IMG/VR virus record: IMGVR_UViG_2667527522_000001
DNA length: 50,608 nucleotides
Strand: one strand, 5' to 3'
Source of the DNA: a virus
Taxonomy: Duplodnaviria > Heunggongvirae > Uroviricota > Caudoviricetes
Translations under genes and position numbers: made by a program
The notes under the pieces: model-generated
What the model saw: only the letters and a program-made list of their open reading frames with translations
The model's database searches: none
What the model was told of the DNA's origin: nothing
Shown: piece by piece, positions 1 to 50,608 of the stretch
Layout of the letters: every line of letters begins with the position of its first letter
How positions within the stretch are numbered: position 1 is the stretch's first letter

Positions 1-861
1 ATGGTTGACAATGTTTTTAAGAAGAAATTGGCATCAATTAAGAACGAACATGTGTCGGTGTTAGATAGTTACAAAGTAAGATCATTTAAAGAGACTCATA
101 GCGACACGGCCTGTATTGTGCGTATTATTGAAATATATTCACTGAATAAGCTGCGAGCTAAAGGTGAAAAGCTGTATTCACTTACGGGGTTAACAGTACC
201 TGATACGGAAACTGTGGCGAATGAGATCAACCTGCTCCTGAGCCGTTATGCCCAGTTGTGTCGTCAGGAAGAGGAAGAGTTATCTTTCCGGCAGCGTGAA
301 GTGACAAATGCGGAAGTTGCATGGAAAAGCACATTCTCAAAAAACGGCGTCAGTAGCATTGCTGAAGCCAAAACGAATAAAATGGGGCATGCTGAACGAG
401 CGGATGCTGAACGGTATTACCATCTGGCTGTTTCCCGGTTGAATGAACAACATAGTCGATTGAGCACGATCAAGCTTTTGCCGGGAGTACTGGCCGATGA
501 AGGAAACTACATTGGGAAGGGAATCGATAAGCGTTTACTGAATATATTTCCTCAATCCGGCCAGATCCCTGCTGATTTTATTTCTGTATTTAATGACAGT
601 GACGTTGTCCGTGATATTAAATTTATTACTGATGCACTCAAGTCTTTATCTGATTCCGTGAGTGAAATTATTAGTCGTTGTAGCGTTCCAACTGATCGTT
701 ATGTATTAAATAACGGTGGAATGGCAAGAGCTATGGCTTACAGGGAGTACTATCGAGCAGATAATTATGTATTACGTTCAGTCGTAAGTGACCGGGATTA
801 TGTTGAGCATGTAATGAAATACAATCTGGTTACTGAGTACAAAAATAAAATCTTTTCTTAA
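1..861 (+). CDS. Hypothetical protein in scaffold position upstream of the capsid gene; may be 5'-truncated by the window edge
   Basis: 286-codon frame open from base 1; ends 22 bp before the GpN-like gene; no family recognisable by eye. Confidence 0.4.
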   Translation: MVDNVFKKKLASIKNEHVSVLDSYKVRSFKETHSDTACIVRIIEIYSLNKLRAKGEKLYSLTGLTVPDTETVANEINLLLSRYAQLCRQEEEELSFRQREVTNAEVAWKSTFSKNGVSSIAEAKTNKMGHAERADAERYYHLAVSRLNEQHSRLSTIKLLPGVLADEGNYIGKGIDKRLLNIFPQSGQIPADFISVFNDSDVVRDIKFITDALKSLSDSVSEIISRCSVPTDRYVLNNGGMARAMAYREYYRADNYVLRSVVSDRDYVEHVMKYNLVTEYKNKIFS

Positions 862-883
862 ATACTTAAAAAGGTGAAAAACT

Positions 884-1888
884 ATGTATGCCTTCAAAAC
901 TGAAAGGCCGGACGCAGCACGTCGTTATCATAATAAATTCGTCACTGGCACTAACTATCAGGAAGAATCAAACAGACGCTTTGCATTAAGCGAACCTACT
1001 GAAAATATACTGCGTACCTCAATTCTGGAATCCGGGTGGCTTATTAAAAATATTACCCTACGTGATGTTAACGCCGTGTCAGGTAATGCCGTCAATATTG
1101 GTGCCAGTGAACTGTATACCGGACGTGTGGATGGTGGCCGTTTCCACAAAAAAATGGCAATCAATGGTACGGAGTTCTTTCTGACAGAGACGGATACCTG
1201 CGCCCGGATCAGCTATTCCGATATGTCTCATATTTACCATACCGGCGTGCCGGATGAGTTTGAGAAAACGGTTGAGAGCTTTTTTGCCCAGGCATATGCG
1301 CTGGACATGCTGCGGGTCGGTTTCAACGGTGTGTCGATTGCAAATACTACAAACCCGGAAATCAATAAAAAAGGCGAGGATGTCAATATTGGCTGGCATG
1401 CACTGGCGAAAGCCTACGGGAACGGAAAGCAAATCATCTCTGAGCCTGTCACTCTGGGAGAGACTGGCACCTGGAAAAATATTGATGCTCTGGCCAACCA
1501 TCTGATTACAGAGCTTATTGCTGAGCAGTTTCGTGAAGATCCTCGTCTGGTTGTACTGGTTGGGGCAGAGCTGGCAGCACATCAACGCCTGAAGTTATTT
1601 AATGCCGCAGACCGCCCGTCTGATGTGAATGCGGCACAGATGGCTACAAGTTCTGTTGCTGGCCGCTTTGCGTTTATTCCCCCGTTTATGCCGGGTAAGC
1701 GTCTGGCAGTAACGACGCTGGATAATCTGCATATTTACACTCAGGCGATAACACGCTGGTTTCGTGCTGAGTTTGATGATGAAAGCAGTGAATACGTGCA
1801 TTCCTACCTGCGCAATGAAGGTTATGCACTCGGTGAACCTGAACTGTACGCGGCTGTTGATGAGTGCACCCTGACGTTTGCGGATTGA
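884..1888 (+). CDS. P2-family (GpN-like) major capsid protein
   Basis: 334 aa; motifs GFNGV, NIGW, EDPRLVVLVG, LDNLHIY line up with P2 gpN as I recall it; SD-like aaaggtg upstream. Confidence 0.6.
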   Translation: MYAFKTERPDAARRYHNKFVTGTNYQEESNRRFALSEPTENILRTSILESGWLIKNITLRDVNAVSGNAVNIGASELYTGRVDGGRFHKKMAINGTEFFLTETDTCARISYSDMSHIYHTGVPDEFEKTVESFFAQAYALDMLRVGFNGVSIANTTNPEINKKGEDVNIGWHALAKAYGNGKQIISEPVTLGETGTWKNIDALANHLITELIAEQFREDPRLVVLVGAELAAHQRLKLFNAADRPSDVNAAQMATSSVAGRFAFIPPFMPGKRLAVTTLDNLHIYTQAITRWFRAEFDDESSEYVHSYLRNEGYALGEPELYAAVDECTLTFAD

Positions 1889-1901
1889 CTTAGCGACAGA
1901 A

Positions 1902-1930
1902 AGACCCGCTCAGAGGCGGGTCTCGTTTAC
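1902..1930 (+). terminator. Rho-independent terminator-like hairpin after the capsid gene
   Basis: GACCCGC-loop-GCGGGTC stem directly after the stop codon; weak T tract. Confidence 0.4.
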
Positions 1931-2085
1931 AGCATCAGGAAAAATGAAGAACTATTTTTAAGCAGAGGCTTAAGCATGCCAGCGTTAATTAATCCAGGCA
2001 ATGATCAGTTTTCGGTTATAAATTTCTTGCCTCACCAGGAATGCGCGGGATATAGTTTAAAGGTTGCCGCAAAATCGGCAGCCGG

Positions 2086-2141
2086 GCGTAGGAACCCGTG
2101 TTATCTGAAGGCGATACTACACGCGCTAGGCGTGTTTTTTT
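2086..2141 (+). promoter_or_regulatory. seqA-like target box followed by hairpin and T7 run (candidate immunity terminator)
   Basis: GTAGGAAC...TCTGAAGG box at 2088-2111; CACGC-loop-GCGTG stem plus TTTTTTT at 2120-2141. Confidence 0.45.
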
Positions 2142-2261
2142 GTGTCGCAGCTTTGACTCACCTAAAATTTATGGTGTGGTGGCTGATTGTATTTTTTTAT
2201 TTTTTACGCCACATCATCAGAATTATGGTAGTCCAGGCGGGGCAGCTTTCGGGCTGGCCGG

Positions 2262-2289
2262 TATCCTTCAGAGCCGGTATTCCTACCCC
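2262..2289 (+). ncRNA. seqB-like element, candidate CI-RNA-type antisense core
   Basis: TATCCTTCAGAGCCGGTATTCCTAC is the same-strand reverse complement of both halves of the flanking boxes. Confidence 0.4.
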
Positions 2290-2310
2290 CGTCTGGGCTA
2301 CCACCCATGA

Positions 2311-2352
2311 GCGTAGGAACTCCGGTGGTAGCGTTACCCGCTATCTGAAGGA
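2311..2352 (+). promoter_or_regulatory. seqC-like target box overlapping the Shine-Dalgarno of the first alpha-operon ORF
   Basis: GTAGGAAC...TCTGAAGGAGG; AGGAGG sits 10 nt before the ATG at 2363. Confidence 0.45.
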
Positions 2353-2362
2353 GGTTGCCATT

Positions 2363-2566
2363 ATGGCTACAGTCCCTGCTTTATCTCACCCTGAATTTAC
2401 CTTTGTCTTTCTGGCTGTCCGCCGTACAGACCGTGATGCCCGTCCACGCCCTGTGCGTGTAATCGCAGAATGCGAGCATGCTGCACGCCTTAAACTTGCC
2501 ACTGAATTTATCCTGAGCTTTGCTGCCCGTATCCCTGTGAAAAGAGCCGGGGAGGTGGTTGCATGA
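2363..2566 (+). CDS. Small hypothetical protein, first ORF after the immunity region
   Basis: 67-codon ORF with strong SD; the longer 1976-2566 frame upstream is probably not coding. Confidence 0.4.
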   Translation: MATVPALSHPEFTFVFLAVRRTDRDARPRPVRVIAECEHAARLKLATEFILSFAARIPVKRAGEVVA

Positions 2567-2799
2567 AATCCATGAATTTTAAGCAAGGCTGCATATTGAG
2601 TGAACAGGGGGAGAGTCGTCTGTTACGGGCGGCACTGGCCAGTGAGTTTCTTGCAGAGGTCTTGTCCGTGCCCACAGTGAATGGAGCGAGAACTGTTTCA
2701 GCGGAAGGCGCTGCGGCTTTAGTGGCCTGTATTGCCGAACAACTGGATGGCGTTGTTAAGGAAACCAGCACAATTAAGGGAGTGATGCGCGATGAATAA
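2563..2799 (+). CDS. Small hypothetical protein
   Basis: 78 aa; ATGA overlap with upstream ORF, translationally coupled. Confidence 0.45.
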   Translation: MKSMNFKQGCILSEQGESRLLRAALASEFLAEVLSVPTVNGARTVSAEGAAALVACIAEQLDGVVKETSTIKGVMRDE

Positions 2800-3202
2800 T
2801 AATCAAAATTTAAAGGCGCATGCTTTACGAACAGCAGTCTTACGCTACTACATTGCTGATGCATTCATTTCCTTAATGGTGCGTGTTCATAATGAACCTG
2901 TTTATATTGAAGATGGCGAACGAATAGAACTCTCCCACGAAAAAGTGGTGAGTAATATTATTTACCATATTGAAATGCCGTGGGTGAATGAGTTTGGGGC
3001 TGATGCTGGTTGCATACTGGCCGCAGAGAAACTGGAAAAAATGCTTAAACCAGGCTTTATGTCAGAAAATATTCGCCTGTCAGTTTTTGGTGTCACAGAG
3101 ATGCGTGAGGTTTACCGGGATATTATTTTCGGAGCACCTGATGGCGAACTACCCGAAGGTTTTGAATTTGTGAAGCCGGAAGGTCAGGAGGTGCTGCTGT
3201 GA
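2792..3202 (+). CDS. Hypothetical protein
   Basis: 136 aa; stop overlaps the primase GTG start. Confidence 0.5.
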   Translation: MNNNQNLKAHALRTAVLRYYIADAFISLMVRVHNEPVYIEDGERIELSHEKVVSNIIYHIEMPWVNEFGADAGCILAAEKLEKMLKPGFMSENIRLSVFGVTEMREVYRDIIFGAPDGELPEGFEFVKPEGQEVLL

Positions 3203-5886
3203 AAACACCGTCTGTATCCACGATTTCCGGAGCTGCAATTGGGCGCTGGCCTTATATCCTGTCAGCATTAGGTATTAAAGTACCGTCCGCAGGACATCAT
3301 GGGGCTTGCCCTGCCTGTGGTGGAAAAGATCGTTTTCGACTGGACGATAAAGCGGGGCGAGGGACGTGGTTTTGTAATCAGTGCGGTCATGGCGATGGTC
3401 TTGATCTGGTTCGTCTGGTGACAGGAAGAAAGATAAAAGAAGTCGCCGGGATGGTATCTGAGGCGCTTGCATTACCAGAAATACAGGAGAAGCCCGCATT
3501 GCCAGCCAGGAAAAAGGCCGCAGGAAAAGAAGCGGGCGCGGAGCGATATACCAGACTCAGACAGCAGTCCTGCAATGGTGAGCCGGTCTATCTGACAAAT
3601 AAGAGCTTACACGGGTATTCACTTCCCTTGCTGTCACAGCCTTTGAATCTGGCCGGAATAACATTTTCCACCGGTTCATTACTGCTGCCTTTGACGGATA
3701 TTTCCGGGAATATTACTGGTGGCCAGCTTATCAATCCTGACGGGGATAAAAGTCTGCTGCCCGGTAGCCAGCTGTCTGGCGCATTCATTGCCCTGACCGA
3801 TATACCCGCTGAAACACCTGAACAGGTGATTATCACTGAGGGTTTTGCCACGGCGCTTACCGTCAGTCTGCTGACTGAAGGATGGATCGTGGCGGCTGTC
3901 GCTGCCACCAATTTACTGAAGGTGACGGAGCAGATCCGAAAACGCTGGCCGGAAACCCGGATCATTCTGGCCGGAGATAATGATCTGGCTGACGGCAAAG
4001 AAAACACCGGGCGTATTCAGGCAGAGAAAGCCGCCAAAGCGGTGGATGGCTGGGTAACGCTCCCTCCGGTACGCCATAAGGCTGACTGGGATGATTATCG
4101 GCAGGAAGTGGGGAAAGAACGGGCGAGAGATGCCTTTCGTGAAGAAATGACGCTGCATGGCAAAGGGCAGACCCGTTTACCAGAAGGGTTCCGGCTGACA
4201 AAAGAATATTTGTGGTACGACAAGCTGGTTAATAAGTCTGATGGTGATACAGAGATACGTAATATCAAAATTTGCAGTCCGTTGCGGGTGACGGCAATCA
4301 CCAGTGATGCTGATGGAAGTAATTACGGGCGTTTGCTGGAATGGGAAGATACCAACGGAAACAGCCGTAAATGGGCAATGCCGATGGAGATGCTGGGCGG
4401 TAGCGGGGAAGAACTGCGCCGCGTTCTGCTGGTTAACGGGCTTTCTTACATCAACATTAACGGCATGGCCAGAGCATTCCTGATGGAATATATCTCGCTG
4501 TGTAAACCGGACAGAAAAGTAACCTGTGTGAATAAAACTGGCTGGCACGGCGGGGTTTACGTTCTCCAGGATGAAGTGATAGGGCGCGAAGCCCAGTCAG
4601 TCATCTTACAAACATCGAGTGTGCAGGGGCGTGATTTTCGTGTCAGCGGCACATCAGAGGGCTGGCGTGAAAATATAGGCCGTTATTGCATAAAGAATGC
4701 CCGTCTTGCCTTTGCGGTGAGTCTGGCATTTGCTGCCCCCCTTCTGAAACTGGTTGGTATCGGCGGTGGAGGTTATCACCTCAAAGGGGAATCCACAGAC
4801 GGTAAAACCACGACGATGAAAGTGGCTGCATCAGTATGTGGTGGAACAGATTTCTGGCATACGTGGCGGGCGACGGGGAATGCCTTAGAAGGAACGGCGA
4901 GCCGCCGCAATGATGCCACGCTGATGCTGGATGAAATCCGGGAGGTTGACGGCAGGGAGGCGGGAAATATCGCTTATATGCTGGCTAACGGGCAGGGCAA
5001 AGCCAGAGCCAGAACAGATGGTTCGGTAAGGGAAACCAACCGCTGGAATCTGTTGTTTCTGTCTACCGGGGAACTGTCACTGGTAGAGCATGCGGCAAGC
5101 GCCGGGGAACGTACGTATGCCGGGGTTGAGGTCAGAATGATCCAGATCCCAAGCGATTCGGGCAAGTATGGCGTGTTTGAAGAACTTCATGGCTTCAGTA
5201 GCGGGAAAACCCTGGCTGAGCATCTTGAGCAGCACGTAGCGCATTATCATGGTGCACCATTCCGCGACTGGCTGTATTGCCTGACCGCTGATCTGCCGGA
5301 ACTGACCAGTCAGGCGAAAGCCTTATTGAAAGAGTATACCCGAAGGCTGACGCCGGAAAATGCCGGGAATCAGGTTGGCCGGGCTGTTACCCGTTTTGCT
5401 CTGGTTGCGATGGCCGGGGAGCTGGCCACAAAAGCGGGCATCACAGGATGGCCGGAGGGAGAGGCCTTTCGTGCCGCTCAAAGCTGTCTGGCTGCATGGA
5501 TGGCTGACCGGGGCCATACAGCTAATCAGGAAGATAAAGCGGCACTTGAACAGGTTCGGGACTTCATGACGCGTAATCAGTTCAGTCGGTTTGCTGACTG
5601 GAATGACGACAGGAACCGGCCTGTTTCAATGATGGGATTCAGAAAAGTCGATAAAGGAGACAACGTGACAGAGCCGGTTGTGACGTTCTACGTTCTCCCG
5701 TCAGGCTGGAAGGAGATCTGTAAGGGATTTGACTCGCGTAAGGTGGCCAGGTTGTGTGTGGACGCGGGCTGGCTGAAACCCGGTGAAGATGGCCGGACGC
5801 AAAACAGCATTCGCCTGCCAGAAATAGGGCTTAAACGTGTGTACCAGTTCAATACACAGGTACTGGGAAGCGCTGAACCTGAGTGA
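3199..5886 (+). CDS. P4 alpha-type primase/helicase
   Basis: 895 aa; N-terminal CPACGG...CNQCGHGDG zinc-binding motif; long central and C-terminal region; GTG start with AGGAGG SD. Confidence 0.88.
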   Translation: MKTPSVSTISGAAIGRWPYILSALGIKVPSAGHHGACPACGGKDRFRLDDKAGRGTWFCNQCGHGDGLDLVRLVTGRKIKEVAGMVSEALALPEIQEKPALPARKKAAGKEAGAERYTRLRQQSCNGEPVYLTNKSLHGYSLPLLSQPLNLAGITFSTGSLLLPLTDISGNITGGQLINPDGDKSLLPGSQLSGAFIALTDIPAETPEQVIITEGFATALTVSLLTEGWIVAAVAATNLLKVTEQIRKRWPETRIILAGDNDLADGKENTGRIQAEKAAKAVDGWVTLPPVRHKADWDDYRQEVGKERARDAFREEMTLHGKGQTRLPEGFRLTKEYLWYDKLVNKSDGDTEIRNIKICSPLRVTAITSDADGSNYGRLLEWEDTNGNSRKWAMPMEMLGGSGEELRRVLLVNGLSYININGMARAFLMEYISLCKPDRKVTCVNKTGWHGGVYVLQDEVIGREAQSVILQTSSVQGRDFRVSGTSEGWRENIGRYCIKNARLAFAVSLAFAAPLLKLVGIGGGGYHLKGESTDGKTTTMKVAASVCGGTDFWHTWRATGNALEGTASRRNDATLMLDEIREVDGREAGNIAYMLANGQGKARARTDGSVRETNRWNLLFLSTGELSLVEHAASAGERTYAGVEVRMIQIPSDSGKYGVFEELHGFSSGKTLAEHLEQHVAHYHGAPFRDWLYCLTADLPELTSQAKALLKEYTRRLTPENAGNQVGRAVTRFALVAMAGELATKAGITGWPEGEAFRAAQSCLAAWMADRGHTANQEDKAALEQVRDFMTRNQFSRFADWNDDRNRPVSMMGFRKVDKGDNVTEPVVTFYVLPSGWKEICKGFDSRKVARLCVDAGWLKPGEDGRTQNSIRLPEIGLKRVYQFNTQVLGSAEPE

Positions 5887-5912
5887 TTATCGCGTGAGTC
5901 TTATTTTTATGA

Positions 5913-6103
5913 GGTAACACTGGTAACAGAGGTAACACCCGTTACTGATGCGGTTCTTCAGTGTTACCAGTCAAAAATACTGACTGGTAACAGAGGTAAC
6001 AAAAAATGGTGTGTTACCACGCGTTACCTCTTGATTTTGCTAACTGGTAACAGATTAAATCCTTTTAAATCAATAGCGTTACACGTGTTACCAGTGTTAC
6101 ACG
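5913..6103. repeat. Iteron cluster, candidate replication origin or cis replication region
   Basis: At least 6 direct GGTAACA and 4 inverted TGTTACC copies in about 190 bp directly after the primase gene. Confidence 0.55.
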
Positions 6104-6168
6104 TTCAGAACAAGAGGTAGGGATCCAAATCCCTTCTTCTGGCGGGCAACAGTATAGGGCACAGAACG

Positions 6169-6441
6169 ATGAAGATGATGAGAATGTACTGCCCCACATG
6201 TCAGGCAGTAGCACGGATAGGTAAAACAAACAGGAAACACCCACAACTGTACGATGTGTACTGCTATTGCTCTAATGTGGAGTGCGGTCACTCGTTTGTG
6301 ATGAATGTTGCTTTCTCCCATTCCGTTAGTCCAAGCGCGCTGAACGGGCAGGGAAGGGTTAAAGAGCTGATTGATGCAATTCCACCCGAGGAACGGGAAA
6401 AGGCTTTAAAGTTGCTGCTGGCTGCGCAAAAGAATGGGTAA
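6169..6441 (+). CDS. Ogr/Delta-family zinc-finger late activator
   Basis: YCPTCQ...(22 aa)...CSNVEC cysteine spacing as in P2 Ogr. Confidence 0.65.
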   Translation: MKMMRMYCPTCQAVARIGKTNRKHPQLYDVYCYCSNVECGHSFVMNVAFSHSVSPSALNGQGRVKELIDAIPPEEREKALKLLLAAQKNG

Positions 6442-7120
6442 AGTATGCGTCGGGAATGGCCGATCTGTTCCCGGAACCTGAACACAGGATTTCAGTTTAT
6501 ACGGTCATAAAATTATTATTTTTCAACTGGTTATCTTCTTCATGTTTCACAAACCTTCATAAAATCACACACCTAAAATTAATTATCCATTTAATATCAT
6601 AGAGTTGCGTATTCAGGCCATAGATTCGACGGACAGTAAAACTGAAAAAAAATGAATTTCTTTTCATTCTTTTCAGTTCCTGTATCGCAGTACATCTCGA
6701 GGACTGGCACGGACTGGCGGTATCGTTTGTAAAAAATCCAGGCTGAAAATTTTTAGTGATATGAAAACCGCAGGCGGGTGCGGTGTAGTGCCGTTTTGGT
6801 CTGTCGAGCGTATATTTTCCTTTTTCACGATTGCTGCATATCAAAACGAATGTGCAGATATCAGGCCGTGTCAAACCGTGAATCGTGGAGCCTAAATGCC
6901 CAAACTACGTTTGTAGACCTAGCTAGGGGAAGGTTTCCACATATACTGCTACCTATCTTCCAGTCGCTGGTGAGGATCAAGGTAAGCTAACTGGTGAACA
7001 AGAAAAGTACTTTCGTATCTTGCGTACTCGTTTTTTTTGATTAGTATGTACAGGTAGTAACTGGATGGTGAGAATTCGTCATAACTTATCAAATTGCATG
7101 ATGTTTATAGAGTATGAGTA

Positions 7121-8002
7121 ATGAGTCATAATAAAAAGGAATATGCTAAATTTTTCCGTCGCCCCATTTTTTCATCCTTAGCAAAAGGTAAGGATATTTC
7201 GGATTTATTTGGGAGTTTTGATTCTTACTGCTATGAAACACTGTTTTCAAACAATGATAATAATGAACATGAGATTTCACTAAGGGATTTATTTACATCA
7301 TTATATGATTTTTTGCGTCTGAATTATAGAAATGAATATGTTTATAAGACAGCACTTGTCAATAAAATAATATTCGGTAAGCACAGCCCAAAAACAAGTT
7401 CGTCGTCCATAGAGTTACCAATTAAAAACTCTATAGTGGATGTTGCGGTGTTTAATGGTACGTCTACAGCTTACGAGATTAAGACAGAGTATGATTCACC
7501 AAAAAGGTTGATTACTCAAGCCCCTGATTATTTGGATGTTTTTGATAAAGTGTATATAGTTACACATCCAGAGTATGCAAGTAAATATTGTGCTTTAAAT
7601 CTCCCCAGAGTGGGAGTTATGGTTTTGAATAAAAAAGATCAATTGAGTGTCATTAAGGAGGCAGATTCAAATATTGATTATATTAAAAGTGACAGCTTGT
7701 TTTCAGTTCTTAGAAAGGAAGAGTTCTTAGCTATAATAGAAGATTACACTTCAACTAAAATAAATATGCCTAACGGATTGGTTTATGAATATTGTAAAGA
7801 GATATTCATGCAGATGCCATTAAACATAGCAAATAAATACTTTATCTCTGCTATGAAAAAAAGATGTAACGATAAAGTTTTTTTGGATTATATTTATTCT
7901 CTTCCAGCATGTTTACGTGTTTTAGGTTATGCAACACCATTATCAAGAAAGCAAAAAGAATTCATCATGAATTTGATGGATGTAAAAATTAAAATTTGTT
8001 GA
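7121..8002 (+). CDS. Hypothetical protein, gene A of an AT-rich accessory cassette; possible PD-(D/E)xK-like nuclease motif
   Basis: 293 aa; markedly AT-rich versus flanks; IVDVAVF...AYEIK resembles a D...ExK signature. Confidence 0.65.
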   Translation: MSHNKKEYAKFFRRPIFSSLAKGKDISDLFGSFDSYCYETLFSNNDNNEHEISLRDLFTSLYDFLRLNYRNEYVYKTALVNKIIFGKHSPKTSSSSIELPIKNSIVDVAVFNGTSTAYEIKTEYDSPKRLITQAPDYLDVFDKVYIVTHPEYASKYCALNLPRVGVMVLNKKDQLSVIKEADSNIDYIKSDSLFSVLRKEEFLAIIEDYTSTKINMPNGLVYEYCKEIFMQMPLNIANKYFISAMKKRCNDKVFLDYIYSLPACLRVLGYATPLSRKQKEFIMNLMDVKIKIC

Positions 8003-8466
8003 TATCCTCAGGAGTTGTAAGTTATGTATAGCCCATATTTGTATGCGAGAAGTACAGAGTTATTATGCCTTAGGGACCTCGTTGCGAAGGGAGTTAGCCT
8101 AAATGGTCTGCTACCAATTTTAGAACCAATTAACGTCAATACGAGAAATTTATTAACATGTTTAAATGTTTGGAATTCTGACATAATTGTTATCCTTAAT
8201 CCTTATCAGGAAGATTTTTCTTCACACAATAACGTCTTAACTTTAAATCAAAATTTATCAAGTGTATTAACAAATAAAAATAATATCATCTCTGGATATC
8301 TTATTCAGCCCAATACAACGATTAATGATATTAATAATTGGTTGAATGCTAACTTAAATAGACGAGTTGCACTTCTATATGATAATCCATCATTATCCAA
8401 CTCTGATATTCGGTAATGGTGCCAACTTACTGATTTAGTGTATGATGGTGTTTTTGAGGTGCTCCC

Positions 8467-8742
8467 GTGGCTTCCATCTCCATCAGTTGTCCCTCCTGCT
8501 CAGCTACTGAAGGCGTGGTGCGTAACGGTAAAAGTACTGCCGGACATCAGCGCTATCTCTGCTCTCACTGCCGTAAAACATGGCAACTGCAGTTCACTTA
8601 CACCGCTTCTCAACCCGGTACACACCAGAAAATCATTGATATGGCCATGAATGGTGTTGGATGCCGGGCAACCGCCCGCATTATGGGCGTTGGCCTCAAC
8701 ACGATTTTACGTCACTTAAAAAACTCAGGCCGCAGTCGGTAA
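8467..8742 (+). CDS. insA: IS1 InsA
   Basis: [42 protein letters not shown] matches IS1 InsA. Confidence 0.9.
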
Positions 8743-9164
8743 CCTCGCGCATACAGCCGGGCAGTGATGTGATTGTCTGCGCTGAAATGGACGAACAGTG
8801 GGGCTACGTCGGTGCTAAATCACGTCAGCGCTGGCTGTTTTACGCGTATGACAGGATACGGAGGACGGTTGTGGCGCACGTCTTCGGTGAACGCACTCTG
8901 GCCACACTGGAGCGTCTTCTGAGCCTGCTGTCGGCCTTTGAGGTCGTGGTATGGATGACGGATGGCTGGCCGCTGTATGAATCCCGCCTGAAGGGAAAGC
9001 TGCACGTAATCAGCAAGCGTTACACTCAGCGCATTGAGCGACATAACCTGAATCTGAGACAACATCTGGCAAGGCTGGGACGGAAGTCACTGTCGTTCTC
9101 AAAATCGGTGGAGCTGCATGACAAAGTCATCGGGCATTATCTGAACATAAAACACTATCAGTAA
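8661..9164 (+). CDS. insB: IS1 InsB frame (transposase InsAB' by -1 frameshift)
   Basis: IS1 InsB sequence; slippery AAAAAAC at about 8718. Confidence 0.85.
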
Positions 9165-9729
9165 GTTGGAGTCATTACCTGATATTCAGTTGTTGGCGAC
9201 AAATCAATTGATTAGTTATCATGTTGTTTTAAATAATAAAATGCTTCCTAATCAGTGCGCTCTTCTTCCTTTGTCGAAGTTAATTATTATTAGCGATAAC
9301 TTTAGAAAGTTAGCAAAAAATGCTGATTATAATGGGCCGGAACTTTTCACGCACGCACATCAATTCGTGGGACAAAATTACTTAGGATTTGGCGATTATA
9401 CAATTACTGGCCAGGTACTAGATCTTGGAGGTGGTCAACCTTCTGCTGTTGCCGCACATTTGGTGTTCAAGAATTTACAAGCGAATACAGTTTGGATTCG
9501 TCATTTTGTATCAAGCAACACGCAACGAGGAAGTTCAAATGTTACTGCAAAATTTTTAGATGTTTCAGATCAAATTACAAATCTTGTTCCCCAACATCCA
9601 ACCCAGTTTGGCAGCAACATTGGTCTTAACTATTATTATTACAATAGTCAACCAACTGTAAGGCATTTCCCTGGGTTGCCAAAAAACAAACAGTATCAAA
9701 TTACTCACCATATTTGTTTCATGCTGGAT

Positions 9730-10953
9730 TTAATAGCAGGTCGTATTTAATAAGCTAGCGTACCATTCCATCATTACTTGTCGATCTTTAATATATTGCG
9801 CATGATTGTAAGTACCTCGAATAGAGTTCTTATCAACATGCGCAAGCTGCATTTCAATCCAGGCACTTTCAAACCCATGCTCATGCAAGATGGTGCTCAT
9901 GGTATGCCTGAAACCGTGACCCGTTAACCGACCGTGATAACCCAGTAGTTTTATCACTTTGTTGATGCTGGCTTCGCTCATTGGTTTACTGACGTCATTC
10001 CGGCCAGGGAAAACGAGGCTGTAATTCCCTGTTATTTCTTGCAGCTTTTTCAGGATATTGATCGCCTGAGTTGATAACGGAACCAGATGGGGGCGGCGTT
10101 TCTTCATCCGTTCTTTGGGGATCTCCCATAAGGCATTATCTAAATCAAACTCAGCCCATTCCGCTGCACGTAGTTCAATTGTTCGCACGCCTGTTAGCAT
10201 CAACAGCTGCGTGGCGTATTTGGTAACTAAACTGCCCTGATAGTTATCCAGAGCATTAACGAACTCGGGCAACTCGCTTTCAGTCAGGAACGGGAAGTGT
10301 TGGGTTTTAGGTTTGTTGAGTGCGATAGCTAAATCGGGTGCAAAATTATACTTTGCTCTACCAGTGGCAACAGCATAACGAAGCACTTCACCACAGCGGC
10401 GGCGGATCTTACTGGTTTGCTCTAGCGCACCTCTTTTCTCTATTTTTTGCAGGACGGTTAGCAGTTCTAATGGTTCAATCTGCTCAATTGGGCGCTGGCC
10501 GATAAAAGGAAAAATATCCTTTTCCATACAATTGAGAACCTCTTTTGCATAACCCTCTGACCAGGTGGCTTTTTTCGATGAGTGCCATTCTCTGGCCACA
10601 GACTCAAAGCTGTTCTCATGCGCGAACTGCAAAGCAATCTTATCTGCTTTTCTGGCTTCACTTGGGTTTATCCCGTTGGCTAACATCGAACGCGCTTCAT
10701 CACGTTTGGTACGTGCCTGTGCCAACGACACATCGCCATATACGCCAAAGGAAATCATCTTAGGCTTACCTGCAAAGCGATAGCGAAAACGCCAGCCTTT
10801 ACTGCCCGCTGTGTCGATCAGGAGTGATAGCCCCATACCATCGTTAAGCGTATAGGGTTTGTCCTTCGGTTTTGCTCTTTTTATTTGGATGTCAGATAGC
10901 AGCATGTGTATAGAAAAAAGATCGAACTCAGTTATACACAATGTTATACGCAA
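9730..10953 (-). CDS. int: Tyrosine integrase, P4 type
   Basis: 407 aa; N-terminal KRAKPKDKPYTLNDGMGLSLLI arm-binding type; C-terminal GHGFRHT...LAHVD...RGTYNHAQY catalytic region. Confidence 0.9.
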   Translation of the reverse strand: MRITLCITEFDLFSIHMLLSDIQIKRAKPKDKPYTLNDGMGLSLLIDTAGSKGWRFRYRFAGKPKMISFGVYGDVSLAQARTKRDEARSMLANGINPSEARKADKIALQFAHENSFESVAREWHSSKKATWSEGYAKEVLNCMEKDIFPFIGQRPIEQIEPLELLTVLQKIEKRGALEQTSKIRRRCGEVLRYAVATGRAKYNFAPDLAIALNKPKTQHFPFLTESELPEFVNALDNYQGSLVTKYATQLLMLTGVRTIELRAAEWAEFDLDNALWEIPKERMKKRRPHLVPLSTQAINILKKLQEITGNYSLVFPGRNDVSKPMSEASINKVIKLLGYHGRLTGHGFRHTMSTILHEHGFESAWIEMQLAHVDKNSIRGTYNHAQYIKDRQVMMEWYASLLNTTCY

Positions 10954-11075
10954 AGATGTATAGATTCCATTAGAAATAATGGTACTTTGCTGGACGAGTA
11001 TAAGGAGATGATATCAGTTAAAACAGTGAGTTATGGAATTAATTGAACTTAGTGAGAAGTGTTCATGGTGTCCCC

Positions 11076-11090
11076 TGCAGACATCTACTT
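11076..11090 (-). other. 15-nt match to the 3' terminus of tRNA-Arg (argW-like); att core candidate
   Basis: Minus strand reads CTGCAGGGGACACCA, preceded by non-tRNA sequence. Confidence 0.5.
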
Positions 11091-11153
11091 GAAGCGGCAG
11101 GGGATTGATTAGAATGGTATTTTTTAGATGTGAGAAATATTTTACCCGCTATT

Positions 11154-11354
11154 TTACCCATTGGCGCGGCTTAAGAGCTTATTTTTGAATTCACAATGGT
11201 CACGATATAACCATCTTGCTCGCCCGTGGATAACTTTGGCTTTTGGCAGGTCGCCGGACTTAATCCGGTCATAGATGAAGGTTTTACCGAAGCCAGTATC
11301 GGCCATGATGAATTTCAAATCAACCAGTGAATCAGGCTGTAGTTCGTGTTGCAT
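11154..11354 (-). CDS. alpA: AlpA-family DNA-binding protein (excisionase or regulator)
   Basis: 66 aa; LKFIMADTGFGKTFIYDRIKSGDLPKAKVIHGRARW resembles AlpA/Vis. Confidence 0.8.
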   Translation of the reverse strand: MQHELQPDSLVDLKFIMADTGFGKTFIYDRIKSGDLPKAKVIHGRARWLYRDHCEFKNKLLSRANG

Positions 11355-11364
11355 GAGTGCTATC

Positions 11365-11380
11365 TCCGAATAGGGAATCG
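11365..11380 (-). other. 16-nt match to the T-arm region of tRNA-Arg (argW-like); att core candidate
   Basis: Minus strand reads TTGCAGGTTCGATTCC, 19 nt upstream of the alpA start. Confidence 0.5.
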
Positions 11381-11390
11381 AACCTGCAAA

Positions 11391-11410
11391 TCAGGTAATA
11401 AAAAACCGCC
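11391..11410 (-). terminator. Rho-independent terminator ending the prophage leftward early operon
   Basis: Minus strand CCGCC-TGAT-GGCGG followed by TTTTTT. Confidence 0.5.
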
Positions 11411-11667
11411 ATCAGGCGGCTTGGTGTTCTTTCAGTTCTTCAATTCGAATATTGGTTATGTCTGCATGCGCTATCTGCGCCCATAGCATCCAGTGGTCAT
11501 AGCAGTCATTGATGTTCTCTGCTTCGATAACTCTGTTGAATGGCTCTCCATTCCATTCACCTGTGACTCGAAAGTGCATTTATCATCTCCATAAAACAAA
11601 ACCCGCCGTAGCGAGTTCAGATAAAAGAAATCCCCGCGAGTGCGAGGATAGTTACTTGTTCATATTA

Positions 11668-11967
11668 TTAATCGTCAATGTATTTTGAGCATTGTGGGCA
11701 ATCATCAATCCCACAATACGATTCATATGCATCCTTTATTGCGTCGCGGGCTTCAGTAAGAGTATTGAATAAGTTGCAGCTATTATCTTTTTGATATAGG
11801 TAAGTTCCTAATTTATAAGCAGAAGAAGCATCATTTCCGCTGTCTAAAATTACATCGTTATGGATTCTGCACCTTGCAAGAACTCCTGATCCCATAAGGG
11901 TCTGCATAGCCCATTGCTCTTGATCTTCACACAAATCATGAATGCTCATTTCAACACCTCTCTTCAC
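11668..11967 (-). CDS. Hypothetical early-left protein
   Basis: 99-codon ORF. Confidence 0.45.
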   Translation of the reverse strand: MKRGVEMSIHDLCEDQEQWAMQTLMGSGVLARCRIHNDVILDSGNDASSAYKLGTYLYQKDNSCNLFNTLTEARDAIKDAYESYCGIDDCPQCSKYIDD

Positions 11968-12063
11968 GTTTCACACACGTTAAGATTAACAGTGTTTTTA
12001 CATGCTTTGGAAGATTTATTTTATAAAAACTCTTTTAATACAAATAGATATAATAGTTCACTA

Positions 12064-12765
12064 TTATAGCTCCTTTAATCGAGGCGGTTCTGGTAGAGGC
12101 ATCCAGTGGGTTACCTCTTTGAGATACAGGTCTTCGCCATCACCGTCATCCCAAGTTGGATTGCCATCATTAAACCAGTCGACATATACGCCGACCTGAG
12201 TGTTGGGGATGTTTGGTGGGTAGTTGTTTTTAAAGTCAGCTGCTAACACATAGCATTGTCGCTCTCCCATTTCTGGCATTCGCTCACTACAGCTTATCCA
12301 ACCATCCGGAGTTACCGGATAGTTGCCGGGTTCTTTAATGTGCAAGCGAGGCTCACCATCTTTTGGCTCAGGCCACTGGCGCTCCATGTTGATCTTCAAT
12401 TTATCTTCCATAGCAGCGGTAATTTCAGCATCGCTGATGCCAGCACGGCGCTGTGCATCCCACAACAGAAACTGCATATCAGCCCACTCGCTAAGATCGT
12501 CTGGTTCGGCTGCGGCTTCAAGTGCCTCTTTTGAGAGATGTTTCAGCGGACCAATGGGGCCAACGCAGCCAAATGTGGAGTCAGACCATTTGGCATGCTC
12601 GTGGCGAATCTGTTCGCGTTCCAGTGATGCCAGTGCAATTCGTGCCAGTTCCATTTGTTCGCCACGAGTAAGTCCGTTATCAAGCGGATTTTTAATGAAT
12701 AATTTGATACGTTCTTTGGTTATAGCGCTCATATCACTCTCCTTTGATGCGAATGCCTGTTGCAA
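12064..12765 (-). CDS. Hypothetical early protein with DGNPTW...W C-terminal motif
   Basis: 233-codon ORF; probable start at MSAITKERIK. Confidence 0.55.
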   Translation of the reverse strand: MQQAFASKESDMSAITKERIKLFIKNPLDNGLTRGEQMELARIALASLEREQIRHEHAKWSDSTFGCVGPIGPLKHLSKEALEAAAEPDDLSEWADMQFLLWDAQRRAGISDAEITAAMEDKLKINMERQWPEPKDGEPRLHIKEPGNYPVTPDGWISCSERMPEMGERQCYVLAADFKNNYPPNIPNTQVGVYVDWFNDGNPTWDDGDGEDLYLKEVTHWMPLPEPPRLKEL

Positions 12766-13168
12766 TGCTGTTTATGATGCTGTCAGTGCATGGGGTAGAA
12801 AGCTGGGCATCTCCAGCAATTCTCATGACCTCAACATCTGCATATCGAATACCGAGGTGTATCAGACCGGCTATACCTGACTTAAGCCGAGCATTTTCCA
12901 TAAACAGATCCTTTGCCCGCTGTTTTTCTGCCTCAAGCTCAACGCGCAACTTCCCTACCGTTAACGCAATATCCTCGTTCTCTTGGTCGCGGCGTTTGAT
13001 GTATTGCTGGTTTCTTTCCCGTTCATCCAGTAGTGCAAGCACGGTAGCCGGATTAGCCCTGGCAACAAAATCCCGGACTGGCTTACAACCAATCTCCGCA
13101 ATGGGTTGATACGATGTGTAGCCATGCTGTCTTGTATAACTACCGTGACGAATAACGAAAAAAATCAC
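12734..13168 (-). CDS. Hypothetical early-left protein, possibly Ead/Ea22-like
   Basis: 144 aa; PATVLALLDERE segment and coiled-coil stretch. Confidence 0.45.
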   Translation of the reverse strand: MIFFVIRHGSYTRQHGYTSYQPIAEIGCKPVRDFVARANPATVLALLDERERNQQYIKRRDQENEDIALTVGKLRVELEAEKQRAKDLFMENARLKSGIAGLIHLGIRYADVEVMRIAGDAQLSTPCTDSIINSIATGIRIKGE

Positions 13169-13253
13169 CGTTTATTTTTTTTTAGCTTGCCACTTATCTT
13201 TACCGGCTTTCACTGCCGCCTCACGCAGTGCCTGATAGTCAATCTTGCTCACT

Positions 13254-13418
13254 GCTTGCCTCCTTTGCGCCACATAGCATTCAGATATTTGTTTTGATTT
13301 ACTGACGGAAAAGAATTTCTCTTAAGCAATTCCTCTCTCGATGGCATTGGCTTTACGCGTTGGCGAATAATCATTTCTGCCGGAAGAATGCCGGGATTGT
13401 ATGCAAGTCCTCTCATGA
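13254..13418 (-). CDS. Small ORF, possibly CIII-like
   Basis: 54-codon [15 protein letters not shown]...[10 protein letters not shown] not in the track; weak resemblance only. Confidence 0.25.
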
Positions 13419-13721
13419 TTTACTCTCCACGAGCTGGTCAATAGCCATGCTAAGTGACACACCTAAAGTCTCGATATGCTGCTGAATATCCTGTAGCGTC
13501 TGCGCCTGAGATAACAGGATTTCACGGTTGCATAACTCTTTAACCAGATGCTCAAACTTGCTGTAATAACCGATACGACTTAGTGTTTCTTTCCCTGCAT
13601 TCTCGCCTTCTTTAATAATTCCTCTTTCGCTAAGAATCAGATCGTGTTTGGTTCCGGTAATAACGTATTTTCCGAGGTCGATGTTTAGCTTCATTGTTTT
13701 CATTGTTAATTCCTCAGTCAT
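13413..13721 (-). CDS. Hypothetical early protein
   Basis: ORF 13413-13853, trimmed to an internal Met after the upstream stop. Confidence 0.4.
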
Positions 13722-14007
13722 TACTGATAGCGCCATAGCGTGAGCGGTAATTACGCAGGCGCGGGTCAATTTCAGGGAAGTGGGTATATGTGGCTTTGCG
13801 TAATGGGCGGATTGATGTCTGGTAAATTCGCTCGCGTTCTTCTTTCTCTGCAAGCCATATACAATGGCGAAATTCCTTTTCCTCTTTCGTTTCCTGCGGT
13901 AGAGACATTATCAGGTCGTAGTTTTTCCTGAATTTATCCAGCACCTCCGATACGGAATTGCCGGAACAGCGGCGCGGGTCATCCGCACCATACAGAGGCG
14001 CTGGCAT
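13714..14007 (-). CDS. Hypothetical early protein
   Basis: 97-codon ORF. Confidence 0.45.
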   Translation of the reverse strand: MPAPLYGADDPRRCSGNSVSEVLDKFRKNYDLIMSLPQETKEEKEFRHCIWLAEKEERERIYQTSIRPLRKATYTHFPEIDPRLRNYRSRYGAISND

Positions 14008-14030
14008 AATGGAATCCTTATTTTGCTAAT

Positions 14031-14414
14031 CTAGAAGGGGATTGAATCGTCGTATTCAGGATGATTTTGATGATTGCTACTTTGCTGCTGTTGGCTGTTT
14101 CCTGAAGTTGCAAATCCAATCTTTGCATTCAGTAATTCAAGAGTGATTGATTGACCATTTTGCCCCTGATAAACATCAACCCTGATGTTTTCTCCGGTAA
14201 TTTCCACAATGCCACCTTCAACAAGAACACTACGGTAGTAATCCGCTTGCGCTCCCGGCTTGGCAAATACAACGGCGCTGTAGTTTGTCCATTCTTTCTT
14301 TTTTGTCTGGCGATCGTAATACTGAACGCCAGCACGGATGTTGAATCCGATATTTTCCCCGGCCTGAAACTCTCTTGCGGGCTTGTTTAGTCTTACAGTA
14401 ATCGAATGTGCCAT
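14031..14414 (-). CDS. ssb: Single-stranded DNA-binding protein
   Basis: C-terminal acidic tail ...EYDDSIPF typical of SSB; start at MAHSITVRLNKP. Confidence 0.8.
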   Translation of the reverse strand: MAHSITVRLNKPAREFQAGENIGFNIRAGVQYYDRQTKKKEWTNYSAVVFAKPGAQADYYRSVLVEGGIVEITGENIRVDVYQGQNGQSITLELLNAKIGFATSGNSQQQQSSNHQNHPEYDDSIPF

Positions 14415-15019
14415 TAAGCAGCAGCTCCTTCTAATTCGTCTCGTCTGATGTTGTAAACGTCCTGCGCTTTGTGCTGCTCCGGTGTTCCTTCGAGCATCTT
14501 CCACGCTTTGGCGAACGCCTGTTTAAGCTCTTCCACGGTGTTTTTCTGCAATGCTGCGTCAGTGAATGCTTTTAGAACCTGTTCAGGTGTAGGTGATGGT
14601 TTTGATTGCTTTGCTGCTGCGTTCTGCTGATGTTTATGCTCGTCGGTATCTGCATCTTTCGCATCATCAATGCCGAACAAACCATTGAGGCAATACTTGC
14701 GTGCATAAGAGCTTGTAGCTCCAGTAACTTGTGCAGAATCCATTCCTTTCTTGCTTTCTTCCTCTCGTGCAAGAGCGGTTGCCGTATGACTGTTTTCGCC
14801 ATCGGTAATAGTTGCCGTTGCTTTCACGTAATACCGATCACCAATCAACACAACTTCATCGCTGATTGATAAAAACAGGCCATTCAGTAACGGCTTAACG
14901 CCTTCAAGAATATCTTCGCAGCTTCTGTATTTATATTTGCCGAATGAGTTGTACTGATTCTTTGGCGCGTTCAGATTCTCCTGAATAGCTGCCAGTCTTG
15001 CGTAAAATTCTTTGCTCAT
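14414..15019 (-). CDS. erf: Erf-family single-strand annealing protein
   Basis: MSKEFYARLAAIQENLNAPKNQYNSFGKYKYRSCEDILEGVKPLL close to P22 Erf. Confidence 0.85.
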   Translation of the reverse strand: MSKEFYARLAAIQENLNAPKNQYNSFGKYKYRSCEDILEGVKPLLNGLFLSISDEVVLIGDRYYVKATATITDGENSHTATALAREEESKKGMDSAQVTGATSSYARKYCLNGLFGIDDAKDADTDEHKHQQNAAAKQSKPSPTPEQVLKAFTDAALQKNTVEELKQAFAKAWKMLEGTPEQHKAQDVYNIRRDELEGAAA

Positions 15020-15108
15020 ATGTTTGTTCTCAGAATGGACATGGCCCAAGGAAATAACGCTGATTTAATACTTCAGTCTTTGCCGCATTTAAAAATACGC
15101 GAACACCT

Positions 15109-15294
15109 TCACGATCTCCCTTCTGGCGATACATTAACGCCTGCTGCGTGTACATGCGTCTCTGTAACTTGCTCTCCTTCACTGTGGTTGCAAGTGACAT
15201 GAATATCTCCTTCGTTACCGATTAATTCTTTCATCTGACGAATGAATTCTTCGTCTGACCAGCTATCTGTAAAACTCATTTCCTGCGATACCAC
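15109..15294 (-). CDS. Small hypothetical protein
   Basis: 61-codon ORF. Confidence 0.3.
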   Translation of the reverse strand: MVSQEMSFTDSWSDEEFIRQMKELIGNEGDIHVTCNHSEGEQVTETHVHAAGVNVSPEGRS

Positions 15295-15568
15295 GGAATG
15301 TTGATCGCTGATTTCATCGCTTTATTTGCTTCAAGCCACATTTTGGAATCACCAATAAATCTTGCTATTACTGCTTTGTTTTGTGCTGCACGAAGCATCT
15401 GGTGATTGATGGCTATTTCATTGCGCATAATAAGACCTCAACTCTTTTCCATCCGTCACGTAATTTACGGGTGATTCGTTCAAGTAAAGATTCATTTAGT
15501 TGGAAGGCACCCATGCGAGCGCCTCCCGCGATTGCGTAAATCATGGGTGGTTCCTTATGTTGGTTTTA

Positions 15569-16537
15569 TTAGTAGGTTATTTTTGTTGCGAATACTTCGC
15601 CTTTTACGATGGCTGTTATGATATTTTTAGCAACATCTTCTGATGCGCCAACCTTGATAAGGTCAGCAAGTATTTTGTTATTTACTTCTTTCCGGTGAGC
15701 TTTATCCTTTGCTCTACGCTCTTCTTCTTCCTTGATTCTTTTTTCTTCTGCTATTCTGGCTTGCTCTTTTGCTTCAGCCTCGCGCCTGATTCGTTCAGCC
15801 TCCTCCTGTGCTTTTCGGCGTTCTGCTTCAATTGCCGCCTGCTTTTCTCTTTCAGCTCGTTCTGCTGCCTCTTTTGCTTCGCGCTGTGCTCGTTGCTCGG
15901 CTTCAATGCGTTCACGCTCTGCACGTTCCGCTGCGGCCTTAGCTTCTGCTTCTCGCCTTGCTGCTGCTTCAATTTCGGCTTTTGCCTTTGCTTCGGCTTC
16001 TGCTCTGGCTTTCTCTTCAGCTTCTCTTTTTAAGCGTTCTTCATGCTCTCGCTTTTCCTGCTCCGCTTTGAGTCTTGCCTCTTCTCTTTGGCGGTCAAAT
16101 TCGCGATCCATCAAAATCGCTATTTCATGGTCAGACTCAATTTGCTTTGCGAGAGCTTCAGCTGCTGCCTTAGCTTCTTCTTCGGCTTTAATCCGCGCCT
16201 GTTCTTCCTCATAATCAGTAAGAGGCTGGCGTGCCTTGGCTTTCGGCTCATCAAGGCGATCACGCACTGTCTTGCGGTTAGCATCAATGAGCTTTGGAAT
16301 TTCCTTCAGTTCAGCAACAAGGTCTTTGCCAAGACCATCGAGATATGTTTTCGTCTGCGCAACTTTATACGCCAGAGAAGCGATCTCCTTTCTGCCCTTT
16401 GCCGTTGTGATATCAGGCACAAAGGACATAACTTCACGTTCAACCTTTTGAAGGATTTCTTCAATCTGGTCGGCAGACTGAAATACAGTCATTGCATTTG
16501 ATTTTTCAATAACAACTAAATCTGTTACTTCACTCAT
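15569..16537 (-). CDS. Coiled-coil protein rich in E/A/K/R repeats
   Basis: 322 aa; long EAEAKA / ERAERE low-complexity stretch. Confidence 0.6.
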   Translation of the reverse strand: MSEVTDLVVIEKSNAMTVFQSADQIEEILQKVEREVMSFVPDITTAKGRKEIASLAYKVAQTKTYLDGLGKDLVAELKEIPKLIDANRKTVRDRLDEPKAKARQPLTDYEEEQARIKAEEEAKAAAEALAKQIESDHEIAILMDREFDRQREEARLKAEQEKREHEERLKREAEEKARAEAEAKAKAEIEAAARREAEAKAAAERAERERIEAEQRAQREAKEAAERAEREKQAAIEAERRKAQEEAERIRREAEAKEQARIAEEKRIKEEEERRAKDKAHRKEVNNKILADLIKVGASEDVAKNIITAIVKGEVFATKITY

Positions 16538-16571
16538 ATATCCTCCTTCGTTGTATTCTTTAAAAACGCTC

Positions 16572-16940
16572 TCAGGCGGCTTTGATAGTCATATCATCTG
16601 AATCAAATATTCCTGATGTATCGATATCGGTAATTCTTATTCCTTCGCTACCATCCATTGGAGGCCATCCTTCCTGACCATTTCCATCATTCCAGTCGAA
16701 CTCACACACAACACCATATGCATTTAAGTCGCTTGAAATTGCTATAAGCAGAGCATGTTGCGCCAGCATGATTAATACAGCATTTAATACAGAGCCGTGT
16801 TTTTTGAGTCTGTATTCAGAGTCTGACCAGAAATTATTAATCTGGTGAAGTTTTTCCTCTGTCATTACGTCATGGTCGATTTCAATTTCTATTGATGCTT
16901 TCCAGTCGTAATCAATGATGTATTTTTTGATGTTTGACAT
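16572..16940 (-). CDS. Hypothetical early protein (DGN...GW motif family)
   Basis: 122 aa; ends ...KAA like 17121-17444. Confidence 0.5.
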   Translation of the reverse strand: MSNIKKYIIDYDWKASIEIEIDHDVMTEEKLHQINNFWSDSEYRLKKHGSVLNAVLIMLAQHALLIAISSDLNAYGVVCEFDWNDGNGQEGWPPMDGSEGIRITDIDTSGIFDSDDMTIKAA

Positions 16941-17120
16941 CTGTTCATATCCTCATAGATAAAAAATTGCCCTCACACTGGAGGGCAAAGAAGATTTCCA
17001 ATAATCAGAACAAGTCGGCTCCTGTTTAGTTACGAGCGACATTGCTCCGTGTATTCACTCGTTGGAATGAATACACAGTGCAGTGTTTATTCTGTTGTTT
17101 ATGCCAAAAATAAAGGCCGA

Positions 17121-17444
17121 CTATGCGGCCTTATCCACATTCCTGAACCAAACGCAGATCGGACCGTCTTCTGTATCGTGAATCGAACCAACAAACCATC
17201 CTTCTCCATCTGGCATGCTTGGCTCCCATCCACTGATGTTTGGATTCCCATCTTCAAAATACGAGTCAATTACCGTTTGATTGTTGTCGTTTTCCATTTC
17301 AACAATTGATGATTCAATGCCATGCTGCTTGCAGAAAGATCTGAACTCATCAGCTGAAATTACCTCTCTATCCCCAAACAGGTTGGCGTATTCTGGGTGC
17401 GTCCAGTAGCCATCCTCGCTTCGCTCTACTACTAATGCTTCCAT
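17121..17444 (-). CDS. Hypothetical early protein (DGN...GW motif family)
   Basis: 107 aa; GNPNISGWEPSMPDGEGW motif. Confidence 0.5.
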   Translation of the reverse strand: MEALVVERSEDGYWTHPEYANLFGDREVISADEFRSFCKQHGIESSIVEMENDNNQTVIDSYFEDGNPNISGWEPSMPDGEGWFVGSIHDTEDGPICVWFRNVDKAA

Positions 17445-17452
17445 ATCTCACC

Positions 17453-17779
17453 TCAAATAAGTGGTTTGCTGCCTAATTTCATTTTCTGGCGACCAACACA
17501 AGTCACACCCATTTCACTGCGTGGCTTGCTGTACCATGTGCGCTGATTCTTGCGCTCAATACGTTGCAGGTTGCTTTCAATCTGTTCGTGGTATTCAGCC
17601 AGCACCGTAAGGTCTATCGGATTCAGTGCGCTTTCTACTCGTGATTTCGGTTTGCGATTCAGCGAGAGAATAGGGCGGTTAACTGGTTTTGCGCTTACCC
17701 CAACCAACAGGGGATTTGCTGCTTTCCATTGAGCCTGTTTCTCTGCGCGACGTTCGCGGCGGCGTGTTTGTGCATCCAT
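17453..17779 (-). CDS. N: Antitermination protein N (lambda type)
   Basis: MDAQTRRRERRAEKQAQWKAANPLLVGVSAKPVNRPIL... essentially lambda N. Confidence 0.9.
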   Translation of the reverse strand: MDAQTRRRERRAEKQAQWKAANPLLVGVSAKPVNRPILSLNRKPKSRVESALNPIDLTVLAEYHEQIESNLQRIERKNQRTWYSKPRSEMGVTCVGRQKMKLGSKPLI

Positions 17780-17946
17780 CTTGATTCTCCTGTCAGTTAG
17801 CTTTGAGTAACGCGCCGTGATGCTTATCTCCACGGTTGCTGTCTTGCAGCTGCATTTCGCGCTACTCAAAGCTTTCTGCTTTGAATGCTGCCCTTCTTCA
17901 GGGCTAAATTTTTAAGAGCCTCACCTTCAATGGTGGTTAGTGCGTC

Positions 17947-18013
17947 CTGCTGATGGCTTAAAATTACAAGAAAGATTGTATGCTGTAAACAAGAAATATT
18001 GTAAAAATGGGCG
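17947..18013. promoter_or_regulatory. OL operators (434 type) with PL region
   Basis: Three ACAA-N6-TTGT sites: ACAAGAAAGATTGT, ACAAGAAATATTGT, ACAAACTCCATTGT. Confidence 0.65.
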
Positions 18014-18083
18014 TGAAAAACAAACTCCATTGTTTTTAAACGGAAAATAGTTTGTTTTTTGGTTGTCGAAATCGAGGTGAGGA

Positions 18084-19436
<1,353 letters not shown>

Positions 19437-19555
19437 GACATTCCCGCTCTTACACATCCCAGCCCTGAAAAAGGGCATCAAATTAAACCACACCTATGGT
19501 GTATGCATTTATTTGCATACATTCAATCAATTGTTATCTAAGGAAATACTTACAT

Positions 19556-19834
19556 ATGCAACTTACAAGTACTCGCAAGAAAGCGAATGCAATTACAAGC
19601 AACATCCTGAATCGAATTGCTGTACGTGGTCAGCGAAAGGTTGCTGATGCATTAGGGATCAATGAATCGCTAATTTCGCGATGGAAAGACAGCTTTATCC
19701 CAAAAATGGGAATGCTTCTGGCTGTTCTTGAATGGGGTGTTGAAGACGAGGAATTGGCGGAACTGGCTAAGAAAGTAGCCAGAATGCTGACAAAAGAAAA
19801 AGCCCCGAAGAACGGCGAATTCTTCGAGGCCTGA
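19556..19834 (+). CDS. cII: CII-like transcriptional activator
   Basis: ...RIAVRGQRKVADALGINESLISRWKDSFIPKMGMLLAVLEWGV resembles lambda CII. Confidence 0.85.
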   Translation: MQLTSTRKKANAITSNILNRIAVRGQRKVADALGINESLISRWKDSFIPKMGMLLAVLEWGVEDEELAELAKKVARMLTKEKAPKNGEFFEA

Positions 19835-20016
19835 TGTAGAAAGACTGGATCAATCCACAGGAGTAATTATGACAAAACGTCGTAAGAAATACCAGGAAAA
19901 AGAAGAGATTCGACACCCTGATTCACCTGAGGGATTAGTGGTAGCCGCAGCAAATAACAGGGCGTTCGCAGAGCGCCTTGTTGGTGTTTACAGACTAGCC
20001 AAAGCAGGAGTGAAAC

Positions 20017-20907
20017 ATGGGCGTCGTTAAGTTAGCTGATTACAGGCATAACCCTGTACAACATCAGGAGGCATCCAGTATGGGGTATGTCTCTATACAC
20101 CGCCAGTTTATGGACAGCAGGCTCTATAAGGACTCTCAGGCAGTACATCTTTGGCTTCACTTAATCCTCAAGGCTAATCACGAATCTACTGTCGTCAATA
20201 CTGATATCGGTCCGATAACTGTTGATCGCGGTCAGATGATAACTGGACGCCCGTCGCTGGTCAGAGAAACATTCATCCCCGACAACAAAGTTAGGAGCTT
20301 ATTACGGACTTTTGAGTCGAAAGGGATGCTTAATATTTGCTCGATGGGGAAGAAATTTAGCCTGTTTACAATCGTTAAATATGACGATTTTCAGGCAAAA
20401 AATTGTCCAACGGTTGTCCAACGGTTGTCCAACGCAAACACCAGTAATGGCGCGGCTCTCAGCGGAGATTGTCCAACGGTTGTCCAACGGTTGTCCATAA
20501 ACAATAATATAAATAATATCTCTAATACTGACGTATTAGAGAGTGCCACAGCAGACAAAAAGTCTGACAAGAAAAAACCTTCCGTTAGCTGTCAGGATGT
20601 TGTCGATGCTTACCACGAAATCCTTCCTGAAGCGCCAAAAATCCGCGCACTGAATGACAAGCGTAAAAACCAGATCCGAACGTTCTGGCGCAAAGCCGGA
20701 GTGATAACCCGCCAGCTTGACGGGCATGGGTTCACGATGCAGGACTGGAGAAATTATTTGAGCTACGTAGGCGAAAATTGCCGATGGATGTTCGAAGAGC
20801 GTCCAAACCATCAACGCGGAACTGTCTGGCACAAAAAGGGATTTGATTTCCTGCTTAACGATAATACCTACCTGAAAGTTCGTGAGGGTGAACACGATGA
20901 CCGATAA
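20017..20907 (+). CDS. Replication initiator, O-like, with internal origin
   Basis: 296 aa; iteron array inside the coding region; next gene is a DnaB-type helicase. Confidence 0.65.
   Translation: MGVVKLADYRHNPVQHQEASSMGYVSIHRQFMDSRLYKDSQAVHLWLHLILKANHESTVVNTDIGPITVDRGQMITGRPSLVRETFIPDNKVRSLLRTFESKGMLNICSMGKKFSLFTIVKYDDFQAKNCPTVVQRLSNANTSNGAALSGDCPTVVQRLSINNNINNISNTDVLESATADKKSDKKKPSVSCQDVVDAYHEILPEAPKIRALNDKRKNQIRTFWRKAGVITRQLDGHGFTMQDWRNYLSYVGENCRWMFEERPNHQRGTVWHKKGFDFLLNDNTYLKVREGEHDDR
20401..20500. repeat. Origin iterons: two triplets of TTGTCCAACGG followed by an AT-rich stretch
   Basis: Six 11-bp direct repeats read directly; AT-rich segment downstream. Confidence 0.75.
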
Positions 20908-22333
20908 TTTTTATGCGCCGCCCCATAGCATCGAGGCAGAGCAGGCGGTGATTGGTGGATTGCTTCTGGATGATGACAGCAGTGAGCGCGTCCAGAAAGT
21001 TCTGGCGATGCTGAAGCCTGATTCATTTTACGGCCGACCACACAAAATCCTTTTCGAAGAAATAACCAGAATGCACCGGGAGCAAAAGCCAGTAGATGGC
21101 CTGACGCTTTTCGATGAACTGGAGCGTAAATCGTTAACGGCGTCTGTTGGCGGTTTTGCTTATATCGCTGAGCTCGCAAAGAACACGCCAAGCGTAGCAA
21201 ACATTGTTGCCTATGCAATGCAGGTTCGTGAAACCGCAATGGAACGCTACGCCATCAACCGCATGACTGAAGCGACGGAATTTCTCTATTCCCGCAACGG
21301 AATGACTGCAACGCAGAAGTACGAAGCTATTCAGGCGATTTTCACGCAACTGACAGACCATGCAAAAACCGGATCGCGTCGCGGCCTTCGCTCATTTGGT
21401 GAGGTCATGGAAGACTGGGTTAGCGACCTTGAGAAGCGATTTGACCCGTCAGGCGAACAACGAGGAATGAGCACAGGGATCCCATCGCTGGACAGGATGC
21501 TGTCACCGAAAGGTCTGGTGAAAGGCTCTCTGTTTGTCATTGGCGCTCGCCCTAAGATGGGGAAAACGACGCTATACAGCCAGATGGCAATCAACTGCGC
21601 AGTGCATGAGAAAAAGCCCGCTCTGATGTTCAGCCTTGAAATGCCAGGTGACCAGATACTGGAAAAACTGGTGGGACAGAAGTCAGGTGTTAACCCGAAT
21701 ATTTTTTACCTTCCGGCGACAAATGACGCTGATGACGGCTATCAGGGTGATTACGATGGTGACTTCAACAGGGCGATCGAAACAGCTAATCGCTTGAGTG
21801 AAATCGACATGCTTTACATCGACGACACGCCGGGATTATCTCTGGCTCAAATCGTCAGCGAAAGCCGTCGAATCAAGCGAGAAAAAGGATGTGTTGGCAT
21901 GATTCTGGTCGATTACCTGACACTAATGACCGCTGAGAAGGCCGATCGCAACGACCTTGCTTACGGCATGATCACCAAAGGACTGAAGAACCTTGCCAAA
22001 GAGCTTGATTGCGTTGTTGTGCTTCTGACACAGCTTAACCGCGCACTGGAAAGCCGAACCAATAAACGCCCATTACCAAGTGACTCACGAGATACAGGGC
22101 AGATTGAACAGGATTGCGATTATTGGGTTGGGATCCATCGTGAAGGCGCTTTTGATGACAGTGTTCCACCTGGTGAAACCGAACTAATCCTTCGTCTCAA
22201 TCGTCATGGCAATACCGGCACGGTGTATTGCATTCAGGCAAATGGCGCTATTTATGACACAGACCAACAGTCTGCTGAAATGCGCCGACGTGAACGCGAG
22301 GAACCGCAGTCCAAGAAGAAAGGAGGATTCTGA
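20882..22333 (+). CDS. DnaB-family replicative helicase
   Basis: N-terminal ...SIEAEQAVIGGLLLD; Walker A GARPKMGKT; LILVDYL region. Confidence 0.85.
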   Translation: MRVNTMTDNFYAPPHSIEAEQAVIGGLLLDDDSSERVQKVLAMLKPDSFYGRPHKILFEEITRMHREQKPVDGLTLFDELERKSLTASVGGFAYIAELAKNTPSVANIVAYAMQVRETAMERYAINRMTEATEFLYSRNGMTATQKYEAIQAIFTQLTDHAKTGSRRGLRSFGEVMEDWVSDLEKRFDPSGEQRGMSTGIPSLDRMLSPKGLVKGSLFVIGARPKMGKTTLYSQMAINCAVHEKKPALMFSLEMPGDQILEKLVGQKSGVNPNIFYLPATNDADDGYQGDYDGDFNRAIETANRLSEIDMLYIDDTPGLSLAQIVSESRRIKREKGCVGMILVDYLTLMTAEKADRNDLAYGMITKGLKNLAKELDCVVVLLTQLNRALESRTNKRPLPSDSRDTGQIEQDCDYWVGIHREGAFDDSVPPGETELILRLNRHGNTGTVYCIQANGAIYDTDQQSAEMRRREREEPQSKKKGGF

Positions 22334-22361
22334 TGACCATCTACATCACTGAGCTAATAAC

Positions 22362-22394
22362 AGGCCTGCTGGTAATCGCAGGCCTTTTTATTTG
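22362..22394 (+). terminator. Terminator-like hairpin after the helicase gene
   Basis: AGGCCTGC-loop-GCAGGCCT then TTTTTATTT. Confidence 0.4.
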
Positions 22395-22408
22395 GGGGAG
22401 AGGGAAGT

Positions 22409-22735
22409 GTGGCTGACTGGCAAATTCCAATCATCATTCTTGCCGGAACTTCGCTGGTTGCTGGCTTTATCCTGCTGAAGAAGCATAAAGACCGTGATCA
22501 AAAAGTCGAAGTTCTCTATGGGTATCCAGCGAACAGCACAACATGGCTGACCATTTACCACTACCGAAAATCAGGCCGCTGGGTATTCGAATGGGATGAT
22601 CTGTTCGCTGAAAAGCGACCAAAGTCATGGGGAGACATCAGCGAATGCATGATGTTTGAAGAAAGAAAATCCGGCGCAACTCGAGAAGAGTTTAACGAAG
22701 CGTGGAGGCGATTAAGTGAGAGAGGGTATCAATGA
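22409..22735 (+). CDS. Hypothetical protein with N-terminal hydrophobic segment
   Basis: 108-codon ORF. Confidence 0.5.
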   Translation: MADWQIPIIILAGTSLVAGFILLKKHKDRDQKVEVLYGYPANSTTWLTIYHYRKSGRWVFEWDDLFAEKRPKSWGDISECMMFEERKSGATREEFNEAWRRLSERGYQ

Positions 22736-22968
22736 GCAGAATTAAATCTGGTTATCCAGGAAATGGGGAATACCCGAAGCCATATTTACCTGTAACAGTG
22801 ACCACTAAATCTAGGCATCCACATCATTTCAAGCAAAGTGGTACAGCTTATTGGAGTGGCAACCGGTGGATAGGTATTGATGGGTTCAAAATTGGGTATG
22901 CAAAGGTAATTAAATGGGAATTTAACATCACACACTGGAGTTCATCCCATGAGGAAACTAACGTTTGA
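22732..22968 (+). CDS. Hypothetical protein
   Basis: 78-codon ORF overlapping neighbours. Confidence 0.4.
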   Translation: MSRIKSGYPGNGEYPKPYLPVTVTTKSRHPHHFKQSGTAYWSGNRWIGIDGFKIGYAKVIKWEFNITHWSSSHEETNV

Positions 22969-23389
22969 ACTAAGAAGCCCCATCCATCAGCAGAACGCCA
23001 TTCAAGCCATCCAGAAAATCCTTCCGGACCCAACCAAACCAATCGTAGTAACCATTCAGGAGCGCAACCGCAGCTTAGACCAAAATCGGAAGCTTTGGGC
23101 TTGCCTTGGCGACGTTTCGCGTCAGGTTGAATGGCATGGTCGCTGGCTGGATGCAGAAAGCTGGAAGTGCGTTTTTACCGCAGCCTTAAAGCAGCAGGAC
23201 GTTGTTCCTAACCTTACCGGGAATGGCTTTGTGGTAATAGGCCAGTCAACCAGCAGGATGCGTGTAAGCGAATTTGCGGAGCTATTAGAGCTTATACAGG
23301 CATTCGGTACAGAGCGTGGCGTTAAGTGGTCAGACGAAGCGCGACTGGCTCTGGAGTGGAAAGCGCGATGGGGAGACAGGGCAGCATGA
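22949..23389 (+). CDS. ninB: NinB recombination protein
   Basis: [56 protein letters not shown] close to lambda NinB. Confidence 0.85.
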
Positions 23390-23562
23390 GACGACAGCGA
23401 CGAAGTTTCACCGACATCATCTGCGAAAACTGCAAATACCTTCCAACGAAACGCTCCAGAAATAAACGCAAGCCAATCCCGAAAGAATCTGACGTAAAAA
23501 CCTTCAATTACACGGCTCACCTGTGGGATATCCGGTGGCTAAGACATCGTGCGAGGAAATGA
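23386..23562 (+). CDS. Small nin-region protein (NinD position)
   Basis: ATGA overlap with ninB stop; Cys-containing basic 58-aa protein. Confidence 0.45.
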
Positions 23563-23564
23563 CA

Positions 23565-23924
23565 ATGGATTATTCACAGTTAAGTGATTTTGAAATTAAC
23601 AAGCGAGTGGCAATTTGCTGTGGATTTGCTCCCGAAGATTGCGAAATCGCAAAGTTGGGAACATCAATCGTTGGTGTTGAGTGGGATGACGAAACTGGTT
23701 ATGCAATAAAAACGGTTGATTACTGTAAAAGCCCATCAGACGCAGAGCCGATTATCGTAGAGAACAGAATTGGAATTATTCCAGCACCAGAAAATGGATT
23801 ATGGAAGGCAGCGCATAGAAAAGTTGGCGGTGATAGTACCCCATATCATATGACTCAAGATGAAAACCCACTCCGCGCTGCCATGATTGTCTTTCTCATG
23901 ATGCAGGACGCCAATAATGCTTAG
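23565..23924 (+). CDS. Hypothetical nin-region protein
   Basis: ORF 23523-23924; probable start MDYSQLSDFE. Confidence 0.45.
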   Translation: MDYSQLSDFEINKRVAICCGFAPEDCEIAKLGTSIVGVEWDDETGYAIKTVDYCKSPSDAEPIIVENRIGIIPAPENGLWKAAHRKVGGDSTPYHMTQDENPLRAAMIVFLMMQDANNA

Positions 23925-24632
23925 CCCATCCCAATCCATTCAATACCAGAAAGAAAGCGTCGAGCGAGCTTTAACGTGCGCTAACTGCGGTCAGAAGCTG
24001 CATGTGCTGGAAGTTCACGTGTGTGAGCGTTGTATATATGAATGCTTAAATATGGTGGAACATAATGAGAAATATAAGCAACATAGACGAATTAAGAAAT
24101 AAATTATCATATGATGATGTTTTAGGTGTACTTAGATGGAAAGTGTCTCCTTCTAATAATGTTAAGGTTGGCAGTGTTGCTGGTTACATTAGGAGTGATG
24201 GTTATAGGATGTTAACTATCGATGGTGTAATTACTTATGCTCACCACGTTATATGGATGATAAATAATGGTGAGATTCCATTAGGGTATAAAATTGATCA
24301 TATAAATGGAGTAAGGTCAGATAATAGGCTATCTAATCTTCGATTGGTTACACACCAACAGAATGCACAGAACCAAAAGAGAAAAATAACCAATTCGTCA
24401 GGAGTGACTGGAGTATATTTCAATAAAGAGAGATGTAAGTGGATTGCGAATATATGCGTAGATGGGCGCACCAAATATCTTGGAATATTTGCTAGCATCA
24501 TTGACGCTATTGCAGAAAGGAAGAGGGCAGAAAAAGAACTGGGTTTTCATGAAAACCATGGCAGACCATAACTGCGCAGAACTGATGAGCGATCCGAATA
24601 GCTCAATGTACGAGGAAGAAGACGATGAGTGA
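23917..24632 (+). pseudogene. ninF: ninF split by a homing-endonuclease insertion
   Basis: N-terminal 39 codons to ...HVCERC at 24033; matching C-terminal CAELMSDPNSSMYEEEDDE at 24573-24632, in frame if 24034-24572 is removed. Confidence 0.6.
24065..24571 (+). CDS. HNH homing endonuclease with AP2-like DNA-binding region
   Basis: HHVIW...IDHINGVRSDNRLSNLRLVTHQQN HNH motif; own SD GGTGGA. Confidence 0.8.
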   Translation: MRNISNIDELRNKLSYDDVLGVLRWKVSPSNNVKVGSVAGYIRSDGYRMLTIDGVITYAHHVIWMINNGEIPLGYKIDHINGVRSDNRLSNLRLVTHQQNAQNQKRKITNSSGVTGVYFNKERCKWIANICVDGRTKYLGIFASIIDAIAERKRAEKELGFHENHGRP

Positions 24633-24837
24633 TTACCTGAAATGGTATCTCTGCCACCGCTGGTTAATTAAGTTTGCTGTAAAAGACTGGATGACAGCGG
24701 ATGCCAACAAGCTTAAGCAAAGAAAAGACTATTACTACGCCAGAATGAAGGAAAACTACTGCTCAATTCGCACTCGCATATTTATTAAAAAAGACCTTCA
24801 GTCAATTCTTCAATTGCGAGGGAAGGTAAATGGCTAA
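24625..24837 (+). CDS. Small hypothetical protein
   Basis: 70-codon ORF. Confidence 0.35.
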   Translation: MSDYLKWYLCHRWLIKFAVKDWMTADANKLKQRKDYYYARMKENYCSIRTRIFIKKDLQSILQLRGKVNG

Positions 24838-25120
24838 CCTACGCAAAGAAGCGCGCGGCAGAGAATGCCAGGTACGTATTTACGGCGTATGCAATGGCAA
24901 TCCTGAAACTACAGTTCTGGCACATTACCGGATGGCTGGAATTTGCGGAACGGGAATGAAGCCTGACGACCTGATCGGCGCATGGGCTTGTAGCGCGTGT
25001 CGCGATGAAATCGACCGACGCACCCATAATCTCGACAACAAAGACGCCAGACTTTACCACCTCGAAGGCGTGATCAGGACGCAGGCGATACTGCTGAAGG
25101 AGGGGAAGATTAAGTCATGA
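24830..25120 (+). CDS. Cys-rich nin-region protein (YbcO-like)
   Basis: MANLRKEARGRECQVRIYGVCNGNPETTVLAHYRMAG...CSACRDEIDRR. Confidence 0.55.
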   Translation: MANLRKEARGRECQVRIYGVCNGNPETTVLAHYRMAGICGTGMKPDDLIGAWACSACRDEIDRRTHNLDNKDARLYHLEGVIRTQAILLKEGKIKS

Positions 25121-25641
25121 ACGGTAAAAGATATCCAACACAAAAAGAAATCAATGAATTGTATGAATATAATAGCGAAACAGGTTTGTTTATATACAAG
25201 AGAAGAGAAAGTGCAAGAGAGTGCTGGAATTCAACATATGCCGGTAAGATTGCTGGTTCTATAGATGAAAAAGGATACGTTCGTATATCTGTAAATAAAA
25301 AAGTTTGTCGAGCTCATAGAATCGCATGGATATCCTTTTATGGAAGTGAACCTGATGGGGAAATTGACCACATAAATGGAGTTAAAAGCGATAACAGAAT
25401 ATGCAATTTGCGCGTTGTAGATGATAAACAGAACTCAAGGAACAGAAAAAAGCCTATTAATAATCGCTCTGGAGTAATGGGGGTTGCCTACTATAAGAAG
25501 AATAAAAAGTGGGGCGCATATATAAACAGTGATAATAAAAAGATATTTCTTGGATTATACGATGACATATCTCTAGCCGTTAATGCCAGAAAATTGGCGG
25601 AATCACGATTGGGGTATCACCATAATCATGGGAGAGGATAA
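25117..25641 (+). CDS. Second HNH-AP2 homing endonuclease, paralog of 24065-24571
   Basis: HRIAW...IDHINGVKSDNRICNLRVVDDKQN; fits exactly between neighbouring stop and start codons. Confidence 0.8.
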   Translation: MNGKRYPTQKEINELYEYNSETGLFIYKRRESARECWNSTYAGKIAGSIDEKGYVRISVNKKVCRAHRIAWISFYGSEPDGEIDHINGVKSDNRICNLRVVDDKQNSRNRKKPINNRSGVMGVAYYKKNKKWGAYINSDNKKIFLGLYDDISLAVNARKLAESRLGYHHNHGRG

Positions 25642-26004
25642 ATGGCAGAATACAGATTCACACTTCCGTACCCACCGTCGCTGAATACCTACTGGCGAAG
25701 ACGGGAAAGCCAATATTACATAAGCGACAAAGGCCAGAAATACCGAAAAGACGTTCAGCAAATCATCCGCCAACTCAAGTTAGACATTTTCACCAAATCA
25801 CGACTCCGTATCAAAGTCATCGCAGACGTTCCGGACTCCCGCCGTCGCGACCTCGACAACATCCTGAAAGGTTTACTCGACTCCCTTATCCACGCCGGAT
25901 TTGCGGAAGACGACGAGCAATTCGATGACATTCGCGTAATTCGTGGCGTGAAAGTACCAGGCGGAAGGCTTGGAATAAAAATCACCGAACTGGAGAACGC
26001 ATGA
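25642..26004 (+). CDS. rusA: RusA Holliday junction resolvase
   Basis: 120 aa; PPSLNTYWRRRESQYYISDKGQKYRKDV...DLDNILKGLLDSL. Confidence 0.85.
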   Translation: MAEYRFTLPYPPSLNTYWRRRESQYYISDKGQKYRKDVQQIIRQLKLDIFTKSRLRIKVIADVPDSRRRDLDNILKGLLDSLIHAGFAEDDEQFDDIRVIRGVKVPGGRLGIKITELENA

Positions 26005-26189
26005 ACGCCACAATTCAAACGATACCAGAGCTTCTTATCCAGACACGAGGCAATCAGACCGAAGTGGCAAGGATGCTTTCCTGCGCAAGAGGAACAGTGC
26101 TCAAGTACAACCGAGACAGCAAAGGCGAGCGTCACGTAATAGTTAACGGCGTCCTGATGGTCAAACAGGGCAAGAGGGGAAGGCGATGA
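26001..26189 (+). CDS. NinH-like protein
   Basis: ...GNQTEVARMLSCARGTVLKYNRD...IVNGVLMV resembles lambda NinH. Confidence 0.65.
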   Translation: MNATIQTIPELLIQTRGNQTEVARMLSCARGTVLKYNRDSKGERHVIVNGVLMVKQGKRGRR

Positions 26190-26674
26190 GCATAAGAGAA
26201 CTAAACCTCACCAAAGAACAGCACGAGTGGCTGAATGGCTGGCTTGAACTGTGGGGCGCATGGGTTTATTCAGGTCGTCTGGAAAAGCGCATGAGCAGCG
26301 TAATAGCTAAGTTCATGGAGAGCGTAGAGCCGGGAAGAGTTATGATAAGGCCAATGTGTAATGATGATGATGGAATGTTGATTTCTCAGGTCGTCGATTC
26401 CGTCATGTACATTGACAAGAAAGCCTTTGGCATCCTCCTCAGCTACTACGCCCACGGCTCTTCCAAGCACGCCATTGCATCTTACTATCATCGCGTCGCA
26501 AGACCTCGCAAGATGTTATGCCGGGGCGGCGGGCGCATTCAAAAACCATCGCTCGCAACCTGTCGACGGGAAGTTGACGAAATCCTCAATGCCTCGTTGT
26601 TTATGATTTACCCGGTTCTGGATAGTGCGTTTAAAAACCGGAAACGTGTAGAGAAAATTAAACATGTAGCATAG
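26186..26674 (+). CDS. Q: Late-gene antiterminator Q
   Basis: 162 aa; LELWGAWVYSG motif; sits just upstream of the late promoter and lysis genes. Confidence 0.7.
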   Translation: MSIRELNLTKEQHEWLNGWLELWGAWVYSGRLEKRMSSVIAKFMESVEPGRVMIRPMCNDDDGMLISQVVDSVMYIDKKAFGILLSYYAHGSSKHAIASYYHRVARPRKMLCRGGGRIQKPSLATCRREVDEILNASLFMIYPVLDSAFKNRKRVEKIKHVA

Positions 26675-26680
26675 AACGTG

Positions 26681-26760
26681 TTGACATCATTGAGCAAATG
26701 AGCAACACTATTCGCATAAGCTGCCGTTAGTGACTCTTAAGTTGCAACGGTGGCTTTTTT
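26681..26760 (+). promoter_or_regulatory. Putative late promoter PR' with qut/tR'-like terminator
   Basis: TTGACA at 26681; hairpin CCGTT...AACGG followed by T run at 26754-26760. Confidence 0.35.
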
Positions 26761-27211
26761 TGTTTGCACAACAGGTAAGAGCATTGAACCCGCAGACCTC
26801 GCGGAATTGGTGAAAGGTGCCGCGCAGTGCTCTTATCGTTGTGGTGAAGCTCAATGGCGAGCTAGCAGATAGGCGACAGTGAAAATACTAGTCATGTAGC
26901 TGACCGCCGCGCGTACTGCAATCGGCAGCGCACCGATGGAAGCCGGTTCGATTCCGGCCGCCACAACCCAAACTGAGCCGTAGCCACTGGCTATCCTGAA
27001 TTCATCAGTGATAGTTACGCTGCGGCATTCTACGCATGACCTTCGTGAAAGCGGGTGGCAAGAGGCTGCGCTAACAACCTCCTGCCGTTTTGCCCGTGCA
27101 TATCGGTCACGAACAAATCTGATTACTAAACACAGTAGCCTGGATTTGTTCTATCAGTAATCGACCTTATTCCTAATTAAATAGAGCAAATCCCCTTATT
27201 GGGGGTAAGAC

Positions 27212-27535
27212 ATGAAGATGCCAGAAAAACATGACCTGTTAGCTGCCATTCTCGCGGCAAAGGAACAAGGCATCGGGGCAATCCTTGCGTTTGCAATGGC
27301 GTACCTTCGCGGCAGATATAATGGCGGTGCGTTTACAAAAACAGTAATCGACGCAACGATGTGCGCCATTATCGCCTGGTTCATTCGTGACCTTCTCGAC
27401 TTCGCCGGACTAAGTAGCAATCTCGCTTATATAACGAGCGTGTTCATCGGCTACATCGGTACTGACTCGATTGGTTCGCTTATCAAACGCTTCGCTGCTA
27501 AAAAAGCCGGAGTAGAAGATGGTGGAAATCAATAA
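27212..27535 (+). CDS. S: Holin, lambda S type with dual start
   Basis: [41 protein letters not shown]... Confidence 0.9.
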
Positions 27536-27995
27536 TCAACGTAAGGCGTTCCTCGATATGCTGGCGTGGTCAGAGGGAACTGATAACGGACGTCAGAAAA
27601 CCAGAAATCATGGTTATGACGTCATTGTTGGCGGAGAGCTATTCACTGATTACTCCGATCACCCTCGCAAACTTGTCACGCTAAACCCCAAACTCAAATC
27701 AACAGCAGCCGGACGTTACCAGCTTCTTTCCCGTTGGTGGGATGCCTATCGTAAGCAGCTTGGCCTGAAAGACTTCTCTCCGAAAAGCCAGGACGCTGTG
27801 GCATTGCAGCAGATTAAAGAGCGTGGCGCTTTACCGATGATTGACCGCGGTGATATTCGTCAGGCAATCGACCGTTGCAGCAATATCTGGGCTTCACTGC
27901 CGGGCGCTGGTTATGGTCAGTTCGAGCATAAGGCTGACAACCTGATTGCAAAATTCAAAGAGGCTGGCGGAACGGTCAGAGAGATTGAGGTATGA
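27519..27995 (+). CDS. R: Endolysin, lambda R type
   Basis: [39 protein letters not shown]... Confidence 0.9.
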
Positions 27996-28459
27996 GCAGA
28001 GTCACCGCGATTATCTCCGCTCTGGTTATCTGCATCATCGTCTGCCTGTCATGGGCTGTTAATCATTACCGTGATAACGCCATCGCCTATAAAGAACAGC
28101 GTGATAAAAAAGTCAGTGAGCTGAAGCAGGCGACCGCCACTATTACTGACATGCAGCAACGCCAGCGTGCTGCTGATGTACTCGATGCTAAATACACGAA
28201 GGAGTTAGCTGATGCGAAAGCTGAAAATGATGCTCTTCGTCGCAAGCTTGATAATGGTGGCAGGGTGCTCGTCAAAGGAAAATGCCCTGTGCCATCCTCA
28301 GCCGAAACCTCCGTCGCCTCCGGCATGGGCAATGATGCCACCGTCGAACTCTCTCCAGTTGCTGGACGAAACGTTCTCGGTGTCCGGGACGGAATTATCC
28401 GCGACCAAACAGCACTGAGAACTCTTCAGGAATACATCAGGACGCAATGCCTTCGATGA
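27992..28459 (+). CDS. Rz: Spanin inner-membrane subunit Rz
   Basis: [31 protein letters not shown]... Confidence 0.85.
28212..28418 (+). CDS. Rz1: Spanin outer-membrane lipoprotein Rz1, embedded in Rz
   Basis: Lipobox LIMVAGCSS and proline-rich [11 protein letters not shown] in the +1 frame. Confidence 0.7.
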
Positions 28460-28633
28460 TAGCGATAATTCTACTCATCATCCTTCACATCTGGCTCTGT
28501 AGACAGGGTGGTGATCACTTCTGGAGTAAATCCAGATTAAACATCTCATTGCTGATGCTTGATATTGAGCATCTGGCGCGCGGTAAGGGGCTGCGTTGAG
28601 ATAAGAGCCAGTCATCACAAACACCAGGATTTA

Positions 28634-28658
28634 GCCTCGCATTCGCGGGGCTTTTTTA
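28634..28658 (+). terminator. Rho-independent terminator after the lysis cassette
   Basis: GCCTCGC-ATTC-GCGGGGC then TTTTTT. Confidence 0.55.
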
Positions 28659-28804
28659 TATCTGCAACAAACGCGCTTCACACGCGCGACTTTTGAACAC
28701 AGAACCTTTCAGGATGACCCTTGAGGATGCCGGTTTGGTTATCGGTGCCTTTCTGTGGGCCGGAATCCTGTGTGACAAGGTTCATCACTAAAAGGTAATC
28801 ACTG

Positions 28805-29335
28805 ATGAAGTACCCAACAGTTATTGTCAATGGTGTGTCCGTTCGTGTTGATGAGGATGGACGCTACAACTTAAACGATCTCCATGCAGCAGCAGTTGCA
28901 AATGGAGAGGCTACAGAGCAACAGCGCCCAAGCCAGTTTTTGCGTAGCGCGCAGATAAAACGCTTCATAAAAGCACTGGAGGCCAAAGTGCAAAAAAGCA
29001 CTTTGGAACAAATTCAACCACTTAAAATAATCAAAGGTGGTGCAGAACCAGGTGTGTGGGGTGTTGAACTTCTGGCAATCAGATATGCAGCATGGATTAA
29101 GCCGGAATTTGAAATCGAAGTTTATGAAGTTTTCAAAACGGTCGTCCGTCTCGGCGTTGGCGCAATGTCCCGTCTGAATAGAATCGATCACATCATCAAT
29201 ACTGAAACCAAAGCGATAAGCCAGTGCGCAAGCCAAATGGCTAAGTGGGGCGTTGGTGGGCGAAAAAGATTGCTTCATGTTGCACGTGAGAGAGCGGCAA
29301 ATGAAGTGCAAATGTATTTGCCCGGAATGGTGTGA
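28805..29335 (+). CDS. KilA-N domain protein
   Basis: N-terminal TVIVNGVSVRVDEDGRYNLNDLHAA pattern. Confidence 0.55.
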   Translation: MKYPTVIVNGVSVRVDEDGRYNLNDLHAAAVANGEATEQQRPSQFLRSAQIKRFIKALEAKVQKSTLEQIQPLKIIKGGAEPGVWGVELLAIRYAAWIKPEFEIEVYEVFKTVVRLGVGAMSRLNRIDHIINTETKAISQCASQMAKWGVGGRKRLLHVARERAANEVQMYLPGMV

Positions 29336-29522
29336 TTTCGCAGGTTAATCCAGTTTTTGCATTACGGCAGTACCACGAAGCAACCCAAGCCAGTAAGTGG
29401 GGAAATAACACTAGCAGCCACTGAAAGATGAACCTCCTGCCTTATGGCAAAAAAGATTCTTTGTGGTGGCGGACTGATGGAAAGACATCCTAATCAAGCA
29501 ACCACTCCACAGGGTCATAATT

Positions 29523-29879
29523 ATGAACGACCAGCAAATCGAAAAAGAAATCGTTGAGAAAGGAAAAACCGCTCCGCGAGTTACGCCTCAATATATCGAA
29601 AGCATCATTCTTGAAGAGCATTTCTTTACTGCTTATGACGGCATTCGTGCTGCCAATATGGGCGTTGGCGATTCATGGACAGCGCATAAATCTACAGACC
29701 TCCTGACTTTCTGCGTACTGGTGCTGAAGAATGGCTTCACCGTCACCGGAGAGAGTGCCTGTGCAAGCCCGGAAAACTTTGATGCAGAAATTGGTCGGAA
29801 GATTGCCCGGCAGAATGCTGTAAACAAAATCTGGATGCTCGAAGGTTACTTGCTGAAGCAGAAGCTAAGCGAACAGTAG
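29523..29879 (+). CDS. Hypothetical phage protein
   Basis: 118-codon ORF. Confidence 0.5.
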   Translation: MNDQQIEKEIVEKGKTAPRVTPQYIESIILEEHFFTAYDGIRAANMGVGDSWTAHKSTDLLTFCVLVLKNGFTVTGESACASPENFDAEIGRKIARQNAVNKIWMLEGYLLKQKLSEQ

Positions 29880-29982
29880 TTATTACAAAAGCCATTCCCT
29901 ACAGAATGGCTTTGATAATGGCTTATACCCTACACGGGATAACTTAACTGATATCCCTTTTAACGGATAAACGGAGCCAACA

Positions 29983-30225
29983 ATGGCAGAGATTATTCCC
30001 ATGACTGAAGAACAGAAATTCCAGCTAGAGATTTACAAACTGGTCATGAACCAGAACGCAGCCGCAGAGGAAGCATTTCAGTTCATTGGCACTGACGAAC
30101 TGAAGCTTGAGCTATTCAAAATTCACTTCCAGTCAGGCGGCGCTAATTCGGATATCACGATCCGCACATTCGAAGCAGTGCGTAAATCGAAGGAAGCGTT
30201 AGACCTGTTCACTACCGGAGCATAA
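29983..30225 (+). CDS. Hypothetical protein
   Basis: 80-codon ORF just upstream of the terminase small subunit. Confidence 0.4.
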   Translation: MAEIIPMTEEQKFQLEIYKLVMNQNAAAEEAFQFIGTDELKLELFKIHFQSGGANSDITIRTFEAVRKSKEALDLFTTGA

Positions 30226-30227
30226 AC

Positions 30228-30668
30228 ATGGCGCGCCCAACAAAGTATCAAGAGGCGTACGCCGAACAGGCACGCAAACTGTGCTTGCTGGGCTACACCG
30301 ATGCAGAGCTTGCTGATTTCTTCGAAGTCAGTGAGTCAACTATTAACAAGTGGAAGCTTGATTATCCTGAGTTTTCGGAGTCCATAAAAAAGGGTAAGGC
30401 CGTCGCTGATGCAGAAGTTAGTGATCGTCTTTATCAACGCGCTATGGGCTTCGTGGCTCCAGACATCGATATTCGTGTTATTGAAAACAGAATTGTCGAA
30501 ACTCCGCTTGAGAAGTATTACCCGCCTGATACAACGGCCGCCATCTTCTGGCTTAAGAACCGACAGAAGGATAAATGGCGCGACAAGGTTGATCACGAAC
30601 TAACAGGCAAAGACGGCGGCGCAATCCAGATTGAAACATCACCGATGAGCACTCTATTCGGAAAATGA
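30228..30668 (+). CDS. Terminase small subunit
   Basis: 146 aa; N-terminal HTH-like YTDAELADFFEVSESTINKWK; ATGA overlap with the large subunit. Confidence 0.75.
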   Translation: MARPTKYQEAYAEQARKLCLLGYTDAELADFFEVSESTINKWKLDYPEFSESIKKGKAVADAEVSDRLYQRAMGFVAPDIDIRVIENRIVETPLEKYYPPDTTAAIFWLKNRQKDKWRDKVDHELTGKDGGAIQIETSPMSTLFGK

Positions 30669-32080
30669 CCTCGATTAATCCTATCTTTGAACCGTTCATT
30701 GAGGCGCATCGCTACAAAGTCGCCAAAGGCGGTCGAGGTAGCGGTAAATCATGGGCAATTGCGAGGCTGCTTGTTGAGGCGGCACGTCGGCAGCCTGTGC
30801 GTATTCTCTGCGCTCGTGAACTGCAAAACAGTATCAGCGATTCGGTAATCCGGTTGCTTGAAGATACCATCGAGCGTGAAGGGTATTCGGCTGAGTTTGA
30901 AATTCAGCGTTCCATGATTCGTCATCTCGGAACGAATGCTGAGTTCATGTTCTACGGCATCAAAAACAACCCGACGAAGATTAAATCGTTAGAAGGTATT
31001 GATATCTGCTGGGTGGAGGAAGCGGAAGCGGTAACGAAGGAATCATGGGATATCCTGATACCAACCATCCGCAAGCCGTTTTCCGAAATATGGGTGAGCT
31101 TTAACCCTAAGAACATCCTCGACGATACCTATCAGCGATTCGTCGTAAATCCTCCCGATGATATTTGCCTGCTGACGGTGAACTACACCGACAACCCGCA
31201 TTTTCCTGAAGTTCTCCGTCTGGAGATGGAAGAGTGTAAACGCAGAAACCCGACACTGTATCGTCACATCTGGCTTGGTGAGCCAGTAAGCGCAAGTGAT
31301 ATGGCAATCATCAAACGTGAATGGCTTGAAGCCGCAACCGATGCGCACAAGAAACTCGGATGGAAAGCGAAAGGCGCTGTTGTCTCTGCGCATGACCCAT
31401 CAGATACAGGGCCAGATGCTAAAGGTTATGCATCGCGTCACGGTTCGGTTGTTAAGCGCATTGCCGAAGGTCTGCTGATGGACATCAACGATGGCGCTGA
31501 CTGGGCTACTTCGCTGGCGATTGAAGACGGCGCTGACCATTACCTGTGGGATGGTGATGGCGTCGGTGCGGGGCTACGCAGACAGACAACGGAAGCGTTC
31601 TCCGGTAAGAAAATCACCGCCACGATGTTCAAGGGCAGTGAATCGCCATTCGATGAAGATGCACCATATCAGGCCGGAGCATGGGCTGATGAAGTCGTAC
31701 AGGGCGACAACGTTCGCACTATTGGCGATGTGTTCCGCAATAAGCGAGCGCAATTCTATTACGCGCTGGCTGACAGGCTGTATCTGACATATCGGGCGGT
31801 TGTCCACGGTGAGTATGCAGACCCCGACGACATGCTGAGTTTCGACAAAGAAGCGATAGGCGAGAAGATGCTGGAGAAGCTGTTTGCAGAACTGACGCAG
31901 ATTCAGCGCAAATTCAATAATAACGGGAAGCTGGAGCTTATGACTAAGGTCGAAATGAAGCAGAAGCTCGGTATTCCATCTCCTAACCTGGCTGATGCGC
32001 TGATGATGTGTATGCATTGCCCGGAGTCGGCTGCGCAACCCGACTATTCCAGTTACTCAATTCCTTGTGGTGTAGGTTGA
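30665..32080 (+). CDS. Terminase large subunit
   Basis: Walker A KGGRGSGKS; ICWVEEAE Walker B-like; C-terminal nuclease-length region. Confidence 0.9.
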   Translation: MTSINPIFEPFIEAHRYKVAKGGRGSGKSWAIARLLVEAARRQPVRILCARELQNSISDSVIRLLEDTIEREGYSAEFEIQRSMIRHLGTNAEFMFYGIKNNPTKIKSLEGIDICWVEEAEAVTKESWDILIPTIRKPFSEIWVSFNPKNILDDTYQRFVVNPPDDICLLTVNYTDNPHFPEVLRLEMEECKRRNPTLYRHIWLGEPVSASDMAIIKREWLEAATDAHKKLGWKAKGAVVSAHDPSDTGPDAKGYASRHGSVVKRIAEGLLMDINDGADWATSLAIEDGADHYLWDGDGVGAGLRRQTTEAFSGKKITATMFKGSESPFDEDAPYQAGAWADEVVQGDNVRTIGDVFRNKRAQFYYALADRLYLTYRAVVHGEYADPDDMLSFDKEAIGEKMLEKLFAELTQIQRKFNNNGKLELMTKVEMKQKLGIPSPNLADALMMCMHCPESAAQPDYSSYSIPCGVG

Positions 32081-32081
32081 T

Positions 32082-34280
32082 ATGGCAGAAAAAAAGATGA
32101 CTGACTGGCATCGCAAGGTGCTGTGCAACTTTGATAATGCCTGGTCAGCAACGCAGGATATGCGTGAGCAGATTATTGAGGCTCAACGTTTCGTCCGGGT
32201 ATCCGGCGCACAGTGGGAAGGCAGCACAAACGCTGGTTACTCATTTGATGAAGGCAGGTTTGAGCATTACCCGCGCTTTGAACTGAATAAGATTGCCCGT
32301 GAATGTGATCGCATCATTGGCGAGTATCGACAGAATCGCATCAGCGTTAAATTCAGGCCGAAGGATGACAAGGCATCGGAAGCGTTAGCCGAAAAGATGA
32401 ACGGCAAATTCCGCGCTGACTATCAGGAAACATCCGGTGGCGAAGCGTGTGATAACGCATTTGATGATGCCGTAACGGGCGGATTCGGTTGTTTCCGCAT
32501 GTGTGCCGATTACGAAGATGAAATGGATCCGAGTAACGAGCAGCGCCGCATCAGCCTTCTCCCGGTTTACGACCCAGCGACATGCGTCTTCTTCGATCAG
32601 GACAGCAAGCAATATGACCGCTCTGATGCTATGTGGGCTATGGAGATGTTCTCCATGACGCCTAAAGCGTTCGAGGCTGAATACCCTGATTCCATCGCGG
32701 CAAGCCTTTCTCGTGATGACACTGGCACTCAATATGACTGGTCAACGCCCGATGCCATCTATGTTGGACGCTACTACGAAGTTCGCATAGAGAAGGTGAA
32801 GCTCACGGCGTGGCGCAACCCTGTTAGCGGAGAAACGGCAATCTATGATGAAGAGCAAATCAAAGATATTGTCGACGAGCTGACCGATGGTGCATTCGAA
32901 CTGATTGGCGAGCGAACGGTGAAGAAGCGCCGCGTTTATTGCGGTCTTCTGTCTGGCGCTGAATGGCTGGAAGAACCGAAGCGTATTCCGGGTGAACATA
33001 TTCCTCTCATCCCGGTATATGGGCGTCGCTCATTTGTTGATAATCAGGAGCGAATCGAAGGCCACGCAGCAAAAGCGATGGATGCACAGCGTCTTGAGAA
33101 CCTGATGGTTTCCATGATTGCAGATAACGCTACTCAGGCTGGCGGTGATGGAATTCCTGTAGTTGATGTTGACATGATTCCTGGTCCTCTCGCCACTCAT
33201 TGGGCGGAGCGCAACAAAAAGCGCCCGGCGTTCCTGCCGATGGTAAGTCTGAAAAACAAAAACGGAGATATTACTGCGCAGGCTCAGGTCAGCAGTTATA
33301 CACCTCAGACACAAATGCCTCCTGCTCTTGCCGGGCTATTGCAGTACACCGGAACGGCTATTCAGCAAATTACAGGCGCGTCGCAGCTTGAGAACATGCC
33401 GAGCAACGTTGCTACCGATACCGTTGATAGCATCTTTAACAGGATGGATACGCAGTCCTATATCTACATGGACAACATGGCTAAATCCATGCGTCGCGCT
33501 GGCGTTGTGTGGCTTTCTATGGCTCGTGAAGTCTATGGCAGCGATACGCCGATGCGTATCGTTAATGAGGACGGAAGCGATGACGTGGCGCTGATGACTG
33601 GTGAAGTGGTTGACCGTCAGACAGGCCAGGTTATCGCGCTTAACGACCTTTCGCAGGGTAACTATGAAGTGACTGTCGATGTCGGTCAGTCGTTCGCTAC
33701 TCGCCGTGATGCAACGGTTAAGTCGTTACTTTCCATGCTGGCACTTATCCCACCAGGAACGCCGAAGCACGACCTTGTATCGTCGATGATTCTCGACAAT
33801 ATGGACGGCGAAGGGATGGATGACCTTAAAGAATACAACCGCAATCAGTTGCTTCTGTCTGGAGTTATCAAGCCGAGAACGCCAGAAGAGCAGCAGATGG
33901 TTGAGCAGGCGAAACAACAACAGGCCAGTCAGCCAGATCCGGCTATGGTTGCAGCGCAAGGTCAGCTTCTTGCTGGTCAGGCTGAATTGCAGAAAGCGCA
34001 GAACGAACAGGCAGCCATTCAGGTTAAAGCATTCCAGGCACAGACTGATGCTCAGGTTGCAGCGGCAAATGTTGTGAAAATCCTCGCATCTGCCGATAGC
34101 CAGCAGAAATCTGATATCCGCGAGGCTCTGAAACTGCTCGGACAGTTCCAGCAACAGCAAGGAGACAATGCCCGTGCTGATGCAGAGCTTGTCCTGAAAA
34201 GTCAGGCACAGGGTCATGCGCAGCGCATGGACATCAGCAGCATCCTACAAAAATCAACTCAGCAACAACCACAGCAGTAA
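32082..34280 (+). CDS. Portal protein, P22 gp1 type
   Basis: 732 aa; RRRVYCGLL...GEHIPLIPVYG and Gln/Ala-rich C-terminal helix as in P22 portal. Confidence 0.9.
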   Translation: MAEKKMTDWHRKVLCNFDNAWSATQDMREQIIEAQRFVRVSGAQWEGSTNAGYSFDEGRFEHYPRFELNKIARECDRIIGEYRQNRISVKFRPKDDKASEALAEKMNGKFRADYQETSGGEACDNAFDDAVTGGFGCFRMCADYEDEMDPSNEQRRISLLPVYDPATCVFFDQDSKQYDRSDAMWAMEMFSMTPKAFEAEYPDSIAASLSRDDTGTQYDWSTPDAIYVGRYYEVRIEKVKLTAWRNPVSGETAIYDEEQIKDIVDELTDGAFELIGERTVKKRRVYCGLLSGAEWLEEPKRIPGEHIPLIPVYGRRSFVDNQERIEGHAAKAMDAQRLENLMVSMIADNATQAGGDGIPVVDVDMIPGPLATHWAERNKKRPAFLPMVSLKNKNGDITAQAQVSSYTPQTQMPPALAGLLQYTGTAIQQITGASQLENMPSNVATDTVDSIFNRMDTQSYIYMDNMAKSMRRAGVVWLSMAREVYGSDTPMRIVNEDGSDDVALMTGEVVDRQTGQVIALNDLSQGNYEVTVDVGQSFATRRDATVKSLLSMLALIPPGTPKHDLVSSMILDNMDGEGMDDLKEYNRNQLLLSGVIKPRTPEEQQMVEQAKQQQASQPDPAMVAAQGQLLAGQAELQKAQNEQAAIQVKAFQAQTDAQVAAANVVKILASADSQQKSDIREALKLLGQFQQQQGDNARADAELVLKSQAQGHAQRMDISSILQKSTQQQPQQ

Positions 34281-34370
34281 TTAACCCATAACGTGCAATG
34301 GCTGTCTTTATGAGGCCTGGCACCCTATTGCCTTCCGATGGGCTGAACATCGAGTAAACAGGGGTAACAA

Positions 34371-35264
34371 ATGGACCAGATGGCAGAAAACACACCAGAA
34401 GTTGAAATCGAAACCGACGCGTCAGAGCAGATTCCTGATGATGTCGAACTGGCTGAAGAAGTCGAAACAGCAGATGGCAGTGAGTCCTCCGGCAATGATG
34501 CAGAGGAAGCTACTGAAACTGATGACGACGAATCAGAACAGGAATTCTACTTTGGTGACGAAAAGCTGGATTCGCCAACCAGCGAAGATGGAGCTGAGCA
34601 TGGACTGGTAAAACACTTGCGCAAGACGATTAAAGAGAAAGACCGCGAGCTGAAAGAGCTGATGCGTCAGTCTCAGAAACCCGTCGAGCAGCAGCCGGTA
34701 ATCACTCAACCACCGCGAATGCCAAAACTGGACGATGAGGACATCGGTTTCGATGAAGAAATCTACCAGCAACGCATGGCTAAGTGGGCAGAGGATAACG
34801 GCAAATACCAGGAGCAAGTACGAGAGCGGAAACGAGAGGAAGAGGCGCGTACCGCAACGCTTCAGCAGAAAGCAGCCAATTACATGCAGAGAGTAAAAGC
34901 ACTGAAAGTTGCTGGCTACCAGGATGCAGAACAGGCTGTACGCGAAGATGTTCCTGTTCATATTCAGGACATGATCCTTCTTGAGTCAGAGAAGCCGGAA
35001 ATCGTTGTTCTGGCGCTTGGTCGCAACGCTGAACTGCGCAAGCAACTGGCAGAAGCTACCAACCCCGTAGCAATTGGTCGTCTGCTGGAACGTATCGAAT
35101 CGAAGGCCAGAATCATGCCAAAAGCAAAAACCACGGCAGCCACAACCCCGACAGTTAAGGGGAGCAACGGCGCAGTAATCAATAACCTCGACAAACTGAA
35201 AGCCAAGGCGCTGGAAACTGGTGACTGGACGCCGTATTTCGCCGCTAAAAAGGCAAAAAAATAA
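34371..35264 (+). CDS. Scaffolding protein
   Basis: Acidic N-terminus, helical, C-terminal ...LKAKALETGDWTPYFAAKKAKK; sits between portal and coat. Confidence 0.75.
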   Translation: MDQMAENTPEVEIETDASEQIPDDVELAEEVETADGSESSGNDAEEATETDDDESEQEFYFGDEKLDSPTSEDGAEHGLVKHLRKTIKEKDRELKELMRQSQKPVEQQPVITQPPRMPKLDDEDIGFDEEIYQQRMAKWAEDNGKYQEQVRERKREEEARTATLQQKAANYMQRVKALKVAGYQDAEQAVREDVPVHIQDMILLESEKPEIVVLALGRNAELRKQLAEATNPVAIGRLLERIESKARIMPKAKTTAATTPTVKGSNGAVINNLDKLKAKALETGDWTPYFAAKKAKK

Positions 35265-35282
35265 CCTATCGGAGCATTAAGC

Positions 35283-36536
35283 ATGGCTAACCAATTAGCA
35301 AAAGACCTTGAAATCATGTTCGAAAACTACGTTGAAGGCTTTGAGGCCGCCTGCGTAGTTTCCCGTAACGCTAAAAAATTCCGTCCCGGTGATACAGCAA
35401 TGCAGCGAGCAGGTGATGTTCTGTATCGTCCGCAGCATTACCACATGAACATTGAGGAAGGCCTCGATCTCAGCAGCAAAACGCCAACAGCACTGGTTCA
35501 GCGCCTTGTTCCTTCAGTGTTCAAGGAGCCGAAAAACATTCTGTACTCTCTGGATGCGCGTGAAATGCGTGACCCGGAACATAAAACTGAAGCTGGTCGC
35601 GCCGCAGGTATGCGCCTTGCTGCACAGATTGACTCTGATCTGATTTCCATGGTCACGCAGCGTGCTACTAACGTGATCACAATGGCTGACTCAATCACTG
35701 GTTCACAGGGCCGTGATTTGTGGAACTGTGCGGCAGGTATTGATGCCACCATGACGGCGATTGGTGTACCACAGGGTATCAACCGCCGCTCTTTCTGGAA
35801 CCCCTTCAACTACAAAGATCTTGCTGGCGAGCTTGGTCACCGTGCCTATGCTCAGGGCGCAACCCTGACAGCATACGAAAAAGCGCAGATCCCTCCGGTT
35901 GCTTCCTTTGATAGCTACAAGACCGATATTTCTGGTCGATTACCGAAAGGAAGCGCTGAACCCTTGCAGGTATCAGGCCAACCTGAACACAAGGTTGAAG
36001 CGAAAGATTCAAATGGTATGCCAGTTGATAACCGACAGGGGACTATTACGGTATCTGCACCTGGCTTGCAGGTTGGTGATGCGTTCACCATTGCCGGTGT
36101 GAATTCCGTACACCAGATCACAAAAGATACCACCGGGCAACCGCAGGTATTCCGTGTTCTGGCTGTTATCGGAACTACCGTAACAATCTCTCCAAAGATT
36201 CTCCCTGTTGAAAATGCCGATGTTGCGAGTCGTCCATATGCAAACGTCGATGCCAAGCCGGCAGCATCAGCAGCAATCACCATTCTCAACAAGAACGCAG
36301 CACCTGCTAACCTGTTCTGGGCTGATGGTTCTGTTGAGCTGATGTACGGCAAACTGGCGTTCCCGACTGGTCAGGGTCCACAGGTAATGACAGCAACCAC
36401 CGAGCAGGGCGCTACGCTGATCATGTCTTACGCCTTCGACCACCTCAAAGGTGTAACCACTGCGCGTTTCACCACTCTGTACGGTTGCTCTGTACTGGTT
36501 CCTGAATATACGGGCATCGTTATTGCCGGGCAGTAA
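35283..36536 (+). CDS. Major coat protein, P22/Sf6 type
   Basis: 417 aa; NLFWADGSVEL motif; followed by a strong terminator. Confidence 0.85.
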   Translation: MANQLAKDLEIMFENYVEGFEAACVVSRNAKKFRPGDTAMQRAGDVLYRPQHYHMNIEEGLDLSSKTPTALVQRLVPSVFKEPKNILYSLDAREMRDPEHKTEAGRAAGMRLAAQIDSDLISMVTQRATNVITMADSITGSQGRDLWNCAAGIDATMTAIGVPQGINRRSFWNPFNYKDLAGELGHRAYAQGATLTAYEKAQIPPVASFDSYKTDISGRLPKGSAEPLQVSGQPEHKVEAKDSNGMPVDNRQGTITVSAPGLQVGDAFTIAGVNSVHQITKDTTGQPQVFRVLAVIGTTVTISPKILPVENADVASRPYANVDAKPAASAAITILNKNAAPANLFWADGSVELMYGKLAFPTGQGPQVMTATTEQGATLIMSYAFDHLKGVTTARFTTLYGCSVLVPEYTGIVIAGQ

Positions 36537-36542
36537 TTTTGG

Positions 36543-36566
36543 TGGGGCTTCGGCCCCATTTTTATT
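36543..36566 (+). terminator. Rho-independent terminator after the coat gene
   Basis: GGGGCTTCGGCCCC then ATTTTTATT. Confidence 0.6.
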
Positions 36567-36577
36567 GGGAGAAGACA

Positions 36578-36766
36578 ATGGCACGAACAATGCTCTATAA
36601 GCCTGGCAACATGATCACCTGTGGTCAGTTTGCTGTCGATTACATCATTGTTGATGACGAAGAAGTTAAATCTCACCTGAAAAAAGGTTGGGTAAAAACT
36701 CCTGAAGAAACCGCAACGAAGCAAAAAGTGGCTAAGGCGGAAGAAGATGGCGAAAACGAAGGGTGA
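36578..36766 (+). CDS. Small hypothetical protein
   Basis: ORF 36539-36766 trimmed to the first ATG (MARTMLYKPG...). Confidence 0.4.
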   Translation: MARTMLYKPGNMITCGQFAVDYIIVDDEEVKSHLKKGWVKTPEETATKQKVAKAEEDGENEG

Positions 36767-37208
36767 TCTCGTTCTAAAGGCTTTACGAAAAGCCGGGCTG
36801 TATTCCAATGCCACGTTGACAGATGCTGACCCTCAGGCAATTGAAGATGCCATTAATGACCTCGAAGACATGATGGCAGCATGGCAGGCGAAAGGTATCG
36901 AGCTTGGGTATCAGTTTGCTGATACAGAAAACGGCATCATGCCGTTACCTGACGATGATTCAGGTATCCCTGCATGGGCAAATGATGGCGTCGCTTTGAA
37001 ACTCGCTGTGCAAGTGTGCATGGATAACGTCATTCAGCCGTCAGACGCTCTCCTTACTGCTGCTGACTGTGCATATCAGACAATCTGTATCGCTTTAACC
37101 AAAATACCACCACTTGAGCGGCGAAATGACATGCCTCGCGGTAGTGGTAACAAAAGCGCGTTTACGTGGAATCGGTTTTACATCGAGAAAGATGATCCGA
37201 GTACGTGA
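36747..37208 (+). CDS. Head completion / tail accessory protein, P22 gp4 type
   Basis: MAKTKGDLVLKALRKAGLYSNATLTDADPQAIEDAINDLEDMMAAW. Confidence 0.8.
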   Translation: MAKTKGDLVLKALRKAGLYSNATLTDADPQAIEDAINDLEDMMAAWQAKGIELGYQFADTENGIMPLPDDDSGIPAWANDGVALKLAVQVCMDNVIQPSDALLTAADCAYQTICIALTKIPPLERRNDMPRGSGNKSAFTWNRFYIEKDDPST

Positions 37209-37217
37209 GGTGAATAA

Positions 37218-38636
37218 ATGCCGATTCAGCAACTTCCGCTTATGAAAGGTGTCGGCAAAGACTTTCGAAACGCCGACTATATCGACTATCTGCCAGTGAA
37301 TATGTTGGCTACACCCAAAGAAATCCTCAACAGCAGCGGATATCTTCGCTCATTCCCGGGCATTGCCAAACGTTCTGATGTGAACGGTATATCGCGCGGC
37401 GTCGAGTACAACATGGCGCAGAGTGCTGTTTATCGAGTGTGTGGTAGCAAGTTGTATAAGGGCGAAAGTGAGGTCGGTGATGTTGCCGGAAGTGGTCGCG
37501 TATCAATGGCGCATGGTCGGACATCTCAGGCTGTAGGCGTTAATGGTCAACTGGTCGAGTATCGCTATGATGGCACGGTTAAAACCGTATCAAACTGGCC
37601 TACGGACAGCGGATTCACTCAGTATGAGTTAGGCTCGGTCCGCGACATTACGCGCTTACGTGGGCGTTATGCGTGGTCAAAAGACGGAACTGATTCATGG
37701 TTTATCACTGACCTTGAAGACGAATCGCACCCTGACCGATACAGTGCACAATATCGCGCAGAATCGCAGCCGGACGGCATCATCGGTATCGGGACATGGC
37801 GAGACTTCATCGTCTGCTTTGGTTCATCGACGATTGAGTATTTCTCCCTGACTGGTGCAACCACAGTTGGTGCTGCTTTGTATGTCGCCCAGCCATCGCT
37901 GATGGTGCAGAAAGGCATTGCCGGGACTTACTGCAAAACGCCATTCTCTGATTCATATGCGTTCATCAGCAATCCGGCAACAGGTGCGCCGTCTGTGTAC
38001 ATCATCGGCTCCGGTCAGGTATCACCAATCGCCAGCGCGAGTATTGAGAAAATACTACGCTCCTACACTGCTGATGAACTGGCTGATGGCGTGATGGAGT
38101 CTCTGAGATTTGATGCTCATGAGTTGCTGATTATCCACCTTCCACGCCATGTTCTCGTGTACGACGCATCTTCAAGCGCCAATGGTCCGCAATGGTGTGT
38201 GTTGAAAACTGGCTTGTATGACGATGTGTACCGCGCTATCGACTTCATTTACGAAGGCAATCAGATAACGTGCGGCGATAAGCTGGAATCGGTGACCGGG
38301 AAATTGCAATTCGATATCAGCAGCCAGTACGACAAGCAACAGGAACATCTGCTGTTTACTCCACTGTTCAAAGCGGATAACGCCAGAGTGTTCGACCTTG
38401 AGGTTGAATCGTCAACTGGTGTTGCGCAGTTCGCTGACCGCCTGTTCCTCTCTGCAACCACTGACGGCATCAATTACGGTCGTGAGCAGATGATTGAGCA
38501 GAATGAACCGTTCGTTTACGACAAACGCGTTTTGTGGAAGCGAGTCGGGCGCATCAGGAAAAATGTTGGCTTCAAATTGCGCGTTATCACGAAGTCACCT
38601 GTCACTCTGTCTGGCTGCCAGATAAGGATTGAGTAA
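37218..38636 (+). CDS. Tail accessory protein, P22 gp10 type
   Basis: 472 aa; [49 protein letters not shown] close to P22 gp10. Confidence 0.9.
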
Positions 38637-39589
38637 TGGCTGATTCGAATCTCAATGAGCCAGTAATCATCCAGGCTACGCGGCTCGATACATCAGTTCT
38701 TCCACGCAATATCTTCTCGCAGTCGTATCTGCTTTACGTTATCGCACAGGGCACTGATGTTGGTAACGTGGCTAACAAGGCCAACGAAGCAGGGAAGGGG
38801 GCTTATGATGCACAGGTGAAGAATGATGAGCAGGATGTCACCCTTGCAGACCATGAATCCAGAATTGAAGCTGCTGAAGCAACTCTCATCAATCATGAAC
38901 ATAGAATTGCAGCAGCGGAAAGCACTCTTGCAGATCATGAAACAAGGATTACGGCTGCCGAAACAGAGCTGGCTGATCACGAGACGCGAATTGCTGCCAA
39001 TGAATCTGAGTTAGCAAACCATGATGCGCGAATAACTCAGAATACAACCGATATCGACGCACTTGATACCAGGCTCACAGCGGCAGAGGGAAGTATTCCG
39101 ACACTACAAAACACAGTTGGTGATCACTCAACAAGAATATCTGCGCTTGAGTATGCCACCACGCGCAAGAAATCAGAGGTTGTTTACTCAGGAGTATCGG
39201 TAACCATCCCGACAGCGCCGACCAACCTTGTTAGCCTGCTGAAAACGCTCACGCCGTCATCCGGCACGTTGGCACCATTCTTCGACACCGTTAACAACAA
39301 GATGGTTGTGTTCAACGAGAACAAAACCTTGTTCTTCAAGCTGTCGATCGTCGGGACGTGGCCCAGCGGAACCGCAAACAGGTCAATGCAGCTAACCTTT
39401 TCCAGCTCTGTTCCTGACACACTGGTAAGCAGTCGCAACTCGGCGACAACAACCGATAACATCCTGTTAGCTACGTTCTTCAGCGTGGATAAAGACGGCT
39501 TTCTTGCCACAAATGGCAGTGCGTTAACCATCCAGTCAAATGGGGCGGCGTTTACTGCCACAACCATCAAGATAATCGCGGAGCAGTGA
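38636..39589 (+). CDS. Tail needle, P22 gp26 type, with extended C-terminal domain
   Basis: [44 protein letters not shown]-terminus; heptad ADHETRI repeats; extra C-terminal region. Confidence 0.8.
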
Positions 39590-40044
39590 TGATTCAGTTC
39601 AAACCAACGCGAAACATCGACCTGATCGAAGCAGTCGGAAATCACCCTGACATTATTGCCGGGAGCAACAACGGTGATGGATACGACTACAAGCCTGAAT
39701 GCCGTTACTTTGAGGTTAACGTGCACGGTCAGTTTGGCGGCATTGTTTACTATCAGGAGATTCAGCCGCTGACATTCGATTGCCACGCCATGTACCTGCC
39801 AGAGGTTCGTGGCTTCAGCAAGGAAATCGGGCTGGCGTTCTGGCGATACATTCTGACTAACACCACTGTTCAGTGCGTCACATCGTTCGCTGCACGCAAA
39901 TTCCGCCACGGTCAGATGTACTGCGCAATGATTGGCCTTAAGCGTGTAGGAACCATCAAGAAATACTTCAAAGGCGTGGATGACGTGACGTTTTACAGCG
40001 CCACACGCGAAGAACTAATCGACTTCCTGAATCACGGGAGATAG
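39586..40044 (+). CDS. Hypothetical protein in the P22 gene 14 position
   Basis: 152-codon ORF between needle and ejection protein genes. Confidence 0.55.
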
Positions 40045-40046
40045 CC

Positions 40047-40739
40047 ATGTTATATGCATTTAAGCTGGGCAGAAAACTGCGCGGCGAGGAACCTTATTGC
40101 CCTGAAAAAGGCGGGAAAGGTGGCAGCTCTGATAAAAGCGCAAAGTATGCCGCAGAAGCTCAGAAGTATGCCGCAGACCTGCAAAATCAGCAGTTCAACA
40201 CCATCATGAACAACCTGAAGCCGTTTACTCCTCTGGCTGAGAAGTATGTCGGCAGCCTCGAGAACTTATCGTCTCTGGAGGGGCAAGGTCAGGCGCTTAA
40301 CCAGTATTACAACTCTCAGCAGTATAAAGGCCTTGCAGGTCAGGCTCGCTATCAGAGTCTGGCGGCAGCGGAAGCAACAGGTGGATTGGGTTCCACCGCA
40401 ACCAGTAATCAGTTAGCAACAATCGCACCAACGCTTGGTCAGCAATGGCTATCTGGACAAATGAACAATTACAACAACCTGGCAAATATCGGTCTTGGCG
40501 CTCTTCAGGGGCAGGCAAACGCCGGGCAAACATATGCCAACAACATGAGTCAGATTTCACAGCAAAGCGCGGCGCTGGCTGCGGCAAACGCCAACCGACC
40601 GTCAGCATTGCAGCAGGGGGTTAGTGGTGCTGCATCCGGTGCGCTTTTGGGTGGTGGCATAGCCAGTGCTCTCGAGCTATCAACTCCGTGGGGTGCTGGT
40701 ATCGGTGCTGGTCTTGGTCTGCTTGGCTCGTTGTTTTAA
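40047..40739 (+). CDS. Ejection protein, P22 gp7 type
   Basis: 230 aa; Gln/Ala/Gly-rich with C-terminal hydrophobic segment. Confidence 0.75.
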   Translation: MLYAFKLGRKLRGEEPYCPEKGGKGGSSDKSAKYAAEAQKYAADLQNQQFNTIMNNLKPFTPLAEKYVGSLENLSSLEGQGQALNQYYNSQQYKGLAGQARYQSLAAAEATGGLGSTATSNQLATIAPTLGQQWLSGQMNNYNNLANIGLGALQGQANAGQTYANNMSQISQQSAALAAANANRPSALQQGVSGAASGALLGGGIASALELSTPWGAGIGAGLGLLGSLF

Positions 40740-40748
40740 GGGGTAATC

Positions 40749-42164
40749 ATGGCTACGTGGCAACAGGGTATTAATTCTGGTGGTTTTCTGGCTGGCATCG
40801 GTACGCAAAATGAGAATGCGCCAAAGGCAAGCGACATTAACGCAACGCTTGGTCTGATCCGCGAAAACAATGAACTGGCTCGCTCAGGTGCAAATAACGT
40901 TGGCCTGACCGCGTTACATGGTCTGGCTGGAGTTGCTGATATTTACAATCAGGAACAGCAACAGAAAGCTATTAGTGCGTTCAATAAGGTTCACGCTGAT
41001 GCATGGGCTTCTGGTGATCCATCGGGACTATTTAAGTTTGCCAAGGAAAATCCAGCGTTTGTTGCACAGGCACAACAGGCGTTTTCCGGTCTTAATGAGC
41101 AGCAACGCAACGATATGGGCGATTTAGCCATGAGGGCTAACGTCGCTCTTTCTCAGGGACCGGAAGCCTACAGTAAATTCATTACTGACAACAAGGATAG
41201 GTTAAATCGCGTTGGTGCTAATGCTGACTGGATGATTCAGACAGGTATTCAGAATCCAGAGCAGCTATCACACATGCTGACTACTATGTCTCTCGGTGCA
41301 CTTGGGCCAGAAAAGGCGTTTGCTGTTCAGGACAAGATGGCTGGTCGTGAAATTGACCGAGGCAAACTGGCAGAGACAATCCGCAGCAATCAGGCTGGAG
41401 AAGCACTTCAGGCGAGAGGGCAAAACCTTTCCTATCAGTCAGCAATGACTGGACACAATATCGCAGCACAACGCTTGGCTCTGGATCAGCAAGAGTTCGG
41501 GTTTAAGATGCAGCAAGCACAGGAAAAGGCTCAGCAGTTGATTAGCGAAGCACCTAAGCTGTCAGTAAACATGGAAAAAGGCATCGAGACGGCTGTAAAC
41601 AATGCTACAGCATCATCAAACTCAGCCAATTCTATGAGTGCGCTTGCTCAACAGTTCAGAGCAGAAAAACCAACGACAGGTTTGTTCGGTAACGCACAGA
41701 ACATGTTCGCAAAACTTACCGGAAGCGATACAACATTGCGTGATTTGCGCATCCGCCAAAATGCCCTTGTTAACAGTCAGGTTCTTAAATTCCTACCTCC
41801 CGGCCCCGCAACGGATAAAGACGTTGAGATCGTTCGGCAGGGTGCACCAACTGACATGGATAACCCTGAGACGGTCGCAAGATGGCTTGATGCGATGGCA
41901 AACCTTGAGCGACGAAACGCGCAGTTTAATGAGTTTAAAGCCGAGTGGATGAGCGCGAATGGCAATCCAGGACAATCGCGTAATGGCGGTCAGATATTGG
42001 GGTTGGATGTTAAAAAAGGTGAATCATTGGGGAGTGCCGTTAAGCGGTATATGTCAATGAATACTGACGCAGCGCCAGCACAAGATTCGACACCTTCAGG
42101 AGAACCACGGAATCAGGTTGGATCATATACCTCAAAATCAGGCATTCAATTTACGGTGGAATGA
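40749..42164 (+). CDS. Ejection protein, P22 gp20 type
   Basis: 471 aa; position and composition. Confidence 0.75.
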
Positions 42165-44002
42165 TGAAAGTAACTGCAAACGGTAAGACATTTACCTTTC
42201 CTGATGGTACGAGCACCGAAGATATTGGCACCGCCATTGATGAGTATTTTGCTGGTCAGGCTGTTCAGCAACAAACAGTTAATCAGGCCAATAATGCACC
42301 AACACGGGAAGAACCATCATTGATGCAACAAGCTGGCGATTGGCTCACTGGTGGTCAAAGTGCAGGGCAAATTGCAGAACAGGCTGGTCGTGGTCTGGTA
42401 AACATACCATTTGACGTATTGCAGGGTGGCGCAAGTCTGATTAATGCAATCAGCCAGGGGCTTGGTGGCCCCAAGGTTTTGGATGATGTTTATCGCCCTG
42501 TCGATCGACCGACAGACCCCTACGCACAAGCCGGTGAAACAATTGGTGGGTATTTAGTTCCAGGAGTTGGAACGGCAGGAAGCATGGCTATTGGATCACT
42601 GGCAGAGGCCGCAAATCAGAAAGGCGATTTCGCACAAAATGCAGCTAAAAATGCCGGAGTTAACCTTGCCGCTCAGGGTGTTCTTTCCGCCGCAGCAAAG
42701 GGAATAGGGCGTGGAATAACGGCCATAAAAGGTGATATTGCGCCAGAAGTGGCGAAGAAAATTGCCACATCAGAATCGATGGGCGTGACACCAATGACAT
42801 CTGATGTTATCCCGCCGAAAAATGCTTTCACTCGTGGCCTTACTCAGGATGCTGAGGGGGCTTTGCTAGGGACAGGTTCAAAGCGTGCGGAGCAATATGC
42901 AACGCGTAGTAAGCTGGTAAGCAATTATTTTGACCGTTTTGGTGATTACAACCCTGATGATGTGGTGAAATCTCTGACCACCACGTTAAGGGGGCGGAAG
43001 GATGCCGCTGGCGCTGTTATCAATGACGTCACCAATAAAATGGGTAATGCCGCAGTTGATACCACAAATACCATGAATGCTCTGAATACAGCGATCGCAA
43101 GACAGGAACGGCTTGGGACGTCTGCCAATCAAAGCCTGCTTACATCCTTGCGTAACCTACGTGAAGAATTAGCAAACCCTGCAACTGATTTGGATGTTAC
43201 GTTTGATCTCTTGCGTCAGCACAGAACAGCATTTAGATCTAATGTTCAGGGAGATGCTATGGTCTTCCCCAACCAGGCAAAAGCAGCTACCAATATGGTA
43301 GAGAATGCAATGTCAAAAGACCTTCGTAACGCAGTTGCTAAAAACCTCGGTGCATCAGACGCAGCAAAATACCTTAAAGCAAATTCCGATTATGCAAACG
43401 TTTATAATAAGGTGCTTAATAAAAACATTGCTAACAAACTCAACAAGGCAAGCAGTGAAGCCAGTCCTGAACTTATAAATACCGTTGTATTAAGCAGAAA
43501 ACCATCTGACGTGAAACGAATCTGGAGCGCACTGGATGATAAAGGGAAAGATGCTATGCGTGCAGCTTACGTCAGCAAAATAGCGGAAAAGGCCGGTGAC
43601 TCTCCAGCCAAGTTCATCACTGAAGTTAATAAGCTGAAATCTCAGTCAGGCGGTGAAATTTACAACACTATTTTTTCTGGAAAGCACATGAAAGAACTTG
43701 ATGCTCTTCATGAAGTTCTGCAGCAAACAGCAAGGTCAGACACCGCAAATGTAGTAACTCAGACGGGGCAATCGCAAGCCAACAGGATAAGGACGATTGG
43801 CGCAACTGCGACTCTTGGCGTATCAATGGGGCTTGAGGCTGGTTTCGGTGCAATGATGCGCTTGTATGAGTCCAAAGCAGCAAGGAATGCGCTCTTACGT
43901 CTGGCAAACACCAAAGCAGGAACACCAGCCTATGAAAGAGCGTTGAGTAACGCTGCAAATGCCATCAGGCCGCTGCTTGCTACTGAGGCAACACAGCAGT
44001 AA
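42161..44002 (+). CDS. Ejection protein, P22 gp16 type
   Basis: 613 aa; position and composition. Confidence 0.75.
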
Positions 44003-44026
44003 CGTATGGGGAATTGGATTCAATCG

Positions 44027-44416
44027 TTAACATTTTCTTTTTACTTTTCCAACAAAAGCTTTGGTTGAATCCATATTCCCATAACCAGAAATGGTTTTTG
44101 ACATTAAAACTGTTCCAGTAGGATGTATTACCCATGAGTCGATAACGCGTTGAGTTTCGCCATTCGCGCCGATTCCTATGATGGAGTTTTTAGACAATGC
44201 TTTGTAAGCCATGCCGCCCGCATCTGTCCCAGAATATGTGATGCTGGCATCTTCACCGTTTGTCTTAATGATGAATGTTCCACTAAAACCATCTTCTTCC
44301 GGATGGAAATTATTTCGTTCTGAATAGCTTATTCCGCGCATATCTCCAACGACCCAGCACTCTGCTGTAGCCCCAAAAGATATGAATAAGAACATAGCAG
44401 TAAGAAATTGCTTCAC
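44027..44416 (-). CDS. Secreted or periplasmic protein in the sieA position, paralog of 18084-18488
   Basis: GTG start with AAGGAGG SD; signal peptide MKQFLTAMFLFISFGATA then ECWVVG; shared ...TKAFVGKV C-terminal motif. Confidence 0.6.
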   Translation of the reverse strand: MKQFLTAMFLFISFGATAECWVVGDMRGISYSERNNFHPEEDGFSGTFIIKTNGEDASITYSGTDAGGMAYKALSKNSIIGIGANGETQRVIDSWVIHPTGTVLMSKTISGYGNMDSTKAFVGKVKRKC

Positions 44417-44462
44417 ACCAACCTCCTTAGTTTTGAGCAGAACACCGGATGATAATGTTTTG

Positions 44463-44714
44463 TTATGTGTCTTTTGGGATTCTATCCAGTAACTCGTTGG
44501 AAATTTTATCAAGTAAAGATTTTATTTGTTTAAGATCTAATGATTTGTCTACTGATGAGACGTCAGATGATAACGCATCCTCAAGAATTTGAACTATCTC
44601 TGAGTTCATAGATCGACCGTTTCGTTTAGCCCTTTCCGCAATAGCACTACGCATGCCGTCAGGCATTCTAACCGTAAATCTTTCTATGAAATTTGATTCG
44701 TCTTTTTCTGACAT
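44463..44714 (-). CDS. Mnt-like ribbon-helix-helix repressor, copy 1
   Basis: FTVRMPDGMRSAIAERAKRNGRSMNSEIVQILEDAL RHH motif; 83 aa from MSEKDES. Confidence 0.7.
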   Translation of the reverse strand: MSEKDESNFIERFTVRMPDGMRSAIAERAKRNGRSMNSEIVQILEDALSSDVSSVDKSLDLKQIKSLLDKISNELLDRIPKDT

Positions 44715-44764
44715 TTTCTTATTCGCAAGGCATATGAGCAATAAAAAACACAGTAGCATCATAT

Positions 44765-44820
44765 TGACATTATGAGCAATGGCATCATAATGGTGTCATG
44801 ACATCATGGTGATGTCATTA
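44765..44820. promoter_or_regulatory. immI-type divergent promoter region with operator palindromes
   Basis: TTATGA-N9-TCATAA and ATGACATCAT-G-GTGATGTCAT inverted repeats. Confidence 0.55.
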
Positions 44821-45011
44821 TGACGGAGATATTGATGATGAGCGATGTTCTTTACAGTGGTCGTAAAAGTCAGAGTTTCCAGCTTCGTTTGCCAGCGCGA
44901 ATGAAGGAGGAGATCAGACGCGTAGCTGAAATGGATGGAATTTCTATCAACTCTGCGATTGTGCAGCGACTGGCTAAAAGCCTGAGAGAGGAAAGAGCTA
45001 ATGCCCAGTAA
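44820..45011 (+). CDS. arc: Arc-like ribbon-helix-helix repressor
   Basis: QSFQLRLPARMKEEIRRVAEMDGISINSAIVQRL. Confidence 0.7.
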   Translation: MTEILMMSDVLYSGRKSQSFQLRLPARMKEEIRRVAEMDGISINSAIVQRLAKSLREERANAQ

Positions 45012-45723
45012 AAATAGTGAAGCCCGGAAGTGCGCGAACACAAACCGGGCCTCTATGTCAGTAACCGTACCCAAGGAAACTAACATGAATATTGTAGCAA
45101 AATCAGATTATAACTTCCAAGGATTCACTTTTAACCCTGTAACAGAGGGCGGGTCTATCTGGTTCACCTCCGCCGAACTAGCTAAGGCTCTCGGCTATAA
45201 AAAAACTGATGCCATCAGCCAAATTTATGCCCGTAATGCTGACGAATTTTCCGACTCAATGTCATTGACCCTCAATATGAAGGTCAACGGAATAAACAAT
45301 AGCTTACGTAACAAATCGGTCAGAGTTTACTCGCTCCGAGGCGCTCACTTGGTGGCGATGTTTGCTTCTACGCCCAAGGCCAAAGAGTTCCGCCGCTGGG
45401 TGCTGGATATTTTGGATCGGCAGGCAGAATGCTCACCGATTGCAAAACAGTTTACTGACGAAGAACTGGTTAATCTCTGCTACTTACAATTGTGGATGGA
45501 GAAGAGTCAACAAATGTGCAAACACATCTACCCAGGAATGAAGCAAATTGGTTCTGAGCTTTCAGGAAGGATTTACGATATTGCATATGAGACTCGCTAC
45601 ATGTCAGAAGAAACCAAGAAATCGCTTCTTCGTGAAATGAAGAATCTTGATCCCAACAATTTTGTCGTAAAGAACGCTCAGCCAATGCTGGCAAAACTTC
45701 GCGGCGAGGAATGGATTCATTGA
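45001..45723 (+). CDS. ant: Antirepressor with Bro-N domain
   Basis: FQGFTFNPVTEGGSIWFTSAELAKALGY...VYSLRGAHLVAMFASTPKAKEFRRWVLDIL; alternative starts at 45055 or 45085. Confidence 0.7.
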   Translation: MPSKNSEARKCANTNRASMSVTVPKETNMNIVAKSDYNFQGFTFNPVTEGGSIWFTSAELAKALGYKKTDAISQIYARNADEFSDSMSLTLNMKVNGINNSLRNKSVRVYSLRGAHLVAMFASTPKAKEFRRWVLDILDRQAECSPIAKQFTDEELVNLCYLQLWMEKSQQMCKHIYPGMKQIGSELSGRIYDIAYETRYMSEETKKSLLREMKNLDPNNFVVKNAQPMLAKLRGEEWIH

Positions 45724-45810
45724 TTGGTGCCCAGGACGGCGCAAAAGAAAACCGCCAGTGTGCTGCTGGCGGCCTATGTCACACCCTTACTACCACATAA
45801 GGAATGCCTA

Positions 45811-46539
45811 ATGACTTTTAAGAATGTAGCAAACATCGGATCCGTTGTCACGGATAAAACCATTGATAGCCAGTACCTGTTAGAGATGGTCAATCATGCT
45901 CGTAGACAGTGCGGGGAAAAAGAAGTTCGCAATAACGACTTTATTGCACGCATTAAGGATGAACTTGAAGGTGAGCACTACGAAATTTTCGTAGTTCAAA
46001 AATCAAACAAGACAACTTCTGAAAAAGTTGTTATGTCAATTAAGCAAGCCCTTCGAGTGGCTGCTCGTGAATCTAAAGCTGTTCGCCGCTCACTTGTAGA
46101 CCAACTTGAAAGTATGCAAGAAGCGCACATTAAAAGCGGTAAATCGTCGAGTGGACTTGTTGAGTATCGCCAGGCGCGAACACTGAAAATGACGGTTGAA
46201 GCTGTTACCAATCTGTTCGATCTGATGCCAAATCTTGCGCCTGAGGCAAAGCAGACAGCGGCAGCAAGTATAATCAACCCGCTCGTTGGTTTTAATGCAA
46301 TACCTCTTCCGGCAATAGAAGAGCATTACTACTCAGCAGGGGAGGTTGCAGAGCAGCTTGGAGTAACGGCCAACAAGATTGGTCGCATTGCTAACGCAAA
46401 CAACCTCAAAACTGAGCAGTACGGGAAGTTCTTCCTGGATAAATCTGCGCATTCCAGCAAACAGGTGGAAGCATTCCGCTACAATGCGGAAGGTGTTAAA
46501 GCACTACAACACCTGATTCATGGGAGTAATGTTGCATAA
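45811..46539 (+). CDS. Second putative antirepressor / phage regulatory protein
   Basis: ORF 45724-46539 trimmed to MTFKNVANIG with AAGGA SD. Confidence 0.5.
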   Translation: MTFKNVANIGSVVTDKTIDSQYLLEMVNHARRQCGEKEVRNNDFIARIKDELEGEHYEIFVVQKSNKTTSEKVVMSIKQALRVAARESKAVRRSLVDQLESMQEAHIKSGKSSSGLVEYRQARTLKMTVEAVTNLFDLMPNLAPEAKQTAAASIINPLVGFNAIPLPAIEEHYYSAGEVAEQLGVTANKIGRIANANNLKTEQYGKFFLDKSAHSSKQVEAFRYNAEGVKALQHLIHGSNVA

Positions 46540-46760
46540 TGGCAAAGAAAAAATATGGCATTATGCCTCCAAGAATCAAAGGAAGAGCCAGGGTAAAAGG
46601 CGATGCTGGAAGGTATCACATTCTTGGAGTTCTGTGGCATGAGAGAGCTTTAATTTTAAGTAGACCTCATGGGTACATTGAAAAGGTATCTATAGATAGA
46701 GTAGAGATTCTTCCCCTTACACCTGAAGAAGAAGAAACGTACGGACTTTTTGATAACTAA
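46539..46760 (+). CDS. Small hypothetical protein
   Basis: 73-codon ORF. Confidence 0.4.
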   Translation: MAKKKYGIMPPRIKGRARVKGDAGRYHILGVLWHERALILSRPHGYIEKVSIDRVEILPLTPEEEETYGLFDN

Positions 46761-46766
46761 CCAACT

Positions 46767-46796
46767 AAACCCGCTTAATCGCGGGTTTTTTCTTTT
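46767..46796. terminator. Bidirectional terminator between convergent genes
   Basis: AAACCCGC-TTAATC-GCGGGTTT with A run 5' and T run 3'. Confidence 0.6.
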
Positions 46797-47029
46797 CTAA
46801 GGATATCAGCCGCAACTTCTTTTACTCGTTCCGAGATTAATGAGGCCAGCCTCTCTTCTTCATCACGATACCCGCTTACAGGTGATGGTTTGGAGAGTGA
46901 TTCTTCCATCGTAGCCACAATTTCGGAATTGATAGACCTGTTATTCATTTTTGCACGCTGCTTAATCTTAGCGTGCAACTCGTGTGTAAGCCTCAAGTGG
47001 AACTGCGCCTCATCGTATTTGCTGTACAT
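46775..47029 (-). CDS. mnt: Mnt repressor, copy 2 (closest to P22 Mnt)
   Basis: FHLRLTHELHAKIKQRAKMNNRSINSEIVATMEESLSKPSPVSGYRDEEERLA. Confidence 0.8.
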   Translation of the reverse strand: MYSKYDEAQFHLRLTHELHAKIKQRAKMNNRSINSEIVATMEESLSKPSPVSGYRDEEERLASLISERVKEVAADILRKEKTRD

Positions 47030-47164
47030 CATCAATGCCTCACCAAATGGGTGGAATGGCATCGTAAAACCCACTGTACAAATCAACAATCGTACCGTTT
47101 AGGTATGTAACAAATTCCAACCGTAGCCATGCTGCGGTGATTCCTTGTATCTGGAGCAAATTAA

Positions 47165-49342
47165 ATGACAGATTCAATAAATGCCAATGTTGTGGTAAGC
47201 ATGCCATCGCAACTCTTCACTATGGCGCGTTCTTTTAAAGCAGTTGCCAATGGTAAAATTTATATCGGTAAAATTGACACTGACCCAGTAAATCCAGAAA
47301 ACCAGATTCAGGTTTATGTGGAGAACGAAGACGGCTCTCACGTTCCTGTTTCTCAACCAATCATCATTAACGCTGCTGGTTACCCGGTATATAACGGACA
47401 GATTGCCAAGTTCGTAACTGTGCAAGGCCATTCTATGGCTGTTTATGATGCATATGGGGCGCAGCAGTTCAATTTTCCTAATGTGTTGAAGTACGACCCG
47501 GATCAGTTTAAATTACTTATTGGCGGTACAGATGGTAGTAAATATATCGGTTTCGGCGCTTCAACGGTTTACGATGCAATCAGGAAAACACCTCAATACT
47601 ATGGAGCTAAAGCAGATGGATTGACATCAGATTCTGATGCCATTAATGCCGCAGCATTAGCTGCTTTTAATAATGGTGGTGGGGAAATATTTTACCCTCC
47701 AGGTGTTTATTTAATAGATTCTCCTATCATTCTTTATACAGGCGTTCATCATAAAGGCTCTGGAAAGAGAGCAACATTTCTGTATGTTAAAAAAGGTAGT
47801 AATACAGATGTATTTAAAACACATGGCTTTGGCGTTGTGGAAAATCTGTCTGATGCGCCATATGGATTTAGCATAAAAGATATGACCATTGATGGTAATT
47901 ATCTTGACTTGCAAAGAGATACAAACTCATGGAGAACTTGCGACACTGTTAACAATGACTATGGAACTGCCATTAAAATATTCGGCAGCATGTACCACAT
48001 TGACGTTGAGATTAATAATGTTGCAGAACATGCTCTCTATTCAGAGGGGTATGGATCATTTCATGATAATCAGGAACACGCCTCTGAAGTGAGGATAACG
48101 GGAAGAATTTCAGGGAGAGAGGGGGTTGTGTTCAGGGGGCCAGGTGATATTAACCTAGATTATATTGTTTTTGGCCTGTGTGGACTTCCTCCTTACAGCG
48201 CAAGATTAACAGCAACAAGCCAACAAAGCCTTCTTTATCCAGGAGAATCATGTCATGGAATTGTTCTTGATAATCAGTCTCCTTATACAGGACATGTCGA
48301 TATAAATTACATCCATGTATATGCTGTGTATTATGGCTATGGATTTAAGACGCTGGGTGTTAACCGATTCAATGCGAGGCACGTGTGTGTTGATAATAGT
48401 TTAGGTGGTTACTGGTTTACCAACGGGGCACATGGTGTTGTTGCCATCGCAGAAGCCAGGGCGTGCGGAAGAATGCCAGATAACTACACTGGCGATTCAA
48501 TTTCTCCTCTCCGCGACATGCTTCTGGATAACGGTAAAATCTGGACACTTAACATCAATATAAAAGCACAAAGATATTCACCTTCAATTGATGATGATGG
48601 GTATCAGATAGCTATATCAGGCAACAACAATGTAGTTACAATAAACCAAATTGGTCAGTTGCAGAGTGACAATGCCCCTATTAAAGCCTCGCTTCTTTCT
48701 GTTACTGGTGACAATAACAATGTTACTTTTACATCCAAGAGGATAAAAGGAAATTTATGTTACTTATCCGGCGGTGGTAATAATATAAGAGGTTCGTGTG
48801 ATAATTTGTTTTCGGGTTCTGCTCTTATTCGCGATGCAGTAAATTCAACAACAATTTGTTTTGCGAACAGCGTAGATATAACTGCGAAGGGGCTTTCTTC
48901 TGATTGCACTGGATTTAACAGCATTGGCACATGTGCATCAGAGAATATAAGATTAATCACTTCAGGCGCAAATGGTTATAATAGGTTTTTAGGTGATAGA
49001 ATGGCAGCCCTTAACAGGACGTGTACGTGGACGATTATGGCAACAGTTGGAAACTCAATAAATGGGAAATCAACTGACGATTATATTGAGTGGAATATGC
49101 CAAACCCAACAGGTAGCGAATCTAACGAGGTTGATATTGAGCATAATTTTCTGTATGCCCCAACACCAAACCAGATTGCTGTGTTGGGGTTTAGACAACC
49201 TGCTGGTTCTGCAGAAGGTGCAACTTTAAGTCCAATAGAAATTATCGGAACTCCAAGTGAGTCTTCTTTCAGAATTAGATACCATTGGTCAGGCCCTTTA
49301 TCTTCTGGCTATGCTCCAATTGTAATGTTCAGGATTAGATAG
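47165..49342 (+). CDS. Tailspike: P22-type N-terminal head-binding domain with a different receptor-binding body
   Basis: [48 protein letters not shown]...VLKYDPDQ N-terminus; remainder does not match P22. Confidence 0.85.
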
Positions 49343-49393
49343 AATTAATTGATATTTTAAAAAATTAAATTATTAGTTGATAAATTGTATGCG

Positions 49394-49435
49394 CAAGGCC
49401 TGTAACTTGAGTGCCAGGCCTTGCATGTTTTCATT
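49394..49435. terminator. Terminator-like hairpin between tailspike and integrase
   Basis: CAAGGCCTG-loop-CAGGCCTTG then T-rich run. Confidence 0.5.
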
Positions 49436-49450
49436 GATTTTTAAGATGGT

Positions 49451-50608
49451 TCACTCCACCTTTTCATCAAGCCAGTCCGCCCACCACTGCATCATTTCTC
49501 TGCGCTTATCCAGATACTGAGCATGGTTGTAAATCCCGCGCACAGATCCGCCGTTGGCATGTGCCAGTTGCACTTCAATAGCGTCAGCAGGCCATTCGTG
49601 CTCGTTCATAATCGTGCTGAATTCATGCCTGAATCCGTGACCGCTTTCCAGACCCTCATAGCCGATTTGTTTGATCACAAGCAATACCGCGTTCTCGCAG
49701 ATTGGCTTCTTCTTATCGTTGCGCCCGGCAAAAACAAACTCTGAGACTGGTTTGGTGATTGAGCTTAGCGTAGTGAGAAGTTCAACCACCTGGTCTGACA
49801 TCGGGACCACATGAATTTTTCGACCCTTCATCACACTGGCATCGATGGTGATAATCCTGTTTTCAAAATCGACGTTCTTCCATTGCATGGAACGAAGCTC
49901 TTTCGTTCTTAGGGCTGTGTAGCGTAAAACTCTGGTCGCAATGAGCGATACGATGCTTCCTGAAAATGTTGCCAGTGCTTTGTTGAATGCAGGGATCTGG
50001 TCTGCTGGAAGAAACGGGAAGTTCTTCTTGCGGTATCCTTTCATGGCGTCTGCAAGGTCAGGTGCCGGGTTATATTTAGCCCTGCCGGTGACAATAGCGT
50101 AACGGAAAACCTCGCCGCATCTTCTGCGTGCTTTGTTGGCTCGCTCCATTGCACCGCGATCTTCAAATCTGCGGATTACTTCCAGCAGTTGCATCGGCTC
50201 AATATCCTGAATTTCAAGACCGCCGATGATGGGTAAAATGTCGTCATCAAACATTTTGGCAAGTTCAGTTGCATAGCCTACTGACCAGACTTGCTTCTTG
50301 TGCTCGTACCATTCCTTGTAAATCGCACTAAATGAATTGTTGTTAGACGAAGTCTTTTTCGCCTTTACCGGATCGATGCCAACCGAGATGTCTTTCCTCG
50401 CAGTCCATGCCTTATCCCTTGCTTCCTGCAAAGTCATAAGCGGATATTTTCCGACAGTCAGGATTTTCTCCTTACCGTCAATCTTGTAGCGAAGCTGCCA
50501 TACCTTTTTCCCTGATACAGGGACATAAAGGTACAGGCCATTACCATCGAGAAGGCGGTATGGTTTTTCTTTCGGCTTTGCTGCTTCAATCTGCTTAACG
50601 GTGAGCAT
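49451..50608 (-). CDS. int: Tyrosine integrase, P4 type, IntS-like; start codon at the last bases of the window
   Basis: MLTVKQIEAAKPKEKPYRLLDGNGLYLYVPVSGKKVWQLRYKIDGKEK...GHGFRHEF...LAHANGGSVRGIYNHAQY. Confidence 0.9.
   Translation of the reverse strand: MLTVKQIEAAKPKEKPYRLLDGNGLYLYVPVSGKKVWQLRYKIDGKEKILTVGKYPLMTLQEARDKAWTARKDISVGIDPVKAKKTSSNNNSFSAIYKEWYEHKKQVWSVGYATELAKMFDDDILPIIGGLEIQDIEPMQLLEVIRRFEDRGAMERANKARRRCGEVFRYAIVTGRAKYNPAPDLADAMKGYRKKNFPFLPADQIPAFNKALATFSGSIVSLIATRVLRYTALRTKELRSMQWKNVDFENRIITIDASVMKGRKIHVVPMSDQVVELLTTLSSITKPVSEFVFAGRNDKKKPICENAVLLVIKQIGYEGLESGHGFRHEFSTIMNEHEWPADAIEVQLAHANGGSVRGIYNHAQYLDKRREMMQWWADWLDEKVE

Follow-up and report, generated by a model that had tools for sequence, protein, structure and literature searches.

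The question raised by this locus is how a gene of low GC content came to lie exactly at the junction of two complete genes of a phage nin operon, and whether the nuclease that it appears to encode could have brought it there. The window (the whole stretch of DNA that was analysed, 50,608 nt, IMG/VR record IMGVR_UViG_2667527522_000001) is a P22-like (Lederbergvirus-type) prophage of E. coli; its late half is 95–96% identical to phages phiv205-1 and CUS-3, and many lambdoid and P22-like phages match its nin region. The gene in question, denoted here HNH-2, belongs to the nin operon, with ybcO on one side, rusA on the other, and Q and the lysis genes further downstream; ninB, ybcO and rusA make its surroundings a cluster of genes for recombination and nuclease functions. 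A first-pass annotation of this DNA had described it as the second of two paralogous HNH-AP2 endonucleases of the homing type in the same nin region, and had taken the pair as a sign of ongoing endonuclease-mediated mosaicism. The answer proposed in this work, which we consider likely, is that HNH-2 is a cassette in the nin operon that has no promoter of its own and encodes a free-standing HNH-AP2 homing endonuclease, with the 5' end of rusA as its predicted target. The genes concerned are the following:

24065–24571, + strand: HNH-1, 168 residues, a member of the same family, within the 3' end of ninF
24830–25120, + strand: ybcO (DUF1364, putative nuclease; Pfam YbcO, E = 7e-44), the left flank and homology arm
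25117–25641, + strand: HNH-2, a free-standing gene of the HNH-AP2 homing-endonuclease type, 174 residues, a 525-bp insertion relative to empty alleles
25642–26004, + strand: rusA (Holliday-junction resolvase; Pfam RusA, E = 5e-16), the right flank and predicted target gene

The arrangement attributed to the locus in that annotation was borne out to the nucleotide. The HNH-2 ATG (25117–25119) shares an ATGA with the TGA of ybcO (25117–25120), the HNH-2 TAA (25639–25641) is directly followed by the rusA ATG at 25642, and the upstream and downstream neighbours are indeed, by their Pfam matches, a YbcO-like gene and rusA. The cassette sits exactly at the ybcO/rusA junction and both flanking genes are complete; rusA, 363 nt long, was intact in every allele compared. 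The GC content of the two endonuclease genes is 35.6% (HNH-2) and 35.5% (HNH-1), versus 53% in ybcO, 49% in rusA and 46% in the whole window. No promoter or terminator was found on the + strand between positions 23800 and 26300, the totals being below the shuffled expectation, and the notion of a cassette equipped with its own promoter or terminator was discarded on these grounds.

The nature of the protein was considered next to this layout, the claim being that HNH-2 combines an HNH nuclease with an AP2 domain. Two regions of the gene bear on it:

25309–25440, + strand: HNH_3 nuclease core (residues 65–108; D84-H85, N97 and N109 conserved), defined from Pfam HNH_3, the family alignment and the alignment with I-HmuI (1u3e)
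25468–25611, + strand: AP2-fold DNA-binding domain (approximately residues 118–165; three strands and one helix), defined from the model, Foldseek and the family profile

An HNH core carries a catalytic His, acting as general base, after an Asp, as well as a structural Asn and a metal-binding Asn, on a beta-beta-alpha fold. Pfam HNH_3 (PF13392) matches residues 65–108 of HNH-2 with 60.6 bits (cut-off 24.8; E = 1.1e-16), the HNH catalytic set formed by D84, H85, N97 and N109 is invariant in an alignment of 72 family sequences, and an AlphaFold model (pLDDT 94) places strands at 82–85 and 98–101 and a helix at 103–108. Using HNH-2 alone, the Pfam AP2 model (PF00847) yielded a partial match to residues 118–142 that stayed below the gathering threshold (14.9 bits vs 33.3, E ~0.03). 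The AP2 assignment is secured because 34 of the 72 HNH-2 relatives do match Pfam AP2 at E ≤ 1e-3, because the family profile recovers both WRI1 (E = 2.9e-9) and TEM1 by their AP2 domains, and because the C-terminal domain of the model (strands 123–126, 131–138 and 141–148, helix 151–165) superimposes on solved AP2 domains, with Foldseek matches to TEM1 (7et4/7et5, rmsd 1.2–2.6 Å over 46–55 columns), WRI1 (7wq5) and AtERF1 (1gcc, TM 0.67 normalised to target). HNH-2 is, as modelled here, an HNH nuclease of the I-HmuI type followed at the C-terminus by a DNA-binding AP2 domain, and the architecture claimed at first reading holds, the AP2 part at the level of family profile and fold. The 'homing-type' label could be retained as well: HNH-2 falls into PHROG 99, 'HNH endonuclease' (E = 4.5e-63), PADLOC recognised it with 'homing endonuclease' models only, and I-HmuI was the best PDB match of the model in Foldseek, followed by plant AP2 domains. 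The gene is already annotated in RefSeq, generically, as an HNH endonuclease.

Other classes of HNH proteins and of selfish elements were considered and set aside. A component of a defence system was rejected on the PADLOC result and on an NCBIfam search that returned no match. An intron- or intein-encoded enzyme was rejected since HNH-2 is a separate open reading frame between complete genes and Rfam, at its gathering threshold, finds no intron in the window and no RNA element in this region. HNH proteins of the HK97 gp74 type are encoded beside the terminase and portal genes and have a role in packaging; this class was rejected in view of the nin-operon site, the match to the HNH_3 model and the absence of the gene from ~97% of related phages.

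If both endonuclease genes were conserved at fixed positions across all related phages, the case for mobility would fail; the comparison of related nin regions showed clearly that they are not, the two genes being sporadic. HNH-2 was present in none of the 94 lambdoid and P22-like phages deposited in GenBank with flanks at 96–98% identity; all 94 show a clean 525-bp gap at this point, with ybcO directly abutting rusA, as in vB_EcoP-683R2, where the two genes overlap by ATGA. The best tblastn match to HNH-2 in any deposited phage had less than 60% identity. Of 5,426 complete E. coli genomes, ~995 contain the ybcO-rusA locus (1,106 places) and 32 contain HNH-2; these copies are all full-length, at least 98.7% identical and adjoin the DUF1364 gene, and no partial or degenerate copy was found among the matches. 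IMG/VR yielded 18 copies in full length and a further one that is truncated where its contig ends, each at the same junction, and the 25 copies that were examined are all intact, share an identical junction and differ by 0–8 nt. HNH-2 is a 525-bp presence/absence polymorphism, always at the ybcO-rusA junction, with an occupancy of ~3%, and is missing from ~97% of otherwise near-identical phages. As for HNH-1, it was found in none of 219 phage records sharing ninF and in 44 of the 5,426 E. coli genomes, with NinF fragments marked by PGAP on either side. These distributions support the overall reading of HNH-2 as a mobile gene of the homing type. With regard to its carriers, only prophages were seen, and no isolated phage among the deposited phage genomes, which is a point against the homing reading.

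The anatomy of the insertion was derived from a base-by-base comparison of seven occupied and eight empty ybcO-linked alleles, in which the boundaries of the annotated genes were compared directly. In the left flank, ybcO, there are no fixed differences between occupied and empty alleles, and the polymorphisms are common to both allele types. The translation signals at both ends of the cassette are as follows:

25099–25105, + strand: GGAGGGG, a Shine-Dalgarno-like run in the 3' end of ybcO (read from the sequence and the empty-site alignment)
25630–25638, + strand: GGGAGAGGA, the last sense codons of HNH-2, a Shine-Dalgarno-like run 4–12 nt upstream of the rusA ATG (read from the sequence)

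In the empty alleles, the GGAGGGG run precedes the ATG of rusA; here it precedes that of HNH-2, which lies 11 nt downstream. At its other end, HNH-2 finishes with GGG AGA GGA TAA, which is Shine-Dalgarno-like for rusA, and the GGGAGAGGA run is identical in 25 of 25 occupied loci. The cassette would in this way have rewired translation at the junction, HNH-2 taking rusA's former ribosome binding site and ATG and its own last codons providing rusA with a new ribosome binding site. In addition, ATGAACG begins both HNH-2 and the rusA gene of empty alleles. This common start could mark a microhomology junction, as would suit the main rival explanation: that HNH-2 is passive cargo, which entered once at this junction by illegitimate recombination and was then moved by homologous recombination in its flanks, the protein being inactive or unrelated to the spread. 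A constant site with identical junctions is what a single ancestral insertion would produce, the mosaicism of lambdoid nin regions is notorious and requires no endonuclease, and the low occupancy would also be in keeping with it. Such an insertion followed by ordinary recombination would, if recent, leave a block of low diversity too.

The right flank carries a distinct signature, for which two stretches have to be defined:

25642–25686, + strand: rusA nt 1–45, the right part of the low-diversity block, whose only segregating site, nt 45, marks the edge
25645–25662, + strand: rusA nt 4–21 (GCAGAATACAGATTCACA; A-E-Y-R-F-T), the variant tract, a predicted immunity and obligatory co-conversion tract (from fixed differences and linkage)

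The seven occupied and eight empty alleles show 10 fixed differences within rusA nt 4–20 (nt 4–6, 12–15 and 18–20) and none elsewhere in the flanks. This segment reads GCAGAATACAGATTCAC in all the occupied alleles and A(A/G)(C/T)GAATAT(C/G)AGTTTGT in all the empty alleles compared. Partly linked sites follow at nt 21, 27, 33 and 40, and past approximately nt 45 the polymorphisms are again common to both types. The linkage holds in the larger collections: the full-length, window-type 87-nt 5' end of rusA occurs in exactly the 32 HNH-2-positive genomes out of 5,426, the exact tract is preceded by HNH-2 in 19 of its 19 occurrences in IMG/VR, and the variant tract was not found behind ybcO without HNH-2 in either the E. 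coli genomes or IMG/VR. Empty alleles with partial window-type rusA tracts, candidates for aborted conversion events, were observed in 17 genomes of the E. coli set. A related, non-identical variant exists in a rare natural rusA allele (L006), in which rusA stands behind an Ant gene and an HNH gene is lacking; because of this resemblance, the tract may be hitch-hiking donor sequence and not an immunity determinant.

The contrast between cassette and flanks becomes evident at the population level. The 25 occupied loci, a sample that is neither random nor fully independent, comprise seven types of background just upstream of ybcO and 17 further upstream, and on the other side two Q types and seven downstream types. 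Across them, the block formed by HNH-2 and rusA nt 1–45 contains 16 segregating sites in 570, versus 102 in 605 in the immediate flanks (Fisher p = 5e-17), and there is none between position 498 of HNH-2 and rusA nt 44. Synonymous diversity (piS) amounts to 0.023 in HNH-2, compared with 0.115 for ybcO and 0.105 for rusA beyond the block, so that the value for HNH-2 is five times below that of the immediate flanks. The piN/piS ratio of HNH-2 is 0.14, and its variant codons, seven nonsynonymous vs 12 synonymous, depart from the neutral expectation (p = 5e-5). HNH-2 is intact and under purifying selection, and in many different nin mosaics it and rusA nt 1–45 travel as one unit of low diversity.

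This pattern is compatible with homing and also with a recent passive spread. If HNH-2 were mere cargo, a useless gene should decay, but the 25 copies are all intact, with conserved catalytic residues and the low piN/piS ratio given above, and no truncated copy was encountered in 5,426 genomes. A five-fold reduction in synonymous diversity across so many backgrounds would, in addition, need a recent and rapid spread, for which drive is a better explanation than drift, and the linked substitutions are one-sided, directly beside HNH-2. Passive cargo is the main rival; it explains the fixed site and explains less well the selected, intact reading frame and the trough in diversity, and we hold it to be unlikely.

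The homing explanation, in which the cassette has spread recently through diverged nin regions, can be set out as a series of steps, modelled on phage endonucleases of the free-standing and intron-encoded kinds (PMC2988022, PMC2790892). Briefly, HNH-2 would be transcribed with the nin operon upon phage induction or infection, and translated from the ribosome binding site and ATG that once served rusA, while its last codons give rusA a new one. The enzyme would then nick or cut lambdoid genomes that lack HNH-2, at a site within or close to the 5' end of rusA and most probably in codons 1–15, and repair of the break from the occupied allele would copy the HNH-2 gene plus a short stretch up to the cut site. 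In the occupied allele, the insertion and the substitutions in rusA nt 4–20 would both protect against cleavage. Where phages infect together or encounter prophages, this nin segment would as a result be inherited preferentially, leaving a sharp mosaic boundary at rusA. The endonuclease-mediated mosaicism proposed in the first-pass annotation is suggested, in this form, by a low-diversity cassette present in many backgrounds together with a linked tract on the target side. The predicted cleavage target, the 5' end of rusA (25642–25686), is drawn from linkage. The free-standing endonucleases of T4 usually cut hundreds of bp away from their own genes (PMC2988022), and therefore the cut site of HNH-2 need not lie in the 45-nt block.

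A further explanation retains the nuclease activity and changes its purpose: the gene could be retained because its product harms competing lambdoid phages or resident prophages that have a susceptible rusA, by marker exclusion or interference competition, or because it feeds breaks into recombination by NinB, YbcO and RusA. It draws on the position of HNH-2 within the recombination and nuclease cluster and on the purifying selection that acts on the gene, as well as on reports of marker exclusion by HNH homing endonucleases in T4 and in Skunavirus phages (PMC2988022, PMC12724721) and of nuclease genes at the boundaries of genetic exchange between phages (PMC10448857). However, this proposal overlaps with homing, exclusion being the population-level face of the same cleavage, and no defence-system model beyond 'homing endonuclease' recognises the protein. 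Moreover, since ~97% of related phages manage without HNH-2, neither YbcO nor RusA requires it as a partner. In lambda biology the nin operon is repressed in lysogens, and HNH-2 would therefore provide no standing defence to the prophage. A weapon or a recombination helper is judged distinctly improbable, and homing remains the reading followed here.

The word 'paralogous' in the first-pass annotation poses a separate problem, namely whether HNH-2 arose from HNH-1 by duplication in this nin region, with subsequent divergence. The two genes are 546 bp apart, equally low in GC, of the same family and with the same domain order; in BLASTP they share 40% identity over 164 residues (E = 2e-37), and the alignment contains both motifs reported as common to the two copies, IDHINGV(K/R)SDNR and LG(Y/F)H.NHGR. 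In spite of this likeness, HNH-1 ranks only 54th among 71 relatives of HNH-2, and HNH-2 37th of 71 for HNH-1. The two genes mostly occur one without the other: in E. coli they are found in 32 and 44 genomes, with only three in common, and HNH-1 accompanies HNH-2 in only two of the 24 other HNH-2-positive loci. In related prophages, other sites of the nin/Q/lysis region are occupied by at least five additional family members. Because of the rank and the independent distributions, HNH-1 and HNH-2 are best regarded as independent acquisitions and not as local duplicates, and duplication of HNH-1 within this region, rejected on the same evidence, has next to no credit left. What stands of the original term is membership in the same family, at 40% identity; what falls is duplication within this genome.

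As to the wider relationships of HNH-2, a collection of 5.8 billion proteins contains it as one cluster of 145 sequences with 98–100% identity, and every named member among 40 that were read belongs to E. coli. The next relatives, at 49–50% identity, lie in T7-like phage contigs between a helicase and the DNA polymerase, with no rusA near the closest of them; intermediates between about 50% and 97% identity were absent from the search of 5.8 billion proteins, and the best match among GTDB species representatives reached only 42%. Judged by its GC content (35.6% vs ~50% in the flanks) and by nearest relatives that are only 49–50% identical, HNH-2 is probably of foreign origin. Based on the occupancy of ~3%, the lack of decayed copies and the single cluster without intermediates, a bolder reading may tentatively be advanced, to which we would not yet commit ourselves: that HNH-2 is early in its invasion of temperate phages, that the obligatory co-conversion tract at rusA nt 1–45 pinpoints cleavage in the conserved N-terminal coding region of the resolvase, and that, with the at least five other lineages, such genes actively create the sharp module boundaries of lambdoid phages, and do so also where an infecting phage meets a resident prophage. 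The proposed mechanism follows the standard model and leaves the view of the field unchanged; HNH-2 is an ordinary but very clear case of a mobile gene of known type. Its value lies in a readable natural record, with hundreds of near-identical empty sites, 32 occupied ones in different mosaics and a 570-bp block that ends inside rusA; the prediction of a target within ~45 nt makes endonuclease drive at nin mosaic boundaries experimentally tractable. In addition, the biology of phage homing endonucleases comes mostly from the virulent T4, SPO1, ICP1 and Skunavirus phages, and HNH-2 represents an HNH-AP2 case in temperate prophages.

Among known systems, the closest enzyme of solved structure is I-HmuI (PDB 1U3E), the HNH homing endonuclease encoded by a group I intron of the Bacillus phage SPO1, with a helix-turn-helix DNA-binding domain at its C-terminus. 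It was matched by HNH-2 with an E value of 0.0096 using the single protein, of 1.9e-7 using the family profile and of 4.2e-4 in the Foldseek search with the model. Both proteins have 174 residues, and the alignment comprises the beta-rich N-terminal region and the HNH core, with D84, H85, N97 and N109 falling on the D-H...N...N residues of I-HmuI. Unlike I-HmuI, HNH-2 is free-standing between two genes and carries an AP2 domain instead. The superposition of the whole chains is poor (rmsd 15.5 Å, TM 0.42), and the two proteins therefore differ in how their domains are arranged or in the C-terminal half.

With regard to domain order, N-terminal HNH and C-terminal AP2, HNH-2 agrees with the HNH-AP2 proteins, which are recognised as a family of homing endonucleases (Magnani, Sjolander & Hake 2004, as cited in PMC10448857). 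Phages, cyanobacteria and protists all contain members of this family, from which the AP2/ERF domains of plants are considered to derive. The lineage of HNH-2 differs in forming an isolated cluster in temperate P22-like and lambdoid prophages, and not in virulent phages. A difference is also found with the 'IPA-HNH' genes of ICP1, whose HNH is too divergent for Pfam HNH_3 (PMC10448857), whereas HNH-2 matches that model well.

In its genomic setting the cassette is similar to the seg and mob genes of T4, which are promoter-less cassettes (PMC2988022), and particularly to MobA and MobE, which are likewise promoter-less, lie between conserved genes and rely on transcription of the host operon (PMC2988022, PMC2790892). 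MobA and MobE target the neighbouring conserved gene, co-convert their flanks and nick one strand (PMC2988022, PMC2790892). No close sequence relationship with HNH-2 is detectable, and the C-terminal domains differ. Compared with these T4 enzymes, the linked tract of HNH-2 suggests a cleavage site within tens of bp, nearer to the pattern of intron-encoded endonucleases. Finally, the I-HmuI-like HNH endonucleases of the lactococcal Skunavirus phages cluster by insertion site and vary in number and location between close relatives (PMC12724721), a situation that is reminiscent of the nin regions described here, in which the family is represented by six lineages or more, at six sites. The Skunavirus phages are virulent and belong to other hosts and another phage group, and marker exclusion was measured in them (PMC12724721), whereas the picture presented here for temperate prophages is known from sequences.

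The nin/Q/lysis region of these prophages appears to be a hotspot for the HNH-AP2 family. Related E. coli prophages contain no fewer than five additional lineages of this family, sharing 24-44% identity with HNH-2, at sites other than that of HNH-2, namely upstream of ninB, downstream of Q and beyond the lysis genes. Members in the compared prophage loci (coordinates within each locus) are:

L002, 1301-1912, further HNH-AP2 member
L019, 4783-5295, further HNH-AP2 member
L028, 4966-5457, further HNH-AP2 member
L031, 4789-5409, further HNH-AP2 member
L039, 2977-3528, further HNH-AP2 member

A prophage of E. coli MS 115-1 that lacks ybcO carries an HNH endonuclease of a different family from HNH-2, with a NUMOD4 motif (L010, 706-1215); it has ninF on one side and, on the other, a hypothetical gene that itself lies upstream of rusA.

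In the window itself, HNH-1 interrupts ninF and is followed by a small ORF:

23917-24632, ninF, split by HNH-1 (24065..24571)
24625-24837, 70-aa ORF separating the ninF remnant from ybcO, PHROG 3973 (unknown function), GC 39%

The second CxxC of NinF directly precedes the insertion point, and the protein has gained a new 3' end, CIYECLNMVEHNEKYKQHRRIKK, which overlaps the start of HNH-1. The original 3' piece of ninF, NCAELMSDPNSSMYEEEDDE, persists 3' of HNH-1, in the frame of the ORF 24462..24632, and in other genomes PGAP annotates 'NinF' on both sides of HNH-1. The position directly upstream of ybcO is a variable slot: other prophages carrying HNH-2 present a KilAC antirepressor gene or an 89-aa hypothetical gene in place of the 70-aa ORF. 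Elsewhere in the window, Rfam identified two RNA elements:

2063-2140, + strand, isrK Hfq-binding RNA, 68.9 bits
2221-2308, + strand, C4 antisense RNA, 81.1 bits

Among the 5,426 complete E. coli genomes surveyed, 17 contain alleles in which ybcO directly abuts rusA and the 5' sequence of rusA is mixed, being of the empty type at nt 4-20 and of the window type from nt 21/22 to 86 (for instance, L007, 1481-1843, as well as L008 and L009). These alleles could represent either ancestral polymorphism or the scars of conversion halted short of the endonuclease gene. In E. coli FDAARGOS_944 (L006, 1495-1857), rusA lies directly 3' of an Ant antirepressor gene, with neither ybcO nor an HNH gene, and its 5' end, ATGAATGAGTACAGATTCACG, is similar to the HNH-2-linked variant; this allele may correspond to the donor lineage or to a naturally resistant allele.

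Three consecutive predicted nuclease genes, encoding YbcO/DUF1364, HNH-2 and RusA, occupy positions 24830-26004 of the window. Several phage entries in RefSeq, like PHROG 131, label YbcO/DUF1364 'HNH endonuclease'. The RefSeq 'HNH endonuclease' found at this ybcO-rusA locus in phages such as HK620 is YbcO, not HNH-2, and annotation-based counts of presence or absence could therefore be in error.

Follow-up and report, generated by a model that had tools for sequence, protein, structure and literature searches.

Among the late-leader sequences of a lambdoid prophage lies what comparison with its relatives identifies as the gene of a tRNA-like RNA of 130 nt: the segment 26838-26967 is a complete, intact member of an undescribed family of phage RNAs of about this length, which we term module B. 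(Coordinates are those of the whole 50,608-nt stretch analysed, here called the window.) We take its product to be a putatively processed, trans-acting, non-standard mimic of tRNA-Arg, not an ordinary elongator tRNA, a reading that we would defend about as readily as doubt. That the RNA is intact and not a remnant follows from its complete cloverleaf with an additional arm, from covariation, from its wide distribution, and from its never being found without the extra arm. No Rfam family or genome annotation covers module B, and no paper found in the literature searched describes the element or its sequence; Rfam at gathering thresholds returns nothing in this region, and at E values up to 10 the sole match is to the ends of tmRNA, at 20.2 bits against a gathering threshold of 47.

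The features of the region are these:

26186-26674, + strand: Q antiterminator gene (Pfam PF06530, E 2.4e-24)
26681-26710, + strand: late promoter pR' (approximate), with TTGACA at 26681-86, aligned to the annotated pR' of Sf6 and HK75
26718-26761, + strand: leader terminator tR', hairpin and U tract, identical to the annotated tR' of Sf6 and HK75 and folding as a hairpin
26767-26843, + strand: module A hairpin, frame CACAAC-A-GGTAAGAGCATTG ... CAGTGCTCTTATC-GTTGTG around a variable apical insert (fold z = -3.5)
26838-26967, + strand: predicted tRNA-like RNA gene (module B), 130 nt, five-way junction, from covariance model R1, covariation and RNAalifold
26838-26846, + strand: acceptor 5' strand, GTTGTGGTG, pairing with 26959-67; 7-bp core at 26840-46
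26849-26862, + strand: D arm, GCTC-AATGGC-GAGC, with G18 G19; stem invariant, loop conserved
26865-26919, + strand: extra arm X, an irregular hairpin of 55 nt between the D arm and the ATCGG hairpin; nine pairs with compensatory changes
26887-26892, + strand: ACTAGT, self-complementary hexamer of the X-arm loop and proposed site of kissing-loop dimerisation
26921-26937, + strand: anticodon-arm-like hairpin, ATCGG-CAGCGCA-CCGAT; 5-bp stem (26921-25 / 26933-37) and 7-nt loop
26942-26958, + strand: T arm, GCCGG-TTCGATT-CCGGC
26959-26970, + strand: acceptor 3' strand, CGCCACAAC (26959-67), then CCA (26968-70), from covariation and the ARAGORN call on the arm-deleted form
27212-27535, + strand: holin S, the first late gene downstream (Pfam PF05106)

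Module B occupies a tRNA slot in the late leader

The window is a lambdoid prophage, and module B lies in the 450-bp spacer between tR' and holin S, after which come R and Rz. A simple promoter and terminator scan of the window called neither pR' nor tR', both of which were placed by alignment with Sf6 and HK75; nor did the promoter scan detect in the window a promoter belonging to the 130-nt unit itself, and for this reason the RNA is probably silent in the lysogen. To transcribe the unit, Q-modified polymerase would have to read through tR'.

A sequence-only reading of this stretch had remarked that some lambdoid phages carry tRNA genes at this location, and indeed Sf6 has tRNA-Asn and tRNA-Thr exactly here, flanked on the left by the tR' U tract and on the right by AACTGAGCCGTAGCC. 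Phage 21, with the same pair, and phage L, with tRNA-Asn and tRNA-Leu, likewise have tRNA genes in near-identical surroundings, after tR' and ahead of the holin gene, and tRNAs in this Q-S late-leader slot, those of phage L included, have been described (PMC8022706). In the window and in HK75 a cassette of ~205 bp replaces the Sf6 tRNAs between identical flanks. BLAST shows the cassette to consist of two modules, A and B, that are independently distributed.

A covarying five-way junction

Covariance model R1, built from an alignment (A4) of 32 distinct variants, scores 147.6 bits (E 1.6e-31) at 26838-26967, its single copy in the window; GGTTCGANTCC occurs twice in the window, against 0.06 occurrences expected by chance. 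At minimum free energy, 26838-26972 folds into a closed five-way junction of acceptor, D arm, X arm, 7-nt-loop hairpin and T arm (z = -2.55), and the junction is retained when the sequence is folded within a leader context of 265 nt. The acceptor is of 9 bp in the window and its inner seven pairs (alignment columns 3-9 / 124-130) form in every variant and covary, with two further pairs being usual; an AA dinucleotide separates its 5' strand from the D arm, and no base intervenes between the T stem and its 3' strand. The D-arm G18 G19 and a T loop of UUCGAnU, the two elements of a tRNA elbow, are both present. In the X arm, a base of GCAG/CTGC is followed by TA/TA and then by a distal helix (26872-79 / 26900-08) that carries an apical loop of 20 nt (26880-99); a conserved bulge, GCGCG, lies at 26909-13.

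The sequence-only reading had recognised the 3' part of this structure between 26921 and 26966, namely the ATCGG/CCGAT stem, the T arm and a 7-nt acceptor 3' strand, all of which are present as it described them. It had found no acceptor 5' strand or D arm and had spoken of a tRNA 3' half. Both elements lie upstream, at 26838-26846 and 26849-26862, and were missed because the 55-nt extra arm hid them. Its other suggestion, a structured RNA, is borne out by the minimum free energy fold, by RNAalifold and by covariation.

To assess that covariation, a hand-specified structure was tested on A4. Of the cells of the alignment that should pair, 94.4% do so, compared with 30-42% once the 3' partners are shifted out of place, and none of 500 shuffles attains any of five structure measures. 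Compensatory changes are seen at 17 of the 38 pairs: five of the nine in the acceptor, three in the X-arm base, six of the nine in the X-arm distal helix and three of the five in the T stem. RNAalifold, to which the structure was not supplied, recovers the five-way junction and reports 15 of its pairs as covarying. Neither the D stem nor the 17-nt hairpin varies among the variants, an invariance that is partly one of ascertainment, both having served as search patterns; both are also kept in relatives found by BLAST or by the scan with the other pattern. A D arm of GCTC-AAYGGC-GAGC and a T loop of TTCGAYT are conserved in all A4 variants, the bulge GCGCG and the junction AUAG are nearly invariant, and the unit as a whole is conserved at 79-100% identity across very different phages. 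As judged from the alignment, the structure of module B is far beyond chance.

A palindrome in the X-arm loop

The hexamer ACTAGT in the apical loop of the X arm is self-complementary in 32 of 32 variants, a result that none of 500 shuffles reaches, and is so in spite of its changes: as RNA it appears as ACUAGU, UCUAGA, GCUAGC, UCGCGA, ACCGGU and UCUGGA, the pair 1-6 being UA, AU or GC and the pair 3-4 UA, GC, UG or CG. UCUGGA, the second commonest variant, is self-complementary as RNA only, by way of G.U pairs. Adjacent bases cannot pair within a molecule, and from this and the RNA-only form it follows that loop-loop pairing of two copies is the simplest reading. Conservation of the hexamer thus suggests a putative kissing-loop dimer. 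The predicted accessibility of the hexamer ranges from 0.1 to 0.9 between variants.

Other pairings of these loops were considered. One between the loop CUAG and the junction GCUAG was rejected, since the junction stays constant while the palindrome changes. For a pseudoknot of the hairpin-loop GCGC (26928-31) with the bulge GCGCG (26909-13), both partners are nearly invariant, and one loop change, found in loci L133 and L175, is uncompensated.

Resemblance to tRNA-Arg

ARAGORN reports 0 tRNA genes in the window and makes no + strand call on the native sequence in its standard, intron, relaxed or tmRNA modes; Rfam yields no match to its tRNA model (RF00005) at E up to 10, and the contiguous four-arm cloverleaf of ~73-93 nt that a tRNA would form is not there. 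In-silico deletion of 26864-26920, on the other hand, allows ARAGORN to call a 75-nt tRNA-Arg(GCG) with an 8-bp acceptor, a discriminator C (C26967 in this register) and an encoded CCA (26968-70). Taking ATCGG/CCGAT for an anticodon arm was therefore reasonable, all the more as its loop varies at positions 32-34 only; the 17-nt hairpin equals the anticodon stem-loop of E. coli argQ at 12 of 17 positions. Two outcomes had been named in advance as fatal to the idea of a tRNA-like remnant, a scan that finds an intact tRNA and a failure to align with tRNAs at all, and neither came about: the native sequence draws a blank, the arm-deleted form is called, and real tRNAs align end to end to model R1, weakly, with their anticodon arms on the 17-nt hairpin. 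The comparison with Stx-phage tRNA genes that had been proposed was unproductive, no tRNA of such phages or of the host being similar to the arm-free body beyond the T arm.

No parent tRNA lacking the insertion came to light in phages or E. coli. Among 50,697 phage records and the 5,426 genomes of E. coli, the arm-free form is absent, and matches that cover at least 80% of the 75-nt body are all in two pieces, spanning 128-132 nt.

The 7-nt loop, C-A-G-C-G-C-A, departs from the canonical form as the sequence-only reading had it, the departures being A33, present in all loci except L186, and C37, which is invariant. Single changes of any kind at positions 33-38 were sought in IMG/VR, with the flanks fixed and position 32 free (C or U). 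Position 34 changes from G to U in seven loci, or nine if L133 and L175 are counted, on several backgrounds and in several contexts; the resulting triplets, GCG and UCG, both specify Arg. Position 33 changes from A to U once, in L186, where the canonical U33 is restored, position 32 changes from C to U three times, and at positions 35-38 the scan gave no real variant. C35 and G36 are identity elements for ArgRS. Variation limited to 32, 33 and 34 is, in the sequences scanned, what an Arg anticodon loop would be expected to show. The constraint on this loop fits a truly decoding tRNA-Arg and a mimic equally well.

One may therefore ask whether the RNA is simply a functional, chargeable tRNA-Arg (GCG, in some cases UCG) that decodes and tolerates its extra arm, the A33/C37 loop making it insensitive to a host anticodon nuclease. 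The ARAGORN call once the arm is removed, the restriction of loop changes to 32, 33 and 34 with both anticodons Arg and with C35 and G36 constant, and the position of the unit in a genuine tRNA slot all speak for such a molecule, and there is precedent in the altered anticodon loops of phage tRNAs proposed to evade host tRNases (PMC10264068). We nevertheless consider it unlikely: only one locus has the near-universal U33, all others having A33, and a pyrimidine stands at position 37; most variants form an acceptor helix of 8-9 bp; A20 is missing from the D loop; and the fifth arm exits the core at position 26. Helix 69 of 23S rRNA contacts the D stem of tRNA near that position. Decoding would also leave the conserved palindromic arm unexplained. 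Taken as features of the predicted structure, A33, C37, the long acceptor, the missing A20 and the fifth arm argue against an ordinary elongator tRNA. A CCA is encoded in the window (8-bp register) and in the N-leader variants described below (9-bp register), and is not encoded in the Akira, L160 or L146 types.

Distribution and genomic contexts

Pattern scans placed module B on at least 120 IMG/VR phage contigs, in about 50 distinct variants, and in genomes of Klebsiella, Enterobacter and Superficieibacter. It is present in 174 of 5,426 complete E. coli genomes (3%), where PGAP gives its loci no annotation or calls them 'hypothetical protein'; a prophage of E. coli 55989 (NC_011748, 2691329-2691460) is one carrier. 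Phage HK75 carries it, as do the virulent Salmonella siphophages Akira, Skate, seszw and INT55, at 92-96% identity; identity is 81% in ST1UNAM and 79% in Pantoea phage PdC23. Among 185,579 species genomes the D-arm pattern has five true matches; the sequence is enterobacterial in every case, including the one whose contig is binned to a Cellvibrionaceae MAG. Pattern matches outside Enterobacteriaceae and Pantoea are chance ones only, and two candidate members, L170 and L174, were rejected as chance coding matches. Well-studied lambdoid phages thus still hold, in their N and late leaders, an unannotated covarying RNA gene of 130 nt, and it is found too in virulent Salmonella phages considered for therapy; with annotation at its loci now blank or consisting of spurious CDSs, module B merits an entry in RNA family libraries.

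Three contexts are seen. The first is the late leader, where tR' or an HNH gene lies on one side and one of various lysis cassettes on the other, as in the window, HK75 and L160. The second is the N leader: many prophages carry the unit between pL-nutL and N, and in L012 the boxA and boxB of lambda and the start of lambda N surround it. The third is a non-coding unit of virulent phages of the Akira/Skate type, in which module B precedes a same-strand tRNA by ~100 nt, in a gap flanked by tail genes on the opposite strand and bounded by a promoter-like site (TTGACA-17-TAGATT) and a terminator-like hairpin. From these positions, some phages would produce the RNA early, others would produce it late, and a third group would transcribe it from a promoter dedicated to it. 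Two of the three contexts offer no obvious target in cis, and a trans-acting RNA is favoured on that account.

The contexts also bear on the possibility that the unit works solely in cis, as a tRNA-like site for RNase P or RNase III that parts the leader (qut/tR' or nutL) from the mRNA and so governs how stable the S or N message is or how well it is translated. Many prophage copies do occupy the frame of the lambda N-leader hairpin, and the window copy sits between tR' and S. That would hardly account for Akira, Skate and ST1UNAM, whose copies lie in a unit wholly without coding sequence and are followed by no mRNA, for the terminator-like hairpin that follows the unit on its 3' side in L160-type prophages, or for the bulge, the palindrome, the 7-nt loop and the loops of the D and T arms, all conserved far beyond the needs of a cleavage site, and we regard a role confined to cis as improbable.

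Module A and the exchange of leader cassettes

The frame of the module A hairpin covaries (GGTAAGAGCA/TGCTCTTATC, GGAGAGAGTA/TACTCTCTTC, GGAAATAGTA/TGCTATTTCC) and holds at least eight apical inserts, wholly different between phages; HK629, CUS-3, ep3, LPST49 and others have module A without module B. The last six bases of module A, GTTGTG, overlap the acceptor 5' strand of module B, so that they pair with the upstream or the downstream CACAAC, as alternatives. This alternative pairing may guide folding or processing. The same a-a'-a arrangement is seen in the N-leader copies, with CCAAAG/CTTTGG. CACAAC...GTTGTG resembles the core sites of integron attC elements, fitting RYYYAAC/GTTRRRY imperfectly; an integron integrase is absent.

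The N-leader copies of module B are enclosed by an outer stem, CTTTGG-GGTGTG ... CACACC-A-CCAAAG, like that of the lambda N-leader hairpin, in which the frame CTTTGGGGTGTG ... CACACCACCAAAG folds to a 15-bp stem with a bulged A. The lambda hairpin that shares this frame is the known RNase III site of the N leader. Outer stem and flanks are common to the two, whereas the interiors are dissimilar: that of lambda has no significant similarity to the tRNA-like interior (z = 0.2-0.5), and its palindrome, UCCGGA, lies buried in the hairpin. The window copy differs further in its late-leader location.

Such swapping of modules as cassettes between conserved frames would be compatible with an element that acts as DNA instead of RNA, be it a 'boundary' or recombination sequence or a palindrome to which protein binds. 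'Boundary sequences' are indeed annotated at the corresponding region of CUS-3, and HNH or homing endonuclease genes lie near some module B loci. This we hold to be very improbable, however, for G.U pairs are tolerated both in the helices and in the palindrome, UCUGGA is no palindrome in DNA, the T-loop and D-loop signature indicates RNA, and the strand agrees with that of the neighbouring tRNA.

Proposed mode of action

As a putative trans-acting mimic of tRNA-Arg, the RNA of the window would be made from pR' on condition that Q lets polymerase past tR'. Host tRNA-processing enzymes would then excise it, RNase P acting at the 5' end, followed by 3' trimming and CCA repair; in the N leader, the extended stem would be a substrate of RNase III. 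Two copies of the RNA might pair through their palindromic loops. In trans it could replace tRNA-Arg, or serve as its decoy, toward a host factor that binds or cleaves tRNA, a step which is pure inference.

A bolder version, which we put forward tentatively and think rather doubtful, is that an RNA derived from tRNA-Arg and equipped with a fifth arm acts outside decoding as a homodimeric, bivalent mimic, issued from early and late leaders, and that module A and the other inserts belong with it to a system of leader RNA cassettes. The host machinery for tRNA and RNase III processing might free the RNA from leader transcripts, whether early (N-leader) or late (Q-dependent), for it to act as decoy or replacement against a host defence directed at tRNA-Arg, or as a charged donor of Arg for a non-ribosomal reaction. 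A tRNA mimic with a dimerisation arm would add a new design to the reasons proposed for phages carrying tRNAs (codon supply or counter-defence), and would be a tractable relative for orphan RNAs such as T4 species 1 RNA.

Likeness to known RNAs

The tRNAs of the Q-S slot share with module B their design of acceptor, D arm and T arm and, presumably, the same excision from the late transcript. Module B differs from them in its 55-nt fifth arm, in A33/C37 and in its acceptor of 8-9 bp; ARAGORN and the Rfam tRNA model do not call it, and it is without a sequence relative among phage or E. coli tRNAs.

T4 species 1 RNA (rnaC), a stable RNA of ~140 nt and of unknown function from the T4 tRNA cluster, which also contains the homing endonuclease gene segB, is like module B in its T arm (CCGGG-UUCGAAU-CCCGG), its terminal stem, its long extra hairpins and its adjoining tRNA genes. 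It is unlike it in lacking a D arm and an anticodon-like arm, and homology is not detectable: R1 scores rnaC at 13.6 bits, through the T-arm part only, so that the likeness is architectural.

The best Rfam match, the tmRNA domain (RF00023 / RF04321), likewise combines acceptor and T arm, and in it a long helix replaces the decoding anticodon arm. Could module B then be the tRNA-like domain of a phage system of tmRNA type, acting in trans-translation? Besides the match to tmRNA ends, a tag-like ORF, ANDDV[IV]LMAA, in the same non-coding unit of Akira and ST1UNAM favours this. The match is well below the gathering threshold, however, and ARAGORN finds no tmRNA. Module B has a true D arm and lacks the G3:U70 pair: in the 7-bp register the first pairs are U1-A72, G2-C71 and U3-A70, and a G.U at 3:70 occurs in no register. 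The window is without pseudoknots and, like HK75, Skate and most other loci, without a tag ORF; the tag-like ORF is absent within 700 nt upstream and 400 nt downstream in the window, Skate and 20 other loci, and the one ORF near module B in HK75 is a chance one and not tag-like. In Akira and ST1UNAM the tag module lies at a variable distance (-271, -506) and is hence an independent cassette. On these grounds the tmRNA-domain idea, which we rate as highly improbable, was rejected.

As to the decayed tRNA, 3'-half remnant or functionless att-site-type fragment that the sequence-only reading had leaned towards, its failure to be called by tRNA finders and Rfam and its non-canonical anticodon loop are what one would expect of it, but it has next to no probability given both acceptor strands and all arms, compensatory changes in four helices, conservation (79-100% identity) in unrelated temperate and virulent phages and three genomic contexts, and an extra arm that is never missing; the covariation refutes it, unless the alignment were an artefact.

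The putative dimerisation site has its counterparts in HIV-1 DIS and the pRNA of phi29, systems of kissing-loop or loop-loop pairing. As in these, a 6-nt self-complementary sequence lies in an apical loop with A-rich flanks and is kept by compensatory change; in module B, by contrast, dimerisation is only proposed, and there is no link to genome packaging.

For long extra arms, class II tRNAs, tRNA-Sec and allo-tRNAs are the systems to compare. The unit might be read in the manner of class II tRNA or tRNA-Sec, with the X arm as the analogue of an anticodon arm, the 17-nt hairpin as a long variable arm, and an acceptor of 8-9 bp. The X arm, however, ends in a 20-nt loop without the 7-nt anticodon-loop signature, and the 17-nt hairpin has the exact dimensions of an anticodon arm and its spacing from the T arm. 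The acceptor of variants L021 and L044, GGUGAGGUG/CCUCACC, equals that of E. coli serV.

Possible exchange of cassettes in phage leaders

The terminal-stem frames GTTGTGG ... CCACAA are also filled by other, unrelated, structured-looking inserts, and two of these alternative inserts have the motif CCGGAGATCAGCACCGG in common:

HK629 (locus L007), ~787-895, insert in the GTTGTGG ... CCACAA frame
LPST49 (L009), ~1283-1345, insert in the same frame
ST1UNAM (L005), 1300-1405, insert in the same frame
Locus L092, upstream part, insert in the same frame

Phage leaders seem to carry a set of swappable RNA cassettes. In several unrelated phages the cassette is adjoined by HNH or homing endonuclease genes, much as the tRNA cluster of T4 has a neighbouring endonuclease gene, segB; these enzymes may be the drivers of cassette exchange:

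Window, 25117-25641, HNH/homing endonuclease gene
L160 (a prophage), 435-920, HNH/homing endonuclease gene
HK629 (L007), 138-650, HNH/homing endonuclease gene
Phage Akira (L003), 2400-2891, HNH/homing endonuclease gene
Locus L004, from 2965 onward, HNH/homing endonuclease gene

On the holin side, the 240 bp from the cassette to the holin start (window 26975-27211) are >95% identical in Sf6, HK75 and HK629 and contain no ORF of >50 aa; the stretch is a conserved leader segment.

Structures in other phages

Lambda carries a hairpin whose outer stem and flanks are common to the copies of the tRNA-like RNA that lie between pL-nutL and N in other prophages:

Lambda (L131), 130-262, minus strand, N-leader hairpin

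A small hairpin upstream in the same leader, CAAAGC-AGAA-GGCTTTG, competes for its 5' strand, an a-a'-a layout that is also that of CACAAC/GTTGTG/CACAAC in the window.

In Akira and ST1UNAM the non-coding transcription unit of the tRNA-like RNA also holds a tmRNA-tag-like reading frame, followed by two stop codons inside a hairpin loop:

Akira (L003), ~1331-1366, reading frame ANDDV[IV]LMAA
ST1UNAM (L005), ~1091-1126, reading frame ANDDV[IV]LMAA

Its match to the Rfam model tmRNA_permuted reaches 29.2 bits, below the gathering score of 47, and this module could serve the phage in a messenger-like way.

Other RNA-like features of the window

The motif GGTTCGATTCC, first seen within the tRNA-like RNA, has a chance expectation of 0.06 in the window, a search of which returned a second copy:

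Window, 11374-11384, minus strand, second GGTTCGATTCC copy

This site is a T-arm-like fragment only, of ~15 nt, with no cloverleaf around it; directly downstream are a small ORF (MQHELQPDSLVDLKFIMADTGFGK...) and a 407-aa ORF (9730-10953). It looks like a tRNA-derived att-site piece of an integrative element.

Two sites match Rfam above gathering, both to RNAs already known as prophage regulators:

Window, 2063-2140, plus strand, isrK, 68.9 bits
Window, 2221-2308, plus strand, C4 antisense RNA, 81.1 bits

A contig (JAUVQU010000080.1) of a MAG assigned to Cellvibrionaceae carries the window cassette with no sequence difference and is probably a mis-binned enterobacterial phage. The CDS 'polyubiquitin-A' annotated over the tRNA-like RNA in two phage records (vB_EcoP-611R6 and vB_EcoP-683R2), and the 'hypothetical protein' placed over it in some RefSeq genomes, are probably spurious calls.

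Follow-up and report, generated by a model that had tools for sequence, protein, structure and literature searches.

The gene at 44027-44416 of the window (the whole 50,608-nt stretch analysed here, IMG/VR virus record IMGVR_UViG_2667527522_000001) stands where P22 carries sieA, begins behind the same translation-initiation leader as P22 sieA, and encodes a member of the Hex family of proteins. On balance, we consider it probable that its product is a periplasmic, Sec-exported barrel tied by a disulfide and made in the lysogen, which serves as a superinfection-exclusion factor in the place of SieA. The gene and its family are already in the databases and one member has been named; nothing about them is categorically new. 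What is new relative to the literature searched is the presence of a Hex-family gene in the sieA slot behind a sieA leader, the finding that the family is built for export, and the conflict of these features with the cytoplasmic model of Hex. Literature searches retrieved no paper connecting Hex with export or with the sieA slot. The features of the locus are collected in Table 1.

Table 1. Features of the sieA-slot gene, its neighbours and its paralog in the window.
Feature	Position	Strand	Remarks
Slot gene (CDS)	44027-44416	minus	129 codons plus stop; product of the Hex family (phrog_2651), predicted to be exported; occupies the sieA slot
Predicted Sec signal peptide, residues 1-18 (MKQFLTAMFLFISFGATA)	44363-44416	minus	Predicted cleavage before ECW; rule-based
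Mature domain, 111 aa	44030-44362	minus	12.0 kDa, GRAVY -0.33; AlphaFold model and protein properties
Leader common with P22 sieA, GGTATCCTGCxCAAAACTAAGGAGGTTGGTGTG	44414-44446	minus	blastn; includes the Shine-Dalgarno sequence (44422-44428) and the GTG
Gene 16 homologue (DNA-ejection protein)	42161-44002	plus	Convergent with the slot gene; annotated DNA transfer protein; one boundary of the slot
Mnt-like ribbon-helix-helix repressor gene 1, 83 aa	44463-44714	minus	Pfam Arc, E 2e-17
Promoter-like sites, divergent, in the mnt-like/arc-like intergenic region	44758-44791	both	Position of P22 Pmnt/Pant
Paralog, Hex of 434 / gp38 of Sf6, 134 aa	18084-18488	minus	98% identical to the 434 'repressor protection protein'
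C2/434-cI-type LexA-like repressor gene	18485-19117	minus	Annotated LexA-like repressor / LexA family protein

Translation of the slot gene runs from a GTG at 44416-44414 to a TAA at 44029-44027. A spacer of 5 nt separates the start from a perfect AAGGAGG Shine-Dalgarno sequence, which reads CCTCCTT at 44422-44428 on the plus strand. The product begins with MKQFLTAMFLFISFGATA, continues across the predicted cleavage site with ECWVVGDMRG, and ends with STKAFVGKVKRKC. The initial annotation had named the GTG with its Shine-Dalgarno sequence, a signal peptide followed by ECWVVG, and the C-terminal end; all three are found as described, the second of them also in the export-signal features presented below. 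Two other starts were considered. On the chromosome of E. coli Ecol_276, which is 100% identical to the window, PGAP annotates a 122-aa hypothetical protein from ATG 44395, seven codons downstream of the GTG, and a 161-codon reading frame can be opened from TTG 44512. Both were rejected, because the MK... N-termini of homologues align at the GTG position and the GTG is part of the leader common with P22 sieA, which together fix it as the true start.

The gene is under purifying selection, with dN/dS values of 0.23-0.33 against close relatives. Profile searches found homologues in ~114 clusters (90% identity) and ~165 representatives (50% identity); these are single-domain proteins of ~125-140 aa, all labelled 'hypothetical' in their sources except for one 80-aa fragment. 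When species-representative genomes were searched with the close sub-alignment, a single locus was retrieved. The protein is 97% identical to orf129 of Emek, which occupies the same slot.

The slot gene lies 24 nt from the stop codon of the convergent gene 16 homologue and, on its other side, 46 nt downstream of the co-oriented Mnt-like gene 1. Past Mnt-like gene 1 follow a divergent arc-like gene, a Bro-N/P22_AR_C antirepressor gene, two ORFs, a second Mnt-like gene and the tailspike gene. The order in the P22 record is 16(+), sieA(-), PsieA, terminator, orf59a(-), mnt(-), Pmnt/Pant, arc, ant and 9, and the slot gene therefore occupies the place of sieA. That the gene is co-oriented with and just downstream of an Mnt-like gene, at the P22 sieA position, had been claimed before; the 46-nt gap and the Pfam Arc match bear out the former, the P22 map and the adjoining convergent gene 16 the latter. 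The second Mnt-like gene of this immI region is at 46775-47089, and the arc-like gene, the antirepressor gene and a 271-aa ORF lie between the two Mnt-like genes. PGAP treats Mnt-like gene 1 as a partial pseudogene, yet an intact 83-codon frame is present.

We surveyed the genomic context of the slot gene in 80 IMG/VR contigs that carry 88-100% identical relatives. The interval between gene 16 and the tailspike gene holds the relative in 80 of 80 loci, and every gp16 match that passed the filter adjoins it on the opposite strand; the few loci that lack such a match either lie on a contig that stops short or have a gp16 that has diverged beyond the filter. Variable small ORFs separate the relative from the Mnt-like gene or, in a few contigs, from a LexA-like repressor gene. 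Three loci (L059, 6299-6940; L063, 4587-5228; L021, 5523-6383) have a LexA/C2-like repressor of 213-286 aa directly upstream of the relative in place of the Mnt-type one, and JEP4, too, has a C2-like repressor at this place. Diverged family members are also found beside gene 16: P0032 (51% identity to the slot-gene product) has, on the gene 16 side, a 4-nt overlap with an Mnt-like gene, while P0104 (33%), from a phage without mnt or arc genes, and P0106 (29%) are directly convergent with gene 16. In the phage of P0032 (L171 and L172, 5719-8229), the gene 16 protein is an 836-aa fusion of a lytic transglycosylase (SLT) domain to the P22_gp16 domain; such a fusion points to a wall hydrolase that is delivered with the ejection proteins and hence to a possible target for a periplasmic inhibitor.

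The correspondence with sieA is tighter than position alone, since the translation-initiation leader is the same DNA as that of P22 sieA. In blastn, the leader matches the bases directly upstream of P22 sieA with 91% identity over 33 nt, and a five-way alignment with P22, Emek, JEP4 and phiv205-1 shows it as well. The same leader precedes P22 sieA, the slot gene, Emek orf129 and a 62-aa ORF of JEP4 and phiv205-1. This last ORF, a third type of cassette, is unannotated, encodes two hydrophobic segments and lies on the minus strand (JEP4, L165 2324-2509; phiv205-1, L166 2321-2506). As sieA, the slot gene and the unrelated 62-aa ORF share these 33 nt, different cassettes stand behind one leader, and on the simplest reading of the sequences, one translation-initiation region serves the sieA slot as a cassette site. 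No locus bearing the slot gene has a SieA of the P22 type, the one type compared. Only 22 of 66 P22-like phages have sieA (PMC10883804); two thirds of the sequenced members are thus without it, and what fills the slot is undescribed in the literature searched. If the slot serves alternative exclusion functions, the gene at 44027-44416 is a candidate for the missing one.

The arrangement of the locus suggests how the gene would be expressed. The region separating the mnt-like from the arc-like gene has a divergent pair of promoter-like sites, TTGACA-16-CATAAT (plus strand, 11/12) and ATGCCA-16-TATGAT (minus strand, 9/12); the numbers of sites in the promoter and terminator scan were not above the shuffled expectation. 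No terminator-like hairpin was seen in the 46-nt gap between the mnt-like gene and the slot gene, nor past the slot gene. Inspection of the window by eye placed no PsieA-like -35/-10 pair, and we therefore claim no promoter of its own for the slot gene. Transcription probably reads through from the Mnt-like gene, which, judged from the gene arrangement, would lead to expression in the lysogen.

The predicted signal peptide combines an n-region Lys with a hydrophobic core, and its positions -3 to -1 read A-T-A. In the AlphaFold model (pLDDT 91, pTM 0.79, from a 51-sequence alignment), the N-terminal helix is placed apart from the remainder, and the mature protein is modelled as a nine-strand up-and-down beta-barrel with Cys residues at mature position 2 and at the C-terminus. 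C20, W21, G28, D42, W95 and G123 are invariant in the 51-sequence alignment, and C129 is at least 90% conserved across it. To describe the export features of the family we used 217 near-full-length proteins, of which the 163 with C-W near the N-terminus form the counted set; the others mostly have C-Y, C-F or C-L. Within the counted set, the Cys of the C-W pair has a median position of 21, K or R is present in the n-region of 156 members, position -3 is mostly A, S or V, and Ala occupies position -1 in 133. A Cys among the last eight residues is found in 152 of the 163, exactly two Cys residues in the mature part in 124, and a lipobox-like motif in three. A cleavable signal, a hydrophilic barrel and Cys residues in the first and last strands are what would be expected of a soluble periplasmic protein with one disulfide, and sequence and model together suggest that the protein is exported and forms this bond in vivo.

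The fold does not point to a function. Foldseek with the model gave no match below E 1e-3 in PDB or BFVD, and the structural matches did not surpass those to unrelated barrels. Searching PDB sequences with a profile returned one chance match (E 1.6). No family of Pfam, NCBIfam or PADLOC matched either this protein or its paralog, and a Pfam scan of 51 diverse family members gave scattered chance-level matches only.

The paralog at 18084-18488 identifies the family. BLASTP aligns the two proteins over their full length (28% identity, 133 columns, E 1e-12), and both match phrog_2651 end to end (E 2.9e-61 for the slot-gene product, whose residues 14-129 cover profile positions 1-116 of 117, and E 5e-58 for the paralog). 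Identities of 97-98.5% link the paralog with the 'repressor protection protein' of 434 and lambda imm434, with Sf6 gene 38, and with unnamed genes of HK446, HK633 and Sf101. PHROG 2651 thus has one studied member, Hex of 434. The start codon of the paralog overlaps the stop codon of the C2-type repressor gene (ATGA), to which it is translationally coupled. Its reading frame (18087-18488) encodes HGCG at mature residue 11 where 434 Hex has HGYG, which gives the mature protein a third, unpaired Cys. In Huey (PQ850609.1, 25922-26323) the Hex-type gene is labelled 'antimicrobial peptide resistance and lipid A acylation protein PagP'; neither sequence nor model supports this label.

The initial annotation had viewed the two genes as a duplicated family of exported proteins within one prophage. 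The paralogy stands on the BLASTP and phrog_2651 matches above, but 'duplicated' overstates it: the 28% identity and the 26 kb between the paralogs exclude a recent tandem duplication, and the two genes appear from their sequences to be old mosaic modules that meet in one prophage. In both predicted structures the elements come in the same order, first the signal segment at the N-terminus and then nine strands, all antiparallel (pLDDT 86 and pTM 0.78 for the paralog, from a 51-sequence alignment). As both models are confident and agree in element order, the structural dissimilarity that would have spoken against the relationship is not seen.

Beyond the shared PHROG, Hex and the slot-gene product have in common the signal peptide, the CW...C pattern and the predicted barrel, and each gene follows, co-oriented, the gene of a prophage maintenance repressor. 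They differ in that Hex is in the immC region, behind a cI-type repressor gene with the ATGA overlap, whereas the slot gene is next to gene 16, with the sieA leader, behind a Mnt-type repressor gene with a 46-nt gap. The slot gene does not have the PRM-transcript position directly behind a cI-type repressor gene; its place in immI behind a Mnt-type gene is an analogous arrangement. In addition, the cytoplasmic activity published for Hex has no obvious substrate at the locus of the slot gene.

Hex is co-transcribed with cI from PRM and was named after the 'heterologous exclusion' that P22 meets in Salmonella lysogens carrying lambda imm434 (PMC3564112). In recA+ cells, and in these only, deletion of hex raises spontaneous induction 30-fold; in vitro, a stable 6-kDa fragment that covers residues 43-103 of what was taken to be a 158-aa protein inhibits the cleavage that RecA stimulates in the 434 and P22 repressors; and over-expression of the long form is lethal to the cells (PMC3564112). 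The fragment had been purified through guanidine, and a signal peptide goes unmentioned in that paper (PMC3564112). The 158-aa 'full-length' Hex of 2013 (PMC3564112; 18084-18560 in the window) has as its start codon an ATG within the repressor gene. From family alignments and the ATGA overlap, the real start would seem to be the ATG at 18488, giving 134 aa. Glu43, counted in the 158-aa form, directly follows the predicted signal-peptidase site (...TSANS before ECW). The conserved export signals conflict with a cytoplasmic model of Hex, and the signal peptide, the Cys pair and the fragment N-terminus at the signal-peptidase site are concrete grounds for re-examining it. The exclusion of P22 by Hex could be an abortive infection rather than a block of entry.

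For the slot-gene product, exclusion at the envelope is the best supported reading, because export signals, a neighbourhood of ejection genes with the sieA leader, and the exclusion of P22 by Hex point the same way. The protein would be exported by Sec, cut by signal peptidase I after Ala18, and folded into a periplasmic 12-kDa nine-strand barrel in which a Cys20-Cys129 disulfide ties the first strand to the last. The lysogen would produce it from the sieA leader and start codon, with the help of a read-through position behind the mnt-like promoter. From the periplasm it may interfere with the DNA delivery of incoming P22-like phages, the candidate steps being the conduit formed by the ejection proteins gp7, gp20 and gp16, the needle, or a cell-wall hydrolase. 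An unrelated protein would thus replace the inner-membrane SieA. We infer the exclusion function and the molecular target. The Hex-family gene ties the slot to Hex, a 40-year-old exclusion phenotype without an envelope-level explanation. Should the proposal be confirmed, escape mutants would lead to the part of P22-type DNA ejection that takes place in the periplasm, a step for which genetic access is difficult.

More tentatively, and with less expectation of being right, this reading may be extended to the Hex family as a whole. Its members could form an unrecognised class of disulfide-stapled mini-barrels, encoded either behind the repressor gene of a prophage or in the sieA slot, that act on the trans-periplasmic DNA-ejection machinery of P22-like phages from the periplasmic side, while SieA does so from the inner membrane. 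The cytoplasmic role of Hex would then be a side effect of a mis-assigned start and of half a barrel, and two members of 28% identity in one prophage would widen the excluded range.

A role in lysogenic conversion is rather unlikely. The slot-gene product would then benefit the host, either as a periplasmic lysozyme inhibitor (PliC/MliC-like) or as a calycin-like ligand-binding barrel, and alter the envelope or stress resistance. The moron-like, lower G+C content of the gene (0.405, against 0.473 for gene 16) would fit such a role, as would the family members of Aeromonas, Cedecea and Symbiopectobacterium, which lie beside integrases at the edges of islands without P22-like genes. However, neither the slot-gene product nor any of the 51 diverse members matches MliC (PF09864) or another Pfam family, and the structural matches are on a level with those to unrelated barrels. 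The repeated adjacency to gene 16, the sieA leader and the exclusion phenotype of Hex point to phages instead.

Less probable still is that the slot-gene product acts as published for Hex, namely in the cytoplasm, binding the prophage repressor, lowering its RecA-stimulated self-cleavage and thereby tuning spontaneous induction. The effects of the hex deletion and of the 43-103 fragment described above speak for such 'repressor protection', and this prophage has a C2-type repressor that belongs to the 434/P22 class. Nevertheless, the Mnt-type product encoded upstream of the slot gene has no S24 self-cleavage domain, and P0104 is found in the slot with no repressor gene nearby. The AxA signal peptide and the terminal Cys pair, both family-wide, fit a place outside the cytoplasm; the active fragment, recovered through guanidine with its N-terminus at the signal-peptidase site, is half of the predicted barrel; and the hex deletion removed DNA overlapping the cI stop codon, so an effect on cI expression may have contributed. 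Lysogenic expression, and not a RecA substrate, is the common denominator of the family's recurring partners (a cI-type repressor, a Mnt-type repressor, or none at all).

An outer-membrane beta-barrel of the OmpX, Lom, Ail or PagP kind is very improbable, since the PagP label of Huey belongs to the paralog and not to the slot gene, the mature part (111 aa, hydrophilic overall with GRAVY -0.33) has strands of 6-9 residues, several of them only 6-7 and too short for the membrane, its C-terminus is ...KRKC in a family with a C-terminal Cys, alone or followed by 1-3 polar residues, in place of an aromatic residue, two conserved Cys are unusual for such proteins, and Pfam gave no match to any outer-membrane family.

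Returning to exclusion from the periplasm, the slot gene shares with P22 sieA the slot, orientation, leader, Shine-Dalgarno sequence and GTG, each being an accessory gene convergent with gene 16, and the proposed role, blocking the entry of P22-like phages, is also the same. The proteins themselves are different. BLASTP between the slot-gene product and P22 SieA found no similarity (E 0.99, for SieA of the P22 type), and the SieA motif FxRYPxEAxxFNK is absent. SieA is a protein of the inner membrane with 3-4 transmembrane segments and this motif on the cytoplasmic side, whereas the slot-gene product is predicted to be a cleaved soluble barrel whose sole hydrophobic stretch is the N-terminal signal. 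Small periplasmic proteins with signal peptides that stop DNA entry after adsorption are known in Sim of P1 and Spackle of T4; Spackle is helical and inhibits the T4 tail lysozyme. No relation in sequence or fold was found between either and the slot-gene product. Cor (phi80, N15 and HK022) and Llp (T5) are prophage-encoded or early envelope proteins that block later infections, as we propose here, but these are lipoproteins, and what they inactivate is FhuA, a receptor in the outer membrane. The residues before Cys20 of the slot-gene product, A-T-A-E, differ from their lipobox L-[AS]-[GA]-C, with Glu at -1, and the protein has no lipobox.

Of 5,426 complete E. coli genomes, 146 have the slot gene, without exception under the label 'hypothetical', 206 have the Hex-type gene and 332 have either. 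By inclusion-exclusion, ~20 of these 332 carriers have both, a count of genomes that does not imply location on the same prophage. Independence across all genomes would predict ~5.5; the excess is unsurprising, because both genes are carried on lambdoid or P22-like prophages and many of the genomes are clonal. Two IMG/VR contigs carry both paralogs. Among 50,697 phage records, the sieA-slot type occurs in Emek and ST-35 only and the Hex type in 434, lambda imm434, HK446, HK633, Sf6, Sf101, Huey and Chlobot; none of these records has both. The co-occurrence of the paralogs, raised in the initial annotation as a point to survey, is therefore exceptional (~20 of 332 E. coli carriers, no phage record), and with ~20 genomes only, an obligate pairing is ruled out.

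All of the 80 Hex-type viral loci show the ATGA overlap with a repressor gene of the 434/C2 type; these loci are nearly identical and were therefore counted as one module. P0080 and P0059 are independent, diverged members with the same overlap, in their case with repressor genes encoding 210-aa HTH and S24 proteins. Family members thus overlap by 4 nt the genes of two unrelated kinds of repressor, the HTH and S24 peptidase kind and the ribbon-helix-helix Mnt kind; as both are maintenance repressors, these overlaps speak for expression in the lysogen. P0025, from a lambdoid prophage, is closer to the slot-gene product (~50%) than to Hex (31%) and is convergent with a cI-type repressor gene. With such placements, subfamily and locus do not map one to one, and the Hex-family gene may have moved between the slot and the repressor positions more than once. 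Rfam gave no match at or near the slot gene. Elsewhere in the window it identified isrK at 2063-2140 (69 bits) and a C4 antisense RNA at 2221-2308 (81 bits), which together are the signature of a P1/P7-type immunity element or of a cryptic prophage to the left of the P22-like prophage.
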